A DNA stretch of 64,000 nt, taken from contig CAJKHY010000002.1 of NCBI GenBank assembly GCA_905199855.1, positions 8,571 to 72,570 on the forward strand, read 5' to 3'. The notes beneath the pieces are model-generated. The model did no database searches and was not told the origin of the DNA. It saw only the letters and a list, made by a program, of their open reading frames with translations. The position numbers were made by a program, and so were the translations under genes. This stretch comes from an uncultured Clostridium sp. GTDB taxonomy: Bacteria; Bacillota_I; Bacilli_A; RF39; UBA660. Positions 1-64,000 of the stretch are shown one piece after another (within the stretch, counting starts at the first letter, position 1; each line of letters starts with the position of its first letter).

Positions 1-1906
1 CATTGCCTCTTGCTTCTTGGCCAATTGGTTTACCACGACGTGATGTAATATCTCCCATAACACCGCCTGTGTATTCTTCAGGAGCTACTACTACTACTTT
101 CATAATTGGTTCTAGTAATATTGGTTTACATTTGTTTTTAGCTTCTTTTAAAGCCATAGATGCTGCAATTTTAAATGCCATCTCTGATGAGTCTACATCA
201 TGATATGATCCATCAAATAATGTACATTTAACATCTACCATTGGATAACCAGCAAGTACACCAGTAGCTAAAGCTTCTTGCAAGCCCTTATCTACAACAC
301 TAATATATTCTCTTGGTACTACACCACCAACGATATTGTCAACGAATTCATATCCTTTTTCAGGGTTTGGTTCAAATCTAACCCAAACATGTCCGTATTG
401 TCCACGACCACCTGATTGTTTGATATATTTTCCTTCACATTCTGCGGTTTGTGTTAATGTTTCGCGATATGCTACTTGAGGTGCACCAACAGTGGCTTCA
501 ACACCAAATTCTCTTCTCATTCTATCAACGATAATGTCTAAGTGTAATTCACCCATACCTTCGATAACAGTTTGACCTGTTTCATGGTCAGTATGCATTC
601 TAAATGTTGGATCTTCTTCAGCAAGTTTTTGTAATGCTAAAGCCATTTTATCTTGATCATTTTTAGTTTTTGGTTCTACTGCTTGTGCAATAACTGGTTC
701 TGGGAAGTCCATTCCTTTTAAAATAACAGGATTCTTCTCATCACATAATGTATCTGCGGTTGTAGTATTTTTTAAACCAACGATAGCCGCGATATCACCA
801 CAGTAAACTTCATCGATTTCTTCACGGTGATTAGCATGCATTTGTAAAAGTCTTCCAACTCTTTCTTTAACATTTTTAGTTGAATTTAGAATATATGAAC
901 CACTTTTCAATGTTCCTGAATAAATTCTAAAGAATGTAAGTCTACCAACATAAGGGTCAGTCATAACTTTAAATGCTAAAGCTGTGAATGGTTCATTATC
1001 TCCCGGATGTCTTAAAACAATATTACCTTTTCCATCAGTACATTCTATTGCTTCAACATCAGTAGGCGCTGGTAAATAGTCAATAACGGCATCAAGTAAT
1101 AGTTTAACACCTTTATTACTTAAAGCATCACCACACATAAGTGGGAAGAATGTAACATCAAGCGTTCCTTTTCTTATTGCTTTCTTAAGTTCTTCTGCTC
1201 CAATTTCTTCGCCATCTAAGTATTTCATCATTAATTCTTCGTCGTAATCTGCTACCGTTTCAATTAGTTGATTACGCATTTCTTTTGCTTTTTCTAGCAT
1301 ATCACTAGGAATTTCAATTTCTTTTAAGTTCTCTTCAGGTTTGCCATCATATTCATATGCTTTCATAGTAACTAAGTCAATAGTTCCTGTGAAATCACTT
1401 TCAGCTCCAATTGGTAATTGAATTGCAGCGGTTGTTGCCCCTAAACGATCTTTAATTGTTCCTAGACTATATAGGAAGTCAGCGCCCATTTTACCCATTT
1501 TGTTGGCAAATATGATTCTTGGTACTTTGTAGTCATTTGCCTGTCTCCATACTGTTTCAGTTTGAGGTTCAACACCAGCTTGAGCATCGATTAAAGCAAC
1601 TGCTCCATCAAGTACTCTAAGGCTTCTTTGTACTTCTATTGTAAAGTCAACGTGCCCTGGGGTATCAATGATGTTTAAACGATAATCTTTCCAAAAAGCA
1701 GTAGTCGCAGCACTTGTAATAGTAATACCACGTTCTTGCTCTTGAGCCATCCAGTCCATTTGTGATTCACCATCATGGGTTTCACCAATTTTATGAATCT
1801 TATGAGTATGGAATAAAATACGTTCAGTCGTGGTTGTTTTACCAGCATCAATGTGAGCCATAATTCCTATGTTTCTTGTTTTCTCTAAACTTATTTTACG
1901 AGCCAT
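1..1906 (-). CDS. fusA: Elongation factor G, N-terminal part; the gene continues past the window's 5' edge
   Basis: Reverse-strand translation from the ATG at 1906 reads [30 protein letters not shown]..., the GTP-binding EF-G signature. The ORF stays open to position 1. It lies in an rpsL-rpsG-fusA arrangement. The listed +strand ORF at 3..203 is antisense noise. Confidence 0.9.
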
Positions 1907-1938
1907 ATTATTTATAATCCTTTCATATTTTTATTATT

Positions 1939-2406
1939 TTACCATCTGTAATGAGCAAATGCTTTGTTTGCTTCTGCCATTTTGTGGGTATCTTCACGTT
2001 TTTTAACTGCTGCACCAGTACCATTTGAGGCATCAATGATTTCAGCCGCTAATTTTTCAGCCATGCTCTTACCATGTCTTAATCTTGCATATTGAGCAAG
2101 CCATCTAAAACTTAATGCTTGAGCACGATCAGCTTTTACTTCAACTGGTACTTGGTAGTTAGCTCCACCAACTCTTCTTGTTTTAACTTCTAAAGCTGGC
2201 TTAATATTCTTCATTGCTTTTTCAAATACCACGATTGGTTCTTCATTAGTCTTTTCTTTTATAATATCAAATGCTTCATAAATGATTTTTTGAGCAGTTC
2301 CTTTTTTACCATCTATCATAATTTGGTTTATTAACTTAGTAACAACTTTTGAATTATATATTGAATCGGGTAACACATCTCTTTTTACTGCACGTTTCTT
2401 ACGCAT
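1939..2406 (-). CDS. rpsG: 30S ribosomal protein S7
   Basis: 155 aa starting [27 protein letters not shown]..., which is the S7 family. It sits between rpsL and fusA. Confidence 0.92.
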
Positions 2407-2442
2407 TTTAGTTCCTCCTTTCAGGGTATAATATTAATTATT

Positions 2443-2856
2443 TTATTTTTTAGGTTTTTTTGCTCCATATTTAGAACGACCTTGCATACGGTTTTGTACT
2501 CCAGCAGTATCCATTGTACCACGAATAATGTGATAACGAACACCGATTAAGTCCTTAACACGGCCACCTCTAATTAAGACTACACTGTGTTCTTGTAAGT
2601 TATGACCAATTCCTGGAATGTAGCAAGTTACTTCCATACCATTAGATAATCTAACACGAGCATATTTTCTTAATGCTGAGTTTGGTTTCTTTGGTGTCAT
2701 GGTTCCAACACGAACACACACTCCTCTTTTTTGAGGTGCATTTAAAGAAGTATTTTTTCTTTTTAAAGTATTTAAGCCAATTCCTAAAACTGGTGATTTG
2801 CTTTTTCTATTTTTCTTACTTCTTCTATTCTTAATTAATTGGTTAATTGTAGGCAT
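2443..2856 (-). CDS. rpsL: 30S ribosomal protein S12
   Basis: The tracked ORF is N-terminally over-extended. The true start is the internal Met of [15 protein letters not shown]..., an ATG at 2856 preceded by an AGGAGG ribosome-binding site on the minus strand. The resulting protein is about 137 aa, typical of S12. Confidence 0.9.
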
Positions 2857-3302
2857 ATTAAACCTCCTTTCATACACACACCCCGGTGTTTCATTTTTCT
2901 TTTTAAAGATAAGTTTTGTTTTTCTTGCAAAATACAAGCAAAAACAAAACCTATACAGGTAAAGAACATAGTTAATATATCAAAGATAAAGGCTTTTGTC
3001 AATTACTTTTTAATTATTTTTTAATTTTTTCATCTTGATTTCTTGCTTGATATTTATTTAAATACTCACCCCTAAAATAATTATATAAATCTAAAATATT
3101 TTCAATTTCATAACTACATATATAATCATATGCTTACCTCTTATTAAATTATACTATTTTTTTAAATAATTTTCTATAATTATTCATATTATTTTCCTCT
3201 CTTATCAAAGTTTTTCAAAGTCTAAATCATTTTTATTATTTTTATTTTTTCATGTTTCTGGTGAAAAATATATTTTTATTTACTCAAATTAGGTAAAAAT
3301 CT

Positions 3303-3331
3303 ACATTTTTTCTAAATTTACTCATATCCTA
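3303..3331 (+). promoter_or_regulatory. Candidate sigma-K-type promoter (AC - 18 nt - CATAtccTA) upstream of the coat-protein gene
   Basis: CATATCCTA at 3323-3331 matches the -10 consensus CATAnnnTA of mother-cell sigma-K promoters. An AC dinucleotide lies about 18 nt upstream. Position is appropriate for a start about 10 nt before the ribosome-binding site at 3345. Confidence 0.3.
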
Positions 3332-3359
3332 TAATGAAAATAAAGAAGGGGTGGATTAT

Positions 3360-3776
3360 ATGTGCAATAATGAAAATAAAAATTGTGAAAACTGCATTGC
3401 AGATATTTTAAAAGTTATCTATATTCTACAACAAAGTGTTTGTCCTAATGATACTTGTTTAGAATCGTGTGATCGTGGTTTTTTAGGTCAAAGTAGTGCT
3501 ACAATATGTAACACAAGACCAGTAATGCTATATACCTGTGGTAGCAATGGCACACCATGGGCAATGCCTACTACTAAAACAGAAAATGGAACTACTTCTA
3601 CAGTATTTAGAATCGAAAAACTGGATGGTTGCTGTGCAACATTTAGAGTTCTTGAACAAAATCCCGAGCAAGGAAGTATGTACCCATATGTTGCGACAAA
3701 TTCATTTTTCACAATGAACTTAGGTTGTGTATGTTCTCTTAGATGTTTAGATGATACATTTGTAGAATGCATTTAA
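3360..3776 (+). CDS. Cysteine-rich spore coat protein, CotY/CotZ family
   Basis: N-terminal CENCIADILKVIYILQQ and central NTRPVMLYT...TVFRIEKLDGCCATFRVL blocks resemble Bacillus CotZ/CotY (TVFFRVERV..SCATL). There are many Cys. The ribosome-binding site AAGGGGTGG lies 6 nt before the ATG at 3360; the tracked 3351 start is a GTG. Confidence 0.7.
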   Translation: MCNNENKNCENCIADILKVIYILQQSVCPNDTCLESCDRGFLGQSSATICNTRPVMLYTCGSNGTPWAMPTTKTENGTTSTVFRIEKLDGCCATFRVLEQNPEQGSMYPYVATNSFFTMNLGCVCSLRCLDDTFVECI

Positions 3777-3805
3777 AAAGGAACTTTTTATTAGTTCCTT
3801 TTTTC
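3775..3805. terminator. Bidirectional intrinsic terminator between convergent genes
   Basis: AAGGAACT-loop-AGTTCCTT hairpin flanked by an A-run and a T-run. The minus-strand ORF's stop codon sits in the loop. Confidence 0.6.
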
Positions 3806-4150
3806 TTTGTAAATATCTTTAATATCACTGATATTTATATATTCATTATCCATAGTTATTAATTTATCTTTAGTTTTTCCAATAATTTTTTTATTTATTG
3901 TTCTATCCTTTAACACAATAGTAACATCTGCTTTATAGATATAATCATTTGAATGTAAAATATCATATATTTTTCTATCAACACTGCGATAATCAATAAT
4001 ATTTTTTTTAACATAATTATTGGTTAAATTACTTTGATTATTAATCTTGGTATCATTTTCATATAATGTTGAATATACCTTTTGACTATTATTTATTTCT
4101 TTATTTATTGGACTTTTGTACATATTTCCTTTTTCTTTCACCTTTATCAC
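3791..4150 (-). CDS. Hypothetical Lys/Asn-rich protein
   Basis: 119-aa ORF convergent with the cotZ-like gene. No recognisable domain. Confidence 0.4.
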   Translation of the reverse strand: MIKVKEKGNMYKSPINKEINNSQKVYSTLYENDTKINNQSNLTNNYVKKNIIDYRSVDRKIYDILHSNDYIYKADVTIVLKDRTINKKIIGKTKDKLITMDNEYINISDIKDIYKEKRN

Positions 4151-4235
4151 CTAATTTATTTTATTCAAAATGGTTAAATTTATGATAAAATAGATAATGA
4201 AATGGTATAATATAGATAGATGAATGGTGATTTTT

Positions 4236-5363
4236 ATGAAAAATATATCAAAATTTAAAGTAGAAAAAGGTATTCTAATACCTATTATAATTTTTATGGT
4301 GATTAGTATTGTTACAGTTTTCAGTGCCAAATCTTTATTACCCGATTATCAAGCTAACATTTGGCTAAAGCAAAGTTTGTGGTACTTAATTGGTTTTGGT
4401 ATTGCATATTTTATCATGTTTTTAGGCAATGATTTTTTATATAATGCTTCTTATGTTCTCTACGGATTTAATGTAATATTACTTATTTTGGTTTTGTTCA
4501 TTGGAAAAGAAGCTAATAATTCTAAATGTTGGTTTGATATTTTTGGAGTTGGTATTCAACCAAGTGAATTTATGAAATTTAGTTTAATCATTTTGCTCAG
4601 TAGATTAATGAATGAATATAATGCTAAAAATACTAATCCCAGCATCCAAACAGAATTTAAATTTTTACTTAAAATTATGATTCTTGTTTTTATTCCTTCG
4701 GTGTTAACATTTATTGAACCCGATACCGGTGCAGTAATAATTTATTTAGTTATTATGTTTGCTATTTTATTCATTGGTGGAATTAGAAAAAGATGGTTTG
4801 CCTTGGCATTAGGATCACTTATGCTTATAATTGGTGCTTTATTTATCATCTTTTTCTTCAATAAAAATTTATTTATTAAATTGTTTGGGACTTCTTTTTT
4901 CTATAGAATTGACCGAATACTAAATTGGTCTTTAGGCGATGGCGGGCAACTCAATAAATCTTTAATTGCTATTGGTTCTTCAGGAATTTTTGGACATGGT
5001 TTTAATCATACACCATTATATTTTCCAGAATTGCAAACAGATTTTATTTTTGGTGTTTTTGCTTCTAATTTTGGACTTCTTGGTTCAGTTATGTTAATCC
5101 TTCTTCTTATTATTTTTGACATGAATTTAATTTCTAGTGCGTCAAAAACATATGATAACAAAGACAAATATGCCATTGCGGGTATAGTAGGAATGTTGGT
5201 TTTTCAACAAATACAAAATATAGGAATGACAATTGGTCTTCTTCCTATTATAGGAATAACCTTACCATTTATCAGTTATGGTGGTTCCTCTCTAATCAGT
5301 TACATGTTGCTTGTGGGAATTATTTTTAACATATCCAATCAAAGTTTAAGGTACACTAATTAG
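4236..5363 (+). CDS. SEDS-family peptidoglycan glycosyltransferase (FtsW/RodA/SpoVE family)
   Basis: Multi-TM protein with ...GIQPSEFMKFSLIILLSRLM... and a C-terminal LPFISYGGSSL motif typical of FtsW/RodA. The ribosome-binding site GGTGA precedes the ATG at 4236. Confidence 0.8.
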   Translation: MKNISKFKVEKGILIPIIIFMVISIVTVFSAKSLLPDYQANIWLKQSLWYLIGFGIAYFIMFLGNDFLYNASYVLYGFNVILLILVLFIGKEANNSKCWFDIFGVGIQPSEFMKFSLIILLSRLMNEYNAKNTNPSIQTEFKFLLKIMILVFIPSVLTFIEPDTGAVIIYLVIMFAILFIGGIRKRWFALALGSLMLIIGALFIIFFFNKNLFIKLFGTSFFYRIDRILNWSLGDGGQLNKSLIAIGSSGIFGHGFNHTPLYFPELQTDFIFGVFASNFGLLGSVMLILLLIIFDMNLISSASKTYDNKDKYAIAGIVGMLVFQQIQNIGMTIGLLPIIGITLPFISYGGSSLISYMLLVGIIFNISNQSLRYTN

Positions 5364-5641
5364 TACCCAACTTGCACCACCTCACGGCATATGGTGCTGT
5401 CTGCATACAACGATAATTCTCGGTTATCTTTATAGCAGATGTTTTCGACAGTAGCTGCCGAATTTTTATTTTTTAATTCTTAATTTTTTTTAATTTTGCT
5501 ATGCTGTTTTAATTCTATGCTTTAATTTAGATATCATCAAAATTTTGTTTAAATGAGTAAATTTTATTCATGTCATTTTCTCCTTTCCTGATATGTCCAC
5601 TATACTACAAGAAGGAAAATAAAGTCAAACTTCTAAAATTT

Positions 5642-5716
5642 AAAAACGCCCGGTTGTTTTTTGAATATTGGAAGGGTTTTGGTTTGGTTTTTGAAAAACT
5701 GTACGGGCGTTTTTTA
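5642..5716. terminator. Large GC-clamped hairpin flanked by A- and T-runs (terminator-like, either strand)
   Basis: AAAAACGCCCG ... CGGGCGTTTTT perfect 11-bp outer stem enclosing about 50 nt. See the finding on this intergenic region. Confidence 0.4.
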
Positions 5717-5829
5717 ATTTTGGTAATTTTAATATTTTTTTAATTTTTTTATGATAACGGCGTAGAAAGGTAAAAATAATATTGGAATGAATATTAAAAA
5801 ATATTCATATATTTAATCAGGTGGATAAT

Positions 5830-6366
5830 ATGAATATTCTTATTAATAAGTTTTTACTTTTTGGCTTTATTGGCTGGTTTTTAGAAATTATATGTATTTC
5901 TCATACAAAGCATAAATTATCTAATAATCATTTTTTATATACTCCAATTTGTCCCATGTATGGGCTTGGTGGTTTATTTATTTCTCTAGCCATAGCTAAT
6001 ATTAATAATTATTTGCTTATATTCTTTGTCGCCAGTTTAATTGCTATTACAGTTGAATATAGTGTTAGTTATTTTATGGAAAAAATTTTTCATACGAGAT
6101 GGTGGGATTATTCTTACAAAAAATATCACCTTAATGGAAGAATTTCTTTAACAACATCTATTGACTTTGGTATTCTTGGTATTTGTATTAAAATAATGGA
6201 TAAATATTTAAGTTACAATTTTAATCATAGTTATCTTATTTTATCTATTGTGATAATTGACTTAATTATCTCTACTATTATTACTTATAAGATTACTAAT
6301 AAGAAGAAATATCAAAACAATATATTTGCTAAATATATTCAGTTTAAGCTAAGTAATTTGCCTTAA
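5830..6366 (+). CDS. Hypothetical integral membrane protein
   Basis: 179-aa hydrophobic ORF. The ribosome-binding site AGGTGG lies 5 nt before the ATG at 5830. Confidence 0.5.
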   Translation: MNILINKFLLFGFIGWFLEIICISHTKHKLSNNHFLYTPICPMYGLGGLFISLAIANINNYLLIFFVASLIAITVEYSVSYFMEKIFHTRWWDYSYKKYHLNGRISLTTSIDFGILGICIKIMDKYLSYNFNHSYLILSIVIIDLIISTIITYKITNKKKYQNNIFAKYIQFKLSNLP

Positions 6367-6367
6367 A

Positions 6368-8551
6368 CTACATTCTTATTGGATTTATATCTAATTCAAT
6401 ATTTACTTTGTTGTTAGTTTTATAAATGTCGTCTATATTTTTTAACATTGGAAATAATATTTTATTATCTTTATATTTGATAATTATTTGAAAATGGTAG
6501 ATATTATTTACTTTAAATGGATTAGATAAACTTGGTCCTAAAACAATTAATTGACTATCTTTATTTGTATTTAAATACTTTCCTATTTTATTTGCCGATT
6601 CTTGAGCACTGTTATAATCTTTAGATAATATTTTTACTAAAGCTAAATAATAATATGGAGGGTATTTTAATTTTTTTCTAATATTCATTTCCATGTTAAA
6701 GAATGCATCATAATTATGTTCTTTGGATAATGTAATTGCATAGTGGTTTTCGTTATATGTTTGAATAATTACTTCTCCTTCTAATTCATCTCTTCCTGCT
6801 CGTCCTGATACTTGTGATAATAAATCAAAAGTATATTCACTACTTCTAAAATCAGGTAAGTTTAATGAAGTATCTGCATTAACTACTCCTACTAAAGTTA
6901 CTCTAGAAAAATCAAGTCCTTTAGCAATCATTTGAGTACCTACTAAAATATCATATTTTTCATTAGCAAAATCTTCTATTATTTGTTGGTGCATTCCTTT
7001 TTTAGATGTTGTATCTAAATCCATTCTTACTATTCTAGCACCTTCAAATAATTTTTTGAGTTCTTCTTCTAGTTTTTGTGTTCCTACGCCATAGTCTTGC
7101 ATATCACTTTCATTACAATTTGGACAAGTACTAATATTTTTACTACCATATCCGCAGTAGTGGCATCTTAAGGTATCACTTGTTTTATGATATGTTAAAG
7201 TAATATCACAGTTAGGACATTTTACTGTATAACCACAATTTCTACAAATAAGCATTGAAGAATAACCTCTTCTATTTAAAAGCAATATTATTTGCTCTTT
7301 TTTATCTAGTTTTTCTTTTATTTTAGTGATTAATGGATTAGATAAAAAACTATTATTTTTCTTAATCTCTTTTTTCATATCTACGATAGTTACTTTAGGT
7401 AAAGTTTTATGGTTTGCTCTTTTAGATAGTTTTAATAAATGATAATTCCCTTTCAAACTTCTTGCATAGCTTTCAATAGTAGGTGTTGCACTTCCAAGTA
7501 TCAGTGGTATTTGATGGTATTCGCTTCTTAAAATTGCTACATCTTTAGCATTATATCTAGGATTACAGTCTTGTTTATAACTTTGGGAATGTTCTTCATC
7601 AATAATAATGATACCAAGATTTGGCAATGGTGCAAAGATAGCACTTCTAGCCCCGATAACAATACTAACATGACCTTCTCTTATTTTACGGTACTCATCA
7701 TACTTTTCATATTCAGTTAGTCCACTATGAAGGACAGCTATCTTATCTCCAAAAATATTGGTGAATCTTCCTATTATTTGAGGAGTTAAACTAATTTCGG
7801 GTACTAAAATAATAGCACTTTTGCCTCTTTTTAATACTTCTCTTATAACGTCAATATATACTTCTGTTTTTCCACTTCCTGTTACTCCATATAATAAATA
7901 TGTTAAACATTTATCTAAATTATTTTTTATTTCATTACTAGCCAATTTCTGTTCTTCGTTCAATACTACTTTTTTATACGTACTATTACTCCTATATTTG
8001 TAGCGGTATTTCTCTTCATATATAAATTGGATTAATTCTTTTTTCAGTAAAGTATTAATTGTGGAATCTAAACTAGTTATTAATATTCTTTCTTCTTTTA
8101 ATAATCTTTCTAATACTTCTTTCTGTTTTTTATATTTTGTTTGATTTATATATTCTAGTATTGCATCTTTACCTTTATTTAAAATAATATATCTATCTTT
8201 TTTTACATTCATATTTACTTTATTTTTAGCCTTTAGGGCTTTTGGTAACATAGACTGATAAGCACTTATAAGACTACATAAAGTCTTTTCTTTTATTTTT
8301 TTACCTAAATATAATAATTCAGGATTAAGGATAGCATCAGTATCTACCAAAGATATTATTTCTTTAAGTTCATATTTCTCTTCACATATATTTTTTATTT
8401 CTAGTAAAAAACCTTCTAAAGTCATAGTACCAAAAGGTACTTTTACTCGAACACCTATTTTTACATCATTAATTAAATTATTAGGAATAATATATGTAAA
8501 TAATTTATCAACACTTTTAGCTCCAATTTCTACTAAAACACTTGCAAACAT
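6368..8551 (-). CDS. priA: Primosomal protein N' (replication restart helicase PriA)
   Basis: Walker A GVTGSGKTEVY. Cys4 zinc-binding cluster CRNCGYTVKCPNCD...CHYCGY...CPNC. Real start MFASVLVEIGAK at the ATG at 8551 with ribosome-binding site GGAAGAGTGG. The tracked start at 8575 is a TTG. Confidence 0.88.
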   Translation of the reverse strand: MFASVLVEIGAKSVDKLFTYIIPNNLINDVKIGVRVKVPFGTMTLEGFLLEIKNICEEKYELKEIISLVDTDAILNPELLYLGKKIKEKTLCSLISAYQSMLPKALKAKNKVNMNVKKDRYIILNKGKDAILEYINQTKYKKQKEVLERLLKEERILITSLDSTINTLLKKELIQFIYEEKYRYKYRSNSTYKKVVLNEEQKLASNEIKNNLDKCLTYLLYGVTGSGKTEVYIDVIREVLKRGKSAIILVPEISLTPQIIGRFTNIFGDKIAVLHSGLTEYEKYDEYRKIREGHVSIVIGARSAIFAPLPNLGIIIIDEEHSQSYKQDCNPRYNAKDVAILRSEYHQIPLILGSATPTIESYARSLKGNYHLLKLSKRANHKTLPKVTIVDMKKEIKKNNSFLSNPLITKIKEKLDKKEQIILLLNRRGYSSMLICRNCGYTVKCPNCDITLTYHKTSDTLRCHYCGYGSKNISTCPNCNESDMQDYGVGTQKLEEELKKLFEGARIVRMDLDTTSKKGMHQQIIEDFANEKYDILVGTQMIAKGLDFSRVTLVGVVNADTSLNLPDFRSSEYTFDLLSQVSGRAGRDELEGEVIIQTYNENHYAITLSKEHNYDAFFNMEMNIRKKLKYPPYYYLALVKILSKDYNSAQESANKIGKYLNTNKDSQLIVLGPSLSNPFKVNNIYHFQIIIKYKDNKILFPMLKNIDDIYKTNNKVNIELDINPIRM

Positions 8552-8670
8552 AGATACCACTCTTCCTTTATTCAATGAAAATATGATATATCAAATATAT
8601 CATAGTAAGTTATTATTGTCAAGATATTTTTAAACATTTGTTTGAGTATTTTCGTCTTTAAAAAGGCGGT

Positions 8671-9063
8671 CTATATCCACCTTGAATTACTTACATCTAA
8701 GACTTCTTCTTTTTGAAAACTATTTGTAAATAATACTATTGTTTTAATCACATTCCTAATACTATTTTGATTATCTAAAGATACTTGCTTAGCATCAAGT
8801 AACTTACTTAGCCCTTTTTTATATTTTTTATCTTTTACATATAGATATAATGATTTATCGATAGCACTAATGATTTTGAGTTGTCTTTCATCACTAGGAT
8901 CAGCTGAAAAAATTAAATCACGATACCAATCAATTAGTATTTGAGATAAACTATCTCCTTCTTCATATTCGTAGTTAACAATACTATCATAATAAGGACA
9001 AGTACTTAAAATTTTTCTAACTAAAGAATAATCTATTGTTTGAGTTTGAACCATTATTATCAC
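8671..9063 (-). CDS. Hypothetical protein
   Basis: 130-aa ORF followed on the minus strand by a GGUGG...CCGCC hairpin plus U-run terminator at about 8645-8675. Confidence 0.4.
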   Translation of the reverse strand: MIIMVQTQTIDYSLVRKILSTCPYYDSIVNYEYEEGDSLSQILIDWYRDLIFSADPSDERQLKIISAIDKSLYLYVKDKKYKKGLSKLLDAKQVSLDNQNSIRNVIKTIVLFTNSFQKEEVLDVSNSRWI

Positions 9064-9169
9064 CTATCTTTCGAGGCTATTATTACTTATGTTTAAATTA
9101 TAGCATGATAAATTAAATTGTTCAATATATTAGACACTTTTTGTGTCAAATAATACCATTTTTTTGTGG

Positions 9170-10894
9170 TTATCTACCACCCATGGAGCCTCCGCCCCCT
9201 CCACCGAAGGAACCTCCTCCTCCGCCTCCTGAAGAAAATCCGCCTCCTCCAGAAGAATAACTCTCAGCATCTCTTCTAGCACTTGAGGCTGCTGAAGCAC
9301 TGGTAATAGACATATTATTTATAAATATTAAAATATCATAATCAAGTCCATTACCCATTTGTTCTATTACTTCAGGATACATATTCTTAAGTTGTTTTGC
9401 AACTTTTGAGGCAATACCAAAAAGATAAGCAAACATTAAATATTCATCCCAAAGTTTAACTTCCAATACCTCTTTAGTATTCATTTGAGAAAATTCGATT
9501 AAAAACTTTTTTAAACCATATAATTTCTTAGTTTCTTCATAAATAGTATCATCCATAACATTTTTATACTTACATTCTTCTTTATTAGTTCTCTTATAAA
9601 TATGTCCTTCACTCTTAAGTTTATTTAAATAATCATTAGATATTTTATTAAATATATCAAGAAACTTACTATAGTTTCTACGAGCCCATTTTTCTAGTTC
9701 GTTACTCTCTAAATATCCGTCATTACTAGCTTCATACATCATATTAAATAATTTTTTTTCATTCTCATTATCAAATGTAGGATTCATTGTTAAATCAATA
9801 ATACTTACTTCTTTTTTTAATAAACCCTTCTTTTCTTTTCTAAATTTTATCTTATCATTTTTTACCCATTTTAATATAATCGCTCCGAATATATTTGTTG
9901 TTTCATAACCACCAAAATGATTTATATTAATTAAAGTATTTGCATAATATATATCTTTATTACAAGGTATTTCTCTAAACATCATAGCATCTTTATAACT
10001 GATGGTTTTATTATTTTTAAATCCATATTTAGACGAACTTATTGTCTTATAAATAAGCGTGGCTATTCCTCCAAATACAATAAGTTGAAAGATGATCACA
10101 ATATATGGTATTATTCTAGCAAAAAGTGATGGTTTGTAATTATAATTATTATTGTAATCATTGTAATCATCATAGTCATAATGAAAACTACCTTCTTTCG
10201 CATCTCCAAGTATTTCTTCAAAATTATTGAAATTTTCTACTTGATAGTTAGTACTAAAAGTATTTAAAGGGAATTTAACTAACAAAACAACATATTCATC
10301 ATCTAAACTACCCTCATTAGACATAAGAATTGTCCCGTCTTTTACATATGCATATCCTTTATAACCATATCCCCACACATCTAAATTATCAGGAAAATCA
10401 TAATAACTTTTAACAGTTACATCAAAGCTATCCGCAGTAAATTTTGGAAATAAAGTAAAGTATAAAACTTGAGCATCTTTGGTATTAAAAATATAGTTTG
10501 ATATATCATAAGTAAGAATAAAGGTATGAGATTTCATATCTTTTTTGCCAAAGCATAATTCTAACCCATTAGATATATAATTAATACCATAATAACCTGC
10601 TTTTTCTTCTATACTACCATTAACATTCCAATTACTTTTATATGTCAATTCCTTATTATCCATAGAAACTTTAAAATTAGTTAATTTAGACTCTCCAAGA
10701 TTTAATATTTGTTTATACCATTCACTCCCAGAATCTGCCTTTACCTTCCAAGTCTCTTTAATACTAGCATTTCCCTCTTTATTAATAAATACTTCCATTT
10801 TAACACCATAAATATGGTCCGCATTTACTTTAAAAGGTATTAACACCATTAATAATAGTAAGAAATATTTACATTTTTTAAACATTTTCATCAC
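9170..10894 (-). CDS. DUF2207-family membrane protein with glycine-rich C-terminal tail
   Basis: Signal peptide, large extracytoplasmic N-domain, a TM segment (IIPYIVIIFQLIVFGGIATLI), then a C-terminal region ending SYSSGGGGFSSGGGGGGSFGGGGGGSMGGR. That tail is characteristic of DUF2207. Confidence 0.75.
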   Translation of the reverse strand: MMKMFKKCKYFLLLLMVLIPFKVNADHIYGVKMEVFINKEGNASIKETWKVKADSGSEWYKQILNLGESKLTNFKVSMDNKELTYKSNWNVNGSIEEKAGYYGINYISNGLELCFGKKDMKSHTFILTYDISNYIFNTKDAQVLYFTLFPKFTADSFDVTVKSYYDFPDNLDVWGYGYKGYAYVKDGTILMSNEGSLDDEYVVLLVKFPLNTFSTNYQVENFNNFEEILGDAKEGSFHYDYDDYNDYNNNYNYKPSLFARIIPYIVIIFQLIVFGGIATLIYKTISSSKYGFKNNKTISYKDAMMFREIPCNKDIYYANTLININHFGGYETTNIFGAIILKWVKNDKIKFRKEKKGLLKKEVSIIDLTMNPTFDNENEKKLFNMMYEASNDGYLESNELEKWARRNYSKFLDIFNKISNDYLNKLKSEGHIYKRTNKEECKYKNVMDDTIYEETKKLYGLKKFLIEFSQMNTKEVLEVKLWDEYLMFAYLFGIASKVAKQLKNMYPEVIEQMGNGLDYDILIFINNMSITSASAASSARRDAESYSSGGGGFSSGGGGGGSFGGGGGGSMGGR

Positions 10895-11559
10895 TCCCCT
10901 TTTAACTTTCTCCTTATTTTTTTATAATCAGGCATATATTTTTCTACCAAACTCCAAAATTTTTTAGAATGATCATGATAAATATAATGTGATAATTCAT
11001 GAACAATAACATAATCTAAACACTCATACGAATAATTTATTAATGTAGTATTTAAAGTAATAATATTATCCTTATAATTACATACTCCCCATCTGGTTTT
11101 CATTTTTCTTACTCTTATCTTAGTATTAGGCAATTCTTCTTCAAATATATTAATATAATATTTAACTCTTTCTTCTACTCTTTCTTGAAATATTTTATTT
11201 AAATAAATATTTACTTCTTTTATATTTTTAGCCTCGATAATATTATCTTTTATTTCTATTTTTTTAATACTATCATTGATAGTAATATAATATTTAGTGC
11301 CAAATATTATATATTCATTTTCATTTAGTTTTTCTATTTTTTGTTTTTTAATCCTCGTATTTACCATTTTTGTAATAGATTTAATATTATCATTTATCAA
11401 TTTATTTATGTATATTTTAGGTACTAAAACATTCGTAGTTACAATAATATTTAAATTTTCATCTACCCTTATATATGTATTCTTAATTCTCTTCTTTTTT
11501 ATAATTATGTTATATTGGTTATTATCGATGGTGAGTTTATCCACGACCTCCACCGCCAC
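10891..11559 (-). CDS. DUF45/YgjP-family (WLM-like) metal-dependent hydrolase
   Basis: C-terminal VIVHELSHYIYHDHSKKFWSLVEKYMPDYKKIRRKLK is an HExxH zinc motif in the context typical of COG1451/DUF45. It overlaps both neighbours by a few nt, which implies an operon. Confidence 0.7.
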   Translation of the reverse strand: MAVEVVDKLTIDNNQYNIIIKKKRIKNTYIRVDENLNIIVTTNVLVPKIYINKLINDNIKSITKMVNTRIKKQKIEKLNENEYIIFGTKYYITINDSIKKIEIKDNIIEAKNIKEVNIYLNKIFQERVEERVKYYINIFEEELPNTKIRVRKMKTRWGVCNYKDNIITLNTTLINYSYECLDYVIVHELSHYIYHDHSKKFWSLVEKYMPDYKKIRRKLKGE

Positions 11560-13399
11560 CGAAGCCTCCTCCGCCTACTCCAAACGATGCTCCTCCACCA
11601 AATCCACTTCCATTTGAATCAGAAGAAGCCGCCGTTTGAGCAGTTGTAATAGCCCTTGTTAAACTTTCTGTAATGCTATTTGTAATACTATTACCAAATC
11701 CCATATGATAAGTATAGAATATTGGCGATGTATTTATTGTATCTTCATTATAATTAAGTTCTTTTATTTTCATATTCATAGCTTTTTCTACCTTATCAGC
11801 AATACCAAAAACAGTAGCATAAACTAAATATTTTTCCCAAAGATGTATTTCTAATATCTCTTTATCATTAAATCTTCCAAAATCAAGTAAGAATTTTTTA
11901 AATCCCATCCACTTAGCATAATCTTCGCATCCCTTAATAGTCTTCTTCTTGGCCACGGCAAAGTATACTATTCCAAAAATAGATAAAATTAAAACAAAAT
12001 ATACCAACACATTATTCAAACTCAAACCAAGTACTAAAGAAAATATACCAATTCCAAGTAAAGAATATAAAATTCCTATTGCTTGTTTTGAACCTATATT
12101 TTCATAAAATTTTTCTTCTTTCCCTTTTTCTATTACTTTATTCTTCCATTCAGTATACTTCTTTATAAATGAAGCATATTCTTTCTTGCTAGCCTTTTTA
12201 ATATCCTCGCTCGTTACAGAAACACCATTTCCTACTTCATTAATAAGAAAATCTATTAAAATATCTTCTGTATCTGTAAGATTATCTTTATTACTCATAG
12301 TAATTGTAAACTTATTCTTATCATTTGCATCCATTTCTACATTTAAATTTTTCTTCCTAATAAGTTCCATCACCGATGCCGATAAATATTCGGGTTTAAT
12401 ATATGAAGCAGATAATAAATATCCTAGTATTTCAGGACCATATGTGGCCGGAATATCACGCATATATTCATTATTAAACTTAGCCTTGTATTCTTTATCA
12501 TATTTCTTATAAAAATTATAACCAATAAGAATAAAACCTAGTATCCAAGCTCCTTCAATTATATTAGCAATTAATATTTTAATTCTAGCCTTCTTTCTCA
12601 AATTATTTTGAATCTTAGCCTGTTCCTCTTCGAATTTTAAAATATTATCTAAAGCCATAACATAAGTCCTCTTATTATTATTAGGTACTAATTCATTATC
12701 AAAAACAACGCGCATATCTATCTTAGTATTAGCATTTAAAAAATCCCATTCCCCATATACTGTATGCTTATCCAATATTTCATTCATCCCATTGGCAGGA
12801 CCATGTGTAAATACTCTCAATTCCTTAGAATCACTAGGTAAATTTACTCTTAACTTGATATCGCTGATATCCTCACTCCATTCAAAGTTAAAAAGTAATT
12901 CGGCAATATCCTCATGAGTTACTATTATATCAGTTACATGATAAGTAATAACAAATGCCTTATTATTTGAGGAATGATTATATATTTTTATTTCTTTCTT
13001 GTTTCCATTATCCAAATATTCATAATAACCAGACATTCCATTTTTACCGTTTGTTATTAATTCATAACATGCATAATCATCGTTAGCATAAGAAAAATCA
13101 GTAATACTTCTTTTTTCTTCACCAACACAAATATCTGTTATGTCACCAGCATTATAAATATCAGTCTTATAATAATCACTTGAATTATCTCCTTCAAATA
13201 TCTTATTATTTCCCTTTAAATAAAGATTACGATATAAATAATTATAACTACCAGATAAATCAATATATTCTCTAAAAGTAGCACTTCCATCCTCATTAAC
13301 AGTTACATCAATATAATATTTGTTAGTATCATCTGCATAAGTCAAAGAAGGTATTATCAATAATATAATTAAAAATATTAATCTTTTTTTCATTTCCAC
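11537..13399 (-). CDS. DUF2207-family membrane protein (second paralog) with glycine-rich tail
   Basis: Signal peptide MEMKKRLIFLIILLIIPSLTYA, two TM segments and a C-terminus ending SSDSNGSGFGGGASFGVGGGGFGGGGGRG. Confidence 0.75.
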   Translation of the reverse strand: MEMKKRLIFLIILLIIPSLTYADDTNKYYIDVTVNEDGSATFREYIDLSGSYNYLYRNLYLKGNNKIFEGDNSSDYYKTDIYNAGDITDICVGEEKRSITDFSYANDDYACYELITNGKNGMSGYYEYLDNGNKKEIKIYNHSSNNKAFVITYHVTDIIVTHEDIAELLFNFEWSEDISDIKLRVNLPSDSKELRVFTHGPANGMNEILDKHTVYGEWDFLNANTKIDMRVVFDNELVPNNNKRTYVMALDNILKFEEEQAKIQNNLRKKARIKILIANIIEGAWILGFILIGYNFYKKYDKEYKAKFNNEYMRDIPATYGPEILGYLLSASYIKPEYLSASVMELIRKKNLNVEMDANDKNKFTITMSNKDNLTDTEDILIDFLINEVGNGVSVTSEDIKKASKKEYASFIKKYTEWKNKVIEKGKEEKFYENIGSKQAIGILYSLLGIGIFSLVLGLSLNNVLVYFVLILSIFGIVYFAVAKKKTIKGCEDYAKWMGFKKFLLDFGRFNDKEILEIHLWEKYLVYATVFGIADKVEKAMNMKIKELNYNEDTINTSPIFYTYHMGFGNSITNSITESLTRAITTAQTAASSDSNGSGFGGGASFGVGGGGFGGGGGRG

Positions 13400-13454
13400 T
13401 CAACTCCTAAATATAATTATAATATATATAATTAAAAGGCCTACATTGTAAGCC

Positions 13455-14030
13455 TTATTCAAATGATACTTTTGGTACTTCTTTTTCTTTTTCTTCAATT
13501 TTAAAGAACTCATAGACTTCAAACTTAAACATATTAGCAATAATATTTGATGGAAACATTTGCACTAAATTGTTATAAGTTAAAACAGTATCATTATAGA
13601 ATTGTCTAGCATAACTAATCTTATCTTCAGTATCTTTTAAATCATTTTGTAAACTAATAAAATTTTGGTTAGCTTTTAATTCAGGATAAGATTCACTTAA
13701 CGCAAATAACTTATTTAAGGCTCCTGTTAATTGATTATTAGCCTCGATTTCTTCATTAATTGAGCCAGCACTGACAAATTTATTTCTAGCCTCGATTACT
13801 TCAGCCAAAGTATTCTTTTCGTGTTTAGCATATCCTTTTACTGTTTCAACTAAGTTAGGAATTAAATCTGCTCTTCTTTTTAATTGAACATCTATTTGAG
13901 CCCATTGATCTTTTACTTTGTTTCTTGAATTAACTAGTTTGTTATAAACTCCAATTCCATAAAAAATAAGTAAAATAATAACTGCAAATATGATAATAAT
14001 TACTGTTGCTGTTGTTGATAAACCGCCCAT
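13455..14030 (-). CDS. lemA: LemA family protein
   Basis: N-terminal TM followed by [56 protein letters not shown], the LemA signature. LemA is a known partner of DUF2207 genes. Confidence 0.85.
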
Positions 14031-14177
14031 TTACATACCTCCTTTTATATATTAAGTATACTATTAAAATAATAAATTTACAAGTACTTTTTTATGACAT
14101 TTTTATATTTTTTTTTTGCTACTGGCGTTTTAGTTCATAAGAATGTTATTAATAGTTATAGTATTTTACAAATAAAA

Positions 14178-14699
14178 TTATATTATAACATTAGTAACAT
14201 CACTAAAATTTCTACATTTTTCTTCTAACAATGGAAAATTACAACATCTATCCTTTACATTTTTAGGTAATTTATTATTTTTATATAAACTGTATAATAA
14301 TTTTGATTTTTTGTTTATTTCTTTTCTATTAAGTGTTAACCAACGTAATTGATTTCTTAATAACTCAATTCTAAGCATTTCTTTTTTATCAGTAGTCCTC
14401 TTATTTAAGTCAAACTCAATATAATTTTTTGAAGTTACTGGAATCATATTATTAAAATTAACTACTCCATATACTCCATTATCTATCTTTACTAAATCCA
14501 AAGTATTTTTTAAAGACATATGTTTTGGCTTAGGGCTAGAAAGTGGAGCAAAATATTCACACTTGCCAACCATAAATAAAACTCCAATAAAAGGTCTCAA
14601 TTGTTTTTGCCCTGCATTATATGGTACTTTATTATCAAACAATCTTAAATAATCACAATAATTTGAATTTACTTTTACAATTTTAAATTTCTTATACAT
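14178..14699 (-). CDS. toxN: ToxN/AbiQ-family endoribonuclease (type III toxin-antitoxin toxin)
   Basis: 173 aa. MYKKFKIVKVNSNYCDYLRLFDNKVPYN...RPFIGVLFMVGKCEYFAPLSSPKPKH...CCNFPLLEEKCRNF aligns by eye with ToxN blocks: MKFYTI..YIEYLK.FDDKV, AFIGIV...YLAPLTSPK..H, C.F.VLEEKYRDF. The ribosome-binding site GGATGGTGA precedes the ATG at 14699. Confidence 0.8.
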   Translation of the reverse strand: MYKKFKIVKVNSNYCDYLRLFDNKVPYNAGQKQLRPFIGVLFMVGKCEYFAPLSSPKPKHMSLKNTLDLVKIDNGVYGVVNFNNMIPVTSKNYIEFDLNKRTTDKKEMLRIELLRNQLRWLTLNRKEINKKSKLLYSLYKNNKLPKNVKDRCCNFPLLEEKCRNFSDVTNVII

Positions 14700-14793
14700 A
14701 TAACATCACCATCCACATCTATTAATTAATTATACCTTAATATAAATATTATCATTTGTTAACTTTGCTTATTGATTATCTTCATTATAATAT

Positions 14794-14822
14794 AAAGAAT
14801 TAAAAATGTCAATAAAGTTTCA
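14794..14822 (-). promoter_or_regulatory. Sigma-A-like promoter (TTGACA-17-TATAAT) directly upstream of toxN
   Basis: On the minus strand: TTGACA (14822-14817), a 17-nt spacer, TATAAT (14799-14794). This is a perfect consensus. It is placed between the upstream terminator and toxN. Confidence 0.55.
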
Positions 14823-14844
14823 TACATTTGTTTGAATATTTTTT

Positions 14845-14875
14845 CAAAAAAAGATTAGAGTCTGCTCTCTAATCT
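14845..14875 (-). terminator. Intrinsic terminator between the repeat array and toxN
   Basis: AGATTAGAG-tctgct-CTCTAATCT is a perfect 9-bp stem. On the minus strand it is followed by a U7 run (A-run at 14846-14852 on the plus strand). It is also T-flanked on the plus strand. Confidence 0.7.
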
Positions 14876-14877
14876 AC

Positions 14878-14957
14878 TTTTTTAGCTGCCATTTATAGAG
14901 CTGGCTTCACTCGCTTTTTTAGCTGCCATTTATAGAGCTGGCTTCACTCGCTTTTTT
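14878..14957 (-). repeat. Tandem direct repeat, 37 nt x 2.2 copies; candidate ToxI-like RNA antitoxin
   Basis: Two identical units TTTTTTAGCTGCCATTTATAGAGCTGGCTTCACTCGC at 14878-14914 and 14915-14951, plus a third T6 start. Read on the toxN strand, each unit is GCGAGUGAAGCCAGCUCUAUAAAUGGCAGCU followed by A6. It lies immediately 5' of the terminator and toxN. Confidence 0.6.
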
Positions 14958-15022
14958 GTTACTACATAAGTAGCATTATTATTATATGCATAACTGCACA
15001 ACATAATCACTTATGTGCAATT

Positions 15023-15051
15023 AATATACCACATTTGCATGATTTTTGCAA
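15023..15051 (-). promoter_or_regulatory. Sigma-A-like promoter (TTGCAA-17-TgGTATATT) upstream of the repeat array
   Basis: Minus strand: TTGCAA (15051-15046), a 17-nt spacer, then extended -10 TGGTATATT (15028-15023). It would give an RNA that runs through a roughly 65-nt leader and then the repeats. Confidence 0.45.
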
Positions 15052-15118
15052 CTATTTTTTTATTTTTAATTTTTTAAAGATTAAAAGTTATCTAAGTTAC
15101 ATAAATAATTTATATAAA

Positions 15119-16057
15119 TTAAATACTTAAAAGTAAAAATTCCAACCCCACTTCTCCATTTACATTACCTAATTTAATATCTTTATCTAAATTAGCTAAT
15201 TTTAAAATAATATCTAATATTTCCTTAACACTATAACTATAACACATATTTCTAGCTAATTTAACAGGATAAGGATGTACCTCTAATTCTTTAGCTATTC
15301 TGTCATCACTATAACCATCACTTATTAATCTCTTAACTTGATATAATAAAATATATTTATTTGCAAGCATATTAATAATCATAATAGGATCACTTTCAAG
15401 TAAACATTCATGGTATAATCTTAACATCTTATTCTTATCCTTGTTCGTAATAGAATCCACTAAAGCAAATAAACTACTATCAATATTTTCGTTAATAAGT
15501 AAATTAATACTATTCTTATCTATTATCTTATCCTCTAATTTATATAACATCAATTTATCTAATTCATTATTTATAGAAGATAAGTTATTCCCTATTTTAT
15601 TTAAAATCATTCTAGCTTCACTAATATTTATTTGATAACCATTCTCTTTTAAATAAGATATTATATAATTAGTATCAACCTCTTTTTTATTTAAATTAAT
15701 AATATTTCCTTTATCGCTCATTATCTTAGTAATCTTTTTTCTATTATCTATCTTATCACCAAGTAAAGTAAATATTAAATAAGACTTATCATTATAATTA
15801 TTTAAATAACTAATAATCTTATCAGTATCAACCTCATTACTAGAAGTAAATATATTAGAATCATTTACTATAATTAACTTAGTATCACTAAAAAGATTAA
15901 AAGTATTAGCATCTTCTAAAATATTATCAATACTATCTTCATTTAATGAATACTTAATAATACTATTTTTATCTATATTATTTTTTTTTATTATTTTATC
16001 TATTTCCTTATTTATTAAATATTCATCTAACCCATATATTAAATAATTATTATTCAT
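15119..16057 (-). CDS. holA: DNA polymerase III delta subunit
   Basis: 312 aa starting MNNNYLIYGLDEYLINKEIDKIIKK.... This is a HolA-like N-terminus and length. Position resembles the holA-ending cluster of Firmicutes. Confidence 0.6.
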   Translation of the reverse strand: MNNNYLIYGLDEYLINKEIDKIIKKNNIDKNSIIKYSLNEDSIDNILEDANTFNLFSDTKLIIVNDSNIFTSSNEVDTDKIISYLNNYNDKSYLIFTLLGDKIDNRKKITKIMSDKGNIINLNKKEVDTNYIISYLKENGYQINISEARMILNKIGNNLSSINNELDKLMLYKLEDKIIDKNSINLLINENIDSSLFALVDSITNKDKNKMLRLYHECLLESDPIMIINMLANKYILLYQVKRLISDGYSDDRIAKELEVHPYPVKLARNMCYSYSVKEILDIILKLANLDKDIKLGNVNGEVGLEFLLLSI

Positions 16058-17093
16058 TACTTCCTCCTACATAACCATACCCTATCCCTAATTTAGGTTT
16101 AACTCCTTTATATTTAAATAACTCACTAACACTTACAATTCTATAACCTTGCTTCTTTAATTCAGGTATAACCATCTCTACTGCGTTAGAAGTAGCCGTA
16201 AAAGTATCATGCATTAAAATTATATCACCATCACTAACATATTTTAATATTTTATCCTTAATCTTATTAGAATTATGATATTTCCAATCTAAAGTATCTA
16301 TATTCCATATAATAATCGGCATTGTACTAAGTTTCTTAATTCTTTTATTCATCGCCCCATAACTAGGTCTTAAAAACGTTGGCCTAATACCTGTTTTATT
16401 ATAAATAGTCTCATTCGTTAAATCTATTTCCTTTAATATCTCTTTATCACTTAATTTAGTTAATTCCTTATGTGAATAAGTATGATTTCCTATATCCATA
16501 CCATTTTTAACTAAAACATCTAAAGTCTTAGCATATTTCTCTATCTTATTTCCTACTAGGAAGAAAGTTGCTTTAGAATCATATTTAACTAAAGTATTAA
16601 CTATTTTAATCGTATTATAACTAGGACCATCATCAAACGTAAAAGCCACCATCTTATCACTCTTTGTATAATTTAAAATATCATAATTATCTTCTTCAAA
16701 AACTCTTTTTTTAATAATATTATCTAGTTCATAATTATAATTAATCTCATAAATATTTTCTTTAATAGTATTTAACTTAGTTACATATTCATAAAACTTA
16801 ATAAAAATATTATTATCCTTAATATCATAATCATAATCAATAAATAAATCACCAGTATCTAAAATAATAGTATTAATCCTTTCATTCAAATAATTATCTA
16901 CATAATTATCTACCTTATCATTATTAAAATAAGGATAATTTATCAAATATGAATAAGTATTATCTTCTTTTTTTATTATCTTATTAATAACATCATGCTT
17001 ATTTCTTAAAGAACTAAATACAAACAAAAACAATATAATTAATACTAAAAATATAATTATTAATAAGTGTTTTTTCTTTATCATTATATTCAC
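16050..17093 (-). CDS. Polysaccharide deacetylase (NodB-homology domain), membrane-anchored
   Basis: N-terminal TM. FTFDDGPSYNT...FFLVGNKIEKYAKTLDVLVKNGMDIGNHTYSHKELTKL are NodB motifs 1-3. It overlaps the holA start by 8 nt. Confidence 0.8.
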   Translation of the reverse strand: MNIMIKKKHLLIIIFLVLIILFLFVFSSLRNKHDVINKIIKKEDNTYSYLINYPYFNNDKVDNYVDNYLNERINTIILDTGDLFIDYDYDIKDNNIFIKFYEYVTKLNTIKENIYEINYNYELDNIIKKRVFEEDNYDILNYTKSDKMVAFTFDDGPSYNTIKIVNTLVKYDSKATFFLVGNKIEKYAKTLDVLVKNGMDIGNHTYSHKELTKLSDKEILKEIDLTNETIYNKTGIRPTFLRPSYGAMNKRIKKLSTMPIIIWNIDTLDWKYHNSNKIKDKILKYVSDGDIILMHDTFTATSNAVEMVIPELKKQGYRIVSVSELFKYKGVKPKLGIGYGYVGGSNE

Positions 17094-17125
17094 CTATCTA
17101 ATTATATTTTTTTAGTATTTAGTTA

Positions 17126-18550
17126 TTATCTTTTTCCTAGTAAATCTTTAAATATTTTAGAAGTTATACTAGGATTAGCACTCCCCTTAGTCTCTTTCAT
17201 TACTTGTCCAATAAAGAAATCTAAAACATTTCTTCCTTCTTTATATTTTAAAACCATATTAGGATTATTATCTATTATCTTATTAGCCATATTAATTAAC
17301 TCCTCAGTATTATTCATACTAGTTATATTTAATTCACTTATTAAAGCAATTGGATCTTTTTCTTCTTCTAAAGCCTTAGTCAATACCTCTTTAGCCTGTT
17401 TAGAAGTGATATTACCATCTTCTACCTTCTTAATAAGATTAACTAACATATCTGGTTTAACTGATATTTCTAAAATATTCTTATCACTCTTATTTAAATA
17501 AGATAAAATAACATTATTAAGTAAATTAACTAAACTTTGTATATTCATACTAGAAGTTAATGCTTCTTCAAAATAATTAGAAATATCCTTATCTTTAGCT
17601 AACAAATTAGCATCCTTAAACGAAATATTATAATTAGATACATACTTCTTAATTCTATCAAACTGTAACTCTATCTTATTAGCAAGAACTTCCTTGATTA
17701 ATGATTCATCTATCTTAACATTAGGAATATTTGGTTCAATAAAATATTTATAATCAATTGCATCTTCCTTACTACGCATTGCTATTGTTGTCTTAGTAGA
17801 ATCATCATATCTTCTTGTTTCTTGTTTTATTTCTATACCTTGATTTAATAATTCTGTCTGTCTTTTAACTTCATATTCGATAGCCTCTTTTACTCCTGTA
17901 ATAGAATTAACATTTTTAACTTCAACCTTAGTACCTAATTTAATATCATTTTCCTTCATTAAAGAAACATTAACATCACATCTTATTTGCCCTTTGTCAA
18001 TTCTAGCCTCAGCGACATCTAAATATAAAAATAAATGCCTCAGATAATCTAAAAATGCTAAAGCCTCTTCCTTAGAATACATACACGGCTCTGTTACTAT
18101 CTCAATAAGTGGTGTCCCACATCTATTATAATCAAGTAATGAAAAATCGCAGTAGTGATCAACACTAGCCGTATCTTCTTCTAAATGAATATCATGGATT
18201 AATATTTCTTTAACCTCTTCCCCTACATATATCTTAAACTTACCATTCGTGCCAAAAGGCATATGACTTTGAGTAATTTGATAACCCTTAGGTAAATCAG
18301 GATAAAAATAATTTTTTCTATCAAAAACTAACCTACTAGCAAGTTCACAATTTAAATGTGATGCTAATAACAATGCTTCATAAACCGAATACTTATTTAA
18401 ATTAGGTAATATTCCTGGCATTCCTAAATCAACGACATTAACATTAGTATTAACTTCTTCACTATAAGCATTTCTTCCCTTAGAAAACACCTTACTTTTA
18501 CTTTTTAACTCACAATGAACTTCTAATCCAATTACTGTCTTATACATCAT
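17126..18550 (-). CDS. gatB: Asp-tRNA(Asn)/Glu-tRNA(Gln) amidotransferase subunit B
   Basis: MMYKTVIGLEVHCEL...GatB family. The ribosome-binding site AGGAGGG lies before the ATG ATG pair at 18550/18547. The tracked start at 18574 is an extension. Confidence 0.9.
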   Translation of the reverse strand: MMYKTVIGLEVHCELKSKSKVFSKGRNAYSEEVNTNVNVVDLGMPGILPNLNKYSVYEALLLASHLNCELASRLVFDRKNYFYPDLPKGYQITQSHMPFGTNGKFKIYVGEEVKEILIHDIHLEEDTASVDHYCDFSLLDYNRCGTPLIEIVTEPCMYSKEEALAFLDYLRHLFLYLDVAEARIDKGQIRCDVNVSLMKENDIKLGTKVEVKNVNSITGVKEAIEYEVKRQTELLNQGIEIKQETRRYDDSTKTTIAMRSKEDAIDYKYFIEPNIPNVKIDESLIKEVLANKIELQFDRIKKYVSNYNISFKDANLLAKDKDISNYFEEALTSSMNIQSLVNLLNNVILSYLNKSDKNILEISVKPDMLVNLIKKVEDGNITSKQAKEVLTKALEEEKDPIALISELNITSMNNTEELINMANKIIDNNPNMVLKYKEGRNVLDFFIGQVMKETKGSANPSITSKIFKDLLGKR

Positions 18551-19994
18551 TATCCCTCCTTGCAATAATATCATGATTACCTAACTTATTAGAAATATGA
18601 TAAGCCATATTTAATACCAAACTATCTTCTTTTGCTCTACCAGTTAGATTAATAGAAATAGGCATATTATTAACATAGCCACAAGGAATAGTAATTGAAG
18701 GAAATCCTCCAAAGTTACCTATTTGTAAGTGATTTTCTAAAATTAAGTATTCTTCCGTTAACTTATCACTAGCATCTTCTAATAAAGGTGCAACAGTCCC
18801 ACATGCTGGTAAAATATATCCATCATATTTCTTAAATAAATCATTTATCTTATCAACAATTATCCTTCTCACACGACAAGCATTTAAAAATAACTTCTCT
18901 TGATTCTCCTTTTGTAAAACATAACTTCCAATAACAAACCTTCTCTTTATTAACTCACTAAAACCCTTAGTCCTAGCATCAAATATCATATCATTAATAT
19001 TATCCTTATCACTTCTAGGTCCATATAAAATACCAGTTAAATTAGCATTATTAGAAGTAGCCTCCGCACAAGAAATAATATTATAAGTAGGATATACTGC
19101 CTCGAGTAATTTTTTATCTATACTAACTTCTTCAATAATAAAACCTAATTCCCTTAATTTATCTATATTTTCCTTAAAATTCTTAATTATCTCATCGGTT
19201 TCCTTATTATTTGTTTTAACATTAATTACCTCTTTAATATAAAATAATTTTCTTCCTTTTATCTCATTATCTAAATTATCTAAATAATTAATGTTATCGT
19301 CTTCTAAACTTGTCATATCATTTGTATCTTTACCTTTTAATACATCGGTAACTATTGCCACATCCTTAACATTTCTAGCAAATATTCCCACATGATCCAA
19401 AGAAGATGCAAAAGCAAATAAACCATATCTTGAAATTCTACCATATGTAGGTTTAAAACCAACGACTCCAACGTATGAAGCTGGTTTTCTAACCGAATCT
19501 CCCGTATCAGATCCTAATGCAAAAGGAACAATGCCTGAAGCCACTGCATTAGCACTGCCAGAAGATGAGCCTCCAACCATCCTCTTTTTATCCCAAATAT
19601 TTCTTACAACACCCGTATGGCATGTCGTTCCAGTTCCACCCATAGCAAGTTCATCCAAAGTGGTTTTTCCAACCAAAACACATCCTGCATCAATTAATTT
19701 TTGATATACAGTTGAATTATAAACTGGAATATAATCTTTTAAAATATTAGAAGAAGCCGTAGTTAAAATATCCTTAGTAGAAAAATTATCTTTTAAAGCA
19801 TAAGGAATACCGTTCAACAAACTATTCTTATTAGAGGAATGCTCTAACTTATCTAAAATAGTTACAAAATTATTATAATCTCCATTAAGTTTTATTGCTA
19901 ATTCCCTTGAATTATTAAATAAATCCTCAATAGTAATTTCCTTATTATCCAGTAACTTCCTTAATTCCAAAACACTTAAATTATCATATCTCAT
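18540..19994 (-). CDS. gatA: Glutamyl-tRNA(Gln) amidotransferase subunit A (amidase family)
   Basis: 484 aa, amidase signature ...GGSSSGSANAVASG.... It sits between gatC and gatB. Confidence 0.9.
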   Translation of the reverse strand: MRYDNLSVLELRKLLDNKEITIEDLFNNSRELAIKLNGDYNNFVTILDKLEHSSNKNSLLNGIPYALKDNFSTKDILTTASSNILKDYIPVYNSTVYQKLIDAGCVLVGKTTLDELAMGGTGTTCHTGVVRNIWDKKRMVGGSSSGSANAVASGIVPFALGSDTGDSVRKPASYVGVVGFKPTYGRISRYGLFAFASSLDHVGIFARNVKDVAIVTDVLKGKDTNDMTSLEDDNINYLDNLDNEIKGRKLFYIKEVINVKTNNKETDEIIKNFKENIDKLRELGFIIEEVSIDKKLLEAVYPTYNIISCAEATSNNANLTGILYGPRSDKDNINDMIFDARTKGFSELIKRRFVIGSYVLQKENQEKLFLNACRVRRIIVDKINDLFKKYDGYILPACGTVAPLLEDASDKLTEEYLILENHLQIGNFGGFPSITIPCGYVNNMPISINLTGRAKEDSLVLNMAYHISNKLGNHDIIARRDNDV

Positions 19995-20282
19995 TTAAAC
20001 CACCCTTGGTACCTTTACTTGATCATTTTCTATTTCCTTAGCATTTTTTAACACATCTTCCCTAGTTAATACCTCGATTAAATCATCACTTCTTAATTTA
20101 ACTTCAATAGGAAAAGGCAAAACCATAGGTTCTATCTTATCAATATTATCAAATTTAGATATAATATCCATCTGTTTTAAAACAACATCAAATTCCTTTA
20201 ACAAAGTTTCATACTCCAAATCGTTCATATCAAACATTAATTTATGAGCATAATCTTTTAAATCACTAATATTTATATTCAT
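19995..20282 (-). CDS. gatC: Glutamyl-tRNA(Gln) amidotransferase subunit C
   Basis: 95 aa, MNINISDLKDYAHKLMFDMNDLEYETL... First gene of the gatCAB operon. A TTTACA-17-TACAAT promoter lies upstream on the minus strand. Confidence 0.85.
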   Translation of the reverse strand: MNINISDLKDYAHKLMFDMNDLEYETLLKEFDVVLKQMDIISKFDNIDKIEPMVLPFPIEVKLRSDDLIEVLTREDVLKNAKEIENDQVKVPRVV

Positions 20283-20463
20283 ACTCTCCTCCTTAATTAC
20301 CCTAATATTGTATCATGTATAAATTAAGTTGTAAATTAATAATATTAAATTTAAGAAAATTTACTTTCATTCACAGTTACTCACGCGTTTTAATGCATTA
20401 GAACTCCTTTTAAACATTTACTTTCTTATGATAGTATGCTAAAATTACCTAAAGGAGATTTAT

Positions 20464-21504
20464 ATGGATAAAGAAAACAATATAGAAAAAGAAATAAATA
20501 AATTCTTAAAAAATTTCTTTAGTACCACTCATAACGAAAACAAAATACTTCTTAACAACATAAAAAAAATTTATGTACTAATATCTTTTCTATGTAATAA
20601 TTTAGAAAAATTAGATATAGAAACCAAAGATTTAAGAAATAGTACTAGAAAAGATTACATAGAAAAAACACAATTAATAAATGATTTTTATAAAAGCATA
20701 GGAATAAATTTTAAAGTAAATGATATTGAAAAAAATGGAACAATAAATATTTTAGAAACAAATGAGCCCAAAGATGCTACTTCACAACTCACTTATGGCT
20801 ACAATAATTATGTTCTTTGTGAAGAAAGAAGTTTTGATCCTAAAACCAAAGAAGTCATAACAACGTGTAGAAATTATCATAAATCTATAAATGTTTATAA
20901 TAATGACTTATTAACCGATTCCATAATATGGGTTCATGAAATATCCCACTACAAAAATCAACCAGAAGAAAAAAGACATGAAGTAAATGATATCCTAACC
21001 GAATTAATCGCATACACCGAAGAGTTATTATATATTGATTACTTAGAAAATATTGGTTATGAAGAAGAAGCAAAAATATTTAAGATAAATGAATATCAAA
21101 CTTTTTATAATATCTTAAACTCTAGTTACTACATAATAAGAATAATTCTTCTTTATTATCTTTTAGGAAGTGTTTCTAAAGAAAACTATTTATTATTATA
21201 TAAAGAAGACAAAAACTATAATAAAGCACTAGAGTTATTTAATAAAAGGAAAAATGATATAAGATTATGTTATCATTATTCTATTGCTATAATCTCTTTA
21301 TATAATTATATAGAATATAAAAAGGATACAAACTTCTTAGAAAACATAAAAAGATTAAACAAAGAAATAATGACAGATATATCATTAGAAGATGTTTTAA
21401 AAATAATTAATCTAAAACCAGATAAAGAATCATTAAATAAAATATTAGATAGAATTAATATATATAAAAATAGTCTTTTAGATGAAAAGAAAAAGATAAA
21501 ATAA
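20464..21504 (+). CDS. Hypothetical protein with HExxH motif (possible Zn-metallopeptidase-like)
   Basis: 346 aa. WVHEISHY ... TELIAYTEELLY pattern (HExxH plus a downstream Glu). No confident family assignment. Confidence 0.35.
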   Translation: MDKENNIEKEINKFLKNFFSTTHNENKILLNNIKKIYVLISFLCNNLEKLDIETKDLRNSTRKDYIEKTQLINDFYKSIGINFKVNDIEKNGTINILETNEPKDATSQLTYGYNNYVLCEERSFDPKTKEVITTCRNYHKSINVYNNDLLTDSIIWVHEISHYKNQPEEKRHEVNDILTELIAYTEELLYIDYLENIGYEEEAKIFKINEYQTFYNILNSSYYIIRIILLYYLLGSVSKENYLLLYKEDKNYNKALELFNKRKNDIRLCYHYSIAIISLYNYIEYKKDTNFLENIKRLNKEIMTDISLEDVLKIINLKPDKESLNKILDRINIYKNSLLDEKKKIK

Positions 21505-21615
21505 TAACTACATATGAGACAATATTATGATATTGTCTCTTTTTATTTTAATATTACAACTTACTACTTGACAATGCATAGTAGTCGGTTATATAATATA
21601 GATGAAAGGAGAATT

Positions 21616-21945
21616 ATGGATACTCAATTTAAAAAAGGTGTATTAGAATTAATTGTATTAAGCCTAGTAAAAGAACAAGATATATATGGATATGAGTTAG
21701 TTCAACAAGTTAGCAAGATTATTGATGTTAACGAAGGGACAATATATCCCCTTTTAAAAAGATTAACTAATGAATTTTACTTTGAAACATATTATCAAGA
21801 GTCCAGTGGTGGGCCTGCTAGAAAATACTACACTATTACAGATAAAGGAATAGTTAGATATAATGAATTATATAATAGTTGGAAATTATTTAATAAGAAA
21901 GTAAATGATTTTTTAGAAAGTGGTGAAAAAAATGAAAAAAAATGA
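21616..21945 (+). CDS. PadR-family transcriptional regulator
   Basis: MDTQFKKGVLELIVLSLVKEQDIYGYELVQQVSKIIDVNEGTIYPLLKRLTNE... is a PadR winged helix. The ribosome-binding site AGGAG precedes the ATG at 21616. The tracked start at 21514 is an extension. Confidence 0.85.
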   Translation: MDTQFKKGVLELIVLSLVKEQDIYGYELVQQVSKIIDVNEGTIYPLLKRLTNEFYFETYYQESSGGPARKYYTITDKGIVRYNELYNSWKLFNKKVNDFLESGEKNEKK

Positions 21946-22786
21946 GTTTTTTAACGAATTAAGAAAGAAATTAAAAATTTTAAAAAAAGAAGAAGTAGAA
22001 GATATTATCAGAGAATATGAAGATAATATCAATGAAAAGATAAAAAATGGTTATAGTGAGGAAGATGCCATTAAAAGCTTTGGAAACATCGATGAATTAT
22101 GTAATGAAATACTTGATGCTTACAAAATATCTTATGAAAATACCAATAGTTTTGAAGATGTAGTCAGTAATTATGTCAGCAAGATATCTAATTGGCTTAA
22201 AGATATTATATCTAATTTTAGTAATCATACTGCCGAAGAAATATTAAATATAATCTTCAAAGTTTTTGCTATCATCATTCTAATATTTATTTTAAGATTA
22301 CCCTACTACTTAATACTAGGTATTGGACATATGATTTTAGAAATATTTCCTAGTCCTATAGATGATATATTAACCTTTCTATGGACTCTAGTGCTAGAAA
22401 TATCTTATATTATTATTGCTATTATGATGTTTATGAGTATATTTAAAAAGAATAAAAAAGAAAAGAAAATAAAAATTAAAGAAGATAAACCTGTTTTTGA
22501 AAATGTTAAAGTTAAAAACAAAAAAGAAACAACTAACGATAATAGTATTCTAAAATTCTTTATATCATTTGGAATATTTGTAGCAAAGGTATTCTCTATC
22601 TTCTTAGTAGCCCCATTGGTATTATTGCTAATATTTGCTTTAATATGTTTAGGCTTAGTAATTAGTTTTATCTTTGATAGTGTATTTCTTTTAGGACCAA
22701 TAATTACTATTTTAGGTTTTGTTATCTTTCTAATTTCAATAATAATGTTTATTGTAAAATATATATTTAAAAGAGAGGTTAAATAA
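21932..22786 (+). CDS. DUF1700-family membrane protein (PadR-associated)
   Basis: N-terminus NEFFNELRKKLKILKKEEVEDIIREYEDNINEKIKNGYSEEDAIKSFGNIDEL matches the DUF1700 consensus, followed by TM segments. It overlaps the padR stop. Confidence 0.7.
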   Translation: MKKNEFFNELRKKLKILKKEEVEDIIREYEDNINEKIKNGYSEEDAIKSFGNIDELCNEILDAYKISYENTNSFEDVVSNYVSKISNWLKDIISNFSNHTAEEILNIIFKVFAIIILIFILRLPYYLILGIGHMILEIFPSPIDDILTFLWTLVLEISYIIIAIMMFMSIFKKNKKEKKIKIKEDKPVFENVKVKNKKETTNDNSILKFFISFGIFVAKVFSIFLVAPLVLLLIFALICLGLVISFIFDSVFLLGPIITILGFVIFLISIIMFIVKYIFKREVK

Positions 22787-22788
22787 AT

Positions 22789-23238
22789 ATGAAAAAAATT
22801 TTAATTAGTATGTTAATTAGTATGATTCTAATTGGTTTAGGAATTGGTATTAGTATATTTGAATTCATGCAATGTAATTATTTAGATAACGTTCCTAATC
22901 AATATGAAAAAAACATTGAAGAGATAAATACTGATACAGATAAGTTTAATAATATTGTTATTTATAATTCCAGTTATGGAATTGATAAAGTTATTGATGA
23001 TAATATCGATGGAATTAAAGTTGTTGTTAGTTATTATCCTGATTATATGAAATATAATTATCATATAGTGGATAATTGCTTATACATAGATATGGAAAAT
23101 ATCTATAACATCAATAATAGTTATAAAATAGTTAAAAAAATGATAAATGATAAAGAATTCTTTAATCTAAATAAATTAGAAAATATTGACATCACCATTT
23201 ATGGTAAAAGTGAAGTTTTAGAAAAATTAAGCATATAA
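22789..23238 (+). CDS. Hypothetical membrane-anchored protein, third gene of the PadR module
   Basis: N-terminal TM, 149 aa, begins 3 nt after the previous stop. Confidence 0.4.
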   Translation: MKKILISMLISMILIGLGIGISIFEFMQCNYLDNVPNQYEKNIEEINTDTDKFNNIVIYNSSYGIDKVIDDNIDGIKVVVSYYPDYMKYNYHIVDNCLYIDMENIYNINNSYKIVKKMINDKEFFNLNKLENIDITIYGKSEVLEKLSI

Positions 23239-23480
23239 AAAGGAATCAATTGATGTGAACCTCAAAGGGGAAACATCAAAATGATTCTTTTTTACTTTCT
23301 CCAAGTTATATTATTAATTATTTAAATCCCTCTTCTTCTAAAGCTATGCCTATTGAATAAATATTATGCATTGTTCCACTTAATCCTATCTAAATTTGTA
23401 TCTACATTTGTTTTAACATTAATATTTAAATAAGTAAAATTAATTTGACATAAACAAAAAAAAACTAGAAAACTAGTCTT

Positions 23481-24755
23481 TTATTTTATCTTACGACATT
23501 CTAAATAATATCTCTTATCATAACTATGTCCCATTGAGAATGTTTTCCTTGGTAATGCTCCATCTAGGATAACCGTTCTAAATAATTCATTTTTAGGCAT
23601 AGCAGGAAGCAAGAAAGCAACATTACCTTTTTCACTTCCAAGTTTAATCGTAGCATCATCATCATGAATATAATCTATTTTAGTTTCAGGATGATTTTTC
23701 AAATAATTATCTAAGAAACTTTGTAATGTACCTACCGCTAAATTAGAATTAGTACATGATCTTTTTACATATAATACTTTTCTTTCACCTTCACATACAT
23801 ATTCAATTCTTTGTCCCTCAGTATCATTCTCGTCAATATGATAACAATTCTTAAATTCAGTTAATAATCCATCTGCATCTACATTAAACAAAACACGATG
23901 TATTGGTTCAAACTCTAATGCTTCACTGTGAAGATTTACCACTTCTACTAAAGCATAACGAGCAGGATGATTTAAATATTCTTCCTCGCTTAATGTCTCT
24001 TTTAACTTTTCGTAGTGAGCCTTGGCAGTAGCCAAAGAATGATTACCATCTCCTACTGAGAACAACAATACTGGTTTATCAGTAACATTATATTTCTTCT
24101 CAAATGTTTCCTTATCTTTAAAAGCTTCTAATTTATTAAATATTTCTTCAATTAGATTATCTTTTAATTTATAACCCTTAACATGTCCACCCTTTAACAT
24201 CAAATCAAAATCATATATCTTATCTTCTTCACCTACACGTTCATTTAAATTATCAATAATTTCTTTCTTTGGATCATCGATTAATAACATAACATGTGGT
24301 GTTTCTAATAAAGCATTTTCTCTTACTCTTAATCTAGGTGGAATTCTATCAACCACAGTCTTTTCAGTAGCCTTAATTAAACTAGTAGAATCAGCTAAAT
24401 ATGAATAATCTTCTAAATCGACCATTCCAATTATTCCTTTTCTAACCCTGCCATCATCTTGAGTTCTTTCTAAATAAATTAAACTATCCTTATATTCAGT
24501 AAAATTGCCACTTTGAAGTAGAGCTTCCATATTTTCATTTATTCTTTTTATCTTATCAAATACATCATTATCATTCAAATATATTTCAGGTAAAGTTATA
24601 TTTAAAGTAGATGGACTATTACCTACTATTTCCTTTACCTTATCCCAGTATTCATTTTGTGATGTGTATTGATCACAAGCAATAACACTCCACTTAGTCA
24701 TATCCACATCATGTGGTATTAAAATATTTGCTTTCTTTAATGGTATCATTTTCAT
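23481..24755 (-). CDS. DUF1015 domain-containing protein
   Basis: 424 aa. The N-terminal MKMIPLKKANILIPHDVDMTKWSVIACDQYTS pattern and the length resemble the DUF1015 family. Confidence 0.5.
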   Translation of the reverse strand: MKMIPLKKANILIPHDVDMTKWSVIACDQYTSQNEYWDKVKEIVGNSPSTLNITLPEIYLNDNDVFDKIKRINENMEALLQSGNFTEYKDSLIYLERTQDDGRVRKGIIGMVDLEDYSYLADSTSLIKATEKTVVDRIPPRLRVRENALLETPHVMLLIDDPKKEIIDNLNERVGEEDKIYDFDLMLKGGHVKGYKLKDNLIEEIFNKLEAFKDKETFEKKYNVTDKPVLLFSVGDGNHSLATAKAHYEKLKETLSEEEYLNHPARYALVEVVNLHSEALEFEPIHRVLFNVDADGLLTEFKNCYHIDENDTEGQRIEYVCEGERKVLYVKRSCTNSNLAVGTLQSFLDNYLKNHPETKIDYIHDDDATIKLGSEKGNVAFLLPAMPKNELFRTVILDGALPRKTFSMGHSYDKRYYLECRKIK

Positions 24756-24765
24756 TTCCTCTTTC

Positions 24766-25989
24766 CTATTTATTTATTTTCTCATTAATTCGCATTAATC
24801 TATTATATTTACAAATACGTTCACCCCTTGACATTGAACCAGTTTTTATTTGTCCAAGGTTTAAACCTACCGCAAAATCTGCAATAGAAGTATCTTCTGT
24901 TTCACCACTTCTATGTGAGATTATAGTACTATATTTATTCCTCTTTGCTAGTAATATTGTTTCTATAGCCTCAGTAACTGTTCCTATTTGATTTAATTTT
25001 ATTAAAACAGCATTAGCCATATGTTTTTCTATTCCTACTTCTAATAACTTTTTATTAGTTACAAACAAATCGTCTCCAACTAACTGAATCCTATCCCCCA
25101 GTTTTTCAGTTAATAATTGCCAACCTTCGTAGTCATCTTCAGCCATGCCATCTTCGATTGAAACAATAGGAAACTTTTCCGTAATATACTCATAGAACTC
25201 AACCATTTGCTCTTTTTTTCTATTCTTTCCTTCAAATGAATATACTCCATTATTATAAAATTCACTCGCAGCGACATCCAAAGCTAAATATACATCTTTA
25301 CCTGGTACATAACCTGCTGCCTTAATCGCATCCATGATTAAATTTAATGCTTCAAGAGTACTATTTATATTTGGAGCAAATCCGCCTTCGTCTCCTACTC
25401 CTGTACTTAACCTCTCCGTTTTAAGTATTTGTTTCAAACTATGAAACACCTCAGAGCCAATTCTAACATTCTCGTCGATTTCTTTATGCATTGGAATAAT
25501 CATAAATTCTTGACAATCCAAACCATTATCGGCATGCGCACCACCATTTAAAATATTCATCATCATTCTTGGCATATAAGTGCCACGCCCAATATACTCA
25601 AATAATTCTTTCTTAGCAGTTTTGCTACTAGCCTTTAAACACGCTAAAGACACTGCTAAAATAGCATTAGCCCCAAGGACTTCCTTATTTGGAGTACCAT
25701 CTAAGTTAATCATTAACTCATCAATTTCCTTTTGATTTTGAACATCTAATCCAATTAATCTAGGTTTAATAATATCATTAACATTAGATACTGCTTTTAA
25801 AACACCCTTACCAAGATATCTATTCATATCATTATCTCTTAGTTCTAAAGCTTCATGTACTCCAGTCGAGGCTCCAGATGGAACACTTGCCGTAGCCTCA
25901 GTATTGTCTTCTAAGATAACTGTTGCTTCAACCGTAGGATTGCCCCGTGAATCTAATATTTCTCTTGCAATAATATTCTTTATTTTCAT
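24766..25989 (-). CDS. eno: Enolase (phosphopyruvate hydratase)
   Basis: MKIKNIIAREILDSRGNPTVEATV... is classic enolase. The ATG at 25989 follows the ribosome-binding site GGTGATAGGA. The tracked start is a TTG. Confidence 0.95.
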   Translation of the reverse strand: MKIKNIIAREILDSRGNPTVEATVILEDNTEATASVPSGASTGVHEALELRDNDMNRYLGKGVLKAVSNVNDIIKPRLIGLDVQNQKEIDELMINLDGTPNKEVLGANAILAVSLACLKASSKTAKKELFEYIGRGTYMPRMMMNILNGGAHADNGLDCQEFMIIPMHKEIDENVRIGSEVFHSLKQILKTERLSTGVGDEGGFAPNINSTLEALNLIMDAIKAAGYVPGKDVYLALDVAASEFYNNGVYSFEGKNRKKEQMVEFYEYITEKFPIVSIEDGMAEDDYEGWQLLTEKLGDRIQLVGDDLFVTNKKLLEVGIEKHMANAVLIKLNQIGTVTEAIETILLAKRNKYSTIISHRSGETEDTSIADFAVGLNLGQIKTGSMSRGERICKYNRLMRINEKINK

Positions 25990-26064
25990 TCCTATCACCA
26001 AATTTATTATACTATTTATTTTTACTTTTTTCTATGCTTATTTTATTATTTATTTTTTTTGACA

Positions 26065-27294
26065 TTATTTAATATCTTTAAGTGGATGCTTTTGAGTAAG
26101 AACTAAAACTTTTTTCTTACAATTAGTAAGTACTTCCTCACTATCTTTATTTCTTAAAGCCATCATAATAATATCTGCAACCTCTTTAACATCATTATTA
26201 TTAAACCCTCTAGTAGTAATAGCCGGAGTCCCTATTCTTATCCCACTTGTAACTGTTGGTTTCTCATGGTCATATGGTATAGTATTCTTATTAACCGTAA
26301 TACAAATACTATCAAGAATATTTTCAGCTTCAATTCCTGTTAGACCAAAACTATTCTTTACATCGATTAACATTAAATGATTCTCAGTATCATTAGATAC
26401 AATTCTAACATTATTTTGTTTAAATTCTTCACACATTGTTTTTGCATTAATTAAAACATTTTTAATATATTCTTTATATTCTAAAGTCATAGCTTCATAA
26501 AAGCACTCTGCCTTTGCCCCGATTACATGCATTAAAGGCCCTCCCTGAATACCTGGAAATATAACTTTATTTATTTTTTTAATTATTTCTTCATTGTTAG
26601 TTAAAATAAATCCTCCACGTGGTCCTCTTAAAGTTTTATGTGTTGTTGAAGTTACCACATCAGCATATGGTAATGGTTGTTCATGATAACCCGTGGCAAT
26701 CAATCCAGCAATATGGGACATATCCACCATCAAATAAGCACCACATTTATCACAGATACTCCTAAATCTTTTAAAATCGATTTTGCCTGAATATGCACTG
26801 AAACCAGCAATAATCATTTTAGGTTTCTCTCTTAAAGCCACTTCCTCAATAATATCATAATCTAATTTTTCGGTATGTTCATTTAAATTATAAAATACTG
26901 AATCATAATCAATACCACTGAAGTTCACTTTACTACCATGAGTTAAATGTCCTCCGTGTGATAAATTTAATCCCAAAACCTTATCCTTATTATTAAGTAA
27001 AGCCCTGTAAACTGCCATATTAGCGGATGAACCACTGTGAGGTTGAACATTTGCATATTTAGCATTAAATAATTTACAAGCATATTCAATGGCCTTTTTT
27101 TCAAATATATCAACATATTCACAACCACCATAATATCTATGGTCAGGATATCCTTCAGCATATTTATTAGTTAATATACTACCCTGTAATTTCTTAATAT
27201 CATTAGATACATAATTCTCAGACGCAATTAACTCAATATTATTTTCTTGTCTTATGTCTTCTTTTTTCAATGCAGTTTCTAATATTCTATCCAT
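26065..27294 (-). CDS. glyA: Serine hydroxymethyltransferase
   Basis: 409 aa. The PLP-binding region ...VVTSTTHKTLRGPRGG... is the SHMT family. Confidence 0.95.
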   Translation of the reverse strand: MDRILETALKKEDIRQENNIELIASENYVSNDIKKLQGSILTNKYAEGYPDHRYYGGCEYVDIFEKKAIEYACKLFNAKYANVQPHSGSSANMAVYRALLNNKDKVLGLNLSHGGHLTHGSKVNFSGIDYDSVFYNLNEHTEKLDYDIIEEVALREKPKMIIAGFSAYSGKIDFKRFRSICDKCGAYLMVDMSHIAGLIATGYHEQPLPYADVVTSTTHKTLRGPRGGFILTNNEEIIKKINKVIFPGIQGGPLMHVIGAKAECFYEAMTLEYKEYIKNVLINAKTMCEEFKQNNVRIVSNDTENHLMLIDVKNSFGLTGIEAENILDSICITVNKNTIPYDHEKPTVTSGIRIGTPAITTRGFNNNDVKEVADIIMMALRNKDSEEVLTNCKKKVLVLTQKHPLKDIK

Positions 27295-27420
27295 TATCTA
27301 TACCTCCTAACAACTATTATACAACAAAATATTTTATTTTTTTAAAATAATTATTAAATATGTAAATAATTAGATATTTTTTTGCCTTTGCTACGCTGTT
27401 ATCCTATCAATATATTAGTG

Positions 27421-27450
27421 CAAAAGAAAAACCCTTGATAAACAAGGGAT
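27421..27450 (-). terminator. Intrinsic terminator downstream of tRNA-Arg
   Basis: CCCTTG-ataaa-CAAGGG hairpin followed on the minus strand by UUUUUCUUUUG. Confidence 0.6.
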
Positions 27451-27460
27451 AAATCTCATA

Positions 27461-27537
27461 TGGCGTCCCCAGAAGGATTCGAACCTTCGACCGCACGCTT
27501 AGAAGGCGTGTGCTCTATCCAGCTGAGCTATGAGGAC
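27461..27537 (-). tRNA. tRNA-Arg (anticodon UCU)
   Basis: The reverse complement GTCCTCATAGCTCAGCTGGATAGAGCACACGCCTTCTAAGCGTGCGGTCGAAGGTTCGAATCCTTCTGGGGACGCCA folds as a cloverleaf. The anticodon loop CUUCUAA gives UCU. TTCGAAT is the T-loop. CCA is encoded. A TATAAT lies about 28 nt upstream. Confidence 0.9.
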
Positions 27538-27586
27538 AGTATGTCTCTTTTTAAAGAACATACTCATTATACATCATTTTTTTTAA

Positions 27587-28555
27587 TTATTCAATATCTT
27601 TTGTAACAATTTTTGTAATTTCTTCATTTTCTACTAAAAATATAACCTCTTTAACATCATAATTTTCTTGTATAGACATACTTATTGTATATAATACCTC
27701 TTCTAAAATACTACTACCTGTAATATCACTTAAAATCATATTATTAAAATTTAACTTAATAGTATTATCATTTATTTCATAACTAAGTAACTTAGTACTA
27801 ACATTTAAAAAACTCATTAAATTACTCTCATATATTGGAGCACTAGTTAATTCCTCAATTATTATCTTAACCTTATCTTGATTAGTATTATTAATATACT
27901 TAGTAACTGGTACATAATAATAATTATCATTAAACTCACTTAAATAATATAGTGTATAACTATCTATATTCTTAGTATTACTAATATCATATACCTTATT
28001 AACACCATAATTCTTATCTAAAAACGTAGGAATATTCTTCTTACTATTAGGTAACTTAGTTAATGGTTTACCCTCTACATAAATAATTAACCCATTTATA
28101 CCATCTATACTAGTTAAAGTATAAGTAAGTGATTCTATCATCTTTTCCTCATATTTTTTATTAACATCTAAAATTTCCTTTGAAAAATCTATTTTTAATA
28201 TTTCATTTTCTAAAGATATATTCAATACCTTAGTCCCACTTGGAATAACACTCTTAAATCCATTTGGAATAATATCACTTTTTTTACCATCTATAGTTAA
28301 ACTCTCAATTAAATAAGAACTTTTTTCTACTAAATCGTCACATTTACAACCCCCTATATTAGTCTTAGATACATAATCATTACTATCTAATAAATAAATT
28401 ACCTCCAAGTTATTAGTATAAACATAATCTAATTTTTGATTGATATTAAGAGTTTTTTCTTCTTCCTTATTAGAAGGAATTAAATATATTAAAAGTAATA
28501 CAAACAAAGTTAAACTACTAATAATTATTTTCCTAATAGACATTTTCCTAAGCAT
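27587..28555 (-). CDS. Secreted/lipo-protein, possibly a GerM-like (GerMN-domain) sporulation/germination protein
   Basis: Signal anchor. 322 aa with two similar halves. It sits downstream of spoIIP and a small membrane protein, as in Bacillus gpr-spoIIP-yqxA neighbourhoods. Assignment is by architecture only. Confidence 0.35.
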   Translation of the reverse strand: MLRKMSIRKIIISSLTLFVLLLIYLIPSNKEEEKTLNINQKLDYVYTNNLEVIYLLDSNDYVSKTNIGGCKCDDLVEKSSYLIESLTIDGKKSDIIPNGFKSVIPSGTKVLNISLENEILKIDFSKEILDVNKKYEEKMIESLTYTLTSIDGINGLIIYVEGKPLTKLPNSKKNIPTFLDKNYGVNKVYDISNTKNIDSYTLYYLSEFNDNYYYVPVTKYINNTNQDKVKIIIEELTSAPIYESNLMSFLNVSTKLLSYEINDNTIKLNFNNMILSDITGSSILEEVLYTISMSIQENYDVKEVIFLVENEEITKIVTKDIE

Positions 28556-28590
28556 AATGCACCTCTTAATAAAATATATGAATTATTTTT

Positions 28591-28929
28591 TTATTTATTA
28601 TCTTTATCATCACTTACTAATTTATCTATTATCTTAAAGACCCCTTCAACCCCTTTCTTAAAATAAATATTTATCTTTTTACTAGTATTAAAACACGTAT
28701 TAGTAAGTTTATTCTTATAACTCTTTTCTGTACTCTCTAAATAATCAGTTATATCTAAATTCTTATTATTTTTAACATCATTTTCAAATTCCTTAATCTT
28801 CTCACTAGTTAAAACAGTTCTCTTCCTCACATGATATTCATAATAACCACTTTCACTAGCAAAAAAGATAAATATATATAAAACAAGTAAAATAATAAAA
28901 ATATCTTTGATTATTTTATTCTTATTCAT
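28591..28929 (-). CDS. Small membrane protein (YqxA-like position downstream of spoIIP)
   Basis: 112 aa, one N-terminal TM. It overlaps the spoIIP stop by 4 nt. Confidence 0.35.
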   Translation of the reverse strand: MNKNKIIKDIFIILLVLYIFIFFASESGYYEYHVRKRTVLTSEKIKEFENDVKNNKNLDITDYLESTEKSYKNKLTNTCFNTSKKINIYFKKGVEGVFKIIDKLVSDDKDNK

Positions 28930-29942
28930 ACTCCACCTACAAACTTAGTTAAAACATTAGATAAAACCTCTAAAGTATTATAAACTTCTTCTATCGTGTT
29001 ATCAACTCCTCCTATTTCAATTAAAATACAGTTCTTATCTACATCTTGATTATAAATACCATCTACCCCTTTACCACTCTTTTTATATATCCCTTTTGTT
29101 AATGAAGGATAAGTTTCTTTAATTAAATCATTTAATTTATTAGTTACCTCTAAATTATATTCATAGTTTTTATGTTCTAATCCCACAACAAAAAGTATTT
29201 TAGCATAATTCTTATTATTAATAGTTACTGTAGTACTATTCCTATTAACTGAATCCCTATGAATATCTATAAAATATTTTAAACTATCATACTTATTCAT
29301 TTTTTCTAATAGTAACATCCTAGTAGCCTTATATGAACTAGCATAATTCCAATGATTTAAATTTAAAAACTCACTTAAATTAGTATCCTCGACAATAGTA
29401 GATATCCCATTTTTATTTAATTTCTCTTTTAATATATAAGATGCCATCAAAACATTTGGAGTAATATTATATATACTTAAATTCTTATTATTATAATTTT
29501 CCAATTGATGTGTATTATATAAATATATTATTGGTTTACTAATATCTACTTTATAAGGATCCTCAATATATGAACTTATTTTTTTTAACTCTTCTAAATT
29601 ACTATAATCATCATTATGTTCTAAAGTAATACCATCATAATTATTTATTTTACTTACATAACTAGTAATAATACTACTTGGTTTAGTAACATCAACATGT
29701 GTAATAAAATTAATAGTAGAATTAACTACTTTAATTAACTTATTATTATATAAATTATTACTATTACCCATTCTTACTAAAGATTTAATAAAATTACTAT
29801 TATTAATATCCTTATTTCTTCTTAAAGAATAATAAAAAGAATATGAAAAACTAATATATATAATAGTTATTAAAAACATTATCCTTATTACTCTTAACTT
29901 TTTACTTTTTTTATTATTATTTTTAAGTCTCATTTTCCTCAT
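28926..29942 (-). CDS. spoIIP: Stage II sporulation protein P
   Basis: N-terminal TM. IIYLYNTHQLENY... DIHRDS ... ILFVVG are SpoIIP family hallmarks. Confidence 0.8.
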   Translation of the reverse strand: MRKMRLKNNNKKSKKLRVIRIMFLITIIYISFSYSFYYSLRRNKDINNSNFIKSLVRMGNSNNLYNNKLIKVVNSTINFITHVDVTKPSSIITSYVSKINNYDGITLEHNDDYSNLEELKKISSYIEDPYKVDISKPIIYLYNTHQLENYNNKNLSIYNITPNVLMASYILKEKLNKNGISTIVEDTNLSEFLNLNHWNYASSYKATRMLLLEKMNKYDSLKYFIDIHRDSVNRNSTTVTINNKNYAKILFVVGLEHKNYEYNLEVTNKLNDLIKETYPSLTKGIYKKSGKGVDGIYNQDVDKNCILIEIGGVDNTIEEVYNTLEVLSNVLTKFVGGV

Positions 29943-30355
29943 ACTATCACCATTTTAATAATACTATAAACATATTAAAAAAAAAATCGATTTATAAGAA
30001 AAAATATTATATATTCAAAATACATATATAACATTTTTTATAAATTTCTTTATTTCATCTTCATTTTTCACTTCATAATATAAATAAGTAAATTCTTAAT
30101 TTCCTTTGTTAACTCCACTGGAATAACTATAATTCCTTTACCTTTTTCTTATTAAAATTACTTTCTTATTCTTCTTTTATTGTTCTTTCAAAATGTTCTT
30201 TATAACATCTTCAGATAATTCTTTTAATTTCTTATTAATCTCTCTTGTTTGTTCTTTTATTTTCTTGCTTTATACTATTATTTAATACTAACATTCTTAT
30301 GGTGACATTTAACCTTTCAAAGTTGCATGTTCCTTTTCATTTGAGCAATTACTTA

Positions 30356-33300
30356 TTAATCATTATAAGCAAGTAATTTTCTAATATCTTTCTCTGTTAA
30401 TGAAGATATATTTTCTTTACCAGTTTTACCTTCTATTAAGTTTTCACTTAATATTTTTTTCTTATCCTGTAATTCAATAATTCTTTCTTCAATAGTACCT
30501 TTAGTAACTAACTTATATACAGATACATTCTTAGTTTGTCCTATTCTATGAGCTCTGTCTGTTGCCTGATTTTCCACTTGAGGATTCCACCATATATCTA
30601 AATGTATTACAGTATCAGCACCAATTAAATTTAAACCTGTCCCACCTGATTTTAATGTAATTAAGAAACAATTAGTATCATTAGAATTAAATGCTTCAAC
30701 TAAATTCATTCTCTCTTTACTAGATACACTTCCATCAATCATATAATTACTAATACCTATTTTATTAAACTCATATTTAACATTATCTAATACCCTTTTA
30801 AAACTACTAAATATTAGTATCTTATGTTCATTAATAATACTTTCTTTTACTATCTTAATTAACTCTTCTATTTTAATTCTCTCTCCATCATAATTCTCAT
30901 ACATTACTTTAGGATCTATACATATCTGCCTTAATTTCATAAGTAGTTGTAATATTTTCATTCTAGCCCTAGCAAATCCTTCTTCTTTTATTATATTATC
31001 TATTTCTTTTCTAGTATCTTTTAATACTTTTAAATATAATTTCTTTTGTTTATCAGGTAACTCAATATAAATATTCTTCTCTGTCTTATCGGGTAACGAT
31101 TCTATTACATCTTTTTTCTTTCTTCTTAATATAAACGGACTTATTTGATAATTAAGATTCTTTAAAATCTCCATTCCTTCCTCATCAACATCTTTAATAT
31201 TATATTTTTCTTTAAATTTAATAATACTATTTAAATAACCTGGCATAATAAAATCAAATATACTCCATAACTCACAAACATTATTTTCTACAGGAGTTCC
31301 TGTTAGAGCAATTTTACAACTTGCATTAATCTTCTTAATCTCTCTAGTCATCTCTGCTAAATAATTTTTAATATTTTGAGCCTCATCTACTACACAAAGT
31401 TCAAAATCTATCTTCTCATATTCATCATTATCATTTCTAATTAAACCATAACTAGTTATAAAAATATTATAGTTTTCCTTATTTTCCAATATTTCTTTTC
31501 TTTTATTCTTATTCTCTGCTACAACAACAAATTTTAAAGATGGAGCAAACTTTTCAAACTCTTTTTGCCAGTTATACATAAGAGATGTTGGTACTATAAT
31601 AATTATTTTAGCATCTTTCTTTTCCCTTAATATTTGTTTAATTAAAGTAATAGTTTGTAAACTCTTACCTAACCCCATCTCATCAGCTAAAATACCTCCA
31701 AAACCACATTTATATATAGTATATAACCATTTAATACCTTCCTTTTGATAATCTCTTAAAACATTATTATCATCAATATCAAAATTAAAGCAAGTATCCT
31801 TATACTTTTTAAAATTAGTGATAAATTTATCAAATAAATTATCCGTTTTAACACTCTTATAATGATTCTTTAAACTATCTATATATAGAGCACGATATTT
31901 TGGTATTATTGCATTGCCATTTTCTATATCCTCTCTTGTAATATTTAAATCACTTATTAAATTATTAAGTTCCTTTATCTCTTCATTATCACTTAAAGAT
32001 ACTACATTATTATTCTTTAATTTATAATATCTCTTCTTAGCCTTTAAAGCCTTAAATATACCATCTAACTCACTAGTATCAATACCATCAATATCAAATT
32101 TATAAGACATAATATTATCTTTACCTATACTAAAATTACTATTAGAACTAAGTCTCTTTAATATTTTTGTATTATCTATCTTCTTGCTAGTAAATATCTC
32201 ATATTCTTTAGTTAAATTATTTAATTCATTATCTAAAAAATCATACATCTTATCAATATCTTCTAAAACAAATCTTTTATTTACTATATTAAAACCATAT
32301 CCTTCAATTTCTTTTACAACTTTATTTTCGTATTCATTATCTCTTAAAAAATTACCCTTAGTAAAATAATTTATATCTTCTTTATAACTAAATACTATAT
32401 CACATATTAATTTACTATTTGTTATATCAAAATATAATTTTGTTTTTGGAGTCATTGGTAACTCAATATCCTTAACGTTTTCATCTAATATTAAATTATT
32501 TTTAACTTGACTAAATAATCCTCTGCCAAAAACATTTAAATCATTCTTATTAAATGTTAAATAACTAATCCTATTTTCACGAAGTAACTTAATAAATTCT
32601 GTATCTTCATAACTTAAAATATATAAATTATTATTATAATAAACATTCTTCATATTTTTAGTTAAATAATTATAATGATTAACATCTTCTAATTTTAATA
32701 TATAATTGTCCCCTTCTTCTTCTAAAATATAATTAGTAGGTAATTTATAATAATAATTATTAGTAATACCATGATTTTTTATCTTAAATGGCATACCATT
32801 AATAATTTCTAATAATGATTCAAATTCCCGCTGAGACAAAATCAACGCACAATAATTATTACTATAATATTCACTTCCACGATAATTACTTAAAAATTCA
32901 ATTATTCTCTTACTTAATGAATCAAAATAATGTTTACTTTTATCATAAGTTAAACCTTTACCAAATTCATATGTATCTCCACTATAATAAGCATTAATAA
33001 AATTTATTAACTTACTATCAGTAGATAAAACATATTTCTTCTTATTACCTATATATAATCTTACATATATATTATTACCAATAAAATCAAATTCTAATTC
33101 AGTATCTAACTTCTCCTTAATTGTGTTACTTTTATTATCGATATATTTATTTAATATTTTTGAAGATACTTCCAATTCATCTATAATTTCACAATTTAAA
33201 ATAGCATTTCCATATTGTACTAAAACAGAAGCTAAATGCTCACAGTAAGAATTACCACAGTTACAAGACATATCATATAATTTTTGCCCATTATTGGTTA

Positions 33301-33490
33301 CCATTACCTTGTGATAATTACCATCTCTATCTTTCACCCTAAAATGATGAACATATCTATCTTCTAATGTATTCATACCTAAAGGTGTAATAAAACTAGG
33401 TGGACAATATCTCCCTTTTAAATATACTTCATAACCAAACCTATCTATTATAAAACTATAAATATTCATAAAAAGCCACTTCTCTTTCAA
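30356..33490 (-). CDS. SNF2-family helicase with N-terminal SWIM zinc finger
   Basis: CNCGNSYCEHLASV is the SWIM CxC...CxH motif. DEMGLGKSLQTI is the DEAD-like motif. Helicase C-terminal motifs LKSGGTGLNL and TDRAHRIGQTKNV are present. Confidence 0.85.
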   Translation of the reverse strand: MKEKWLFMNIYSFIIDRFGYEVYLKGRYCPPSFITPLGMNTLEDRYVHHFRVKDRDGNYHKVMVTNNGQKLYDMSCNCGNSYCEHLASVLVQYGNAILNCEIIDELEVSSKILNKYIDNKSNTIKEKLDTELEFDFIGNNIYVRLYIGNKKKYVLSTDSKLINFINAYYSGDTYEFGKGLTYDKSKHYFDSLSKRIIEFLSNYRGSEYYSNNYCALILSQREFESLLEIINGMPFKIKNHGITNNYYYKLPTNYILEEEGDNYILKLEDVNHYNYLTKNMKNVYYNNNLYILSYEDTEFIKLLRENRISYLTFNKNDLNVFGRGLFSQVKNNLILDENVKDIELPMTPKTKLYFDITNSKLICDIVFSYKEDINYFTKGNFLRDNEYENKVVKEIEGYGFNIVNKRFVLEDIDKMYDFLDNELNNLTKEYEIFTSKKIDNTKILKRLSSNSNFSIGKDNIMSYKFDIDGIDTSELDGIFKALKAKKRYYKLKNNNVVSLSDNEEIKELNNLISDLNITREDIENGNAIIPKYRALYIDSLKNHYKSVKTDNLFDKFITNFKKYKDTCFNFDIDDNNVLRDYQKEGIKWLYTIYKCGFGGILADEMGLGKSLQTITLIKQILREKKDAKIIIIVPTSLMYNWQKEFEKFAPSLKFVVVAENKNKRKEILENKENYNIFITSYGLIRNDNDEYEKIDFELCVVDEAQNIKNYLAEMTREIKKINASCKIALTGTPVENNVCELWSIFDFIMPGYLNSIIKFKEKYNIKDVDEEGMEILKNLNYQISPFILRRKKKDVIESLPDKTEKNIYIELPDKQKKLYLKVLKDTRKEIDNIIKEEGFARARMKILQLLMKLRQICIDPKVMYENYDGERIKIEELIKIVKESIINEHKILIFSSFKRVLDNVKYEFNKIGISNYMIDGSVSSKERMNLVEAFNSNDTNCFLITLKSGGTGLNLIGADTVIHLDIWWNPQVENQATDRAHRIGQTKNVSVYKLVTKGTIEERIIELQDKKKILSENLIEGKTGKENISSLTEKDIRKLLAYND

Positions 33491-33632
33491 TTGAATATTT
33501 TAGCATATTTTTCTAAAATAAACAAGTACTTTTTGCAAACAAATGTATTTTTTCTGTGTCAATCAACTTTCTCTCATACTATAAATATTAATCTAGAATT
33601 TAAACACCTATTTTCTACCAATAATAGCATAG

Positions 33633-33669
33633 CAAACAAAAATAAACTCGAACTAAAAGACAGTTCGAG
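33633..33669 (-). terminator. Intrinsic terminator downstream of tRNA-Leu
   Basis: ACTCGAACT-aaaagac-AGTTCGAGT hairpin, followed on the minus strand by UUUAUUUUUG. Confidence 0.6.
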
Positions 33670-33682
33670 TTTAGTATCAAAC

Positions 33683-33768
33683 TGGTGCAAGGAAGGGGAC
33701 TTGAACCCCCACAGGAATAACCTATACGCCCCTCAAACGTATGCGTCTACCGATTCCGCCATCCTTGC
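33683..33768 (-). tRNA. tRNA-Leu (anticodon GAG), type II with long variable arm
   Basis: The reverse complement GCAAGGATGGCGGAATCGGTAGACGCATACGTTTGAGGGGCGTATAGGTTATTCCTGTGGGGGTTCAAGTCCCCTTCCTTGCACCA. The anticodon loop is UUGAGGG. GGTTCAAGTCC is the T-arm. The 7-bp acceptor stem pairs (GCAAGGA/TCCTTGC). The tracked +ORF at 33491..33772 is antisense noise. Confidence 0.85.
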
Positions 33769-33777
33769 ATAAGGAAT

Positions 33778-35106
33778 TTAAGACTTAAACGCCTTAAACA
33801 TTTTTTTCCATAAATGAGACCCTGAATAATTTAATATTCCAACCTTATATATTCTTAAACCATATTTAACTAGAATAAATATTAATCCTACCGTTAATAA
33901 TATTGAAATAATAGCTTCTACAATGGTAATCTGTCCTAATACTAATAAAGATGGTGCAAGTAAAGCCGAAAAGAATGGTATAAAAGATAACACCTTAATA
34001 AATATACTTCCCTTAAACATTGCCGCGGCCACACTAAGATAATATGAAATAAACGAAATAATCATAATTGGAGTCTGTACCTGTTGATAATCTTCCATAT
34101 TAGTAGTCATTGAAGCAAGTATACCAGCAACTAATGAATAAGCAATAAATGTAACTACCATCAATATTAAAGTAATAGGTATAATTATTTGCATTTTATC
34201 TAAAACCCCAGTTAATTCCAAAGAAGATGTTATCTTATTTACATAACTACCTACTCCACCTGATAATATATTACCTCCATTAATTAACACTCCAGTAGAT
34301 ATATATCTAATAAATATACCAATTAATAAATATACTACTAAAAGTAAACCCTGTAACAAAACAAAAACATTACCTGATATAATTTTAGATAGAAAATGTG
34401 TCTTGGGTGAAACATTAGAAATAATTATCTCCATTCCTCTAGTAGTCTTCTCCTCATTAATTTCAGCCCCTATCATTTGAACTAAAAACATCGTTAAAGT
34501 AAAGAATGGTAATATCACTATAGGAAATATCGTACTCATAACAAGTTCCATCATCTCATCAACATTCTCTTCATCATCTAACTTAGTTCTCTTTACATCA
34601 ACATAAGATGAAATATGATCAAGAATCTCATTTGATACCCCATAATAAGATAAGGCCTTATCTTTCTTTATACTATTTAAAATAGTAGTGATAACCTGAT
34701 ACGTCGTATTATCAATATTACTTTTAGTAATCATTTCCACATTAATAAAATTAGTACTATCTTCATTAATGACTAAAAGTATCTTATCTTTCTTCTTAAT
34801 ATCCTCATATAAACTTTCTTTATCCTTATCATACTTAGTTATCTCAGCATCCTTCAAAGTATCCAAATAATCCCTAGTACTATCAAAAGTCTTAACAAAC
34901 TCATCATAACAAGAAGCATTATCAATAACTACTATCTCTGTCTTTTTATCAAAATCTCCCCCAAAAAACTTAATTATAGAATCTATATTAATAATACCTG
35001 CGATAATAACTAAAAGAATAATATTAGCAATTAAGAACCATTTGGTTTTAATCTTCTTATCTAAACTTATCTTAGTTAAATATTTTAACTTATTTGTCAT
35101 ATGCAT
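33778..35106 (-). CDS. ABC-2 family transporter permease
   Basis: 442 aa, N-terminal TM followed by a large loop and about 5 C-terminal TM segments. It overlaps the upstream ATPase gene. Confidence 0.7.
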   Translation of the reverse strand: MHMTNKLKYLTKISLDKKIKTKWFLIANIILLVIIAGIINIDSIIKFFGGDFDKKTEIVVIDNASCYDEFVKTFDSTRDYLDTLKDAEITKYDKDKESLYEDIKKKDKILLVINEDSTNFINVEMITKSNIDNTTYQVITTILNSIKKDKALSYYGVSNEILDHISSYVDVKRTKLDDEENVDEMMELVMSTIFPIVILPFFTLTMFLVQMIGAEINEEKTTRGMEIIISNVSPKTHFLSKIISGNVFVLLQGLLLVVYLLIGIFIRYISTGVLINGGNILSGGVGSYVNKITSSLELTGVLDKMQIIIPITLILMVVTFIAYSLVAGILASMTTNMEDYQQVQTPIMIISFISYYLSVAAAMFKGSIFIKVLSFIPFFSALLAPSLLVLGQITIVEAIISILLTVGLIFILVKYGLRIYKVGILNYSGSHLWKKMFKAFKS

Positions 35107-35989
35107 TACCTACCTTCTCAATAAAGATCTCATTTAAACTAGGTTCTTCAACACTAAATTTAGTAATATTATCACATTTCTTAATATAATTAAATAACTT
35201 AGCAATATATTTCTCATCACTGATTGTAACAATATAATTATTATTTTCTTTTCTTACTTTTACTACGCCTTCTATCTTCCCTAAATCTTCTTTAGAAACA
35301 CTTCCTATTATATATACATCTTTCTTTTTATATTCCTTTTTAATATTTTCTAAATACCCTTTCAAAACAGTTTTACCTTTTACTAAAATTACTAATTTCT
35401 CACAAAAAAGTTCAACATGTTCCATTCTATGTGATGAAAATATAATACTAGTACCTTTTTCTTTTAACTCAAGTATTTCTTTTTTAAATAGTTCAACATT
35501 AATAGGATCTAATCCCGAAAATGGTTCATCTAAAATAAGTAACTTTGGTTCATGAATAATCGAAGTAATAAATTGTATTTTTTGTTGATTACCTTTAGAT
35601 AATTCTTTTATTTTCTTATATTTATATTCACTAATACCAAACTTATCTAAATAATAATCTAACTTCTTAACAATATCTTCTTCCTTCATATTCTTTAAAA
35701 TAGCATAAAACTTAACCTGTTCAATAACAGTCATCTTAGTAAGTAAACTTCTTTCTTCGGTTAAAAATCCTATCTTATCAGTCATAGAATAATCTATTTT
35801 TTTACCATCTAATGTAATATTACCAGTATAATCATCAATAAGACCCATAATCATTCGAAAAGTTGTCGTTTTACCTGCCCCATTTAATCCTAGTAAACCA
35901 AAAATGCATCCATCTTCTACCTCAAATGATAAATCGTCTACTGCTTTTAAATCACCATAATATTTAGTTACATTTTCTACCTTCAACAT
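35090..35989 (-). CDS. ABC transporter ATP-binding protein
   Basis: Walker A GLNGAGKTTT. Signature LSKGNQQK. Walker B LLILDEPFSGLD. Confidence 0.9.
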   Translation of the reverse strand: MLKVENVTKYYGDLKAVDDLSFEVEDGCIFGLLGLNGAGKTTTFRMIMGLIDDYTGNITLDGKKIDYSMTDKIGFLTEERSLLTKMTVIEQVKFYAILKNMKEEDIVKKLDYYLDKFGISEYKYKKIKELSKGNQQKIQFITSIIHEPKLLILDEPFSGLDPINVELFKKEILELKEKGTSIIFSSHRMEHVELFCEKLVILVKGKTVLKGYLENIKKEYKKKDVYIIGSVSKEDLGKIEGVVKVRKENNNYIVTISDEKYIAKLFNYIKKCDNITKFSVEEPSLNEIFIEKVGNAYDK

Positions 35990-36109
35990 AGTCTCAACTC
36001 CTGAATTAATTATACAAAATAATTAGAAAAAAGTAAATAAAATGGATAAAAGTAATGGCAAAAAAAAATTTGTTTAATAAACTATATTAGATACAAAGGA
36101 GGTAATTTT

Positions 36110-36289
36110 ATGTATTACTATGGTGGATACAGTGGTGGAACCGGATGTGGATGCAACACATGTGGTGGTGCCCCAGCTTATGGATACGGTTATCCTAACT
36201 ATGGATATGGATATGGCCAAGGTGCCGCTATAATACTTGTATTATTTATTTTACTTGTCATAATTATCGGTGCTAGAATCGCTGCATAA
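36110..36289 (+). CDS. YjcZ-family small sporulation protein (Gly/Tyr-rich with hydrophobic C-terminus)
   Basis: This ORF is not in the supplied track. It is 59 aa: MYYYGGYSGGTGCGCNTCGGAPAYGYGYPNYGYGYGQGAAIILVLFILLVIIIGARIAA. The ribosome-binding site AAGGAGG lies 8 nt before the ATG. A terminator hairpin is at 36316-36342. Confidence 0.65.
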   Translation: MYYYGGYSGGTGCGCNTCGGAPAYGYGYPNYGYGYGQGAAIILVLFILLVIIIGARIAA

Positions 36290-36394
36290 GACAAATAAAT
36301 TAAATAATCACCATTTAAAGGGAAAAATATTTCCCTTTTTTCATTATCTATGCTATTATAATATTATCAGTTGTTTAATTTTAGGTGGTGTTTT

Positions 36395-36718
36395 ATGGGA
36401 ATAAGAGAAAAATCAGTAAAGATTTATTGCTGTTATGAAAAAGACTGGATGGGATTTAAAATTACTAAGAAAAACCCCTATTCTTTTCACCATATTATAA
36501 AATCATGTGATGGTGGAAAAACTACAATTAATAATTTTGCTATTTTAACTAAAAGTTCGCATAGATATTTAAATTTATTAGAACGATTATATCCTAATAT
36601 TTACAATGAATTAAATGATGTTTTTTTAGAACTTATATCTAGCAATGCTCCACCTACCAAGAAATATTATGAAAAAATAGAAAAAATATTAAAAAAAGTA
36701 CCCGAATTTAAATTTTAA
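36395..36718 (+). CDS. Small HNH endonuclease-domain protein
   Basis: HHIIKSCDGGKTTINNFAILTKSSHRYLN fits an HNH (His-Me finger) core. The ribosome-binding site AGGTGGTG precedes the ATG at 36395. Confidence 0.55.
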   Translation: MGIREKSVKIYCCYEKDWMGFKITKKNPYSFHHIIKSCDGGKTTINNFAILTKSSHRYLNLLERLYPNIYNELNDVFLELISSNAPPTKKYYEKIEKILKKVPEFKF

Positions 36719-36782
36719 GTAATTTTAACTTTATTTTTAGTAACTTATGTGCTAAAATACTAGAGAAAAAAGAGGTGGTATT

Positions 36783-37331
36783 ATGTTAAAAAAAGGTATG
36801 ATATTAGATGAAAGCGATAAAAGAGTAAGACAAAAGAATGTTGATGTTGTTTTTCCCTTATCTAAAGATGATAAAAAAATGATAAAAGAAATGCTTAAGC
36901 ATTTAAAAGAAAGTCAAATTGAAGATATTGCTAAAAAATACGATTTAAGACCTGGTATGGGACTTGCTGCTCCTCAAGTAGGCATTAACAAAAGATTTTT
37001 TGTTATTTGTCATGAAGAAGAACCTAATAAGTTTAAAGATTATGTAATGATTAATCCCACTTTAGTTAGCCATTCAATGGAACTTGTTTATGTTGGAGGT
37101 GGTGAAGGATGCTTAAGCGTAAATCGTGATGTCGAGGGCATTGTTCCAAGATATGCTAGAATTACTATGGAAGGTTACGATTTAGATGGTAATAAAATTA
37201 GAATTAGAGCAAGAGAAGAACTATCAATTGCTTTTCAACATGAGTATGATCATTTAGATGGAATTTTGTTTTATGATAAAATAAACAAAAAAAATCCTTT
37301 CTACAATGCTGAAAATATGAGAGAAATATAA
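36783..37331 (+). CDS. def: Peptide deformylase
   Basis: GLAAPQVG, EGCLS and HEYDHLDG are the three PDF motifs. Confidence 0.95.
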   Translation: MLKKGMILDESDKRVRQKNVDVVFPLSKDDKKMIKEMLKHLKESQIEDIAKKYDLRPGMGLAAPQVGINKRFFVICHEEEPNKFKDYVMINPTLVSHSMELVYVGGGEGCLSVNRDVEGIVPRYARITMEGYDLDGNKIRIRAREELSIAFQHEYDHLDGILFYDKINKKNPFYNAENMREI

Positions 37332-37337
37332 AAACAA

Positions 37338-37365
37338 GATATTAGTTTAAACTAATATCTTTTTA
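37338..37365. terminator. Bidirectional terminator between convergent def and obg
   Basis: GATATTAGTTT/AAACTAATATC perfect inverted repeat flanked by an A-run and a T-run. Confidence 0.6.
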
Positions 37366-38637
37366 CTTTGTATATTCAAATTCATAATCAAGAATTCTAA
37401 CAATATCTCCTTCTTTAACTCCTAAACGTTCTAATTCATCATCGATGCCCATATGCCTTAACTTCTTAGCAAACTGAACATAAGCTTCTTCACCATTAAA
37501 ATTAGTCATTTTGAGTAATTTTTCTACTCTATCTCCTTTAATTACCCATATATCTTTTTCCTTTGTAATAGTAAATGGTAATTCTTCCTTAAATTTATAT
37601 AAAACATGAGTTTCGTAGTTATTATCCTCAAATAATTCCTGTTCCTCTATTTCACTAGTCATCTCTCCAAGATAATTAATTACTTCTTCTAATCCCTTGT
37701 TAGAAATAGCCTCAATTTCAAATATTTTAATATCATCAATTTCTTTCTTTAATCTTTCTAAATTCTCCTTAGAATTAGGTAAATCCATCTTATTAGCAAT
37801 AATAATTCTAGGTTTTTCTAATAACTTAGGATTAAATTCTTGTAACTCTTTATTTATAACTAAATAATCATCATATGGATCTCTACCTTCACTTCCAGAA
37901 ATATCTATTACATGTGCTATTATTTTAGTACGTTCAACATGTTTTAAAAATTTATGCCCTAATCCTAAACCATTTGAGGCTCCCTCAATTAAACCAGGTA
38001 AATCCGCGACAACAAAAGTTTTTTCATTCTTTGTCTTAACAACTCCTAAATTAGGAGATAAAGTAGTAAAATGATAACTTGCTATTTTAGGATTAGCCGC
38101 ACTTATTTGAGATAAAATAGTAGACTTCCCAACACTAGGTAATCCTACTAACCCCACATCAGCGATCATTCTTAAAGTAGCATTAATATTTCTTGCTTCC
38201 CCTGGTTCGCCACGTTCACAAAAAGATGGACAAGGATTACTCTTAGTAGAAAGACTAACATTACCTCTTCCACCTCTACCACCATAAGCAACAATTACTT
38301 CTTCACCATTTTTCTTTAAATCTGCTAAAATTAATCCTGTATTATTATCCTTAATAGTAGTCCCAATTGGCACTTTAATGATAACATCATCTGCTGATTT
38401 TCCGTTCTTATTTTTACCTTCACCATTTAAACCATTTAAACCCTTAATATGTTTTTGATACTTTAAATCAATTAAAGTTTTTAATCCAGAATCAGCTTTA
38501 AATATAACGTCGCCTCCCTTACCACCCGAACCACCATAAGGACCACCCATTGGTACAAACTTTTCACGACGAAATGCCATACAGCCATCGCCTCCATTAC
38601 CAGCATTAACTAAGATATTTACCTCATCAACAAACAT
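37363..38637 (-). CDS. obg: GTPase Obg/CgtA
   Basis: MFVDEVNILVNAGNGGDGCMAFRREKFVPMGGPYGGSGGKGGDV is the Obg fold. G-domain GLPSVGKST is present. A TGS-like C-terminus is present. Confidence 0.95.
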   Translation of the reverse strand: MFVDEVNILVNAGNGGDGCMAFRREKFVPMGGPYGGSGGKGGDVIFKADSGLKTLIDLKYQKHIKGLNGLNGEGKNKNGKSADDVIIKVPIGTTIKDNNTGLILADLKKNGEEVIVAYGGRGGRGNVSLSTKSNPCPSFCERGEPGEARNINATLRMIADVGLVGLPSVGKSTILSQISAANPKIASYHFTTLSPNLGVVKTKNEKTFVVADLPGLIEGASNGLGLGHKFLKHVERTKIIAHVIDISGSEGRDPYDDYLVINKELQEFNPKLLEKPRIIIANKMDLPNSKENLERLKKEIDDIKIFEIEAISNKGLEEVINYLGEMTSEIEEQELFEDNNYETHVLYKFKEELPFTITKEKDIWVIKGDRVEKLLKMTNFNGEEAYVQFAKKLRHMGIDDELERLGVKEGDIVRILDYEFEYTK

Positions 38638-38707
38638 AGTATCTCCCTCATTTCTTTACCATTATACAATAATTTTTAAGAAAAAAAAAGAGAAAAATTA
38701 AAAGAAG

Positions 38708-38890
38708 CTATTTAGCTTCTACAATTAACTTGATTGCCGTGCATTCATCCCCATCCATTACAATATCTGTAAAAGCATGAATACATACTAAATTCTTACC
38801 AGATGGAGCTACAAAACTCTCGTTATTCTTAAAAAGAAGATACAACTCTTTCAAAGATAAATAATACCTTTTGTCTTTCTCCATTTTCAT
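38708..38890 (-). pseudogene. Remnant of a spoVS paralog: the C-terminal 37 codons plus terminator have been duplicated
   Basis: The last about 37 aa (FVAPSGKNLVCIHAFTDIVMDGDECTAIKLIVEAK) are near-identical to the SpoVS C-terminus at 40550-40660. The first 23 aa are unrelated. No ribosome-binding site precedes the ATG. DNA identity is about 88% over roughly 135 nt and includes the downstream terminator hairpin AGAAGCT-attt-AGCTTCT. Confidence 0.55.
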
Positions 38891-39013
38891 AAGATTAGAA
38901 ACACAGTAAAGTGGCTAGTTTTCTAAAGGATGTCATGATAAAGAATATAAACATCCAGATAATCACTAATATTATAGATAATTTTTTTCTTCATCTGTAT
39001 CATCCTTTAATTT

Positions 39014-40165
39014 TTATGCTATATACTGATTTATTATTAAAGATATTTTTTGTTCAGCTTTAGTAGTAGCGGTTACTTTGACATCAGTTGGTATTTTGAT
39101 AATAGCACCAGTTGATTCTACGATACTGTCAATAGTATATCCACCAGTTACAGATGTAGCTGTTTCATTTTTGTAATCTTTATAAGTGTAACGATATGAT
39201 GGCTTTACTGCAGCATCTATATCCCAACTAACATTTTGATTTGCATTAACAGTGAAGGTTGAAGATTTACCACTTGTTTTATCATCTTGAGTGTAAGTTA
39301 TATTGTCGTAAGTTAAGGCTAAATCTTTTTCATAATAAATGGTAGCGGTAGCACTTTTTCCACCAGGTGTTTTAGCAGTTACCGTAATAGTAGCTCCATT
39401 AGAACAATTTTTAGGATTAGAAACAACGTTAATAGCACCGGTATTTTCATTAATAGTCATACAGTTAGTATCACTTAATGAAAAAGTAACTTTCCCACTA
39501 GAATTTTCTACTGTCGCAGTAGCGGTAGCTGTTTTAATACCATTAACATGAAGAGTATCTCTACTTAAGGATAAAGATATTTTTTCTTCTTTTTTAGGTT
39601 CAGGTTTAGGCTCAGGTATTTTTTCCCACTTAGCATATAAAGTAGTGTCTTCTTCTAGAAGAACATTATTATGTATTGGAGTTTCATTTATATCATACCA
39701 TCCTTTAAAAGTATAACCAGCATATGTAGGATCTTTTGGAAGGATAAGTTCAGCACCTTTATTAATAGTAATAGAGTCGACAGTACTACCACCTTTAGAG
39801 TCAAAAGTAATAGTAATTGTTTCAACTTTTCCTTTATAAAGAGCTTTTAGTTTGATATCCTTATCAATTTTAGTATTAAAGTCAAATGGTTTGTCCGCTA
39901 AAACATCTTCTTTTTCTTTAACACCAACTACTTCATACCAAGCAATAAATAATTCTCCTAGATCTTCTTGATCTTTGATATCTTTTTTGTTAATGGTTTG
40001 ATGATATTTAACTTTAATAATTTCATCTTTGGTACCATTATTCAAATCAAAAGTGACATCAAACTTTCGATTGAGAAACCATAGTAAGAAAACAATTATA
40101 GCAATTAATATAATACCAGATATAATAGCAATAATTTTTTTCTTATTTTTGTCTATTTTAGACAT
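39014..40165 (-). CDS. Membrane-anchored surface protein with Listeria-Bacteroides (InlB B-type) repeat and Ig-like region
   Basis: N-terminal TM. YAGYTFKGWYD...LYAKWEK is the flg_new/InlB-B repeat signature. A PEPKPEPKKEEK linker follows, then a Thr/Ser-rich beta region. Confidence 0.6.
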   Translation of the reverse strand: MSKIDKNKKKIIAIISGIILIAIIVFLLWFLNRKFDVTFDLNNGTKDEIIKVKYHQTINKKDIKDQEDLGELFIAWYEVVGVKEKEDVLADKPFDFNTKIDKDIKLKALYKGKVETITITFDSKGGSTVDSITINKGAELILPKDPTYAGYTFKGWYDINETPIHNNVLLEEDTTLYAKWEKIPEPKPEPKKEEKISLSLSRDTLHVNGIKTATATATVENSSGKVTFSLSDTNCMTINENTGAINVVSNPKNCSNGATITVTAKTPGGKSATATIYYEKDLALTYDNITYTQDDKTSGKSSTFTVNANQNVSWDIDAAVKPSYRYTYKDYKNETATSVTGGYTIDSIVESTGAIIKIPTDVKVTATTKAEQKISLIINQYIA

Positions 40166-40549
40166 ATATTATTCCTCCTTTAGTATATTATACTATAATA
40201 ATTATAAAAATCCAAATATATTTATAATTTTTTTTAATGTACACTACAAAAAAAGCTAGTTTACTCGTTTTTTAGCTTGTATTGTAAATAGTGTTGGTGG
40301 ATAAAAATCACTACTTATCATAACATTAGAAATATTATATATATTATTAGAACTATCAAAACCTACTATATAACTATTCGTTTCTAACTTTTTAATTTAT
40401 TTTCTAACTAATATCATTGGATATAAGACTATTAATCACTAGAACATTAAATGATTGAATAAAAAAATATAAAAAAATTATTTATAATATAGTTGAACGA
40501 AAAAGAGGTAGTCCAACTATACCAAAAGTAACAAGAAAAATAAAAGAAG

Positions 40550-40810
40550 CTATTTAGCTTCTACAATTAACTTAATTGCCGTACGTTCGTCTCCATCGAT
40601 TACAATATCTGTAAAAGCCGGAATACAAACTAAATTTTTTCCAGATGGAGCCACGAAACCTCTAGCAATTGCAATCCCTTTAATAGCTTGGTTCAATGCT
40701 CCAGCACCAATAGCCTGAATCTCAACACTTCCTTTTTCTCTAAATACATTAGCAAGAGCCCCGGCAACACTATTAGGGTTTGACTTACTAGATACTTTTA
40801 ATGTTTCCAT
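40550..40810 (-). CDS. spoVS: Stage V sporulation protein S
   Basis: 86 aa METLKVSSKSNPNSVAGALANVFREKGSVEIQAIGAGALNQAIKGIAIARGFVAPSGKNLVCIPAFTDIVIDGDERTAIKLIVEAK is canonical SpoVS. The ribosome-binding site AAAGGATGAAG precedes the ATG at 40810. A terminator is at 40535-40562. Confidence 0.92.
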   Translation of the reverse strand: METLKVSSKSNPNSVAGALANVFREKGSVEIQAIGAGALNQAIKGIAIARGFVAPSGKNLVCIPAFTDIVIDGDERTAIKLIVEAK

Positions 40811-40924
40811 AATTTCTTCATCCTTTCTACATTTAAATATATGAAGTAAAGTCATATTTATGAAGATTATTTTTTATCTTGAATTAGTACAACGATTATA
40901 TTATAATGTTCTTAGGTGAATCTC

Positions 40925-41512
40925 ATGTTTGTAATTGATAAAGAAAATATATATGAAATGATAATTAAAAATTCTAAATTTATATCTTATATTTATAAAG
41001 TTAACAGTTTAAACGATATTGAAATAATAATAAATGATATTAAAAATAAATATAAAGATGCTACCCATATTTGTTATGCTTACAAAATAGATAATTTAAT
41101 AAAAACAAATGACGATAATGAGCCTACTGGAACAGCCGGATTACCTATCTTAGAAGTAATAAATAAAAATAACTTAAACTATACTATAATTATAGTAGTT
41201 AGATACTTTGGTGGCATTAAACTAGGAGCAGGAGGTCTTCTTAGAGCATATTCAAAAGGTGCCTCAAATGTAGTCAAACTATGTAATTTAAAAAAATTAA
41301 TAAAAGGTTTTGATATCACAATTACATTCGGTTATGATAACTTAAAAAATATTGATTATCTATTAAAAGAAGAAAATATTTATGATAAAAAATATCATGA
41401 TAAAATAAAATATAGTTTTAAAACCAGCGACAATAATATTATTGATAAAATTAAAAATAATAAAGATATTACCATTAACAATATTAATGAAATCTACATA
41501 GAAAAAAACTAA
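40925..41512 (+). CDS. yigZ: IMPACT/YigZ family protein (UPF0029)
   Basis: EPTGTAGLPILEV...RYFGGIKLGAGGLLRAYS is the YigZ/IMPACT core. The ribosome-binding site AGGTGA precedes the ATG at 40925. Confidence 0.75.
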   Translation: MFVIDKENIYEMIIKNSKFISYIYKVNSLNDIEIIINDIKNKYKDATHICYAYKIDNLIKTNDDNEPTGTAGLPILEVINKNNLNYTIIIVVRYFGGIKLGAGGLLRAYSKGASNVVKLCNLKKLIKGFDITITFGYDNLKNIDYLLKEENIYDKKYHDKIKYSFKTSDNNIIDKIKNNKDITINNINEIYIEKN

Positions 41513-41534
41513 TAAGAATTTTTACTTATTAGTT

Positions 41535-42011
41535 TTACTTTGTCATTTTAAGCAATTTATATTGAAATAATGATAGACCGAATGCACATAAACCAATTGA
41601 CATGATTATTGAAATTGGTAAATCTGCTGTCTTAGGATTATCTGGGATAGTTGGTGTTGGTTCATCAGGTACTTCGCAGTTTTCACAAGACCATTTTGCA
41701 CATAAAACAATATCACTATCTACTGGAGTACTAAAATCATATCTTACATTGTTCAACATCCAATATAAAAACTCAGCATCACTTCTAACTGGATCTTCAG
41801 GTTTTTGGTCAGTCGCAGTTAAACCTTCCATAACTCTAACTATTACCTTTTCTTGTCCATAATGAGAACCTGTAAAAGTACCACCTGTTGCATCAAATGT
41901 TACTGAATATACATCAGCAGCATAAGTATTTTTTAAAATTAAAGCAGTAATACCAAATACAACCATAATAGCACCAAGAACTGCAGTTATCACATATCTC
42001 TTTTCTTTCAT
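41535..42011 (-). CDS. Small surface protein with InlB-B-type repeat and C-terminal NPKTAD + TM + basic tail (putative sortase-B-type wall-sorting signal)
   Basis: Signal peptide. VTFDATGGTF...AEFLYWML...LCAKW repeat. C-terminal ...DNPKTADLPISIIMSIGLCAFGLSLFQYKLLKMTK. Confidence 0.55.
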   Translation of the reverse strand: MKEKRYVITAVLGAIMVVFGITALILKNTYAADVYSVTFDATGGTFTGSHYGQEKVIVRVMEGLTATDQKPEDPVRSDAEFLYWMLNNVRYDFSTPVDSDIVLCAKWSCENCEVPDEPTPTIPDNPKTADLPISIIMSIGLCAFGLSLFQYKLLKMTK

Positions 42012-42198
42012 ATAAGTTGTCCTCCTTATTTTTCTAATATAAATATATCATATTTATTTTTGTTTGACAATACCTTTTTGAAAAAAGATAATCTAAAAGA
42101 AAAAGAAATTGAAATTTTATAATCTCAACTTCTTAGAATAGTTACTTTGACATAGTGAATTTTTATTCACCCACACTATTACAAAGAATCCTTTTAAT

Positions 42199-43659
42199 TT
42201 ATAAAGCCACCATTGCTAACGTTAAGATAACCATCGAAGCTAAAGCTATCGTTAATACTACTTTAATTGACCATTTAAACCACGTTGAATAATCAACACG
42301 GGCAAGTGCTAGTCCACCCATTATAGCCCCGCATGTTGGAGTAATTAAGTTAACTAAACCATTCGCCGCTACTAAAATCATAATATTTGTTTCAACACTA
42401 AAGCCTAATTGATAAGCAAGTGGTCCCATAATTGGTGTTGACAATGAAGCAAGTCCAGATGAAGATGGTACTAAGAATGACAAACCTACATGTAACAAAT
42501 AATTAAGTGGAGCAAATATTCCAGCAGGTGTTCCCTTTAATGCCTCAGCCGCATTATAAATAATATAATTATCTAAATGCGTTGTTTTCATAAGTACAGA
42601 AGCTCCACGTGCAACAGCAATAATTAGAACAACACTTAGGATATCTGAAGCACCAGAAATAAATGCATCAACAAGTTCATGTTCCTTTAATTTTCCAACT
42701 ATACCAATAATAATAGCCATAACAAAGAACCATACTGCACCGTCTAAGAAATACCAATAACCAAAGCAATTTCCAGTTAATATTGCAGAGAAATGTGTTC
42801 CAGCGTCTGCTACATCAGCAGGTATTATGCCAAAATCTACCCAAGGAATAAAACCTATAATCATAACTACAAATGTTAAACCAAATAACCATAATACTAT
42901 TTTTTGTCTAGTAGTAAGTTTAGCATCATCATTTAAATAATCATCTTTAGCATATGCTTGTTGCATAGCTTTTTGTTCTTGTAATGATAAGAATGTTGAA
43001 CCTTTATCAGCCTTTACTTTCTTAGCATAACTAAGCACAAATAGTACTGCAATAATATAAGATACTATCCACAAAGCAACACCTAAACCAATAGTAATAC
43101 CTTGATTCACTTGGATTCCTTCCGGTAGTGCACTAATTGCAGCCCCTACTGCAAATGGATTGATGGTCGAACCAAGAACACCAACACCAGCTCCAAGCAA
43201 TACCGTAGCCGATGCTACAATAGTATCCATTCCAGCTGCTACCATAGTGAACGAAAGTAATCCATAAAATGCTACGGTTTCTTCCATCATTCCATATGTT
43301 GTTCCACCTATTGAAAAAATCAACATTAGTATTGGAATTAAAATAAGTTCTCTTCCTTTCAATTTCTTAACTAAAACTTTTATACCAGTTTCTAAAGCAC
43401 CTGTTTTAGTAACTATTGCTAAAAGTCCACCTAATACTAAGATAAATACGCTCACATCGGCAGCATCTTGGAATCCTAGTATTGGGGCAGATAAAATATC
43501 TGATATTTTTGCACCAACAACCCCACTACCATTTACTATATCTTCACCAACAAAACTAGCTTTTGGTAGTAAATGAGAAATAATTCCCAATAATACTATA
43601 ATTATAAATATTATTGAAAATGATGTTAAAACAAACTTTTTCTTTTTTGTCCTTGCCAT
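42199..43659 (-). CDS. YfcC-family membrane transporter; putative arginine/ornithine antiporter of the ADI operon
   Basis: 486 aa polytopic. The N-terminus KKKKFVLTSFSIIFIIIVLLGIISHLLP matches the YfcC/DcuC-like family. It is the last gene of the arcABC cluster. Confidence 0.65.
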   Translation of the reverse strand: MARTKKKKFVLTSFSIIFIIIVLLGIISHLLPKASFVGEDIVNGSGVVGAKISDILSAPILGFQDAADVSVFILVLGGLLAIVTKTGALETGIKVLVKKLKGRELILIPILMLIFSIGGTTYGMMEETVAFYGLLSFTMVAAGMDTIVASATVLLGAGVGVLGSTINPFAVGAAISALPEGIQVNQGITIGLGVALWIVSYIIAVLFVLSYAKKVKADKGSTFLSLQEQKAMQQAYAKDDYLNDDAKLTTRQKIVLWLFGLTFVVMIIGFIPWVDFGIIPADVADAGTHFSAILTGNCFGYWYFLDGAVWFFVMAIIIGIVGKLKEHELVDAFISGASDILSVVLIIAVARGASVLMKTTHLDNYIIYNAAEALKGTPAGIFAPLNYLLHVGLSFLVPSSSGLASLSTPIMGPLAYQLGFSVETNIMILVAANGLVNLITPTCGAIMGGLALARVDYSTWFKWSIKVVLTIALASMVILTLAMVAL

Positions 43660-43671
43660 TTTAAATTCCTC

Positions 43672-44601
43672 CTATTTTTTTATTCTGGTACCTGTTTTAC
43701 CTTTTAAAGCCTCAAGAGCTTTATCTAAAGATGTTATTATTGCAAGTTTGTTATCACTATTATTTACAAAGTCTACACAAGCAAGTATTTTAGGCAACAT
43801 ACTACCCTCCGCAAACTGTCTATCTTTAATATAAGTATCTATTTCTTTAGTATGTATTTCATCTAATCCTATTTCATTATCTTTCTTATAGTTTAGATAA
43901 ACCTTATCTACCGCGGTTAATATTAGTAAGATATCAGCATCAAGTTCTCTTGCTAAAGCAGAACTAGCATAGTCTTTATCAATAACAGCATCTATTCCTT
44001 TTAGCTCATTATTTAAGATTACTGGAATACCTCCCCCACCAACAGTGATAACAATGTTACCAGCATCAAGCATATTCTTGATAACATTTAATTCTAGAAT
44101 GCTTTTTGGCTTAGGCGAAGGTACCACTCTCCTATAACCACGAGAAGCATCCTCAACAAATTTATAACCAGTAGAAACTTCTAAACTAAGAGCTTCTTCC
44201 TTGGTATAAAACATTCCTACAGGCTTAGTTGGATGATTAAATGCTTCGTCTTTTTCATCCACTAAAACTTGAGTAATGATTGTTGCACAATCTTTTTTGA
44301 TATTATTTTCCCTTAGACAATTAGTTATTGCTTGTTGTAGATGATAACCTATATACCCTTGACTCATTGCCCCACACTCTGCAAAAGGCATAGAAGGTAT
44401 AGTAGAATCATTCTTTGAGGCATTTTCAAATGCTAAGTTAATGATTCCTACCTGAGGTCCATTACCATGAGCAATAACAACAGTATGTCCTTCTTTAATA
44501 ATATCTACTATATTTAAAGCCGTTTGTTTCACTAATCTTAATTGTTCACTAGGAGTCTTACCTAAAGCATTACCCCCTAAAGCAATAACAATTTTACTCA
44601 T
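43672..44601 (-). CDS. arcC: Carbamate kinase
   Basis: [14 protein letters not shown]...[11 protein letters not shown] is the carbamate kinase family. Confidence 0.9.
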
Positions 44602-45592
44602 GATTATCCTTCATGGTGGCATATATCACGGCTTTAATAGTATGCATTCTATTCTCTGCTTCTTCAAATACTTTAGACTGATTACTCTCAAATACTTCAT
44701 TACTTACTTCCATTTCAGGTAAACCAAATTTCTCATATATATCTTTACCTATTTTAGTATTTAGGTCATGGAAAGATGGTAAACAATGCAAGAAAATAGC
44801 GTTTGGATTTGCATTATTCATAACTGTTTTATTTACTTGATATGGTTTTAATAAATTAATTCTCTCATTCCATACCTCATCAGGTTCTCCCATTGATACC
44901 CATACATCGGTGTATATTACATTGGCATTCTTAGTACCTTTCATAACATCTTCTGTTAAATTAATAGTACTACCATTTTTTAAAGCAATTTCCTTACAAA
45001 TATTGATTAATTCCTGAGAAGGCCACAAAGACTGTGGAGCGCATACAGTAAAATTAATACCCATTTTGGCACTTACTACCATTAAAGAATTACCAACATT
45101 ATTTCTAGCATCTCCCATAAATACCATATTAATACCTTTTAAATGTCCAAATACTTCTTCAATTGTCATAACATCCGCAAGCATTTGAGTTGGATGAAAT
45201 TCATTAGTAAGTCCATTCCATACAGGAACACTAGAATACTTAGCTAAATCCTCAACTATTTCTTGAGCAAATCCGCGATACTCAATACCATCATATATTC
45301 TTGATAATACCCTTGCCGTATCTGCGATAGACTCTTTTTTTCCCATTTGACTACCAGTAGGCCCTAAGTATGTAACATGCATACCAAGATCATAACCTGC
45401 TACTTCAAAGGAACACCTTGTCCTAGTTGAATCTTTTTCAAAGATAAGAGCAATATTCTTACCTTTTAAATACTCATGATTCTCACCATTTTGTTTTTTC
45501 TTTTTAAACTCTTTAGCTAAATCTAATAAATATCTTATTTCTTCTTCTTTATAATCTAATAATTTAAGAAAATCTCTACCATATAAATTCAT
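44594..45592 (-). CDS. arcB: Ornithine carbamoyltransferase (catabolic)
   Basis: [13 protein letters not shown] and the OTC family. Start MNLYGRDFL at the ATG at 45592 after the ribosome-binding site AAGGGAGG. The tracked start at 45628 is an extension. Confidence 0.9.
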
Positions 45593-45594
45593 TC

Positions 45595-46821
45595 CTAATC
45601 CTCCCTTATAAGTGGCATACTCATACATCTTGGACCACCTCTACCACGTGATAGTTCAGCACTTTGCATTTCATATACCTTTATTCCATGTTCTCTTAAA
45701 ATTTCATTAGTAATATTATTTCTATTGTATACTACTACTACTCCCGGAGCAATACATAATGTATTAGTACCATCATTCCATTGTTCACGTTCGCTTGCTA
45801 TTTTATCACCACCAGCACATGGAATTAAGGTAATTTCTTTATTTAAATATTCTTCTAATATTTTCTCTAAACTACCTTTTCTTTTTCTAACTTTTACTTC
45901 TTCTTCATTTTCACCCTTAGTTATTTCAAATACTTCTAAAGTATTCATGATACCAGGATGATATGTAAATTTATCATAATCTATTTGGGTAAATACTGTG
46001 TCTAAATGCATAAAAGCACGACATTCTGGAATCTTAAAAGCAAGCACCGTATCTATCTTAACATTTTTATCCCTAAATAAATTCTTAGCAAGCATATCTA
46101 TTGCTTCCGCACTCGTTCTTTGCGAAATACCTACTGCTAAAACATGCTCATTTAAATTCAAAATATCTCCACCTTCAATACTAAATGGATTAGTCCTATC
46201 ATAATACTTAGTAACTTTATCCATATATTTTGGATGATAGTTAAAAATATATTCAGCATAAATAGTTTCTCTATTTCTAGTAGCAGAATACATCTTATTT
46301 AAAGATATTCCATCTCCTATTGAAGCAAAAGGATCTCTTGTAAAATATAAATTGGGTATTGGATCGGCTAAAAACTCTCCCTCTTCACTAACTAAATCTA
46401 CTAAAGAATTTTCAATATCTTTCTTAGTTCTAGATAATTCACTTACTTGAATTCCTTCCATTGTCTTTAAAACTAACTCTTTCATATCAGTATAACTATT
46501 TAAATATTCAAACATTAAATCTTTATACATTGGTGTCCTAACACCTGCTTCATATATAAATTGTCTTATAAAACTAGGTTTTAGTTGAGGATTTAACTCT
46601 AATGTTTCAGCCATTAAATCTTCAAGATAAAATACTTTAATATCATTATCTCTAAGTATCTGTACAAACTCATCATGTTCTGCTTGAGCTTCTTTAAGAT
46701 ATGGAATATCATCAAAAAGTAATCTACCTAAAGTATCTGGTGTCAAGTTAAGTAATTCCTTTCCCGGTCTATGGACTAGAACTTCTTTTAAAGGTTTGAT
46801 TTCACTTGTAACATGAATCAT
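45595..46821 (-). CDS. arcA: Arginine deiminase
   Basis: 408 aa, [23 protein letters not shown]... with the C-terminal catalytic Cys region ...[10 protein letters not shown]. This is the ADI family. Confidence 0.92.
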
Positions 46822-46864
46822 CTTATCACCTACTTTCTATTATATATATTGTAACATACTTTCT

Positions 46865-47581
46865 TTAATTTGTTAACTCGTTTGTAAGAAAATCATCAAG
46901 TTTTTTGTTTTTATGATTTTTAAAATCAAATGGTGCCTTAGTATCAACTTCTATTTTACCATTTTCTATAAATATAATACGATCTACTATCTCTTTTACA
47001 AAACTAAGTTCATGACTTACTAAAATAATAGTCATATGTAATTCCTTTAATTTTTTTATAAGTTCTAATACCTCATTAGTCATTTTAGGATCTAAACTAC
47101 TAGTAGGTTCATCAAAAAGAATAAGCTTAGGATTCATTATTAAAGTTCTAGCTATAGCCACTCTTTGCTTCTCACCACCCGATAAATTACTAGGAAATTC
47201 ATTCTCTTTATCTAAAATATTCATATCTTTAAGTAACTGTCTAGCTCTCTTTTTAGCCTCATTAATATTAAGTATTTTTAACTTTACTGGTGCTAAAATA
47301 ATATTATCTAAAACACTTAAATTATTAAATAAATTAAATTGCTGAAATACCATGCCTACTTTTTCATAATAATTCTTAATTGCATCAATCTTAATATTAT
47401 CAAACAAAATTACACCTGAATTAATTCTCTCTAATCTACTAATGCATCTAAGAAGTGTACTTTTACCACATCCTGATTCTCCTATAATACCTATAACTTC
47501 ACCCTTATTAACAGTAAACGATATATCATTTAAAACTATATTTTTATTATAACTTTTAACTAAATTTCTAACTTCTAACAT
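46865..47581 (-). CDS. Amino-acid ABC transporter ATP-binding protein (GlnQ/ArtP-like)
   Basis: Walker A GESGCGKST. Signature LSGGEKQR. Walker B ILFDEPTSSLD. Confidence 0.9.
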   Translation of the reverse strand: MLEVRNLVKSYNKNIVLNDISFTVNKGEVIGIIGESGCGKSTLLRCISRLERINSGVILFDNIKIDAIKNYYEKVGMVFQQFNLFNNLSVLDNIILAPVKLKILNINEAKKRARQLLKDMNILDKENEFPSNLSGGEKQRVAIARTLIMNPKLILFDEPTSSLDPKMTNEVLELIKKLKELHMTIILVSHELSFVKEIVDRIIFIENGKIEVDTKAPFDFKNHKNKKLDDFLTNELTN

Positions 47582-48287
47582 TATTTAACTTCCTTTCCAT
47601 AACATTAATTAACTTAGATAAGAAATAAGTCATTGTAAAGTAAATAATAGCAATAATAATAAGAGGGAAAAAATAATCATAAGTACGAGAAGCAATAATA
47701 TCTGAAGCTTTAGTTAATTCACAAATACCAATATAACCTGCAACAGAAGTTTCTTTTAATAAAGTAATAAACTCATTACCTAAAGCGGGTAATATATTCC
47801 TAATCGCTTGAGGCAATACCACATAATACATAGTTTGAATATAGTTTAATCCAAGTATATTAGAGGCTTCAAACTGTCCTTTATCAATAGATATAATACC
47901 CGATTTAATTATCTCAGATACATATGCTGATGAATTTAAACCAAAAGCAATAATACCTACTAAAATAATATTGATATTAACACTTTTAAAAATAACATAA
48001 TATATTATCATTAATTGTAACAAAACAGGCGTTCCTCTTATAACTAAAACATAAAAATCACATATTCTTCTTAAAATTTTAAACTTACCCGTATGAATAT
48101 TAGCATTTATTATTAAAGCAATAATAGTACCTAATAAAACACCAATTATTGTTGCAAAAAGAGCCATAATTATTGTATTTCCTAATCCTTCTAATATATA
48201 TAAATACCTATTTTCATATATTAATGAATAGTATAAGTTTTCAAATACCCCATTAAAAAAATTATATAAAGATTTCAAACAAATCAC
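47568..48287 (-). CDS. Amino-acid ABC transporter permease (HisM/GlnP family)
   Basis: Polytopic. EAS-loop-like ...ASRTYDYF... It overlaps the ATPase gene. Confidence 0.85.
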   Translation of the reverse strand: MICLKSLYNFFNGVFENLYYSLIYENRYLYILEGLGNTIIMALFATIIGVLLGTIIALIINANIHTGKFKILRRICDFYVLVIRGTPVLLQLMIIYYVIFKSVNINIILVGIIAFGLNSSAYVSEIIKSGIISIDKGQFEASNILGLNYIQTMYYVVLPQAIRNILPALGNEFITLLKETSVAGYIGICELTKASDIIASRTYDYFFPLIIIAIIYFTMTYFLSKLINVMERKLNNVRS

Positions 48288-49001
48288 CTACTTTGTATAT
48301 TTAATTACATATTCATCAATTTTACCCTCATTAATTAAATTATTTAATACTTCATTTACTTTATCTAATAATTCAGTATTACCTTTCTTTATCGCAATAC
48401 CATAAGTATCTTCAAAAACATAACCATCTAAAATAGTAAGATTAGTATTCTTCTTAACTATCTCTTTAGCAGGCAATTCATCCATAACAATAGCATCAAC
48501 CTTATTACCCTTCAAATCTTCAACCATAGTTAAATATTTCTTTTGTCTTAGAAGTTCAGTACTCTTGTGTTTATCAGTAAAATAAGTATCAGCAACACTA
48601 CCAAGTTGAACTGCAACTTTTTTATTATAAATATTATCTATATTAGTAATATTACTACCCTTCAAAACAATAACAACTTGCTTTGAAGTAATATAATTCA
48701 TACTAAAATCAACCTCTTTTTTTCTCTCTTCATTAACAGAAATACCCGCAAGTGCAATATCTGCTTTACCACTTTTTATCTCATTTAAAATAGAATCAAA
48801 ATAAATATCTTTAATAACTAATTCCTTACCCATCGACTTAGCTATTTCCTTGGCTATCTCTACATCCACCCCAACAATATCACCATTCTCATAATATTCA
48901 TAAGGAGCAAAACCAGCTTCAGTTACCATAATAAGTTTATTATTATCACGACCACATCCAGTTAATAAAACAAGTACTAATAACATTAAATATTTCTTCA
49001 T
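48288..49001 (-). CDS. Amino-acid ABC transporter substrate-binding lipoprotein (likely arginine)
   Basis: Lipobox LLTGCG. Type 3 periplasmic binding-protein fold. First gene of the operon that ends in arcABC-antiporter. A promoter TTGTAA-17-TATACT lies upstream. Confidence 0.8.
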   Translation of the reverse strand: MKKYLMLLVLVLLTGCGRDNNKLIMVTEAGFAPYEYYENGDIVGVDVEIAKEIAKSMGKELVIKDIYFDSILNEIKSGKADIALAGISVNEERKKEVDFSMNYITSKQVVIVLKGSNITNIDNIYNKKVAVQLGSVADTYFTDKHKSTELLRQKKYLTMVEDLKGNKVDAIVMDELPAKEIVKKNTNLTILDGYVFEDTYGIAIKKGNTELLDKVNEVLNNLINEGKIDEYVIKYTK

Positions 49002-49217
49002 TTCATAACCTCTATTCTTTTTGTATTATTAAAATAAGTATAACAAAAATAAGTTATATTTACAAGTTATTTTTTCTTTTTTTTTGCTACCACTGTTTTA
49101 ATTTTTCAATTACATTCTTCTTATTCAATATCAATTATTTTCTTTTAACTATTATTCTCAACGTTTTCTTTTATACATTTTTTAACATTCTTATAAAAAA
49201 AAACCTATTAAAGTTTC

Positions 49218-49970
49218 TTAATATATTTTTCTTTTTTGTATTTTAGAATTTAAGAACATAACAAAATTTATTGGTAATAACTTTACTAAAATCTTATTTA
49301 ACTTCATTAATCTACTAGGAACAATAATTAACTTATCTAAAAACATATTATCTATAGCATACTTTGCTACCTTATTACTCCTAAGTGAACCAATACTAAA
49401 TTTAACATTTGCAATCTTATTAAAATTAGTCTTAACTGGTCCAGGACACAAAACTGATATTTTAACATTTGAATTCATTTGTTTTAGTTCTTCATAAATA
49501 GCTAAAGTTAAATTTAAAACATAACTTTTCGTGGCATAATAAGTAGCCATATAAGGACCTGGCATAAAGCCCGCCATCGAAGCTACATTCAAAATACGAC
49601 CATGATTTCTTTTAACAAAATCTATTAAAAATAATTTAGTTAAAATATGATAAGCACGTACATTAACATCTATCATATTAAGTTCCTTATCCAAAGATGT
49701 TTCTACAAACTTGCCAGCATCTCCAAAACCAGCATTATTAACTAATATATCAATATTTTCATTCTTTAACATCTCATATAACTTATAACAATTATCTTTA
49801 TCACCTAAATCTAAACATATATTAGTTACTTTAGTTTTAACATCCTTAAATAATACTTCTATTTTCTCATAATCTCTCGAAACTAAGTATAAATCATATC
49901 CTAAATTAGATAAATACAGAGCCATATCTTTTCCAATTCCTGAAGATGCTCCAGTTACCAATGCTTTCAT
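49218..49970 (-). CDS. SDR-family oxidoreductase
   Basis: N-terminal TGASSGIG Rossmann motif. Catalytic YxxxK (YYATK). Confidence 0.85.
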   Translation of the reverse strand: MKALVTGASSGIGKDMALYLSNLGYDLYLVSRDYEKIEVLFKDVKTKVTNICLDLGDKDNCYKLYEMLKNENIDILVNNAGFGDAGKFVETSLDKELNMIDVNVRAYHILTKLFLIDFVKRNHGRILNVASMAGFMPGPYMATYYATKSYVLNLTLAIYEELKQMNSNVKISVLCPGPVKTNFNKIANVKFSIGSLRSNKVAKYAIDNMFLDKLIIVPSRLMKLNKILVKLLPINFVMFLNSKIQKRKIY

Positions 49971-49979
49971 ATTTCCTCC

Positions 49980-50417
49980 TTATAAATAAGGTTTTAATAT
50001 CTCAATACTTTCTTGCTGATACTTAAGCAAACGCTTAGCTAATTTAATAATACTCCTATCAGCATTTTCCTTATACCTATCTATCTTATGTTCCATTTCT
50101 ACTACTCCCATAGTAAATCCTTGAATTAACATCTCTGCAATAGAAGGATCACTATTATCTTTTAACATTTCCATCTTAATACCCATTTTAGACATCAATT
50201 CAACCATAAAACCCTTATCTTTAGGTGCTATCTTATTTTTCTTTAAAAGTCTCTTACTTTCCTTCAAAAAACTCTCATATTCTTTTAATTCATCTTCTAC
50301 TATTTTTTTAATCTTATTATTAGTATTCTTAATAGTATTAATTAACGTAGTAGTAGACTTTACTCCCATCGATGCTACTTGATAAATATAAGTAAGTAAT
50401 TCATTGTTTTCATTCAT
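49980..50417 (-). CDS. Hypothetical protein
   Basis: 145-aa ORF directly upstream of the SDR gene. No recognised domain. Confidence 0.35.
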   Translation of the reverse strand: MNENNELLTYIYQVASMGVKSTTTLINTIKNTNNKIKKIVEDELKEYESFLKESKRLLKKNKIAPKDKGFMVELMSKMGIKMEMLKDNSDPSIAEMLIQGFTMGVVEMEHKIDRYKENADRSIIKLAKRLLKYQQESIEILKPYL

Positions 50418-50666
50418 AATATCACCCTTTCTAAGTTTATTATGAATGATAAATAATATTTTATACTTACATTAAATAATTAATATCTTTAATTTCTAAA
50501 TTTTTACTTTCAGCATATTTTTCATATAAAAATTTACCAATAAAAAAGCCTATAATAAAACATAAAATCAATACTAATGTTGCTAAAATTATATCTCTTA
50601 CCTTATTTTCTTTTTTCATATTTCCTCCTTAAATTAAAAGTTAATAAACTATTATTTATTAACTCA

Positions 50667-51347
50667 TTATAAATTACTTCTAAATGACTTTAATTCCTTT
50701 AAAAAATCATTATCATCATCAATATCTATATCATATCTATTTTCTCTAGTTTCAGCCATCTTAGCATTTCTAAGTAATTCTTCATAACTAATAATAGCAT
50801 CTTCCTCTTGAGAATTTTCAAAATCAGTTAATGCAATTGGACCATCATCTATTTCTTCATCCACTTGTCTTTTTATCTCTTCAACAAAACTATTTTCCTC
50901 TATTTCTTCCTTCTCATATTTAGGCATAACTATTTCTTCTTCTATATTTTCCACTACCTCAATAGGTTCTAGTTTTTGTTCTTCGATATTTTCTTTAACA
51001 TCATCATTTTCTTCTATAACTTCATCATTAATACCATCATCAATATCCTCATTATTTAAAATTACAGCATTCTCTTTTAAATCTTCTTCTTTAATCTTTT
51101 CATAATCTTCTTTTTTAATACTCAAACTTCTAACATTATCCTTAAAATTTGTTTTATCTTCTACCTTATTTTTCTTCTCTTCAGTACGCATTTTTATAAT
51201 TATTTTTCTAAGTTCTTGATTTTTAAGCAAAACCGCGATTAAAGAAAAGAATAAGAAGAAAAATAAAACTACAATTAACCAAAATAAAACCATTCCCGGA
51301 GTATTTAAACTCTTATAAAAATCTAAAAAATATTCAATTTGTTTCAT
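50667..51347 (-). CDS. Hypothetical acidic protein with N-terminal TM segment
   Basis: 226 aa. TM near the N-terminus, then a highly acidic (Glu/Asp-rich) tail. Confidence 0.4.
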   Translation of the reverse strand: MKQIEYFLDFYKSLNTPGMVLFWLIVVLFFFLFFSLIAVLLKNQELRKIIIKMRTEEKKNKVEDKTNFKDNVRSLSIKKEDYEKIKEEDLKENAVILNNEDIDDGINDEVIEENDDVKENIEEQKLEPIEVVENIEEEIVMPKYEKEEIEENSFVEEIKRQVDEEIDDGPIALTDFENSQEEDAIISYEELLRNAKMAETRENRYDIDIDDDNDFLKELKSFRSNL

Positions 51348-51351
51348 TTGC

Positions 51352-52065
51352 TCACCTCATAAACAAATAATTAATAATACTTGTAATATATATAGAAGCC
51401 GTTTCTGCACGCATAATCCTACTACCCAAAGAAATACTCTCAAAACCTATTTCATTTAAGTATTCTTCTTCCTTATCTGTTATGCCACCCTCAGGTCCCA
51501 CTACTATAAACATTTTAGCACAAGATAACTTATTTTGTAAATAGTTATTTAATAATTTTTTATTTTTCTTTGTACTAAGTACTATTTTATTATCACAATC
51601 GATACTACCTAATTCATCAATATTCTTAATATCTAAAATCTTAGGAATAGTATTTCTCTTAGACTGCTCACTTGCTTCTTTACAAATACTTTGCCATCTT
51701 TCTTTTTTCTTTAAAAACTTCTTATCATCTAACTTAACAACACATCTTTCCATGTTAATTGGAACAATAGTATCTACTCCTAATTCTGTAGCCTTCTGTA
51801 AAACTAAATCCTGTTTTTGCTCCTTAATTAAAGCTACTCCTAAAATTATATCACAATCTAATTTTTTATCTTCCCTTATCTCTTCTAAAATATTGATCTT
51901 AAAATTATCCAATGATTCTATCTCACACAAATATGTAACATTATCATAAACAACTTCTATCTTGTCTAAAATACTATTTCTCATAACTTTCTTAATATGA
52001 TAAATATCTCCACTAGATAAAATTAAATTATTATTTATCTTATCTATTCCAAAATATCTTTGCAT
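51352..52065 (-). CDS. rsmE: 16S rRNA (uracil1498-N3)-methyltransferase
   Basis: 237 aa, RsmE family. PUA-like N-terminus and the VVGPEGGITDKE SPOUT motif. Confidence 0.8.
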   Translation of the reverse strand: MQRYFGIDKINNNLILSSGDIYHIKKVMRNSILDKIEVVYDNVTYLCEIESLDNFKINILEEIREDKKLDCDIILGVALIKEQKQDLVLQKATELGVDTIVPINMERCVVKLDDKKFLKKKERWQSICKEASEQSKRNTIPKILDIKNIDELGSIDCDNKIVLSTKKNKKLLNNYLQNKLSCAKMFIVVGPEGGITDKEEEYLNEIGFESISLGSRIMRAETASIYITSIINYLFMR

Positions 52066-52072
52066 ATAACAC

Positions 52073-52318
52073 CTAGTCGATTATTTCATTAATCATATTT
52101 TTATTAGAAACCGCAATTTTTAACATAACTTTTTCAAACTCATTACTATCCTTAATAGGTTCTAAAATACCATCAACTTCTTTAATAATAATGGTATCCT
52201 TATCATCACTATCATTTACTAAATATAAATATATAGCATTATCTTCATATATTACATCACATACAATATATTTATTATTATTTTCCATTGTAATTACATC
52301 ATATTTATTATATTTCAT
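52073..52318 (-). CDS. Hypothetical small protein
   Basis: 81-aa ORF between rsmE and an upstream membrane protein. It begins 8 nt after the upstream ORF, which suggests an operon. Confidence 0.35.
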   Translation of the reverse strand: MKYNKYDVITMENNNKYIVCDVIYEDNAIYLYLVNDSDDKDTIIIKEVDGILEPIKDSNEFEKVMLKIAVSNKNMINEIID

Positions 52319-52319
52319 A

Positions 52320-52745
52320 TTATCTACTCTTCCTTACTTCCCTAGAACTATCTATTAAATTAACTGGATTTAAATTATGAACAAACTCATCAGCATATTC
52401 CTTAAAAGATATATCTTCTTCACTAGTAGTAACAAGACTAGAACCAGATGCTTCATAACTAACATTATGCTCAATATCAACTTTCCTAGTTGATACTATA
52501 CCCACTGCCATAGAATAAATAAGTACTGTAGCTATAACCACTTTAAGAGCCTTGTTAGCCTTTTTTTTAGTACTAACATCATTTCTTCTACTATTATCTA
52601 CTTTAGCAACTCTCATCCCTTCCAATTTTTTAGCACGAGATTCCATTATTACTTGTTGTTCCTTAATATAATTTCTCATATTATCATTCATATTCATATT
52701 ACCATGAGTAATAGAATTAAATTTTAAACTATCATTTTCATTCAT
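52320..52745 (-). CDS. Hypothetical membrane protein
   Basis: The start is reassigned to MNENDSLKF.. (ATG at 52745, ribosome-binding site AAGGAGAA). The tracked N-terminal extension runs through a poly-Phe/homopolymer tract. Confidence 0.4.
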   Translation of the reverse strand: MNENDSLKFNSITHGNMNMNDNMRNYIKEQQVIMESRAKKLEGMRVAKVDNSRRNDVSTKKKANKALKVVIATVLIYSMAVGIVSTRKVDIEHNVSYEASGSSLVTTSEEDISFKEYADEFVHNLNPVNLIDSSREVRKSR

Positions 52746-52958
52746 ATAAAAATTCTCCTTAACTATACTAAGTATATCATATTTTATGAAAAGAAAGAAG
52801 AAAAAAAAGAAATATTTATATATGTTTACATATAATATTAAAAAGAAACCGGTTTCCTTCTTCATAACCAGTTTCTTTTACTTTTGCTATTGCATTGTAG
52901 TTCTATAGAGTTATTTTTTTATTATAATAATTGTAGTTAATTAGATACTTTTATATTA

Positions 52959-54752
52959 TTATTTTACAGAAAGAACAACACGAAAGCCTTGGTTAGGACT
53001 TGTATCAGTACCGTTATCCCAACCATAGAAAAAACTAAATATTCCTTTTTCTTCATCAGACATATATCTTCCTCCACGAGTAAACCAAGGATGATAGGAA
53101 TCAACAAATAAAGCTAAATCACTATACCAGCCTGCTGTCTCACCTAAAGCATCTCCTAGGTGGCTAGCACTTACACTAGTTCCTGAGTATATATCTATAT
53201 GCTCTGTTGGTACTGTACTTACTGTTAATCCTGATTTTCCTGCTGTTTTTTTATAATTTCCCATTACATTTTCAAATGCTCCACCACTCATATCATATAC
53301 TCCAAAAACAGTTCCTGTTGTTGATTGCAATGTATTAGTTATATAACTTGTACCAGAACCATCACCAGTAAGATAAGAACCATCCCCATTCGATGTTATT
53401 TCTGTTATTCCAAGTCCATAATTACTTTGCTTTAAATATGCTACTGCTCCCCATTCTATATTTTTTATCATATGAGAATCTGATTCATTTGCCCCTTTTG
53501 TAGTCAAATAATTTGTTGACCTAAATAATTTACCTGCACTATACATACTTGCTATTGTTATATCTCTTAATGATGTAATTCCAGGTTTTATTGTAGGAGT
53601 AGTTGTACTTCCTGTCGTTTCAAACTTTCCTACCCATATTCCTTTTAATTCTGTTTTATTACCACTTGCATTTATCATTGTAAATGCTGGATGTGTATAC
53701 CAATTCCCATTTGCTTTGTTTTGACATGTTTCTGCTCCATTAGATGCATATGTACATGTTACTGTTCCTGTAGTACTTGTACCACTTTCAAAAGTTACTT
53801 CAATTAATTGTTCTGTTGTACCACTTGCATATGTAGCATTAAATAATTTATATTTATATCTTGGTATCCATACATAATATGCTAAGATATCTGCTTCAGG
53901 TACTACAGTTCCAACATCTGCATTCATATATGTTTCTCTTTTAGTACTTGTTACCATAACTGCATTAGCCCATTTTTGATTACCATAATCATACCAATTA
54001 TTATATGCTCCATACTCATCAGCTTTTACCCATTTACTTCCATCATATGTAATTGGTATCATACCATCAGCTAATACTGGTCTATTTGCTCCAGAAGGAT
54101 CTTCTACTAAATCTTCAGTTTTACTAAGGCAATAATAATTCTTTTTACCATTTTCTATTTCTATTTTACAATTACTAGTATCTCCTATTTGTCCTTCACA
54201 ACTACTCTTTATATCACTAAGATTATAAGTATTAGTTATCTTAGTACCATTAGGATAATTATCTGTTCCATAGTTAATTGTATTACCTACATAACCTGTT
54301 ACTACTCCAATTACTACATCTATATCGTTATTAGAATTATTTGCTATTACTAAAGGTATAGTTTTTCTATTATCTTTATCTATATTACCACTTGTATTTA
54401 ATGCTGTTGTAGTAGTATTCTTGTCTTCTACTACTTCACCTATTATTACATCAGTTAAATCATTTGATGTATCATAATATATTTCATAATAGATAGTACC
54501 ATTACTAGAATTATTTACAATAAAGTTAAAACTAGCAACACTATTTTTACCTATATGAAAACTTTGTGTTCCTGATACATCAAAGGTATAATTTAACGTA
54601 GTATCCATATTAACAACATTACCTGAACTTACATTTGCGGTAAACATTGCATATGTATAATATAATCCTACTGATAATAATATAGCAATAATAGCACTTA
54701 ATACATATATATATTTAAGTGGTATTCTTTCTTTTAATTTTTTCATAATCAT
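52959..54752 (-). CDS. Membrane-anchored extracytoplasmic protein with C-terminal FGE-sulfatase (SUMF1/EgtB/PvdO-like) domain
   Basis: N-terminal signal anchor. The C-terminal blocks ...NIEWGAVAYL..., GVYDMSGGAFENVMG, FTRGGRYMS...GFRVVL match the conserved FGE-domain blocks (EWE, GlyDMsGNVwEW, RGGsw...GFR). The ribosome-binding site AATGGAGAA lies upstream. Confidence 0.55.
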   Translation of the reverse strand: MIMKKLKERIPLKYIYVLSAIIAILLSVGLYYTYAMFTANVSSGNVVNMDTTLNYTFDVSGTQSFHIGKNSVASFNFIVNNSSNGTIYYEIYYDTSNDLTDVIIGEVVEDKNTTTTALNTSGNIDKDNRKTIPLVIANNSNNDIDVVIGVVTGYVGNTINYGTDNYPNGTKITNTYNLSDIKSSCEGQIGDTSNCKIEIENGKKNYYCLSKTEDLVEDPSGANRPVLADGMIPITYDGSKWVKADEYGAYNNWYDYGNQKWANAVMVTSTKRETYMNADVGTVVPEADILAYYVWIPRYKYKLFNATYASGTTEQLIEVTFESGTSTTGTVTCTYASNGAETCQNKANGNWYTHPAFTMINASGNKTELKGIWVGKFETTGSTTTPTIKPGITSLRDITIASMYSAGKLFRSTNYLTTKGANESDSHMIKNIEWGAVAYLKQSNYGLGITEITSNGDGSYLTGDGSGTSYITNTLQSTTGTVFGVYDMSGGAFENVMGNYKKTAGKSGLTVSTVPTEHIDIYSGTSVSASHLGDALGETAGWYSDLALFVDSYHPWFTRGGRYMSDEEKGIFSFFYGWDNGTDTSPNQGFRVVLSVK

Positions 54753-55019
54753 TCTCCATTCTTAGAACAGCATAGCAAAAAAACTAAACAAAAGAACTAG
54801 TATTAAAATACTAATCTTTTATTTAGTTTACCTACTTTATATATTTTTTTAGTATTTAAAATAATAGAATATTTAAATACCCCCCCTCCATACAGATGTT
54901 TGGATATTGTAGTTAATTGGATATATTCTATTCATTTTAAACACCTACTTTCTTTTGCTATTCTTATGTATTAATCTTATCATGCTTTTATTATTTATGC
55001 AAGTAAAATGTTTATTTTT

Positions 55020-56273
55020 TTATTCTTCTATTTCACAATTATTAATTTCTTCCTCTAAAGCCTTAATATTCTTAATATCCTGACTATGAATTATATCATG
55101 ACATTCCTTACATAATATCTCTATATTATCTTCTCTCTTACCACCATCAGCATATCTTTTTATATGATGATATTCAGGTTCATTATAAAACTCAAACTTC
55201 TTCTTACATCTTTCACAATAAGGATGCTTCTCAAACAATATAGATTTATCAGCCTCAGTAATTTGTCTAGCCACATCTAAATCTAAAACCTTATATTTTT
55301 TTAAAAATTCATCTACCAATAACTTTTGTCTTAAAGTAATTAAATTTTCACTCCATCCACCACGACTAATATCATAATATTTATTATAAATATAATTAGA
55401 ACGCCTAAAATCTTCATTATAAACATTATTAAAGAAATTAATACAAAACTTCCTAATATTATCTTCCTGTTGAGTCATTGCATAATATTTTCTAAGATAA
55501 CTCACCATAGTATATATTGACATAATCCTAGCATCTTTTTCTAAGCAAAAGTATTTACCACCACTAGGGAAACATTTTAATAAATAATTTAAATTCTCAT
55601 TAACAGTGTTATATATTTTACCATTAATTGACTCATTCTTATAATCATCAAAATATTTATATAAATACTCAGTAGAAGATTCTTTAGTTCCAAACTGCTC
55701 AAAATACATCATTTTAGCCACGATTGGATAAGTATTATATCTATTTTTATTAATGGAAATAACTTCGTCAACAAACTTATGCTTAGATAGTTTTCTCATT
55801 GTAAGAACAATATCTCCTGGTAAAGCATTTAATCTTTCACCTAAATTTAAAGGTTTACCTCTTTGTAACCTAGAAAAAATCATTCTAACCCTTTCATCAT
55901 CATAATCTGGTACAATATGAACTTTAAGATCATACCCTAAAAATTTATCTTGTAATTCCTCAGGAATACATTTATCTCCATTAAAAGTACAACCATCTAA
56001 TTTCTCACCTGAAAATTTACTACTTAACTTAATCTTATTATCATAAAATTTTCTAATACAATTTAATCTTTGTTGCCCGTCTACTATATAAAATACAGTA
56101 TCGCCATTTTCATCAGTCTTCGCATTAAAGAAAAACATTGGAATAGGTTCTTCTCTTAAAATAGTATCTATAAAACATTGATTATCTTGATTAGACCAAA
56201 CATCAACAGGTCTTTGATAATTATAATCAACCTTATATCTATTCTTTTTATTAATAAATTCTTGTATTGTCAT
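55020..56273 (-). CDS. DUF262 (ParB-like nuclease, DGQQR motif) - HNH nuclease fusion protein; GmrSD-like putative defense/type IV restriction enzyme
   Basis: N-terminal FYIVDGQQRLNCI is the DUF262 hallmark. C-terminal EYHHIKRYADGGKREDNIEILCKECHDIIH is an HNH. 417 aa. Confidence 0.7.
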   Translation of the reverse strand: MTIQEFINKKNRYKVDYNYQRPVDVWSNQDNQCFIDTILREEPIPMFFFNAKTDENGDTVFYIVDGQQRLNCIRKFYDNKIKLSSKFSGEKLDGCTFNGDKCIPEELQDKFLGYDLKVHIVPDYDDERVRMIFSRLQRGKPLNLGERLNALPGDIVLTMRKLSKHKFVDEVISINKNRYNTYPIVAKMMYFEQFGTKESSTEYLYKYFDDYKNESINGKIYNTVNENLNYLLKCFPSGGKYFCLEKDARIMSIYTMVSYLRKYYAMTQQEDNIRKFCINFFNNVYNEDFRRSNYIYNKYYDISRGGWSENLITLRQKLLVDEFLKKYKVLDLDVARQITEADKSILFEKHPYCERCKKKFEFYNEPEYHHIKRYADGGKREDNIEILCKECHDIIHSQDIKNIKALEEEINNCEIEE

Positions 56274-56290
56274 ATAAAACTCCTTATAAA

Positions 56291-58201
56291 TTATTTTATT
56301 TTGTAACTATCTTCTAGTGAGAACTCAACGTTTTCTTCTATCCAAAGTTTTCTTGGTTCTACTGCATCACCCATTAAGACACTTACTCTTTTTTCCGCTA
56401 GAGCAGCATCGGTAATACCCACTTTAACAAGCATTCTGTTATTTGGATCCATTGTTGTTTCCCATAGTTGGGTAAAATTCATTTCACCTAATCCTTTATA
56501 TCTTTGAATAGTATAATTTTTCATGTTAGAAACTACTTTTCTTAGATCTTCGCCAGGATATACATAGGTAACTTTTTTCTTGTTTTCTTCTACTTTATAT
56601 AAAGGAGGCATTGCTATATATAAGTGTCCATTTTCAATAAGTGGTTTCATATACCTATAGAAAAATGTAAGTAGTAAGCATTGGATATGGGCTCCATCTT
56701 CATCAGCATCAGTCATGATAATAACCTTATCATAGTTACTATCTTTTATATTAAATTCATTGCCAATTCCAGCTCCTATGGTATGAATTAGGGTATTAAT
56801 TTCTTCATTTTTAAATATATCTTCTAGTTTGGCTTTCTCAGTATTAATAACTTTTCCCCTTAATGGTAATACTGCTTGGTATTTGCGATCTCTTCCTTGT
56901 TTAGCAGAACCACCAGCACTATCACCTTCGACTATAAATAGTTCGTTTTTACTTTTGTCTTTTCCTTGTGCAGGTGTTAGTTTACCACTTAATATTTTTT
57001 CTATTTTTTTGTTGTCTTTTCCTTTTCTTGTTTCTTCTCTTGCTTTTCTGGCTGCTTCTCTCGCTTCTTTACCTTTTAATGCTTTAGATATTATTTTGGT
57101 AGCAATGCTTTTATTTTCTTCTAAAAAATATTTTAATTTTTCTACGGTAATCGATTCTACTATACTTCTTGCTATTGGAGTACCTAGTTTGGCTTTGGTT
57201 TGCCCTTCAAACTGTAATAAGTCTTCTGGTATTTGAACACTTATAATCGCGGTTAAACCTTCTCTTACATCACTACCTTCAAATGTTTTATCTTTGCTTT
57301 TTAAGAAATTGTTTTCTTTGGCATAGTCATTTATTATTTTAGTAATCGCCGATTTGAATCCTACTTCATGGGTACCACCATCAGTGGTTTTAACATTATT
57401 GACAAAACTTATAATGTTTTCAGCATAACTATCTGTATATTGTAAAGCTACATCAACTTTAATTTTATCTCTAACACTAGAAAAACATAATACCTTATGT
57501 AAAACATCTTTTCCTTCGTTTAGATAATCACAGAATGCTGATAATCCATTTTCATAAACATATTTTTCTTCTCTATTATTAATTTCATCTATTATTTCAA
57601 TGATAAGACCATTTATTAGAAAAGCACATTCTTGCATTCTTTCACATATTGTTGAAAAACTAAAACTGGTCGTTTGGAATATTGTTGGATCTGGCCAAAA
57701 TCTTACTGTTGTTCCTGTGCCTCTGGCTTCACCTATTTTTCTTAATGTTTTGCTTACTTTGCCTCCATTTTCAAAAGCAATATAATATTCTCCTCCATCT
57801 TTTTTAGTTGTTACTTCCATTTTACTGCTTAACGCATTAACAACCGATGCTCCAACCCCATGCAAGCCCCCACTTACTTTGTATCCTCCATCACTAAATT
57901 TACCACCAGCATGGAGTACTGTATATATTACTTCGGGTGTACTTTTTCCTGAAGCATGCATTCCTACAGGGATACCTCTACCTTTATCAGTAACACTGAC
58001 AGAGCCATCTTTATGCATAATTATCTTAATACTGTTACCATATCCGTTTAATGCTTCATCTACGGCATTGTCAACAATTTCCCAGACTAGATGATGTAAT
58101 CCTCTTTTATCAGTGGAACCAATATACATACCAGGTCTTTTTCTAACAGCTTCAAGGCCTTCTAATATTTTAATTGAATTCTCATCATAATTTGATTTCA
58201 T
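56291..58201 (-). CDS. Type IIA DNA topoisomerase subunit B (GyrB or ParE; not distinguishable here)
   Basis: YDENSIKILEGLEAVRKRPGMYIGST... is a GHKL ATPase. The TOPRIM region EGDSAGGSAK is present. No A-subunit gene is adjacent. Confidence 0.88.
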   Translation of the reverse strand: MKSNYDENSIKILEGLEAVRKRPGMYIGSTDKRGLHHLVWEIVDNAVDEALNGYGNSIKIIMHKDGSVSVTDKGRGIPVGMHASGKSTPEVIYTVLHAGGKFSDGGYKVSGGLHGVGASVVNALSSKMEVTTKKDGGEYYIAFENGGKVSKTLRKIGEARGTGTTVRFWPDPTIFQTTSFSFSTICERMQECAFLINGLIIEIIDEINNREEKYVYENGLSAFCDYLNEGKDVLHKVLCFSSVRDKIKVDVALQYTDSYAENIISFVNNVKTTDGGTHEVGFKSAITKIINDYAKENNFLKSKDKTFEGSDVREGLTAIISVQIPEDLLQFEGQTKAKLGTPIARSIVESITVEKLKYFLEENKSIATKIISKALKGKEAREAARKAREETRKGKDNKKIEKILSGKLTPAQGKDKSKNELFIVEGDSAGGSAKQGRDRKYQAVLPLRGKVINTEKAKLEDIFKNEEINTLIHTIGAGIGNEFNIKDSNYDKVIIMTDADEDGAHIQCLLLTFFYRYMKPLIENGHLYIAMPPLYKVEENKKKVTYVYPGEDLRKVVSNMKNYTIQRYKGLGEMNFTQLWETTMDPNNRMLVKVGITDAALAEKRVSVLMGDAVEPRKLWIEENVEFSLEDSYKIK

Positions 58202-58210
58202 GTTTTCACC

Positions 58211-59194
58211 CTATTCTAATACTATATTTACATTTATTTTTTTTGTTTCACAGTTATACTCTAATTCAATTTCTTTGTCTAAATTTATATATTCATTGGT
58301 TTGGGGATTTTTTAATGAGCCTTTGAGGTAACCTTTATTTATTAAATCATTTAAAGTAATTGTTGTTTTATCATGGCATGTTTTAAATAAAGTGGTAATG
58401 TTATCAGTAGCATAATTTTTACTTGATAGTATAATGCTATTTTTTATTTTGTTAAGGTTTTCTTCTTTGCTTTTATCAATTAAACTACTTACGTTGGGCA
58501 CAAGCAAAATGGCAAGCATGCCTAATATTGAGATAACAATTAGTAATTCAATCAGTGTGAAGCCTTGGTTGTTTTTGTTATGTTTGGTAATATAATCTTT
58601 AACTGGTCCGTAGCTTCTTCGGTGTTCATTGATGATGCCATATTCTTCGATGGCTTTGATGTGTTTTTTTGTAGGATAACCTTTGTTGTTTTTAAAGTCA
58701 TACATTGGATATTTTTTGTCTAATTCATATAGCATTCTATCTCTAGTTACTTTGGCAATGACTGAAGCCGCAGCGATACTAATACTTAAAGCATCGCCTT
58801 TGATGATTGATGTTACTGGTATATCTAATTCTAAGGGCATGGCATCCACTAAAACATGTTCTAGTTTTATTTGTTTTCTTACGTTTTTAATTGCTTCTTT
58901 CATTGCTAGTTTGGTAGCTTCATAGATATTTATTTTATCAATTATGTCTTTGTCTATTATTCCAATTCCTATTGCAACAGCATGGTTCATAATGTAATCA
59001 TAATATATTTCTCTTTTTTTCTCACTTAATTTTTTTGAATCAGTTAATCCTTCTAAAACAAAATCTTTGGGTAATACAACGCAAGAGGCTACGACTGGGC
59101 CTACTAGAGGGCCTCTTCCTACTTCGTCAACACCTCCAATGAGAGAGATGTTACGACTATATAGTTCTTTTTCATATTTATATAAATCAACCAT
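58211..59194 (-). CDS. rnhB: Ribonuclease HII with an in-frame C-terminal ComGC-like type IV (pseudo)pilin domain
   Basis: Residues 1-~213 are the RNase HII family (GGVDEVGRGPLVGPV...). Residues ~214-327 begin QGFTLIELLIVISILGMLAILLVPNV, the prepilin peptidase G|FTLIE motif with a hydrophobic helix. There is no stop codon and no ATG/GTG/TTG start between the two parts. Confidence 0.7.
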   Translation of the reverse strand: MVDLYKYEKELYSRNISLIGGVDEVGRGPLVGPVVASCVVLPKDFVLEGLTDSKKLSEKKREIYYDYIMNHAVAIGIGIIDKDIIDKINIYEATKLAMKEAIKNVRKQIKLEHVLVDAMPLELDIPVTSIIKGDALSISIAAASVIAKVTRDRMLYELDKKYPMYDFKNNKGYPTKKHIKAIEEYGIINEHRRSYGPVKDYITKHNKNNQGFTLIELLIVISILGMLAILLVPNVSSLIDKSKEENLNKIKNSIILSSKNYATDNITTLFKTCHDKTTITLNDLINKGYLKGSLKNPQTNEYINLDKEIELEYNCETKKINVNIVLE

Positions 59195-59197
59195 ATC

Positions 59198-59494
59198 TTA
59201 CTTCCTAAAATTATTTATTATGGAGTTTATTTTGTTGTTTCTATTTATTTCTTTATTACCTTGTATTTGTCTATTTAAGTTATTTACTTTGTCTTCTTTT
59301 GTTTCTTTTTTGTTATTAAAATTAGTGTAACTACCAAACATTTTGTTATTAATTCTGTTCATTGCTTCTTTATAATCACTTACTTGTTTAGTATTATGAT
59401 TAGCTTTCCAGCGATCATTGAATATATCAAGTGTGTCTCTGTTGCGATTAAAACCAAGTGCCATATTATCACATCCTGAAACTAATTTTAGCAA
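59198..59494 (-). CDS. Hypothetical Asn/Lys-rich protein
   Basis: 98-aa ORF immediately upstream of rnhB on the same strand. Confidence 0.3.
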   Translation of the reverse strand: MLKLVSGCDNMALGFNRNRDTLDIFNDRWKANHNTKQVSDYKEAMNRINNKMFGSYTNFNNKKETKEDKVNNLNRQIQGNKEINRNNKINSIINNFRK

Positions 59495-59548
59495 AAAAAA
59501 AGAAAAAAGGCAAGTAATACTTACTTCTATATGACAATATTACTCGCT

Positions 59549-60826
59549 TTATACTAATTTTGCAATGACTGTGTTTTTATCTACTACTTTATCTATTTTA
59601 ACTTTTATAATCTTGTTAGTATCATATTTGCCTTTGATATGGACAAGTATATAATTACTAGTAAATCCTTGGGTATAATCTTTTTTGTAACTTTCAGTAA
59701 TAATTTCTTCTTCTTTGTTTAGCATGCTTTTGTAAAATTCTAATTCATTCTCATTGGATAACTCAATTACTTTTCTAGTACGTATTTTTTTAGTTTCTGG
59801 AGATACTTGATTATCCATGATACTAGCTTTGGTTCCTGCTCTTTTAGAATAAGGAAAAACATGTATTTTACTAAATTTAATTTTATTTAAGAAGTTGATT
59901 GTTTCATTAAATAGATTGTCATCTTCATGGGGAAAACCTACAATTAAATCGGTAGTGATAGAAATATCTAAAATATTTTTTCTAATATAGTTTATTCTAT
60001 CAAAAAAATACTTGGTATCATATTTTCTTTCCATTAGTTTGAGTATTTTATCACTTCCACTTTGAAGTGGAATATGTAAATGATGGGCAATAATATTACT
60101 ATTTTTCATTATTTCAATTATTCCATTAGTAATCTCATTTATTTCAATTGAAGATATTCTTAAGCGATATAAATTAGGTATTTTTATTAATTTTTTGAGA
60201 AGGTTTTCTAAATTAGTATTAATATCACGACCATATTTACCTGTATGAATACCTGTTAAAACTATTTCTTTATAGCCACGATTAACTAAGTTTGTTACTT
60301 CTTCGATAACTAAATTTTCATTTTTACTTCTTATGTTTCCACGGCTGTAGGGAATAATGCAATATGCACAGAAGGCATCACATCCATCTTGTATTTTGAC
60401 AAATGCTCTTGTATGAGAATTAAAATCATTAATCTCCATAACCTCGAATGATTCGTTGGTTAAATCGTATATTTTTTTTATTTCTTTTTTATTTTTTATA
60501 TATTCTTCTAATAATTCTACTATTTTACTTTTATCTTTGTTACCAATTATGATATCAGCGTCAATGCTATTTCCTTTTATTTGAGAATGACACCCCATAA
60601 CTACTACAATGGCATCTTTATTTTTTCTTGCTTGTCTAATCATTTTTTCACTTTTATTATCCGCCGTATTTGTAACTGTGCAGGTGTTTATGATATAAAT
60701 GTCTGCGAGAGAATTAAATGGTACTATTTCGTAACCATTTTCTTTTAATTTTGATATAACGTATTCGCTTTCATAAATATTAACTTTGCAACCTAAACTG
60801 CATATTGCTACTTTCACTAAAATCAC
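59549..60826 (-). CDS. Radical-SAM methylthiotransferase, MiaB-like (MtaB/YqeV type)
   Basis: N-terminal CSLGCKVN cysteine triad. The radical-SAM motif is CDAFCAYC. A TRAM-like C-terminus is present. 425 aa. Confidence 0.8.
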   Translation of the reverse strand: MILVKVAICSLGCKVNIYESEYVISKLKENGYEIVPFNSLADIYIINTCTVTNTADNKSEKMIRQARKNKDAIVVVMGCHSQIKGNSIDADIIIGNKDKSKIVELLEEYIKNKKEIKKIYDLTNESFEVMEINDFNSHTRAFVKIQDGCDAFCAYCIIPYSRGNIRSKNENLVIEEVTNLVNRGYKEIVLTGIHTGKYGRDINTNLENLLKKLIKIPNLYRLRISSIEINEITNGIIEIMKNSNIIAHHLHIPLQSGSDKILKLMERKYDTKYFFDRINYIRKNILDISITTDLIVGFPHEDDNLFNETINFLNKIKFSKIHVFPYSKRAGTKASIMDNQVSPETKKIRTRKVIELSNENELEFYKSMLNKEEEIITESYKKDYTQGFTSNYILVHIKGKYDTNKIIKVKIDKVVDKNTVIAKLV

Positions 60827-60891
60827 TTCCTTGTGAGTAATATTATAGCAGATTAAAGAAAAAAAAGGAAGTTTTCTTCCTTTAATTTTTA

Positions 60892-62805
60892 CTATCTAAC
60901 TGATACTTTTTTTCTATAAATCGTAATTGATGCAATTGCAAGTACACTGATAAGTGTTAATAATATATAACCAAATGTCGCATCAAATGTTTTTGGATTT
61001 TCCACGATTGGGTTATTTATTACTTCTACATTATTATAAGTTATTCCATAAGTAGAGAATTTATCAGTAAAAATATGTAATTCTTTATTAGCTTCATCTA
61101 TATAGAATGTTTGATCCTTTAATTCAGTAGGCATCTTATCTAATTTAGTAAATTTATTTACTTCTTGACCATGATAACGATATAATTCTATTTTTTCTTT
61201 ATTTAAAGCATCAAATGAAATAATGAAATGTAATACATTATCAGTATTAGATAGTGTTTGTCCATTATTTTTTATTCCTATATTTAAGAATAACATCTCT
61301 TTATTTTTTGTTTCAGCAAGTATCTTATTTTGAGCTTCATTATTCTCCAATTTCTCTTCTTTTTGAATAATTACTTCTATTTGTCCATCTGTTTGATCTA
61401 ATCCATCTACTAATACATTTGGAGTATCCTTTCCAACTAGAACAGTAACACTTCCAGTTTTAATTTCAGCATCAACTTTTAAATTCTTATCTAATACTTC
61501 TACTAATTTAGTAGTTGAATTATTACCATTTATAAATACAATATTGTATTTTCCTTTTTCTACTTTAGTAAATTCATATTTACCTTCGTCATCAGCAGTA
61601 ACAACCTTTAAAACGTTACCACCTTGAATTAATTGAACCTTAGCATTTTTACCATTAGTAATTGTTCCACCAATAATAAATTTTCCTTCTACAACATTTA
61701 TTGGACTTACAACATATTCTTCTTCACTAAAAGTAACTTTATGTGCTGGTTTTAAATAAGTAACTGGATTAGCACTGAAAGTTCCACCTGATACTTCTAC
61801 TACTCCTATATAATCTAGTACTTCAGATAATAAGAAGTTATTATTTCCTCTTGCAGAAACAAATTTACCACCTAGAATTTCAATTTTATTAACATTGGTT
61901 TTTTTAATATTTTTAGCTAAATATTCATAAATACTAACAGCATTTTTACTTGTAAATGTCCCATCTTTAATGATTAATTCAACATTACCATAGTAATCTT
62001 TATTAGATTCTAATTGTATTGCTGCTCCAGAAGCATTAATACCATTTGAATATCCTTCTGTTGGCATTTGTGATTCACCAGTACAAGTAAATGTACCTCC
62101 ATTAATAATTACTTTACCTGATTTAATACCAATAGCTGATTCTTTACCTGTAATATTTGCTTTGCCAATATTCCAAGTACCATTTCCTGCTGCGTATAAA
62201 CCAGTTTGTTCAGAATTAATAACTGCTCCATCTAAAATATTAATTACTGGAGCTCCTTCGGCATTTTGTAAATTACCATTAATAGTAATACCACCTCCAG
62301 TAGATTTTTCTATCTTACCAGCAAATTCAACATTAACTCCATAACCTGATTCAAGGTTTTTTTCATTTCCTGGGGCATAAATTACTGCAATACCATATAA
62401 ACCATTAACTGTAACATCTTTACCAACTTTTAATGTTGAATAGTTTGCCTTAGTCTTATCAGTAGTACCCCATACATTTAAGGCATTATGCTTAGGATGA
62501 CTAATAGTACCTTTCCCAATAATATTTAATGATCCATCTTGAACGGTAAATGATCTTACTTTTGTTCCATCAAAATCAATATTATGATTATTCATATTTA
62601 ATGTAACATTAGTAGAAACTAAAACTCTATCAGGAAGTGTGTAAGTAATATTATCTATTAATTTTACAACATCACCTGATTTAGCAGTTTTAAATGCCGC
62701 TAATAATGTTGCTGCATCATTAACTTCTACCTCTTTTGCACTTACCACAGACAATGAAAATATCATAGCTATCATTGCAACAATAACAAGCATTTTTCTT
62801 TTCAT
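60892..62805 (-). CDS. Secreted beta-helix-like surface protein with carboxypeptidase-regulatory-like domain and C-terminal NPKTFD + TM + basic tail
   Basis: Signal peptide. Repetitive Gly/Asn/Thr-rich segments, parallel beta-helix-like. GKFIIGGTITNG...DDEGKYEFTKVEKGKYNIVF is a CarboxypepD_reg/Cna-B-like fold. C-terminal NPKTFDATFGYILLTLISVLAIASITIYRKKVSVR. Confidence 0.6.
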   Translation of the reverse strand: MKRKMLVIVAMIAMIFSLSVVSAKEVEVNDAATLLAAFKTAKSGDVVKLIDNITYTLPDRVLVSTNVTLNMNNHNIDFDGTKVRSFTVQDGSLNIIGKGTISHPKHNALNVWGTTDKTKANYSTLKVGKDVTVNGLYGIAVIYAPGNEKNLESGYGVNVEFAGKIEKSTGGGITINGNLQNAEGAPVINILDGAVINSEQTGLYAAGNGTWNIGKANITGKESAIGIKSGKVIINGGTFTCTGESQMPTEGYSNGINASGAAIQLESNKDYYGNVELIIKDGTFTSKNAVSIYEYLAKNIKKTNVNKIEILGGKFVSARGNNNFLLSEVLDYIGVVEVSGGTFSANPVTYLKPAHKVTFSEEEYVVSPINVVEGKFIIGGTITNGKNAKVQLIQGGNVLKVVTADDEGKYEFTKVEKGKYNIVFINGNNSTTKLVEVLDKNLKVDAEIKTGSVTVLVGKDTPNVLVDGLDQTDGQIEVIIQKEEKLENNEAQNKILAETKNKEMLFLNIGIKNNGQTLSNTDNVLHFIISFDALNKEKIELYRYHGQEVNKFTKLDKMPTELKDQTFYIDEANKELHIFTDKFSTYGITYNNVEVINNPIVENPKTFDATFGYILLTLISVLAIASITIYRKKVSVR

Positions 62806-63006
62806 AATAATTTTTCTCCTTTCTTTTTTTTTATTATGATTATGTAGATTACTCTCTACATTTAAATATTATCATATTTATTTATATAAAGCAATACATT
62901 CTTATACTTTTTTTTATTTACATTGGTAAATGTCAAATATTATAATTAATATTATCTATATAATGCAAGTAAATTATTAGTTAATTATAAAACTAAAAAA
63001 AGAAGA

Positions 63007-63477
63007 TTACTCTTCTTCGTATATAGTAAATTCTACTGTAATTCTTTTTTTATTTTTATTAATAAATTCTAAGTAATATTCACCAGTGCCAATGTAAGGA
63101 AAAACAAAATGTCCTGTGGTTGTACCATCTGCTCTAATATTACCTAAATTAGATACTACTGATTCATATTTTGAACTAGTAATTTTATCTAATCTTAAGT
63201 TATTTGGTCCATATACGTTATAGGCACCTGATTTAAACTTAGCACCACTTTTTGAAGTATTTTTAACATTAACTTCTAAAAATACTAAAGTATTATATTC
63301 TTCTCTTTCACTTACTGGTGCTCTTAAAGAATAATTAACAAAAGTAATATCAAAATTCTTAATACTTATTGTATCTCCCATAGTAAATTCTGTCTTTTCA
63401 GGTTCTTTTTCTTTACCACATCCTGTTATAAAGAATAAACACATACATATTATAATTACATTAAATATCTTTTTCAT
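63007..63477 (-). CDS. Lipoprotein (DUF4352-like)
   Basis: Lipobox FITGCG. Beta-rich 140-aa mature domain. Start reassigned to MKKIFNV. Confidence 0.5.
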   Translation of the reverse strand: MKKIFNVIIICMCLFFITGCGKEKEPEKTEFTMGDTISIKNFDITFVNYSLRAPVSEREEYNTLVFLEVNVKNTSKSGAKFKSGAYNVYGPNNLRLDKITSSKYESVVSNLGNIRADGTTTGHFVFPYIGTGEYYLEFINKNKKRITVEFTIYEEE

Positions 63478-63538
63478 AATAATTCCTCCAACTACAACCA
63501 TTATATCAAATAAATACTTTTTTTTCTAGTGTTTTCTA

Positions 63539-64000
63539 TTATTTTTCTTCTAGTAATAGATTTAATATTTTATTTCTTAATACTTTGTTTTCTTTTTCTA
63601 AATCATCACTAACTTTGAATGGTTTTCCTATTTTTATGACTAAATCTTTATATTTTCTTTTATAATGACCTAAAACCGCAAAAGGTACTATGTAGGAATT
63701 GGTCTTACTTGCTAAAGAGACTGCTCCAAATTTAAAGGGAAGTAATAAACTTTCGTTATATTCTTCTTCATTAAGTATATCTTTTAGTTTACTTGGATCC
63801 ATTAATAACTCTAGGTATTTATCTTCATTTATGATTTCTTGTTCTTTTAGTTTTTTGATAAGTTCTATTTGGGATAATTTTATTTGTTTATCATATGCTA
63901 TTTTTTTATATGCTTTACTATCAATATTTAAAATATTAGCTATTTCTTTTATTTTATCTTTTTTATAACAAATTCTATTTCTAGTTCCTTCAGGAAATAT
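63539..64000 (-). CDS. 1-acyl-sn-glycerol-3-phosphate acyltransferase-like (PlsC family), C-terminal part; the gene continues past the window's 3' edge
   Basis: The reverse frame stays open to 64000 and reads ...FPEGTRNRICYKK...LPFKFGAVSLASKTNSYIVPFAVLG..., the acyltransferase motifs III/IV. The tracked 63802 start is internal. Confidence 0.7.
   Translation of the reverse strand: MFPEGTRNRICYKKDKIKEIANILNIDSKAYKKIAYDKQIKLSQIELIKKLKEQEIINEDKYLELLMDPSKLKDILNEEEYNESLLLPFKFGAVSLASKTNSYIVPFAVLGHYKRKYKDLVIKIGKPFKVSDDLEKENKVLRNKILNLLLEEK

What the first reader, a model, noticed from the sequence alone, without database searches (positions are those of the whole stretch)
14178..15051. ToxN/AbiQ-family toxin preceded by promoter, 37-nt tandem repeats and terminator: a candidate type III toxin-antitoxin locus with a new RNA antitoxin
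Seen in the sequence: the ORF at 14699-14178 (minus) has the ToxN/AbiQ blocks. Going upstream on that strand there is:
- a consensus TTGACA-17-TATAAT promoter;
- a perfect 9-bp-stem hairpin with a U7 run, which is an intrinsic terminator;
- two exact 37-nt direct repeats plus the start of a third;
- a second promoter with an extended -10 and a roughly 65-nt leader.
Read as RNA, each repeat ends in A6 and carries GCAGCUA. ToxN-family nucleases process their cognate RNAs in A-rich tracts.

Established knowledge: type III TA loci (ToxIN, AbiQ/AntiQ, CptIN, TenpIN) are promoter, 2-5.5 short tandem repeats, terminator, toxN. Two features are atypical here. A strong promoter lies between terminator and toxin. 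The terminator is about 145 nt from the toxin start. Either could indicate a regulatory variant, or that the repeat module is decoupled.

The locus sits between lemA and holA in an otherwise core region and may act as an abortive-infection/defense locus.
Basis: partly seen in the sequence, partly recalled or inferred. Interest (0 to 1): 0.78.

Follow-up and report, generated by a model that had tools for sequence, protein, structure and literature searches.

The report
ToxIN type III toxin–antitoxin cassette
This is a compact cassette encoding an RNA-cutting toxin (ToxN) preceded by a short repeated RNA predicted to fold into a pseudoknot and neutralise the toxin. It is a clear but ordinary member of a known anti-phage/addiction family, and its only unusual trait is an extra consensus promoter directly in front of the toxin gene.

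Summary
The ORF 14699-14178(-) is a full-length ToxN (PF13958, E 6e-45). Its nearest solved relative is B. thuringiensis ToxN.

Upstream on the same strand lie:
- a promoter;
- a ~65-nt structured leader;
- two exact 37-nt repeats plus a 7-nt third start;
- a 9-bp/T7 terminator;
- a perfect TTGACA-17-TATAAT promoter, then toxN.

All 24 related loci (uncultured gut Bacilli MAGs) share the same promoter-leader-repeats-terminator-toxN module. Their repeat units covary to keep an H-type pseudoknot: 98% of cells paired, three pairs with compensatory changes. G·U pairs fit only the minus-strand RNA. Repeat and toxin co-diverge.

This is therefore a bona fide ToxIN-family type III toxin-antitoxin locus. 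Its size, copy number and layout fall within published ranges. The RNA is missed by Rfam ToxI, but it has the same topology as known ToxI RNAs, and my model of it detects a Fusobacterium plasmid toxI.

The internal toxN promoter recurs in some relatives and is absent in others. It is a plausible but untested regulatory variant.

Verdict: new member of a known kind, with modest interest.

The parts
15023..15051 (-). P1, promoter of the antitoxin array: TTGCAA-17-TATATT with TG upstream of the -10
   Evidence: Consensus scan gives 9/12 plus TG. A promoter at the equivalent place, consensus TAGACA-17-(TRTG)n-TATATT, is present in all 24 related loci. Activity was not measured.
14958..15022 (-). 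Structured leader of the toxI precursor. It comprises a 5' hairpin (15018-14996), a conserved TGCATATAAT box (14990-14981), and a hairpin (14975-14960) immediately 5' of the first A-run.
   Evidence: Sequence is conserved in most related loci. A hairpin directly before the first A-run is kept in every locus, with different sequences. No Rfam match. Function is inferred only.
14921..14957 (-). toxI repeat unit 1 (37 nt): AAAAAAGCGAGUGAAGCCAGCUCUAUAAAUGGCAGCU
   Evidence: TRF finds 100% identity between copies. The covariance model scores it 55 bits, E 4e-14. Pseudoknot covariation is shown.
14884..14920 (-). toxI repeat unit 2 (37 nt), identical to unit 1
14877..14883 (-). Start of a third unit (AAAAAAG). 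It supplies the A-run that would let the last full unit be cut free.
   Evidence: TRF reports 2.2 copies. The same terminal A-run plus G precedes the terminator in all related loci. The cutting role is inferred from B. thuringiensis ToxN specificity, A^AAAA.
14845..14875 (-). Intrinsic terminator: 9-bp stem AGAUUAGAG/CUCUAAUCU, 6-nt loop, U7
   Evidence: The hairpin is conserved in all related loci with compensatory and G·U changes, for example GGCUAGAG/CUCUAGUC and GACUAAAG/CUUUAGUC.
14784..14812 (-). P2, internal promoter-like site TTGACA-17-TATAAT between terminator and toxN
   Evidence: 12/12 match. Only 2 such sites occur in the window against 0.2 expected. It is identical in same-species contigs. 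Comparable sites exist in L006, L012, L009, L022 and L023, and none in 10 loci. Activity was not measured.
14705..14710 (-). Shine-Dalgarno GGUGAU, 5 nt before the ATG
   Evidence: Read from the sequence. Equivalent GGTGAT/GGGGG motifs occur in related loci.
14178..14699 (-). toxN, 173-aa ToxN/AbiQ-family endoribonuclease toxin
   Evidence: PF13958 E 6e-45, full length. PADLOC AbiQ E 6e-35. PDB hits: 4ATO E 3e-22, 2XD0 E 1e-15, 7D8O E 2e-15, 4GLK E 6e-6, with the PL(T/S)SPK active-site stretch aligned. 2735 homologues were found, some named by NCBI as 'type III toxin-antitoxin system ToxN/AbiQ family toxin'.

Best explanation
The region is a self-contained ToxIN-family type III toxin-antitoxin (abortive-infection type) cassette of about 0.9 kb.

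**Shown by sequence and comparison**
- The toxin is a full-length ToxN.
- The repeats, terminator, promoter and leader form a module that travels with toxN.
- The repeat RNA keeps an H-type pseudoknot. Stem A is GAG/CUC. Stem B is GCCA/UGGC. A-rich single-stranded tails flank the stems.

**Inferred from the characterised ToxIN systems**
- P1, plus read-through from holA, transcribes the leader and the toxI array. Most transcripts stop at the terminator.
- ToxN cuts the precursor in the A6 runs, probably A^AAAA as for B. thuringiensis ToxN. This releases 37-nt pseudoknots.
- Each pseudoknot bridges two ToxN monomers and blocks their active sites in a closed, probably 3:3, complex.
- When transcription is shut off, for example by phage, the labile RNA decays. 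Free ToxN then cuts A-rich RNA and arrests the cell.

**Variant feature, inferred only**
- toxN here probably also has its own promoter (P2). If so, toxin mRNA would not depend solely on terminator read-through.
For: - **Toxin identity.**
- **Locus anatomy.**
- **Conserved module.** All 24 related loci have 1-6 units of 33-40 nt, followed by the same hairpin and then toxN.
- **Pseudoknot covariation.** On 33 distinct units, 98.3% of cells are paired. Pairs 10-25 (GC/AU/UG/CG/GU), 11-24 (GC/AU) and 17-37 (GC/UA/AU) change on both sides. 0 of 500 shuffles reach the observed score, and slid controls reach at most 48.5%.
- **Strand.** G·U and U·G cells in the pseudoknot and the terminator are pairs only in the minus-strand RNA.
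- **Co-divergence.** Repeat identity tracks toxin identity, Spearman 0.75, p 3e-5.
- **Link to a known toxI.** The covariance model finds the toxI repeats of a F. polymorphum plasmid, full length and in register (E 5e-5).
- **Published ranges.** ToxIN repeats are 31-62 nt, in 1.9-5.6 copies, with a mean toxin of 168 aa. Known ToxI RNAs are H-type pseudoknots with two single-stranded tails. Cleavage specificities are A^AAAA, AA^AU and A^AAA.
- **Selection on the toxin.** The exact toxin protein occurs in 325 assembly blocks, at the same holA-toxIN-lemA site in all six full-length same-species contigs examined. This argues for an intact, maintained gene.
- **P2.**
Against: - Nothing was measured. 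Toxicity, antitoxicity, RNA processing, transcript ends and phage defence all rest on homology.
- A single repeat folds no better than shuffles in a nested-structure prediction (z -0.02). Support for the pseudoknot is therefore purely comparative.
- The structure was drawn from the same sequences it was tested on, and many of the units are related by descent.
- Rfam ToxI does not recognise the RNA. My model sees B. thuringiensis, Lactococcus and C. botulinum toxI only at E 0.05-0.4.
- Of the five ToxN(Pa) active-site residues, T52/S53/K55 align (as S-S-P-K) and K33 aligns to Arg. Y29 falls in an alignment gap.
- A strong independent toxN promoter sits awkwardly with the published model, in which the terminator sets a roughly 10:1 antitoxin excess.
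- Three relatives have a broken toxN, so such cassettes do decay.
Confidence: 0.87

Rival explanations
1. This is a canonical single-promoter toxIN. P2 is only a chance consensus match in AT-rich DNA, or a very weak site. toxN is expressed purely by read-through of the terminator, as in the P. atrosepticum paradigm.
For: - The window is 27% GC. Promoter-like matches of at least 9/12 are no commoner in the locus than in shuffles (16 against 14.3). Sites of at least 11/12 are not enriched in the window (10 against 8).
- Ten of 25 related loci have spacers of 22-38 nt with no room for a promoter. The family therefore works without one.
- The spacers that carry promoter-like sites are not homologous to each other.
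Against: - A 12/12 match with optimal 17-nt spacing is rare: 2 in 128 kb scanned against 0.2 expected.
- It lies exactly where a toxN promoter would be, with its -10 hexamer ending 84 nt upstream of the toxN ATG, and is unchanged in all same-species contigs.
- Five other loci with longer spacers independently carry matches of 9-12/12, three of them with a TG extension.
Confidence: 0.4
2. This is a decaying or domesticated remnant. The array has shrunk to about two units and the toxin has been uncoupled by an inserted 145-nt spacer. The locus no longer acts as a toxin-antitoxin pair, because the toxin is inactive or serves another role.
For: - Copy number is at the low end of the family.
- The spacer is the longest among the 25 loci.
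- toxN is disrupted in L010 (stop codon) and in L022 and L023 (frameshifts), while their repeats persist.
- The chromosomal location is between housekeeping genes.
Against: - The ORF is intact and full length against the Pfam profile. The SSPK active-site stretch and the C-terminal CCNFPLLEEKC motif are conserved.
- The identical protein is present in 325 assembly blocks.
- The repeats are 100% identical to each other.
- Published functional toxIN systems have as few as 1.9 repeats. For P. atrosepticum, 1-1.5 repeats sufficed to repress ToxN.
Confidence: 0.07
3. The repeats are not an antitoxin but some other repeat element, such as protein-binding DNA repeats, a plus-strand RNA or an assembly artefact, that merely lies next to toxN.
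For: - The hairpin also scores as a terminator on the plus strand.
- Copy number differs between assemblies, and one scaffold has a gap inside the array.
- No Rfam family matches.
Against: - The repeats accompany toxN in 24 of 24 related loci at many different chromosomal sites.
- Covariation maintains RNA pairing, including G·U pairs valid only on the minus strand.
- All flanking genes and P1 point the same way.
- The model finds no other copy in the 64-kb window.
- The repeats co-diverge with the toxin.
Confidence: 0.03

Closest known systems
ToxIN of Bacillus thuringiensis plasmid pAW63 (PDB 4ATO; Rfam ToxI RF02519)
   Same: - It is the nearest solved toxin (E 3e-22).
- The layout is promoter, repeats, terminator, toxN.
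- The repeat begins with an A-run, and two interleaved stems can be drawn in the same order. For B. thuringiensis this is from my reading of the sequence.
- ToxN(Bt) cuts A^AAAA, which fits the A6 boundaries here.
- The decamer TGCATATAAT occurs upstream of the array in both.
   Different: - Repeats are 34 nt x 2.9 there, against 37 nt x 2.2 here.
- The repeat sequence is too different for RF02519 to detect this RNA, or for my model to detect the B. thuringiensis one (E 0.07).
- pAW63 has no long leader, and its terminator abuts the toxN ribosome-binding site with no internal promoter.
- It is plasmid-borne there and chromosomal here.
toxIN of Fusobacterium polymorphum plasmid pKKCOM1330A (annotated ToxN/AbiQ family toxin)
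   Same: - It is the best plasmid relative of the toxin (43% identity).
- Its 37-nt repeats AAAAAGUCGGUGUACUCUACCGUAUAAGUGAGAACUA are found in register by the model built from this family (E 5e-5).
- A leader with a hairpin precedes the first repeat.
   Different: - There are 3-4 units.
- The leader is about 100 nt with an unrelated sequence.
- The toxin is annotated as 290 aa.
- There is no promoter between terminator and toxin.
ToxIN of Pectobacterium atrosepticum pECA1039 (PDB 2XD0/2XDD), the founding type III system
   Same: - Same Pfam family and fold class (E 1e-15).
- Same gene order.
- H-type pseudoknot antitoxin with single-stranded tails.
- The active-site stretch TSPK aligns to SSPK.
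   Different: - Repeats are 36 nt x 5.5.
- Cleavage is at AA^AU.
- It is described as a single constitutive promoter, with about 10% read-through setting the ratio.
- It has no structured leader and no internal promoter.
AbiQ/antiQ of Lactococcus lactis pSRQ900 (PDB 4GLK)
   Same: - Same toxin superfamily: PADLOC AbiQ model E 6e-35 and 4GLK E 6e-6.
- 35 nt x 2.8 repeats followed by a terminator, with cutting in an A-rich tract.
   Different: It is a much more distant toxin than ToxN(Bt) or ToxN(Pa), with a different repeat sequence.
CptIN and TenpIN type III families
   Same: The general logic of repeats, terminator and endoribonuclease toxin is shared.
   Different: - The toxin families differ. 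This protein hits only PF13958 at E <= 1.
- Repeats are longer: 40-48 nt and 39-57 nt.
- CptI forms a different pseudoknot and a 2:2 complex.

Membership tests
ToxIN family of type III toxin-antitoxin systems (criteria of Blower et al. 2012, PMC3401426) | The toxin is a ToxN/AbiQ homologue | tested here: met
   PF13958 at 153.7 bits against a cut-off of 25, covering positions 2-159 of 159. Matches to four solved ToxN/AbiQ structures.
ToxIN family of type III toxin-antitoxin systems (criteria of Blower et al. 2012, PMC3401426) | [quoted passage not shown] | tested here: met
   A 9-bp stem followed by T7 at 14875-14845, conserved with compensatory changes in relatives. Termination itself was not measured.
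ToxIN family of type III toxin-antitoxin systems (criteria of Blower et al. 2012, PMC3401426) | The terminator is preceded by a tandem array of short repeats (published range 31-62 nt, 1.9-5.6 copies) | tested here: met
   37 nt x 2.2 copies at 100% identity.
ToxIN family of type III toxin-antitoxin systems (criteria of Blower et al. 2012, PMC3401426) | Promoter elements lie upstream of the array (preferred, not strictly required) | tested here: met
   TTGCAA-17-TG-TATATT at 15051-15023. An equivalent promoter is present in all 24 relatives. This is sequence evidence only.
ToxIN family of type III toxin-antitoxin systems (criteria of Blower et al. 2012, PMC3401426) | Each repeat forms an H-type pseudoknot with single-stranded tails | tested here: met
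   Two interleaved helices are supported by covariation: 98.3% of cells paired, 3 pairs with compensatory changes, 0/500 shuffles. This is comparative evidence, not structural.
ToxIN family of type III toxin-antitoxin systems (criteria of Blower et al. 2012, PMC3401426) | ToxN active-site residues (Pa numbering Y29, K33, T52, S53, K55) | tested here: inconclusive
   In the HMMER alignment, TSPK aligns to SSPK and K33 aligns to Arg. Y29 lies in an alignment gap, although a Tyr is nearby.
ToxIN family of type III toxin-antitoxin systems (criteria of Blower et al. 2012, PMC3401426) | A bicistronic operon from a single promoter, with the terminator setting the antitoxin:toxin ratio | tested here: inconclusive
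   A 12/12 consensus promoter-like site lies between terminator and toxN. It is present in some relatives and absent in others. No transcript data are available.
ToxIN family of type III toxin-antitoxin systems (criteria of Blower et al. 2012, PMC3401426) | The toxin is toxic, the repeats neutralise it, ToxN processes the precursor, and a closed RNA-protein complex forms | not testable with these tools
   Requires expression, cleavage and assembly experiments.
ToxIN family of type III toxin-antitoxin systems (criteria of Blower et al. 2012, PMC3401426) | Abortive-infection (phage defence) phenotype | not testable with these tools
   The host is uncultured. The only evidence is homology to the PADLOC AbiQ model.
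Rfam ToxI (RF02519) | The RNA reaches the family's score with the Rfam covariance model | tested here: not met
   No hit at E <= 10 in the window, nor at E <= 1 in L007 and L013. The same search scores the pAW63 repeats at 59, 47 and 40 bits. The RNA works like ToxI but is outside the current Rfam model.
CptIN / TenpIN type III families | CptN- or TenpN-type toxin with repeats of 40-57 nt | tested here: not met
   Only PF13958 is hit. The repeat is 37 nt, against the published ranges.

The most novel reading that the evidence does not exclude
In this clade of gut Bacilli, the type III system may have been rewired into two separate transcription units.

- One unit would be an antitoxin sRNA gene: P1, a conserved hairpin-bearing leader, the repeats, and an efficient terminator.
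- The other would be a toxin gene with its own constitutive consensus promoter (P2).

The antitoxin:toxin ratio would then be set by relative promoter strength and RNA stability rather than by terminator read-through. The conserved leader would be a functional part of the antitoxin precursor, acting as a 5' stabiliser or folding insulator. As far as I found, neither an internal toxin promoter nor a conserved leader is described for type III systems in the papers read here.
Probability: 0.35. Interest if true: 0.45.

Novelty: new member of a known kind. Interest (0 to 1): 0.3.

Why it matters
The locus adds a well-defined, widely distributed subfamily of ToxIN to the catalogue. The toxins share at least 60% identity within the clade and at most 43% with any plasmid-borne relative. 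The subfamily sits in uncultured, small-genome gut Bacilli.

It also supplies a covariation-supported alignment of its antitoxin RNA, which current Rfam does not detect and which could seed a broader ToxI model.

If the internal toxN promoter is active, the locus would show that type III systems tolerate uncoupled transcription of toxin and antitoxin. That would bear on how the ratio is controlled and on the transcription-shutoff model of activation.

None of this changes the understanding of the family. As an annotation, the right label is simply 'toxIN type III TA / Abi cassette'.

Tried and rejected
- **Rfam.** Scans of the locus and of relatives gave only noise (snR62, mir-466, STnc390 at E 2-7). 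There was no ToxI hit.
- **NCBIfam.** No family matched the toxin.
- **Single-repeat folding.** The nested MFE fold recovers stem B only and is no better than shuffles. Thermodynamic folding alone cannot support the pseudoknot.
- **toxN 5' UTR.** Folding of the 5' UTR transcribed from P2 gives z 0.16, so there is no sign of a structured regulatory element.
- **Leader.** RNAalifold on 11 leaders found two small invariant helices and no compensatory changes. The leader sequence is too conserved to test structure that way, so per-locus folding was used instead. The leader is not markedly more conserved than toxN DNA (0.67-0.88 against 0.73-0.80 identity). I therefore dropped the idea that it is under exceptional constraint.
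- **A second promoter inside the leader.** The candidate is GTGATT-18-TATAAT, by analogy with pAW63. It was considered and left open, because the -35 is poor and its spacing varies between loci.
- **A small ORF in the leader.** The 26-aa ORF at 15010-14930 is not conserved; L007 has ATG followed directly by TAG.
- **Phage carriage.** An exact scan of viral contigs for the repeat found 0 matches. Phage records hold only distant ToxN relatives of at most 41% identity.
- **Model against other toxI arrays.** The model scores the pAW63, Lactococcus and C. botulinum repeats at only E 0.05-0.4.
- **Empty site.** A search for an empty holA-lemA site via LemA relatives in metagenome contigs found none. 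The one holA-linked locus (L040) has three housekeeping-type ORFs in between.
- **Papers.** The supplementary table of Blower 2012 and the Short et al. 2013 paper are not held in the library.
Full report
**1. Checking the observation**

- **ORF.** The ORF 14699-14178 encodes 173 aa, with GGTGAT five bases before the ATG.
- **Repeats.** Tandem Repeats Finder reports 14877-14957 with period 37, 2.2 copies and 100% identity. That is two exact units (14957-14921 and 14920-14884) plus AAAAAAG.
- **Terminator.** One base downstream of the repeats is a perfect 9-bp hairpin with a 6-nt loop and T7 (14875-14845). The region holds 2 terminator-like hits against 0.2 expected, and both are the two strands of this hairpin. 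Folding gives z -2.6.
- **Internal promoter (P2).** TTGACA-17-TATAAT lies at 14812-14784 and is a 12/12 match. Only two 12/12 sites exist in the whole window on both strands, against about 0.2 expected in a Markov simulation. Sites of at least 11/12 are not enriched.
- **Upstream promoter (P1).** TTGCAA-17-TATATT with a TG extension lies at 15051-15023.
- **Flanking genes.** They are LemA with DUF2207 on one side, and holA, a polysaccharide deacetylase and gatB on the other, all on the same strand.

**2. What the toxin is**

- The protein matches Pfam ToxN_toxin over the entire profile (E 6.1e-45) and the PADLOC AbiQ model (E 5.9e-35).
- Among solved structures it is closest to B. thuringiensis ToxN (4ATO, E 2.9e-22). 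Next come P. atrosepticum ToxN (2XD0, 1e-15), E. coli ToxN (7D8O, 2.4e-15) and AbiQ (4GLK, 5.5e-6).
- The active-site stretch PLTSPK of ToxN(Pa) aligns to PLSSPK, and the C-terminal CCxFxLLEEKC motif is kept.
- 2735 homologues were found. Some are already named by NCBI as 'type III toxin-antitoxin system ToxN/AbiQ family toxin' in Bacilli MAGs.
- The best plasmid or phage relatives are at most 43% identical, so this is a distinct subfamily.

**3. Comparative evidence for the module**

A genome scan returned 24 related loci with toxins 60-80% identical. Most are from 'uncultured Bacilli bacterium' gut MAGs. Every one has the same order of parts:
1. a promoter (consensus TAGACA-17-TRTGn-TATATT);
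2. a leader;
3. one to six units of 33-40 nt, each beginning with an A-run;
4. a hairpin GAUUAGAG-N6-CUCUAAUC with U-rich tail;
5. a ribosome-binding site and toxN.

The terminator stem shows compensatory and wobble changes, for example GGCUAGAG/CUCUAGUC and GACUAAAG/CUUUAGUC.

The cassette sits at many different places between housekeeping genes. It lies after holA in the window and in L009, L022 and L023, where holA is only about 40% identical. It lies before lemA in the window and L010. This is the behaviour of a small autonomous module.

Within the window's own species the exact toxin protein occurs in 325 assembly blocks. It was at the same holA-toxIN-lemA site in all six full-length same-species contigs examined, and P2 is unchanged in those six and in a seventh, partial contig. 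The array there has 1.2, 2.2 or 3.2 units, and one scaffold has a gap inside the array. The copy number in the window may therefore be affected by assembly.

**4. The repeat RNA**

I aligned 33 distinct units from the 25 loci. They support two interleaved helices:
- stem A, G(A/G)G with C(U/C)C;
- stem B, (G/U/A)CCA with UGG(C/A/U).

The order is A5'-B5'-A3'-B3', which is an H-type pseudoknot flanked by an A-rich 5' tail and a 4-nt 3' tail.

On this structure 98.3% of cells form standard pairs. Three pairs change on both sides: GC/AU/UG/CG/GU, GC/AU, and GC/UA/AU. No shuffle out of 500 reaches the observed covariation, and sliding the partners drops pairing to 16-48%.

Two caveats apply. I drew the structure from these same sequences, and many units are related by descent.

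The wobble pairs are valid only in the minus-strand RNA, which settles the strand question. Repeat divergence also follows toxin divergence (Spearman 0.75), as expected for a cognate pair.

This matches the published description of ToxI RNAs as classic H-type pseudoknots with two single-stranded tails, which bridge two ToxN monomers. It also matches the finding of Blower et al. 2012 that ToxI sequences differ widely while keeping two base-pairing regions.

**5. Is the RNA new?**

- Rfam's ToxI model (RF02519) scores the pAW63 repeats at 59, 47 and 40 bits. It scores nothing in this family.
- A covariance model built from my alignment finds only the two units in the window. It also finds, full length and in register, the 37-nt toxI repeats of a Fusobacterium polymorphum plasmid (E 5e-5).
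- The same model reaches only E 0.05-0.4 on the pAW63, Lactococcus and C. botulinum arrays.
- By eye, those arrays share the same plan: A-run, G, two bases, GUG-type stem A, stem B, stem A', loop, stem B'.

The RNA is therefore a sequence-divergent ToxI, not a new kind of antitoxin.

**6. The two 'atypical' features**

*The gap.* The hairpin end is 153 nt from the ATG, the longest among the 25 loci; the range is 22-153 nt. [quoted passage not shown] 2012.

*The internal promoter.* Promoter-like matches in the spacer between terminator and toxN are as follows.

| Match in the spacer | Loci |
|---|---|
| 12/12 | window, L006 |
| 11/12 | L012 |
| 10/12 plus TG | L022, L023 |
| 9/12 plus TG | L009 |
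| Exact TATAAT -10 with a poor -35 (9/12), -10 ending 17-23 nt before the start codon | nine further loci |
| None (spacers of 22-38 nt) | ten loci |

The spacers are not homologous between lineages. An independent toxN promoter therefore looks like a recurrent, non-essential addition.

The reviews I read describe type III operons as transcribed from a single promoter, with the terminator giving roughly a 10:1 excess of antitoxin. An active P2 would thus be a regulatory variant. It could also serve to restore transcription of lemA-DUF2207 downstream of the cassette's terminator, because no terminator was noted by eye after toxN. That idea is inference only. Whether P2 fires is unknown.

**7. 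The leader**

Between P1 and the first A-run lie about 65 nt (15022-14958). The leader has three parts:
- a hairpin near the predicted 5' end (15018-14996, GNRA-type loop);
- a conserved TGCATATAAT box;
- a hairpin (14975-14960) immediately before the first repeat.

Most relatives share the sequence. Those with different leaders (L012, L013, L015, L009) still place a hairpin directly before the first A-run.

I infer a role in stabilising or insulating the precursor. Alternatively, the TATAAT box could be a second promoter, since the same decamer forms the -10 of the promoter-like site upstream of pAW63 toxI. The leader is not conspicuously more conserved than toxN itself, and I could not test its function.

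**8. Mechanism, and what is shown versus inferred**

*Shown by sequence and comparison:* toxin family membership, the conserved module, the pseudoknot covariation, the strand, and co-divergence of toxin and repeat.

*Inferred from characterised ToxIN systems:*
- ToxN cuts the precursor in the A6 runs, probably A^AAAA as in B. thuringiensis.
- The 37-nt pseudoknots assemble with ToxN into a closed inactive complex.
- Loss of the labile RNA frees ToxN to cut A-rich RNA, causing growth arrest or abortive infection.

In a 27% GC genome almost every mRNA contains A5 runs, so free toxin would be broadly destructive.

**9. Verdict**

The locus meets every sequence-testable criterion of the ToxIN family. 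Its dimensions (37 nt, 2.2 copies, 173 aa) are close to the family means of 38.1 nt, 2.8 copies and 168 aa.

It is a new member of a known kind. The internal promoter and the conserved leader are worth a note as possible regulatory variants, but both are untested. Interest 0.3.

Noticed in passing
window 15063-15045 and 14095-14077 (minus strand): A 19-nt imperfect direct repeat (16/19) brackets the cassette, 968 nt apart. The copies are ATAAAAAAATAGTTGCAAA, holding the P1 -35, and ATAAAAAAGTACTTGTAAA, holding the lemA promoter-like -35. The window's P1 -35 (TTGCAA) also departs from the family consensus TAGACA. This could be an insertion scar that fused the cassette to a copy of the lemA promoter region, or it could be chance in AT-rich DNA.
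   Followed up: partly
window 14958-15022 (minus strand); leaders of L001-L024: A conserved ~65-nt leader precedes the antitoxin repeats. It has a 5' hairpin, a TGCATATAAT box and a hairpin that always sits directly before the first A-run, with different sequences in different loci. C. botulinum plasmid toxIN also starts its leader with an ACAUAAG...CUUAUGU hairpin. The papers read here do not describe such a leader.
   Followed up: partly
L027-L033 (same species, other metagenomes): The repeat array has 1.2, 2.2 or 3.2 units in otherwise near-identical contigs, and one scaffold has an N-gap inside the array. This is either real copy-number variation or short-read collapse of exact repeats.
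   Followed up: partly
L010:3001-3510, L022:3001-3510, L023:2876-3340: toxN is disrupted in three related loci, by an in-frame stop in L010 and by frameshifts in L022 and L023, while their toxI arrays and terminators remain intact. This could be toxin decay or sequencing error.
   Followed up: partly
window 14759-14827 (minus strand): A 22-aa hydrophobic ORF (MYETLLTFLILYIIMKIINKQS) overlaps the P2 promoter and has no Shine-Dalgarno. It is probably a chance ORF in AT-rich DNA.
   Followed up: no
window, plus strand, -35 hexamer starting at 21568: This is the only other perfect TTGACA/TATAAT match in the window, with 18-nt spacing. It was not examined.
   Followed up: no
L009, L022, L023 and window: The cassette lies directly after holA in four lineages whose holA proteins are only 38-41% identical, while the toxins are 70-73% identical. 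This may reflect a preferred insertion site or old vertical inheritance with a fast-evolving holA. In L040, a relative with 74% LemA identity, holA and lemA are separated by three other ORFs and there is no toxIN.
   Followed up: partly
L009, L022, L023: spacer between terminator and toxN: The promoter-like sites in these three spacers (TTTACA or TCTACA, 17 nt, TG-TATATT or TATCAT) contain an inverted repeat ACAAA-N4-8-TTTGT between the hexamers (read by eye). It might be an operator. This was not tested.
   Followed up: no
L025:701-1573: The Fusobacterium polymorphum plasmid ToxN relative is annotated as a 290-aa protein, far longer than the usual ~170 aa. This suggests a C-terminal extension or fusion.
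   Followed up: no

Follow-up and report, generated by a model that had tools for sequence, protein, structure and literature searches.

A strain-variable DUF262-HNH fusion gene inserted after parE, a candidate stand-alone defence nuclease in an uncultured Clostridium sp.

Introduction

The DUF262 nucleases that have been tested, including GmrSD, BrxU, SspE, DndI, HEC-06 and EF_B0059, govern a His-Me finger nuclease through NTP hydrolysis that depends on DGQQR. The enzymes of the GmrSD family (Eco94GmrSD, BrxU, HEC-05/06 and EF_B0059) are single polypeptides composed of a DUF262 head with an (I/V)DGQQR motif, a helical middle part and a C-terminal His-Me-finger nuclease of the DUF1524 type with a (D/E)HxxP motif, and they are encoded by stand-alone, mobile, defence-island genes. 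SspE and DndI, the phosphorothioate-sensing nickases, likewise combine a DUF262 DGQQR NTPase with an HNH-type nickase in one chain; they are larger proteins, also DUF1524-type, and are linked to the ssp or dnd modification genes. In Menshen (NsnABC) the sensor subunit NsnA combines a ParB-DUF262 domain with a helical, DNA-binding domain C-terminal to it (PMC12065111); it has no nuclease and needs the ATPase NsnB and the effector NsnC. All tested DUF262 nucleases in the literature checked carry DUF1524, with no DUF262-HNH member found among them, and the literature searched yielded neither biochemical nor phage-challenge data on the DUF262-HNH architecture.

Here we describe a gene of this architecture in an uncultured Clostridium sp., within the 64-kb stretch of DNA that was analysed (the window). 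Like the GmrSD family enzymes, its product is a single polypeptide with a DUF262 head, a helical middle and a C-terminal nuclease domain of the His-Me-finger class, and such genes likewise occur as stand-alone, mobile, defence-island genes. Unlike them, it ends in a zinc-finger HNH domain (PF01844) of about 60 aa in place of DUF1524. It is shorter than BrxU (417 aa versus about 560-600), to which its sequence similarity is undetectable. The HNH domain has the same CxxC/HH/N/CxxCH layout as that of Escherichia coli McrA, a 5mC-dependent type IV enzyme (6GHC; PADLOC mREase_IV), but the likeness is confined to this domain, and the N-terminal modified-cytosine-binding domain of McrA is replaced by DUF262 and the helical domain. 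The N-terminal arrangement resembles that of NsnA; in contrast to Menshen, neither an NsnB nor an NsnC gene adjoins it.

Results

Domain architecture of the DUF262-HNH protein

Coordinates of the gene, its domains and its surroundings are collected in Table 1. Both domains proposed in an earlier sequence-only reading of this DNA, an N-terminus with DGQQR and a C-terminal HNH with flanking Cys, scored above the curated Pfam cut-offs against which the calls were judged: GmrSD_N (PF03235, DUF262) with 39.3 bits against 33.2 over aa 3-226, and HNH (PF01844) with 36.9 bits against 21.4 over aa 353-397. The motif V64-D-G-Q-Q-R69 is present, and the HNH pattern reads C353xxC356...H369-H370...N383...C388xxC391-H392...H396. 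In an alignment of 50 homologs with 48-80% identity, DGQQR, QR...W and the HNH/Cys4 residues, which comprise all of the predicted catalytic ones, are invariant. The other two DUF262 motifs deviate from the published consensus, in which motif I is QRxxxW and motif III is FxxxN (PMC12065111): motif I reads Q20-R21-x4-W26 and is one residue longer, and the motif III region reads F133-S-R-L-Q137, with Q replacing N. Both variants are invariant within the family.

No match to DUF1524 (PF07510) was obtained at E ≤ 0.1 in the 417-aa ORF, and the (D/E)HxxP motif is absent from the whole sequence. Judged from its sequence, the nuclease domain is of the classical PF01844 type, a beta-beta-alpha-metal HNH with CxxC...CxxC zinc ligands, McrA-like and not DUF1524, as had been suspected. 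Among solved structures, E. coli McrA (6ghc) comes nearest to it in sequence, with E = 1.3e-3 for the single sequence and 5.9e-5 for a profile; the profile match spans the HNH region alone, and the single-sequence match is confident nowhere else. The PADLOC mREase_IV profile matches at 0.0035 over aa 343-407. The best match in the defence library for the DUF262 half is NsnA, the profile of which covers this half only (3.2e-26, aa 5-222); PD-T4-2_A matches as well (3.7e-7). No full-length model in PADLOC 2.0 fits the protein, the partial NsnA match being the best.

Table 1. Features of the DUF262-HNH locus, in window coordinates
Feature	Position	Strand	Details and basis
DUF262-HNH ORF, candidate defence nuclease	55020..56273	(-)	417 aa, ATG start; ORF list
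ParB-like DUF262 (GmrSD_N) domain, aa 3-226	55596..56267	(-)	Pfam PF03235
DUF262 motif I, Y19-Q-R...W26	56196-56219	(-)	
DUF262 motif II, DGQQR, aa 65-69	56067-56081	(-)	
DUF262 motif III region, F133-SRLQRGK140			
All-helical middle domain, ~aa 154-340	55254..55814	(-)	Both AlphaFold2 models
Zinc-finger HNH nuclease domain, aa 353-397, CxxC...HH...N...CxxCH...H	55083..55217	(-)	Pfam PF01844
parE, topoisomerase IV subunit B, core gene directly upstream	56291..58201	(-)	TIGR01058, Pfam
Spacer of 17 nt from parE stop codon to ATG; left end of insert	56274..56290	(-)	Sequence, junction alignment
Segment in occupied strains only, ~1,438 nt, replacing 15 nt AAAAGTATGTTACTA of the empty allele	54852..56289	(-)	blastn, alignments
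Repeat element of 245 nt, containing a 20-aa ORF, a G-tract, an 18-nt inverted repeat and a hairpin	54735..54979	(-)	Strain matches, copies compared
AT-rich terminator-like hairpin and U-run; arms 54815-54829 and 54781-54795	54765..54829	(-)	RNA fold, inverted repeat
597-aa gene, N-terminal membrane anchor, variable surface-protein family	52959..54752	(-)	ORF list

Structure models

Two AlphaFold2 models were obtained for the protein (mean pLDDT 85.6 and pLDDT 87.7), in both of which the helices at 154-326 exceed a pLDDT of 90. Foldseek returned BrxU (7p9k/7p9m) as the top PDB fold match for the whole chain and for aa 1-340, with a probability of 0.94-1.00 and a span of more than 430 columns; the TM-scores of these matches are low (0.20-0.32) and their E-values modest (about 3e-4 to 6e-4). 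The next matches are the ParB/KorB/Noc CTPases, and the fold matches give the N-terminal domain a ParB/Srx fold. SspE was matched weakly, at a probability of about 0.2. At the sequence level, no link to BrxU, SspE or DndI in the PDB was detected, even by profile. The middle helical domain appears to sit where the GmrSD-M/'ParBDB' DNA-binding domain would be, an equivalence that we infer from the published description (PMC12065111) together with the BrxU fold match.

The gene is a strain-variable insertion after parE

The upstream neighbour is indeed a type IIA topoisomerase B subunit, with 1004.5 bits against 899.95 for TIGR01058 (parE_Gpos). An AAGGAG ribosome-binding site lies at 56280-56285, 6 nt ahead of the ATG, and there is no terminator between the two genes. 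Twelve conspecific contigs with a backbone identity of 96-100% fall into two groups at this site. The window and five other contigs are occupied, and in the remaining six parE has its terminator-like hairpin and the S10 operon straight after it. The empty site reads parE 3' end, AAAAGTATGTTACTA and TAAAAAAATATATATGG, and includes the sequence AAAATAAAATAATAAAAGTATGTTACTATAAAAAAA. Homology between the two forms stops 1 nt past the parE stop codon TAA, and the DUF262-HNH gene is the sole ORF in the insert of about 1.44 kb, the bounds of which were set by blastn of L089, L090, L092, L093 and L095 against the window, by junction alignments and by comparison of L088 with L089. An identical ParE protein occurs both with the gene (L088 and L091) and without it (L089, L090 and L092-L095). 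Among 80 species sampled, the gene follows parE only in the contig from the same species (L008, 'Clostridium sp. CAG:762') and is absent from this position in 79 of 79 related species. These observations support the proposal of the sequence-only reading that this is an inserted accessory gene with strain-level presence and absence, not a core gene; the finding that would have overturned it, an orthologous locus in relatives with the gene in the same place, did not turn up in this sample.

One of the signs on which that proposal was built, the lack of a topoisomerase A-subunit gene beside parE, does not hold. In the empty-site strains parC does not adjoin parE either, nor was it found within the fetched parE flank in any of the 54 closest species; it lies near parE only in 11 distant species with parE 71-75% identical. 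Since parC is not beside parE throughout the near clade, its absence is no mark of insertion, and the split of parE and parC predates the insertion.

The ends of the insert carry no convincing terminal inverted repeats, direct repeats or target-site duplication, and within it there is no integrase or transposase, no GC or skew anomaly, and no canonical GC-rich terminator or distinct promoter above the shuffled background. Because the insert separates the parE stop codon from the terminator-like hairpin of parE, the gene is probably co-transcribed with parE and expressed by read-through. Two parE alleles exist within the species, with a 9% difference reaching to 12 nt from the junction; the same insert junction is found in both allele backgrounds, and parE shows no co-conversion tract. 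A recent spread of the gene by lateral transfer was considered on account of its identity of 98.4-99.4% compared with 90.7% for parE, and was dropped after a sliding-window analysis identified parE as a two-allele outlier in the 96-100% backbone.

In some strains (L006/L007) a prophage disrupts the gene. That the phage targets the DUF262-HNH gene was rejected: in IMG/VR six different sequences are found attached to this phage end, following a ATTTTATG core, implying that its integration is promiscuous.

Downstream flank and surface-protein gene

The gap from the gene to the next ORF, which starts at 54752, measures 267 nt, so the length of about 270 nt given earlier for an AT-rich downstream flank stands. 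Its base composition is not distinguishing, as the flank has a GC content of about 24% and the rest of the window about 25%. The RNA fold of 54760-55025 has an energy of -62.5 kcal/mol (z = -6.85), and no Rfam family was matched in this structured 3' flank. The hairpin lies in the block common to the empty alleles and is presumed to be the parE terminator; a GC-demanding terminator scan gave nothing.

The 597-aa gene is the downstream neighbour of the DUF262-HNH gene in this window only. It belongs to a variable paralogous surface-protein family, and its block is located elsewhere in other strains, so the description of the DUF262-HNH gene as wedged between core genes has to be abandoned on this side. 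In L096/L097 a 595-aa version of the surface protein comes after other genes, the block being elsewhere in the genome, and in L088/L102 a 70%-identical paralog of the 597-aa gene follows the DUF262-HNH gene. The exact 597-aa protein is not on record in an exact-protein look-up, and its FGE-sulfatase match in Pfam is sub-threshold only. The 245-nt repeat is also found upstream of other surface-protein genes of this type (p597) elsewhere in the genome, and the join of the window to the p597/RsmE block falls within it: L096/L097 match the window up to 54979, L088 matches it down to 54735, and the L008 and L006 contigs terminate within the repeat or at its border. This join may reflect a real recombination or an assembly chimera.

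Distribution and genomic contexts of relatives

Homologs are numerous, with 595 at E ≤ 1e-3 (best E = 4.9e-281) and 698 cluster representatives at E ≤ 1e-10. The DUF262-HNH architecture was found in Bacilli, Bacteroidota, Omnitrophota and DPANN archaea, and both the fused form of about 415 aa and the catalytic residues are retained from one phylum to another. The domain combination, common in sequence databases, would represent a variant of the GmrSD/BrxU-like enzymes with an McrA-type HNH. Viral collections are essentially devoid of this family: IMG/VR holds true members in 1 of 2.9 million contigs, GenBank phages and PLSDB plasmids contain no close members but only distant DUF262 matches of about 25% identity, and no PHROG covers the full length.

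The contexts of relatives are variable and include defence and mobile loci. At 59-80% identity, relatives adjoin a KAP NTPase matching the PADLOC candidate PDC-S20, methylase and HNH genes or, on a mobile element, CBASS; others stand alone between housekeeping genes. In L004 the relative follows a D12 methylase and a second HNH protein in the same direction with gaps of at most 18 nt; another is found with CBASS and an N6/N4 methylase on an element carrying a relaxase and an integrase; and in L215 a solitary relative lies between a Mur ligase gene and enolase, the latter downstream. The commonest families among 112 flanking ORFs are N6_Mtase, Eco57I, MmeI and HsdM/R/S. Close relatives are never next to parE, and all that is conserved between loci is the ORF with its ribosome-binding site. 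An apparent homology of the L004 upstream region to the parE end was discarded as an AT-rich chance similarity.

Discussion

We propose, with a probability of roughly 0.65, that the strain-variable DUF262-HNH gene was acquired horizontally and encodes a stand-alone defence nuclease that functions in the manner of type IV restriction enzymes of the GmrSD/BrxU class. By analogy with that class, the DUF262 domain, with DGQQR in its nucleotide pocket, and the helical middle domain would serve as a DNA-binding sensor or switch driven by NTP, and the C-terminal McrA-like zinc-finger HNH would cut or nick DNA recognised as foreign, most plausibly DNA with a base modification that the host lacks. The predicted NTPase and nuclease activities, the nature of the target and the putative anti-phage role are carried over from the characterized enzymes in the same way.

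It is conceivable, if unlikely, that the protein is instead an SspE/DndI-like effector, in which DUF262 reads a host-made mark (phosphorothioate or methyl) written elsewhere and the HNH nicks DNA lacking or carrying that mark. SspE and DndI themselves pair a DUF262 nuclease with a modification system, members of the family have methylases as neighbours more often than any other genes, and the tight unidirectional arrangement behind the D12 methylase and HNH genes in L004 points in this direction. However, no modification gene is adjacent in the window, L215 or L001, and no DNA methyltransferase, sspABCD or dndBCDE gene was found among the families listed (the top 25 in each batch scan) for the window's 46 ORFs of 150 aa or more; neither were sspABCD/dndBCDE genes seen next to relatives at the loci examined. 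The partners vary by locus, which fits a self-sufficient single-gene system, and the fold match to SspE is weak.

Less probable still is a selfish nuclease of the homing type, with the ORF as the mobile unit, the HNH cutting empty intergenic sites downstream of conserved genes, and repair copying the gene in. Such a unit would be consistent with the conservation between loci of nothing beyond the ORF and its ribosome-binding site, with the lack of an integrase, transposase, terminal inverted repeat or target-site duplication, with solitary inserts directly after housekeeping genes in two genomes (parE here and the Mur ligase gene in L215), and with the identical junction in two divergent parE backgrounds. 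Yet ordinary homologous recombination via the flanking core DNA accounts equally well for the three haplotypes, and parE lacks a co-conversion tract. Phages, introns and inteins are the usual setting of homing endonucleases, whereas this family is essentially missing from viral collections; many of its members reside within restriction-modification or defence islands or larger mobile elements, and invariant NTPase-type DUF262 motifs are unexpected in a homing enzyme. If this explanation were true, the element could be both a defence gene and a selfish gene.

The matches to NsnA and PD-T4-2_A in PADLOC raise the question whether the protein is an orphan or a degenerate remnant of a multi-gene DUF262 system, Menshen-like (NsnABC) or other, and non-functional alone. 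We regard this as very improbable: the gene is flanked by parE and a surface-protein gene, not by an NsnB ABC-ATPase or NsnC gene, the protein differs from NsnA in having a nuclease of its own, and the fused architecture with its catalytic residues is maintained across phyla. The presence/absence polymorphism effectively refutes a housekeeping role alongside topoisomerase IV or in chromosome segregation, in which a ParB-like gene sharing the parE transcript would stand in for parC, as the 17-nt distance, the missing terminator and the N-terminal ParB/Srx fold might suggest: the gene is missing from conspecific strains with identical ParE and from the locus in 79 other species. Such a role also conflicts with close relatives never lying beside parE, with a parE/parC split older than the insertion and with the disruption of the gene by a prophage in some strains.

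Provided that the protein is active, the proposed defence nuclease would join a GmrS-type head to an McrA-type HNH tail in about 415 aa and represent a compact single-gene class of restriction enzymes. Testing a member would show whether the swap of the nuclease module alters specificity or the cutting mode (nick versus double-strand break), and DUF262-HNH could become a small modification-dependent nuclease for use as a tool. The locus itself is a clean natural case of single-gene presence/absence polymorphism beside an essential gene in an uncultured gut bacterium.

Domain organization and distribution of the DUF262-HNH protein

The open reading frame singled out by the sequence-only reading as a DUF262-HNH fusion lies exactly where that reading placed it, and profile searches put both of its domains above their Pfam cut-offs (see table). 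An AAGGAG ribosome-binding site sits 6 nt before the ATG, which follows the stop codon of parE by 17 nt. The proposed HNH in place of DUF1524 also holds, as PF01844 was matched and no Pfam match to DUF1524 was found in the protein even at E≤0.1. In PADLOC the tail matches the McrA-type mREase_IV; the protein is a GmrS-type head followed by a McrA-type HNH tail.

Features of the DUF262-HNH locus (nucleotide positions refer to the window, aa positions to the protein)
Feature	Position	Strand	Description
DUF262-HNH ORF	55020..56273	-	ATG start, 417 aa
GmrSD_N/DUF262 domain	aa 3-226		Pfam PF03235, 39.3 bits vs cut-off 33.2
HNH domain	aa 353-397		Pfam PF01844, 36.9 bits vs cut-off 21.4
Extra segment of occupied allele	54852-56289		~1,438 nt: ORF, 17 nt upstream, 168 nt downstream
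245-nt repeat	54735-54979		precedes p597-type surface-protein genes

AlphaFold2 models were confident (pLDDT 85.6 for the whole chain, 87.7 for aa 1-340), with an alpha/beta domain at the N-terminus, a middle domain made up of helices only (~aa 154-326) and a small beta-beta-alpha domain at the C-terminus. In a Foldseek search of the PDB, BrxU, a type IV restriction enzyme of the GmrSD family, was the top match to either model (probability 0.94-1.00, E ~3e-4 to 6e-4, with a TM of only 0.20-0.32), followed by the ParB, KorB and Noc CTPases and sulfiredoxin; the tail was matched by the Gme HNH nickase. By sequence, solved relatives were reached only via the HNH domain, namely E. coli McrA (5.9e-5, profile), a group II intron maturase and IscB. 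Conservation was judged on a 50-sequence alignment, in which Y19-Q-R21...W26, V64-DGQQR69 and F133-SRLQRGK140 are invariant in the N-terminal part, as are C353, C356, H369, H370, N383, C388, C391, H392 and H396 in the HNH.

There are 595 homologs at E≤1e-3. Among them, Bacteroidota, Omnitrophota, Chlorobi-type bacteria and Woesearchaeota/Nanoarchaeia have proteins of 412-420 aa with the same two domains, ~50% identical. When 1.84 billion cluster representatives were scanned exhaustively with HMMER, 3,200 passed E≤1e-3 and 698 passed E≤1e-10; among the matches listed, many are ~400-430 aa long and align from about residue 10 to about residue 392 at 25-33% identity, and the fused architecture is therefore widespread. 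Hundreds of such proteins are already in public databases, loosely annotated as 'DUF262 domain-containing protein', 'GmrSD restriction endonuclease domain-containing protein' or 'McrA'.

Presence and absence of the gene after parE

The gene upstream encodes topoisomerase IV subunit B (TIGR01058 parE_Gpos, 1004.5 bits). The window organism is one of the uncultured low-GC gut Bacilli, either 'Clostridium sp. CAG:762' itself or something very close to it (98% ParE identity). A survey of one genome per GTDB species yielded 80 parE loci, among which the DUF262-HNH gene follows parE only in a contig of the same species (L008) and in 0/79 other species. Conspecific contigs with identical ParE protein split into two classes. 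In the empty class (L089, L090, L092, L093, L094 and L095) parE is followed by ~457 nt and then by rpsJ and the S10 operon; in the occupied class (L088 and L091) it is followed by the DUF262-HNH gene, a split gene (300 + 422 aa) resembling the surface-protein gene p597 of the window, and the S10 operon. A metagenome scan added the occupied loci L101 and L102. The synteny comparison with relatives thus bears out the earlier claim of an inserted rather than a core gene.

Homology between the empty alleles and the window stops 1 nt past the parE stop codon and restarts at 54851, the empty alleles carrying 15 nt (AAAAGTATGTTACTA) in between; the occupied allele therefore has ~1,438 extra nt. No integrase or transposase was found in this segment, and no terminal repeat or target duplication at the insert. 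Simple deletion does not account for the empty allele, which has the 15-nt filler and a 115-nt block only 81% identical to the occupied version. The block after the insert, present in both alleles, holds a long AT-rich hairpin and U-run (54765-54829), and thus the gene probably lies between parE and parE's own terminator. The fold z-score of the gene's 3' flank is -6.85. As for the AT-rich downstream flank of ~270 nt noted earlier, the gap is real (267 nt), but its ~24% GC is no different from the ~25% of the window.

The absence of parC, which the sequence-only reading took as a sign of insertion, does not serve as one. Homologs of parC lie inside the fetched flanks of parE in 11/80 species, all of a distant group (parE 71-75% identical), and the 849-aa gene directly after parE in one surveyed locus, L065, is parC (TIGR01061, 979 bits). 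In the 54 closer species there is none within the fetched flanks (0/54, some contigs ending early), and ~21-25 of them have a spoIIGA-like and sigE-like (sigma-factor) gene pair after parE. Nor is parC at this position in the conspecific empty-site strains; the parE/parC split is therefore a clade trait, uninformative on insertion. Across the 79 related species of uncultured Bacilli (L009-L087), parE usually does not adjoin parC. In a 327-aa ORF at 58211-59194 (-), RNase HII (aa 21-195) is joined to a prepilin-type N-terminal methylation motif (PF07963, aa 207-231), with a ~95-aa pilin-like tail after it; the same product is called in conspecific contigs, and in other species the match is confined to the RNase HII part of ~200 aa.

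The location between core genes was not upheld, since in other strains the window's p597-RsmE block has different genes before it, an amidoligase gene (L096) or a dCMP deaminase gene (L097). The window is matched as far up as 54979 by these two contigs and as far down as 54735 by L088, which makes the two contexts overlap in a 245-nt repeat. The window joins them inside this repeat, where the L008 and L006 contigs break, so misassembly is possible, and the join may be either a real recombination or an assembly chimera. The order parE, DUF262-HNH, p597-like paralog, S10 operon is backed by independent contigs (L088, L091 and L102). The repeat, which has no match in Rfam, contains a conserved 20-aa ORF (MNRIYPINYNIQTSVWRGGI), an 18-nt inverted repeat (54855-54872 / 54923-54940), a terminator-like hairpin and a tract of 5-9 G that differs between copies by substitution; it may serve the surface-protein genes as a leader or attenuator. 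One conspecific strain has an ISL3-family transposase gene (L090:1937-3199) where the window has a 637-aa surface-protein gene (60892-62805).

Genomic contexts of the family

Relatives occur in varied settings. An 80%-identical one has a KAP NTPase (PADLOC PDC-S20) and a 136-aa gene before it; of two that are 75% identical, the first is preceded by a D12 adenine methylase together with a 472-aa HNH protein and the second by DUF6339; a 62%-identical one is solitary between a Mur ligase gene and enolase. A 59%-identical relative (L212, a gut MAG) is carried by an integrative mobilisable element that also bears genes for relaxase, integrase and replication, with an N6/N4 methylase close by. Directly adjoining this relative is a three-gene CBASS operon (L212:8262-10991; E2-CBASS, SMODS/DncV-like cyclase, SAVED effector). 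A flank census (112 ORFs, ~45 loci) gave N6_Mtase (6), Eco57I (5), MmeI (3), HsdM_N (3), HsdR, HsdS, ResIII, integrase and a transposase as the commonest families. Between loci, conservation is limited to the ORF and a generic ribosome-binding site. The family is essentially absent from viruses (1 member in 2.9 million IMG/VR contigs); none was found in GenBank phages, no full-length PHROG, and no close member on PLSDB plasmids.

In two independent samples (L006:7700-9153 and L007) the gene is broken at codon ~75, just past DGQQRLNCIRK (window 56049), where a prophage end is joined that carries a 93-aa hydrophobic ORF, a CHAP/CW_7 lysin and a reverse-transcriptase gene near tail genes. The phage end (...AGTAAATATCTTC|ATTTTATG) recurs in six IMG/VR contigs (L206-L211), every flank different, and integration at short ATTTTATG-like sites is therefore promiscuous; the phage happens to inactivate the candidate defence gene. 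Elsewhere in the window, a 173-aa AbiQ-like ORF (PADLOC AbiQ 5.9e-35; locus 14178-14957, -) and, just upstream of it, a perfect 37-nt tandem repeat of 2.2 copies (14877-14957) have the classic layout of a putative type III toxin-antitoxin (AbiQ/antiQ, ToxIN-like) abortive-infection locus.

Proposed function and alternatives

In the tested DUF262 nucleases GmrSD, BrxU, SspE, DndI, HEC-06 and EF_B0059, the DGQQR pocket of DUF262 binds and hydrolyses NTPs, DUF262 and a helical middle domain sense DNA and activate a C-terminal His-Me-finger nuclease, and mutation of either motif abolishes defence. All of these carry DUF1524, whereas the window protein carries a PF01844 HNH, and a literature search found no tested protein with this fusion. 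GmrSD membership calls for DUF1524, which the protein lacks, and it is therefore classed as a variant and not as a member. Profile, structural, comparative and population evidence supports the proposed inserted single-gene GmrSD-like defence candidate with HNH for DUF1524. By analogy, the protein would be an NTP-gated nuclease against foreign DNA, probably modified DNA, expressed from the parE transcript. We put the probability of a GmrSD-like defence nuclease at about 65%; a modification-dependent (type IV) mode is less certain.

That the protein is instead an SspE-like enzyme sensing a self-mark we regard as unlikely. A homing-type selfish gene is a weaker candidate still; the haplotypes bear on it. 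Allele A of parE is found in the window, L088, L091 and all empty-site contigs, and allele B in L008, L101 and L102; they are 90.7% identical in DNA (~160 synonymous and ~13 non-synonymous codon differences) in a backbone otherwise 96-100% identical between strains, and the differences extend to 12 nt before the stop codon. Between the two backgrounds the DUF262-HNH gene keeps 98.4-99.4% identity. There are three haplotypes (A with the gene, A empty, B with the gene), which requires a recombination breakpoint, or more than one, almost precisely at the junction of parE and insert. Ordinary homologous exchange can explain this pattern, and homing would leave it too. The divergent tract of parE coincides almost exactly with the gene boundaries, which suggests whole-gene replacement by recombination.

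An orphan Menshen-like component is more improbable again; the top PADLOC match is the Menshen sensor NsnA (3.2e-26), restricted to aa 5-222. A housekeeping partner of topoisomerase IV is effectively refuted by the presence/absence polymorphism. For the GmrSD-like candidate, the main value lies in a compact architecture without a PADLOC call and in a clean natural knock-in/knock-out allele pair.

Follow-up and report, generated by a model that had tools for sequence, protein, structure and literature searches.

An in-frame fusion of ribonuclease HII to a type IV pilin, with a predicted prepilin peptidase site at the junction, in one lineage of gut Clostridium

Introduction

Prepilin peptidase cuts its substrates on the cytoplasmic face and essentially requires only the glycine at position -1, and prepilins left unprocessed are not assembled into filaments (PMC10191384, PMC4471445). 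The leader peptides that have been described are 6-26 aa long (PMC4471445), and the way in which the peptidase recognizes its substrates is still poorly understood (PMC10191384).

The described systems closest to the locus reported here are modular pilins, long-leader pilins and a mitochondrial pseudopilin. In modular type IV pilins, such as Streptococcus sanguinis PilB (PMC8179133), a pilin module is likewise joined covalently to a second functional module; there the extra module is found outside the cell at the C-terminus, remains attached and is exposed on the filament, whereas our fusion has it at the N-terminus, in the cytoplasm and ahead of the cleavage site, in the form of a housekeeping enzyme. 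The type IVb pilins and the long-leader pilins of S. sanguinis (leaders of 15-30 aa; PMC4471445, PMC10191384) share with the fusion a positive, hydrophilic cytoplasmic segment before Gly-1. Their leaders are unstructured, are removed by prepilin peptidase and measure 6-26 (to ~30) aa, whereas the 'leader' of the fusion is a folded enzyme of 211 aa. The GspG of the mitochondrial type II secretion system of Naegleria and other protists (PMC8134430) is, like the fusion, a complete pseudopilin with a processing site and E+5 behind a long N-terminal extension, which in NgGspG1 is ~160 aa long and is a mitochondrial targeting sequence (PMC8134430). Unlike the fusion, this eukaryotic protein has an extension that is not an enzyme, and it comes with no GspO homologue and with its processing unresolved.

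A folded cytoplasmic enzyme ahead of a prepilin cleavage site is found in none of these compared systems, and a full-text search of the literature returned no report of an RNase HII-prepilin fusion. The parts of the locus are ordinary; its architecture is unusual.

Layout of the fused reading frame

The host is Clostridium sp. CAG:762 together with close relatives, which are uncultured, low-GC (27%) Bacillota of the human gut. All coordinates are positions within the window, by which we mean the whole 64-kb stretch of DNA that was analysed, and residue numbers are those of the 327-aa fusion protein. The rnhB-pilin reading frame occupies 58211..59194 on the minus strand (327 aa plus stop), opening with ATG and closing with the stop codon at 58211-58213. 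A preliminary description, made from the letters of the sequence, had read it as RNase HII fused in frame to a type IV (pseudo)pilin, and the Pfam and NCBIfam matches to both halves bear this out.

The RNase HII domain takes up 58580..59194 (minus strand; residues 1-205). Residues 21-195 score 126.5 bits with Pfam RNase_HII (PF01351; cut-off 25.8, E = 1.6e-36), residues 3-200 score 293.2 bits with the NCBIfam equivalog NF000594 for RNase HII (cut-off 243), and a profile search matched this half to RNase HII chains in the PDB at 1.8e-49. Residues D23, E24, D117, D134, G26-R27-G28 and Y173 are in place and are nearly invariant in a 24-sequence alignment; by reference to the published Thermotoga RNase HII structures, we take D23/E24/D117/D134 to be the catalytic DEDD residues and GRG with Y173 to be responsible for junction recognition. 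The enzyme was at first given about 213 residues. It is intact, but its fold ends at about residue 205-209 and the glycine of the pilin motif is G211 (codon 58564-58562).

The second half begins with a predicted prepilin-peptidase site, TKHNKNNQ-G211/F212-TLIE216 (the slash marks the cut), which had been called a textbook G/FTLIE site and which scores above cut-off with both relevant models: Pfam N_methyl (PF07963) matches residues 207-231 (35.7 bits against 21.2) and TIGR02532 (IV_pilin_GFxxxE) gives 27.9 bits against 16.3. The class III signal features Gly-1, Phe+1, Glu+5, Gly+14 and Pro+22 are all present. The last residues before the cut, KNNQG (58562..58576, minus strand; residues 207-211), align at the DNA level with a leader in a sister species, as described below. 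They are followed by the alpha1N/transmembrane segment, FTLIELLIVISILGMLAILLVP (58496..58561, minus strand; residues 212-233), delimited by N_methyl, TIGR02532 and hydropathy; it is the sole strongly hydrophobic segment of the protein, with a hydropathy peak of 2.97. The remainder of alpha1 and a small beta-sheet head with a cysteine pair, C273/C315, make up the rest (58214..58495, minus strand; residues 234-327), as judged from AlphaFold2 (AF2) models and pN/pS. The residues ahead of the cleavage site number 211, as against the 6-26 aa of the short-leader criterion for a type IV pilin.

In the AF2 model of the full-length fusion, pLDDT is ~90 up to about residue 205 and drops below 50 at residues 209-212, and the last RNase HII helix is predicted to stop 2 residues before the G211/F212 scissile bond. 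In this model the low-confidence junction, residues 209-212, is compatible with an exposed linker.

The pilin had also been said to have no alternative start codon of its own, and no in-frame ATG, GTG or TTG occurs between M164 and G211; the only candidate start before G211 is an ATT at I202, which has no Shine-Dalgarno sequence ahead of it. Starting there would give a 10-aa leader, (M)TKHNKNNQG. The junction also contains CAAAAAC, and the alternative frames both stop within 8-9 codons, so a frameshift in this A-rich run could yield unfused RNase HII. It could nevertheless hardly be that the pilin is made separately by either route and that the fusion exists at the level of annotation only, since I202 falls on a site in the RNase HII tail where I, V or L is conserved, C AAA AAC is an imperfect version of the X XXY YYZ slippery heptamer, the A run is missing in L007-type alleles (AGCAATAAAAGTAAA), and frameshifting may give free RNase HII but never free pilin. 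Programmed frameshifting at the A run and the internal ATT start were both rejected as candidates, for want of conservation and of a Shine-Dalgarno sequence.

Genomic setting

The fusion lies in a string of genes that all run on the minus strand in the order mtaB, small ORF, rnhB-pilin and parE; the fusion is separated from its two neighbours by 4 and 9 nt. A terminator-like hairpin (60864-60883) stands upstream of mtaB, the first gene of the string, which encodes a MtaB/MiaB-like radical-SAM methylthiotransferase (59549..60826, minus strand). The small ORF that follows (59198..59494, minus strand) is conserved at 88-98 aa, has no Pfam match and stops 4 nt before the rnhB start; it is found upstream of rnhB in relatives too. 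The parE gene (56291..58201, minus strand) starts 9 nt past the fusion stop and encodes the 636-aa topoisomerase IV subunit B, with Pfam HATPase_c, DNA_gyraseB, Toprim and GyrB_C domains. GmrSD is also among the neighbours of the fusion.

The window had been described as free of other com or pilus genes, and this held in a Pfam scan of 62 ORFs in it, which found no T2SSE, T2SSF or peptidase A24, and in a motif search of the 64 kb, which found no second prepilin motif even with a relaxed pattern. No prepilin peptidase, assembly ATPase, platform protein or second pilin was found either in the window or in its flanks.

Occurrence of the fusion

At NCBI the fusion protein is labelled 'ribonuclease HII' only. 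Pilin prediction and annotation rely on N-terminal class III signals with short leaders, and under this label the pilin goes unrecognized.

At least 11 contigs of SPAdes, MEGAHIT and Logan assemblies, built from different samples, encode a protein identical over all 327 aa, and fused alleles that are 94-97% identical occur in other metagenomes and on the reference genome scaffold HF996827.1 (Clostridium sp. CAG:762). Variants of 327 aa are carried by several hundred contigs, with individual cluster members on 153, 109, 88, 47 and 46 of them, and one of these contigs spans 1.38 Mb. The shorter cluster members come from a few singleton contigs that are frameshifted, chimeric or end-truncated. 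In the 120-nt bin around the junction, alleles of the L007 type are 24% diverged from the window, with the frame, G-1, F+1 and E+5 all kept.

An assembly frameshift had been offered as one alternative to a real fusion. A homopolymer indel from assembly or sequencing could falsely join two genes, the sequence at the junction is indeed rich in A and has a net difference of 1 nt from that of the sister species. Such an artefact is barely conceivable here, because independent assemblies from different projects and assemblers share the ORF, the fused form is also present in the reference genome and on the 1.38-Mb contig, and the fusion is shared by alleles whose junction sequences differ widely. 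The ATG and the Shine-Dalgarno sequence of the pilin have been lost as well, which is beyond the reach of a single indel error. To judge from the assemblies, the fusion is genuine and is present throughout one species.

It had been proposed that relatives be searched for the same fusion, and the outcome was divided: the 94-97% identical alleles are fused too, but a search with rnhB as query found rnhB neither paired with nor fused to a pilin in any of 79 other species representatives, synteny being lost beyond the immediate lineage. A metagenome scan with the pilin alignment recovered only the same species again and one unrelated contig, L097. By these searches the fusion occurs in a single species-level lineage and shows no sign of belonging to a wider fusion family.

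Sister species and the origin of the fusion

A sister species, represented in three independent sequencing runs (P0006 and P0170; loci L011, L012 and L098), has the same synteny of mtaB, small ORF, rnhB, pilin and parE. Its pilin resembles that of the fusion in the cysteine pair, the G/FTL.E site and the head motif YL..S.KNP.T. Unlike the fusion, however, the pair consists of two genes: an rnhB of 208 aa, ending in ...GVNHE and a stop, and a separate pilin gene of 122 aa, which is equipped with an ATG and a Shine-Dalgarno sequence and whose product starts with a leader of the usual kind, 5 aa long. The sister pilin begins MNNKG, the leader, followed by FTLTELLVVILILGML, so that its site reads G/FTLTE. 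The two genes overlap by 8 nt, with the pilin start inside the rnhB end (ATGAATAA), and identity to the fusion is 80% over RNase HII and 63% over the pilin (76/121 residues).

The DNA alignment of the two forms shows how the genes became joined. Between the conserved anchors GGACCAGTTAAA and GGnTTy there are 33 nt in the fused form versus 34 in the unfused form, and through this net loss of 1 nt the rnhB frame enters the pilin frame. The ATG of the sister pilin aligns with AAA (K207, 58576-58574) in the fusion, and its GAAGGTG Shine-Dalgarno sequence is absent from the fused form; with both lost, the pilin can be made only as the C-terminal part of RNase HII. By the same alignment, KNNQG is what is left of the MNNKG leader.

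A HMMER scan of 1.84 billion representative proteins with the pilin part found 6477 homologues at E<=1e-3, many of them 200-1137 aa long and of the modular type, and in all of the best 150 of the 6477 the pilin domain begins at residue 2-25. In a more distant relative (L099/L100), a homologue with 46% identity stands alone, flanked by ytxH and parE, which indicates that the pilin-parE adjacency is older than the rnhB-pilin adjacency; other pilin homologues adjoin sepF. On these comparisons the stand-alone pilin is the ancestral state, and in the ancestor, as still in the sister locus, a small orphan type IV pilin gene came after rnhB and overlapped its end by 8 nt.

The preliminary description had named a finding that would tell against its reading, namely relatives with an unextended rnhB and a pilin-like part that is degraded and unconserved. 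The first part was found and the second was not: rnhB is unextended in relatives, but the pilin is conserved, and in the closest relative it is an adjacent, separate gene downstream. This arrangement accounts for the fusion and does not refute it.

Constraint on the pilin half

Selection was tested on four fused alleles (the window, L007, L009 and L013), which form six pairs with dS up to ~0.45. Over pilin residues 214-327, pN/pS was 0.08-0.21 and neutrality was rejected in all six pairs (p=7.5e-4 to 4e-7); the rnhB part of the same alleles gave 0.03-0.17. Comparison of fused with unfused pilins gave an omega of 0.165, with C273 and C315 invariant between them. The 117 pilin codons contain no stop or frameshift in any of these alleles.

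These values bear on another of the early alternatives, a decaying pilin remnant. On that account the pilin half was recently inactivated and is being lost, and only RNase HII matters; the missing start codon and ribosome-binding site of the pilin would fit, as would the restriction of the fusion to one lineage and the few frameshifted or chimeric singleton contigs. So would allele L010, in which an in-frame deletion of 231 nt, with AAG microhomology at its junction, has removed the helix and most of the head, and which implies that the pilin part may be dispensable. That allele, however, is a single 2.3-kb scaffold, while the full 327-aa form is dominant over several hundred contigs. We reject decay as improbable because of the low pN/pS, significant in every pair over this range of dS, the lack of stops and the conserved cysteine pair.

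A pilin-specific hypervariability was considered for the window and L013 and was rejected, as the diverged block between them runs from mid-pilin through the entire parE gene. By its extent this block is a recombination tract that covers the 3' half of the pilin and parE. The donor of the tract could have been unfused, which would weaken the case for selection since the fusion in that segment. On balance, the substitution patterns indicate that both halves have been under purifying selection since the fusion and that the pilin is constrained rather than decaying.

Type of pilin

The pilin half had been called ComGC-like, and this label does not stand. It scores 31-32 bits with the ComGC equivalog NF040999 (cut-off 75) and 34-38 bits with the GspG equivalog TIGR01710 (cut-off 88.85), far below both NCBIfam thresholds. 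In common with ComGC and GspG it is small, ~115 aa when mature, and has a T4a-type alpha1N with E5, G14 and P22; unlike them it is not set in a com or gsp operon, the comGA-GG context being absent and the neighbours being mtaB, the small ORF, parE and GmrSD. A profile search of the PDB matched the pilin part to geopilin, PilA, PilE and GspG at 1e-18 to 1e-12, with mainly the alpha1 helix covered, and there was no ComGC structure among the matches. When the pilin part is modelled by itself, AF2 predicts a helix at 8-58 followed by 3-4 strands (pLDDT 87), an outline that would suit a lollipop fold. A Foldseek search of the PDB with this model gave nothing significant, the best match being full-length PAK pilin (E=0.53, TM 0.36). 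By its profile matches, the pilin half is best classed as a small generic T4a/GspG-like pilin. Its head motif weakly resembles that of GspG, (G)YL...(K)NP/DP.

The fusion sits in a string of housekeeping genes with which it is presumably co-transcribed. This setting suggests modest, constitutive expression, as would befit a minor pilin of low abundance more than the main subunit of a filament.

Fate of the precursor

The reading that we prefer, to which we give a probability of about 0.5, is that the fusion is a self-resolving precursor: a cut by prepilin peptidase between G211 and F212 would free both RNase HII and a mature pilin. The fusion would be translated as one precursor, and its RNase HII part would fold in the cytoplasm. 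The segment 212-233 would insert as an N-in/C-out signal anchor via SRP and Sec, with the head exported; the flanking KHNK residues agree with the positive-inside rule. Prepilin peptidase would cleave after G211 on the cytoplasmic face, leaving a near-native RNase HII with the tail ...KHNKNNQG and a normal mature pilin beginning FTLIE. Cleavage would render the fusion functionally neutral, and such neutrality would account for the fixation of the frame-merging mutation. As the pilin remains under selection and is usable as a pilin only if cleaved, a self-resolving precursor is the most economical explanation. We put forward more tentatively the corollary that the whole RNase HII (211 aa) acts as a 'leader peptide' and that prepilin peptidase here serves as a polyprotein-processing protease.

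Several observations weigh against self-resolution. No peptidase or assembly gene was found in the window or its flanks, and a search with a PilB-like ATPase of relatives gave none that could be tied to the species. Described leaders have only 6-26 aa (PMC4471445), and a folded 23-kDa domain whose last helix lies 2 residues from the scissile bond might block the peptidase. The L010 deletion, the recombination block that was perhaps imported from an unfused lineage, and the limitation of the fusion to one species-level lineage all count on the same side.

Some of these points would suit a protein that stays uncleaved, in which the pilin helix tethers RNase HII to the membrane from inside and the head is a passive or re-purposed ectodomain, with no filament. 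A cytoplasmic enzyme, an N-in anchor and an exported head are plausible without any cleavage, no peptidase or pilus machinery has been found in the window or linked to the genome, and the closeness of the RNase HII helix to G211, in a field of known leaders of at most 26 aa, fits as well. We nevertheless think such a tether less likely. The conservation of the head, the cysteine pair, G-1 and E+5, at a pN/pS of ~0.15, is hard to square with a passive anchor, and in the sister species the same pilin is encoded on its own as an ordinary prepilin, so this lineage evidently uses the protein as a pilin.

If the precursor is cleaved, its class III leader would far exceed all others known in length and would be the first that is folded. 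Internal signal-anchor insertion and prepilin peptidase would then both work with a 23-kDa folded domain as the leader, and a globular domain within a few residues of the cut would not stop the peptidase, for whose tolerance the locus would be a natural test. This would bear on substrate recognition, and it suggests prepilin sites as self-resolving linkers in vivo. If instead it stays uncleaved, RNase HII is tethered to the membrane, an odd place for an enzyme that repairs the chromosome. The reach of the finding is limited to one uncultured gut species and a trivial mutational origin; cleaved or not, the locus is a clean, datable case of overlapping, translationally coupled genes that were fused by a 1-nt change and tolerated.

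Pilus machinery in relatives

In CAG:302-type relatives, a PilB-like ATPase and two minor pilins are encoded right beside rnhB. The PilB-like ATPase family of the clade is highly conserved (the best 120 matches are at least 79% identical), with none attributable to the species of the fusion. The presence of such conserved ATPases and of minor pilins in clade relatives is a further argument against an uncleaved tether. An abundant homologue of the PilB-like ATPase occurs in a context of the ATPase, two minor pilins and uvrC, with the peptidase absent. When ~1 Mb of loci was searched with the peptidase A24 regular expression 'GxGDxK', the only match was in the unrelated contig L097, where PilD adjoins a weakly similar pilin.

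Recombination tract and the pilin's partner gene

Compared with two other fused alleles (L013 and L009), the window carries a tract at about 56300-58430, reaching from midway in the pilin head across all of parE, in which nucleotide divergence is 7-13%, while the sequence on both sides is nearly identical (0-2% divergence). This divergent block is a recombination tract. In a more distant relative (L099; L100 6005-8377) the pilin is a stand-alone gene, with 46% identity, lying immediately upstream of parE; the gene order there is ytxH - pilin - parE, and RNase HIII lies in convergent orientation. By this order, the partner in the orphan pilin's travels is therefore parE and not rnhB. Other pilin homologues (L103, L104) adjoin sepF.

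The gene string continues immediately after parE with a GmrSD_N + HNH restriction-type endonuclease (55020..56273, minus strand) that is 99% conserved in other strains (L001, L009, L013). Strains differ in the genes that follow it: the window has a 597-aa ORF without a Pfam match (52959..54752, minus strand), whereas L001 has ORFs of 300 aa and 422 aa (14449-16791) and then directly the S10 ribosomal operon. The difference suggests that this region is a variable island or has been rearranged.

Variant forms of the fusion protein

An in-frame deletion of 231 nt was found in a single 2.3-kb scaffold (L010 683-720, corresponding to about 58330-58562 in the window), which takes out the GFTLIE helix together with most of the pilin head, so that RNase HII is left with a 40-aa tail. 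The breakpoint has AAG microhomology. The deletion may be genuine, as a minority allele, or may come from misassembly. In two database proteins from singleton contigs (P0005 and P0168) the first 75-100 RNase HII residues are replaced by a foreign N-terminus, one FabV-like (MRGFICTTSHPEGC) and the other unrelated, with the C-terminal part of RNase HII and the pilin still in frame; these are chimeric assemblies or insertions.

Pilus-type genes in related gut Bacilli

Gut Bacilli of the CAG:302 type carry a PilB/GspE-like ATPase directly beside rnhB or uvrC, together with two genes for minor-pilin-like proteins that have the motifs KGFMLAE and RGYMTVE (L054 6651-9182; L047; L061; L106 8931-11305). 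Conservation of this ATPase within the clade is unusually high, with 79% identity or more in the top 120 database clusters.

Other loci in the window

Between LemA and holA are a ToxN-family toxin gene (14178..14699, minus strand; PF13958, E=6e-45) and, about 180 nt upstream of it, a perfect tandem repeat of 2.2 copies of a 37-nt unit (14877..14957). Toxin and repeat together resemble a ToxIN-like locus, a toxin-antitoxin system of type III, whose ToxI-type RNA array would be short.

The organism has a GC content of 27%, and its NCBI record labels vary among Clostridium, Tenericutes and Bacilli. It has kept sporulation-type genes and a cell wall, as judged from GerM (Germane) and SpoIIP (27587..29942, minus strand) and from the cell-wall genes FtsW and polysaccharide deacetylase.
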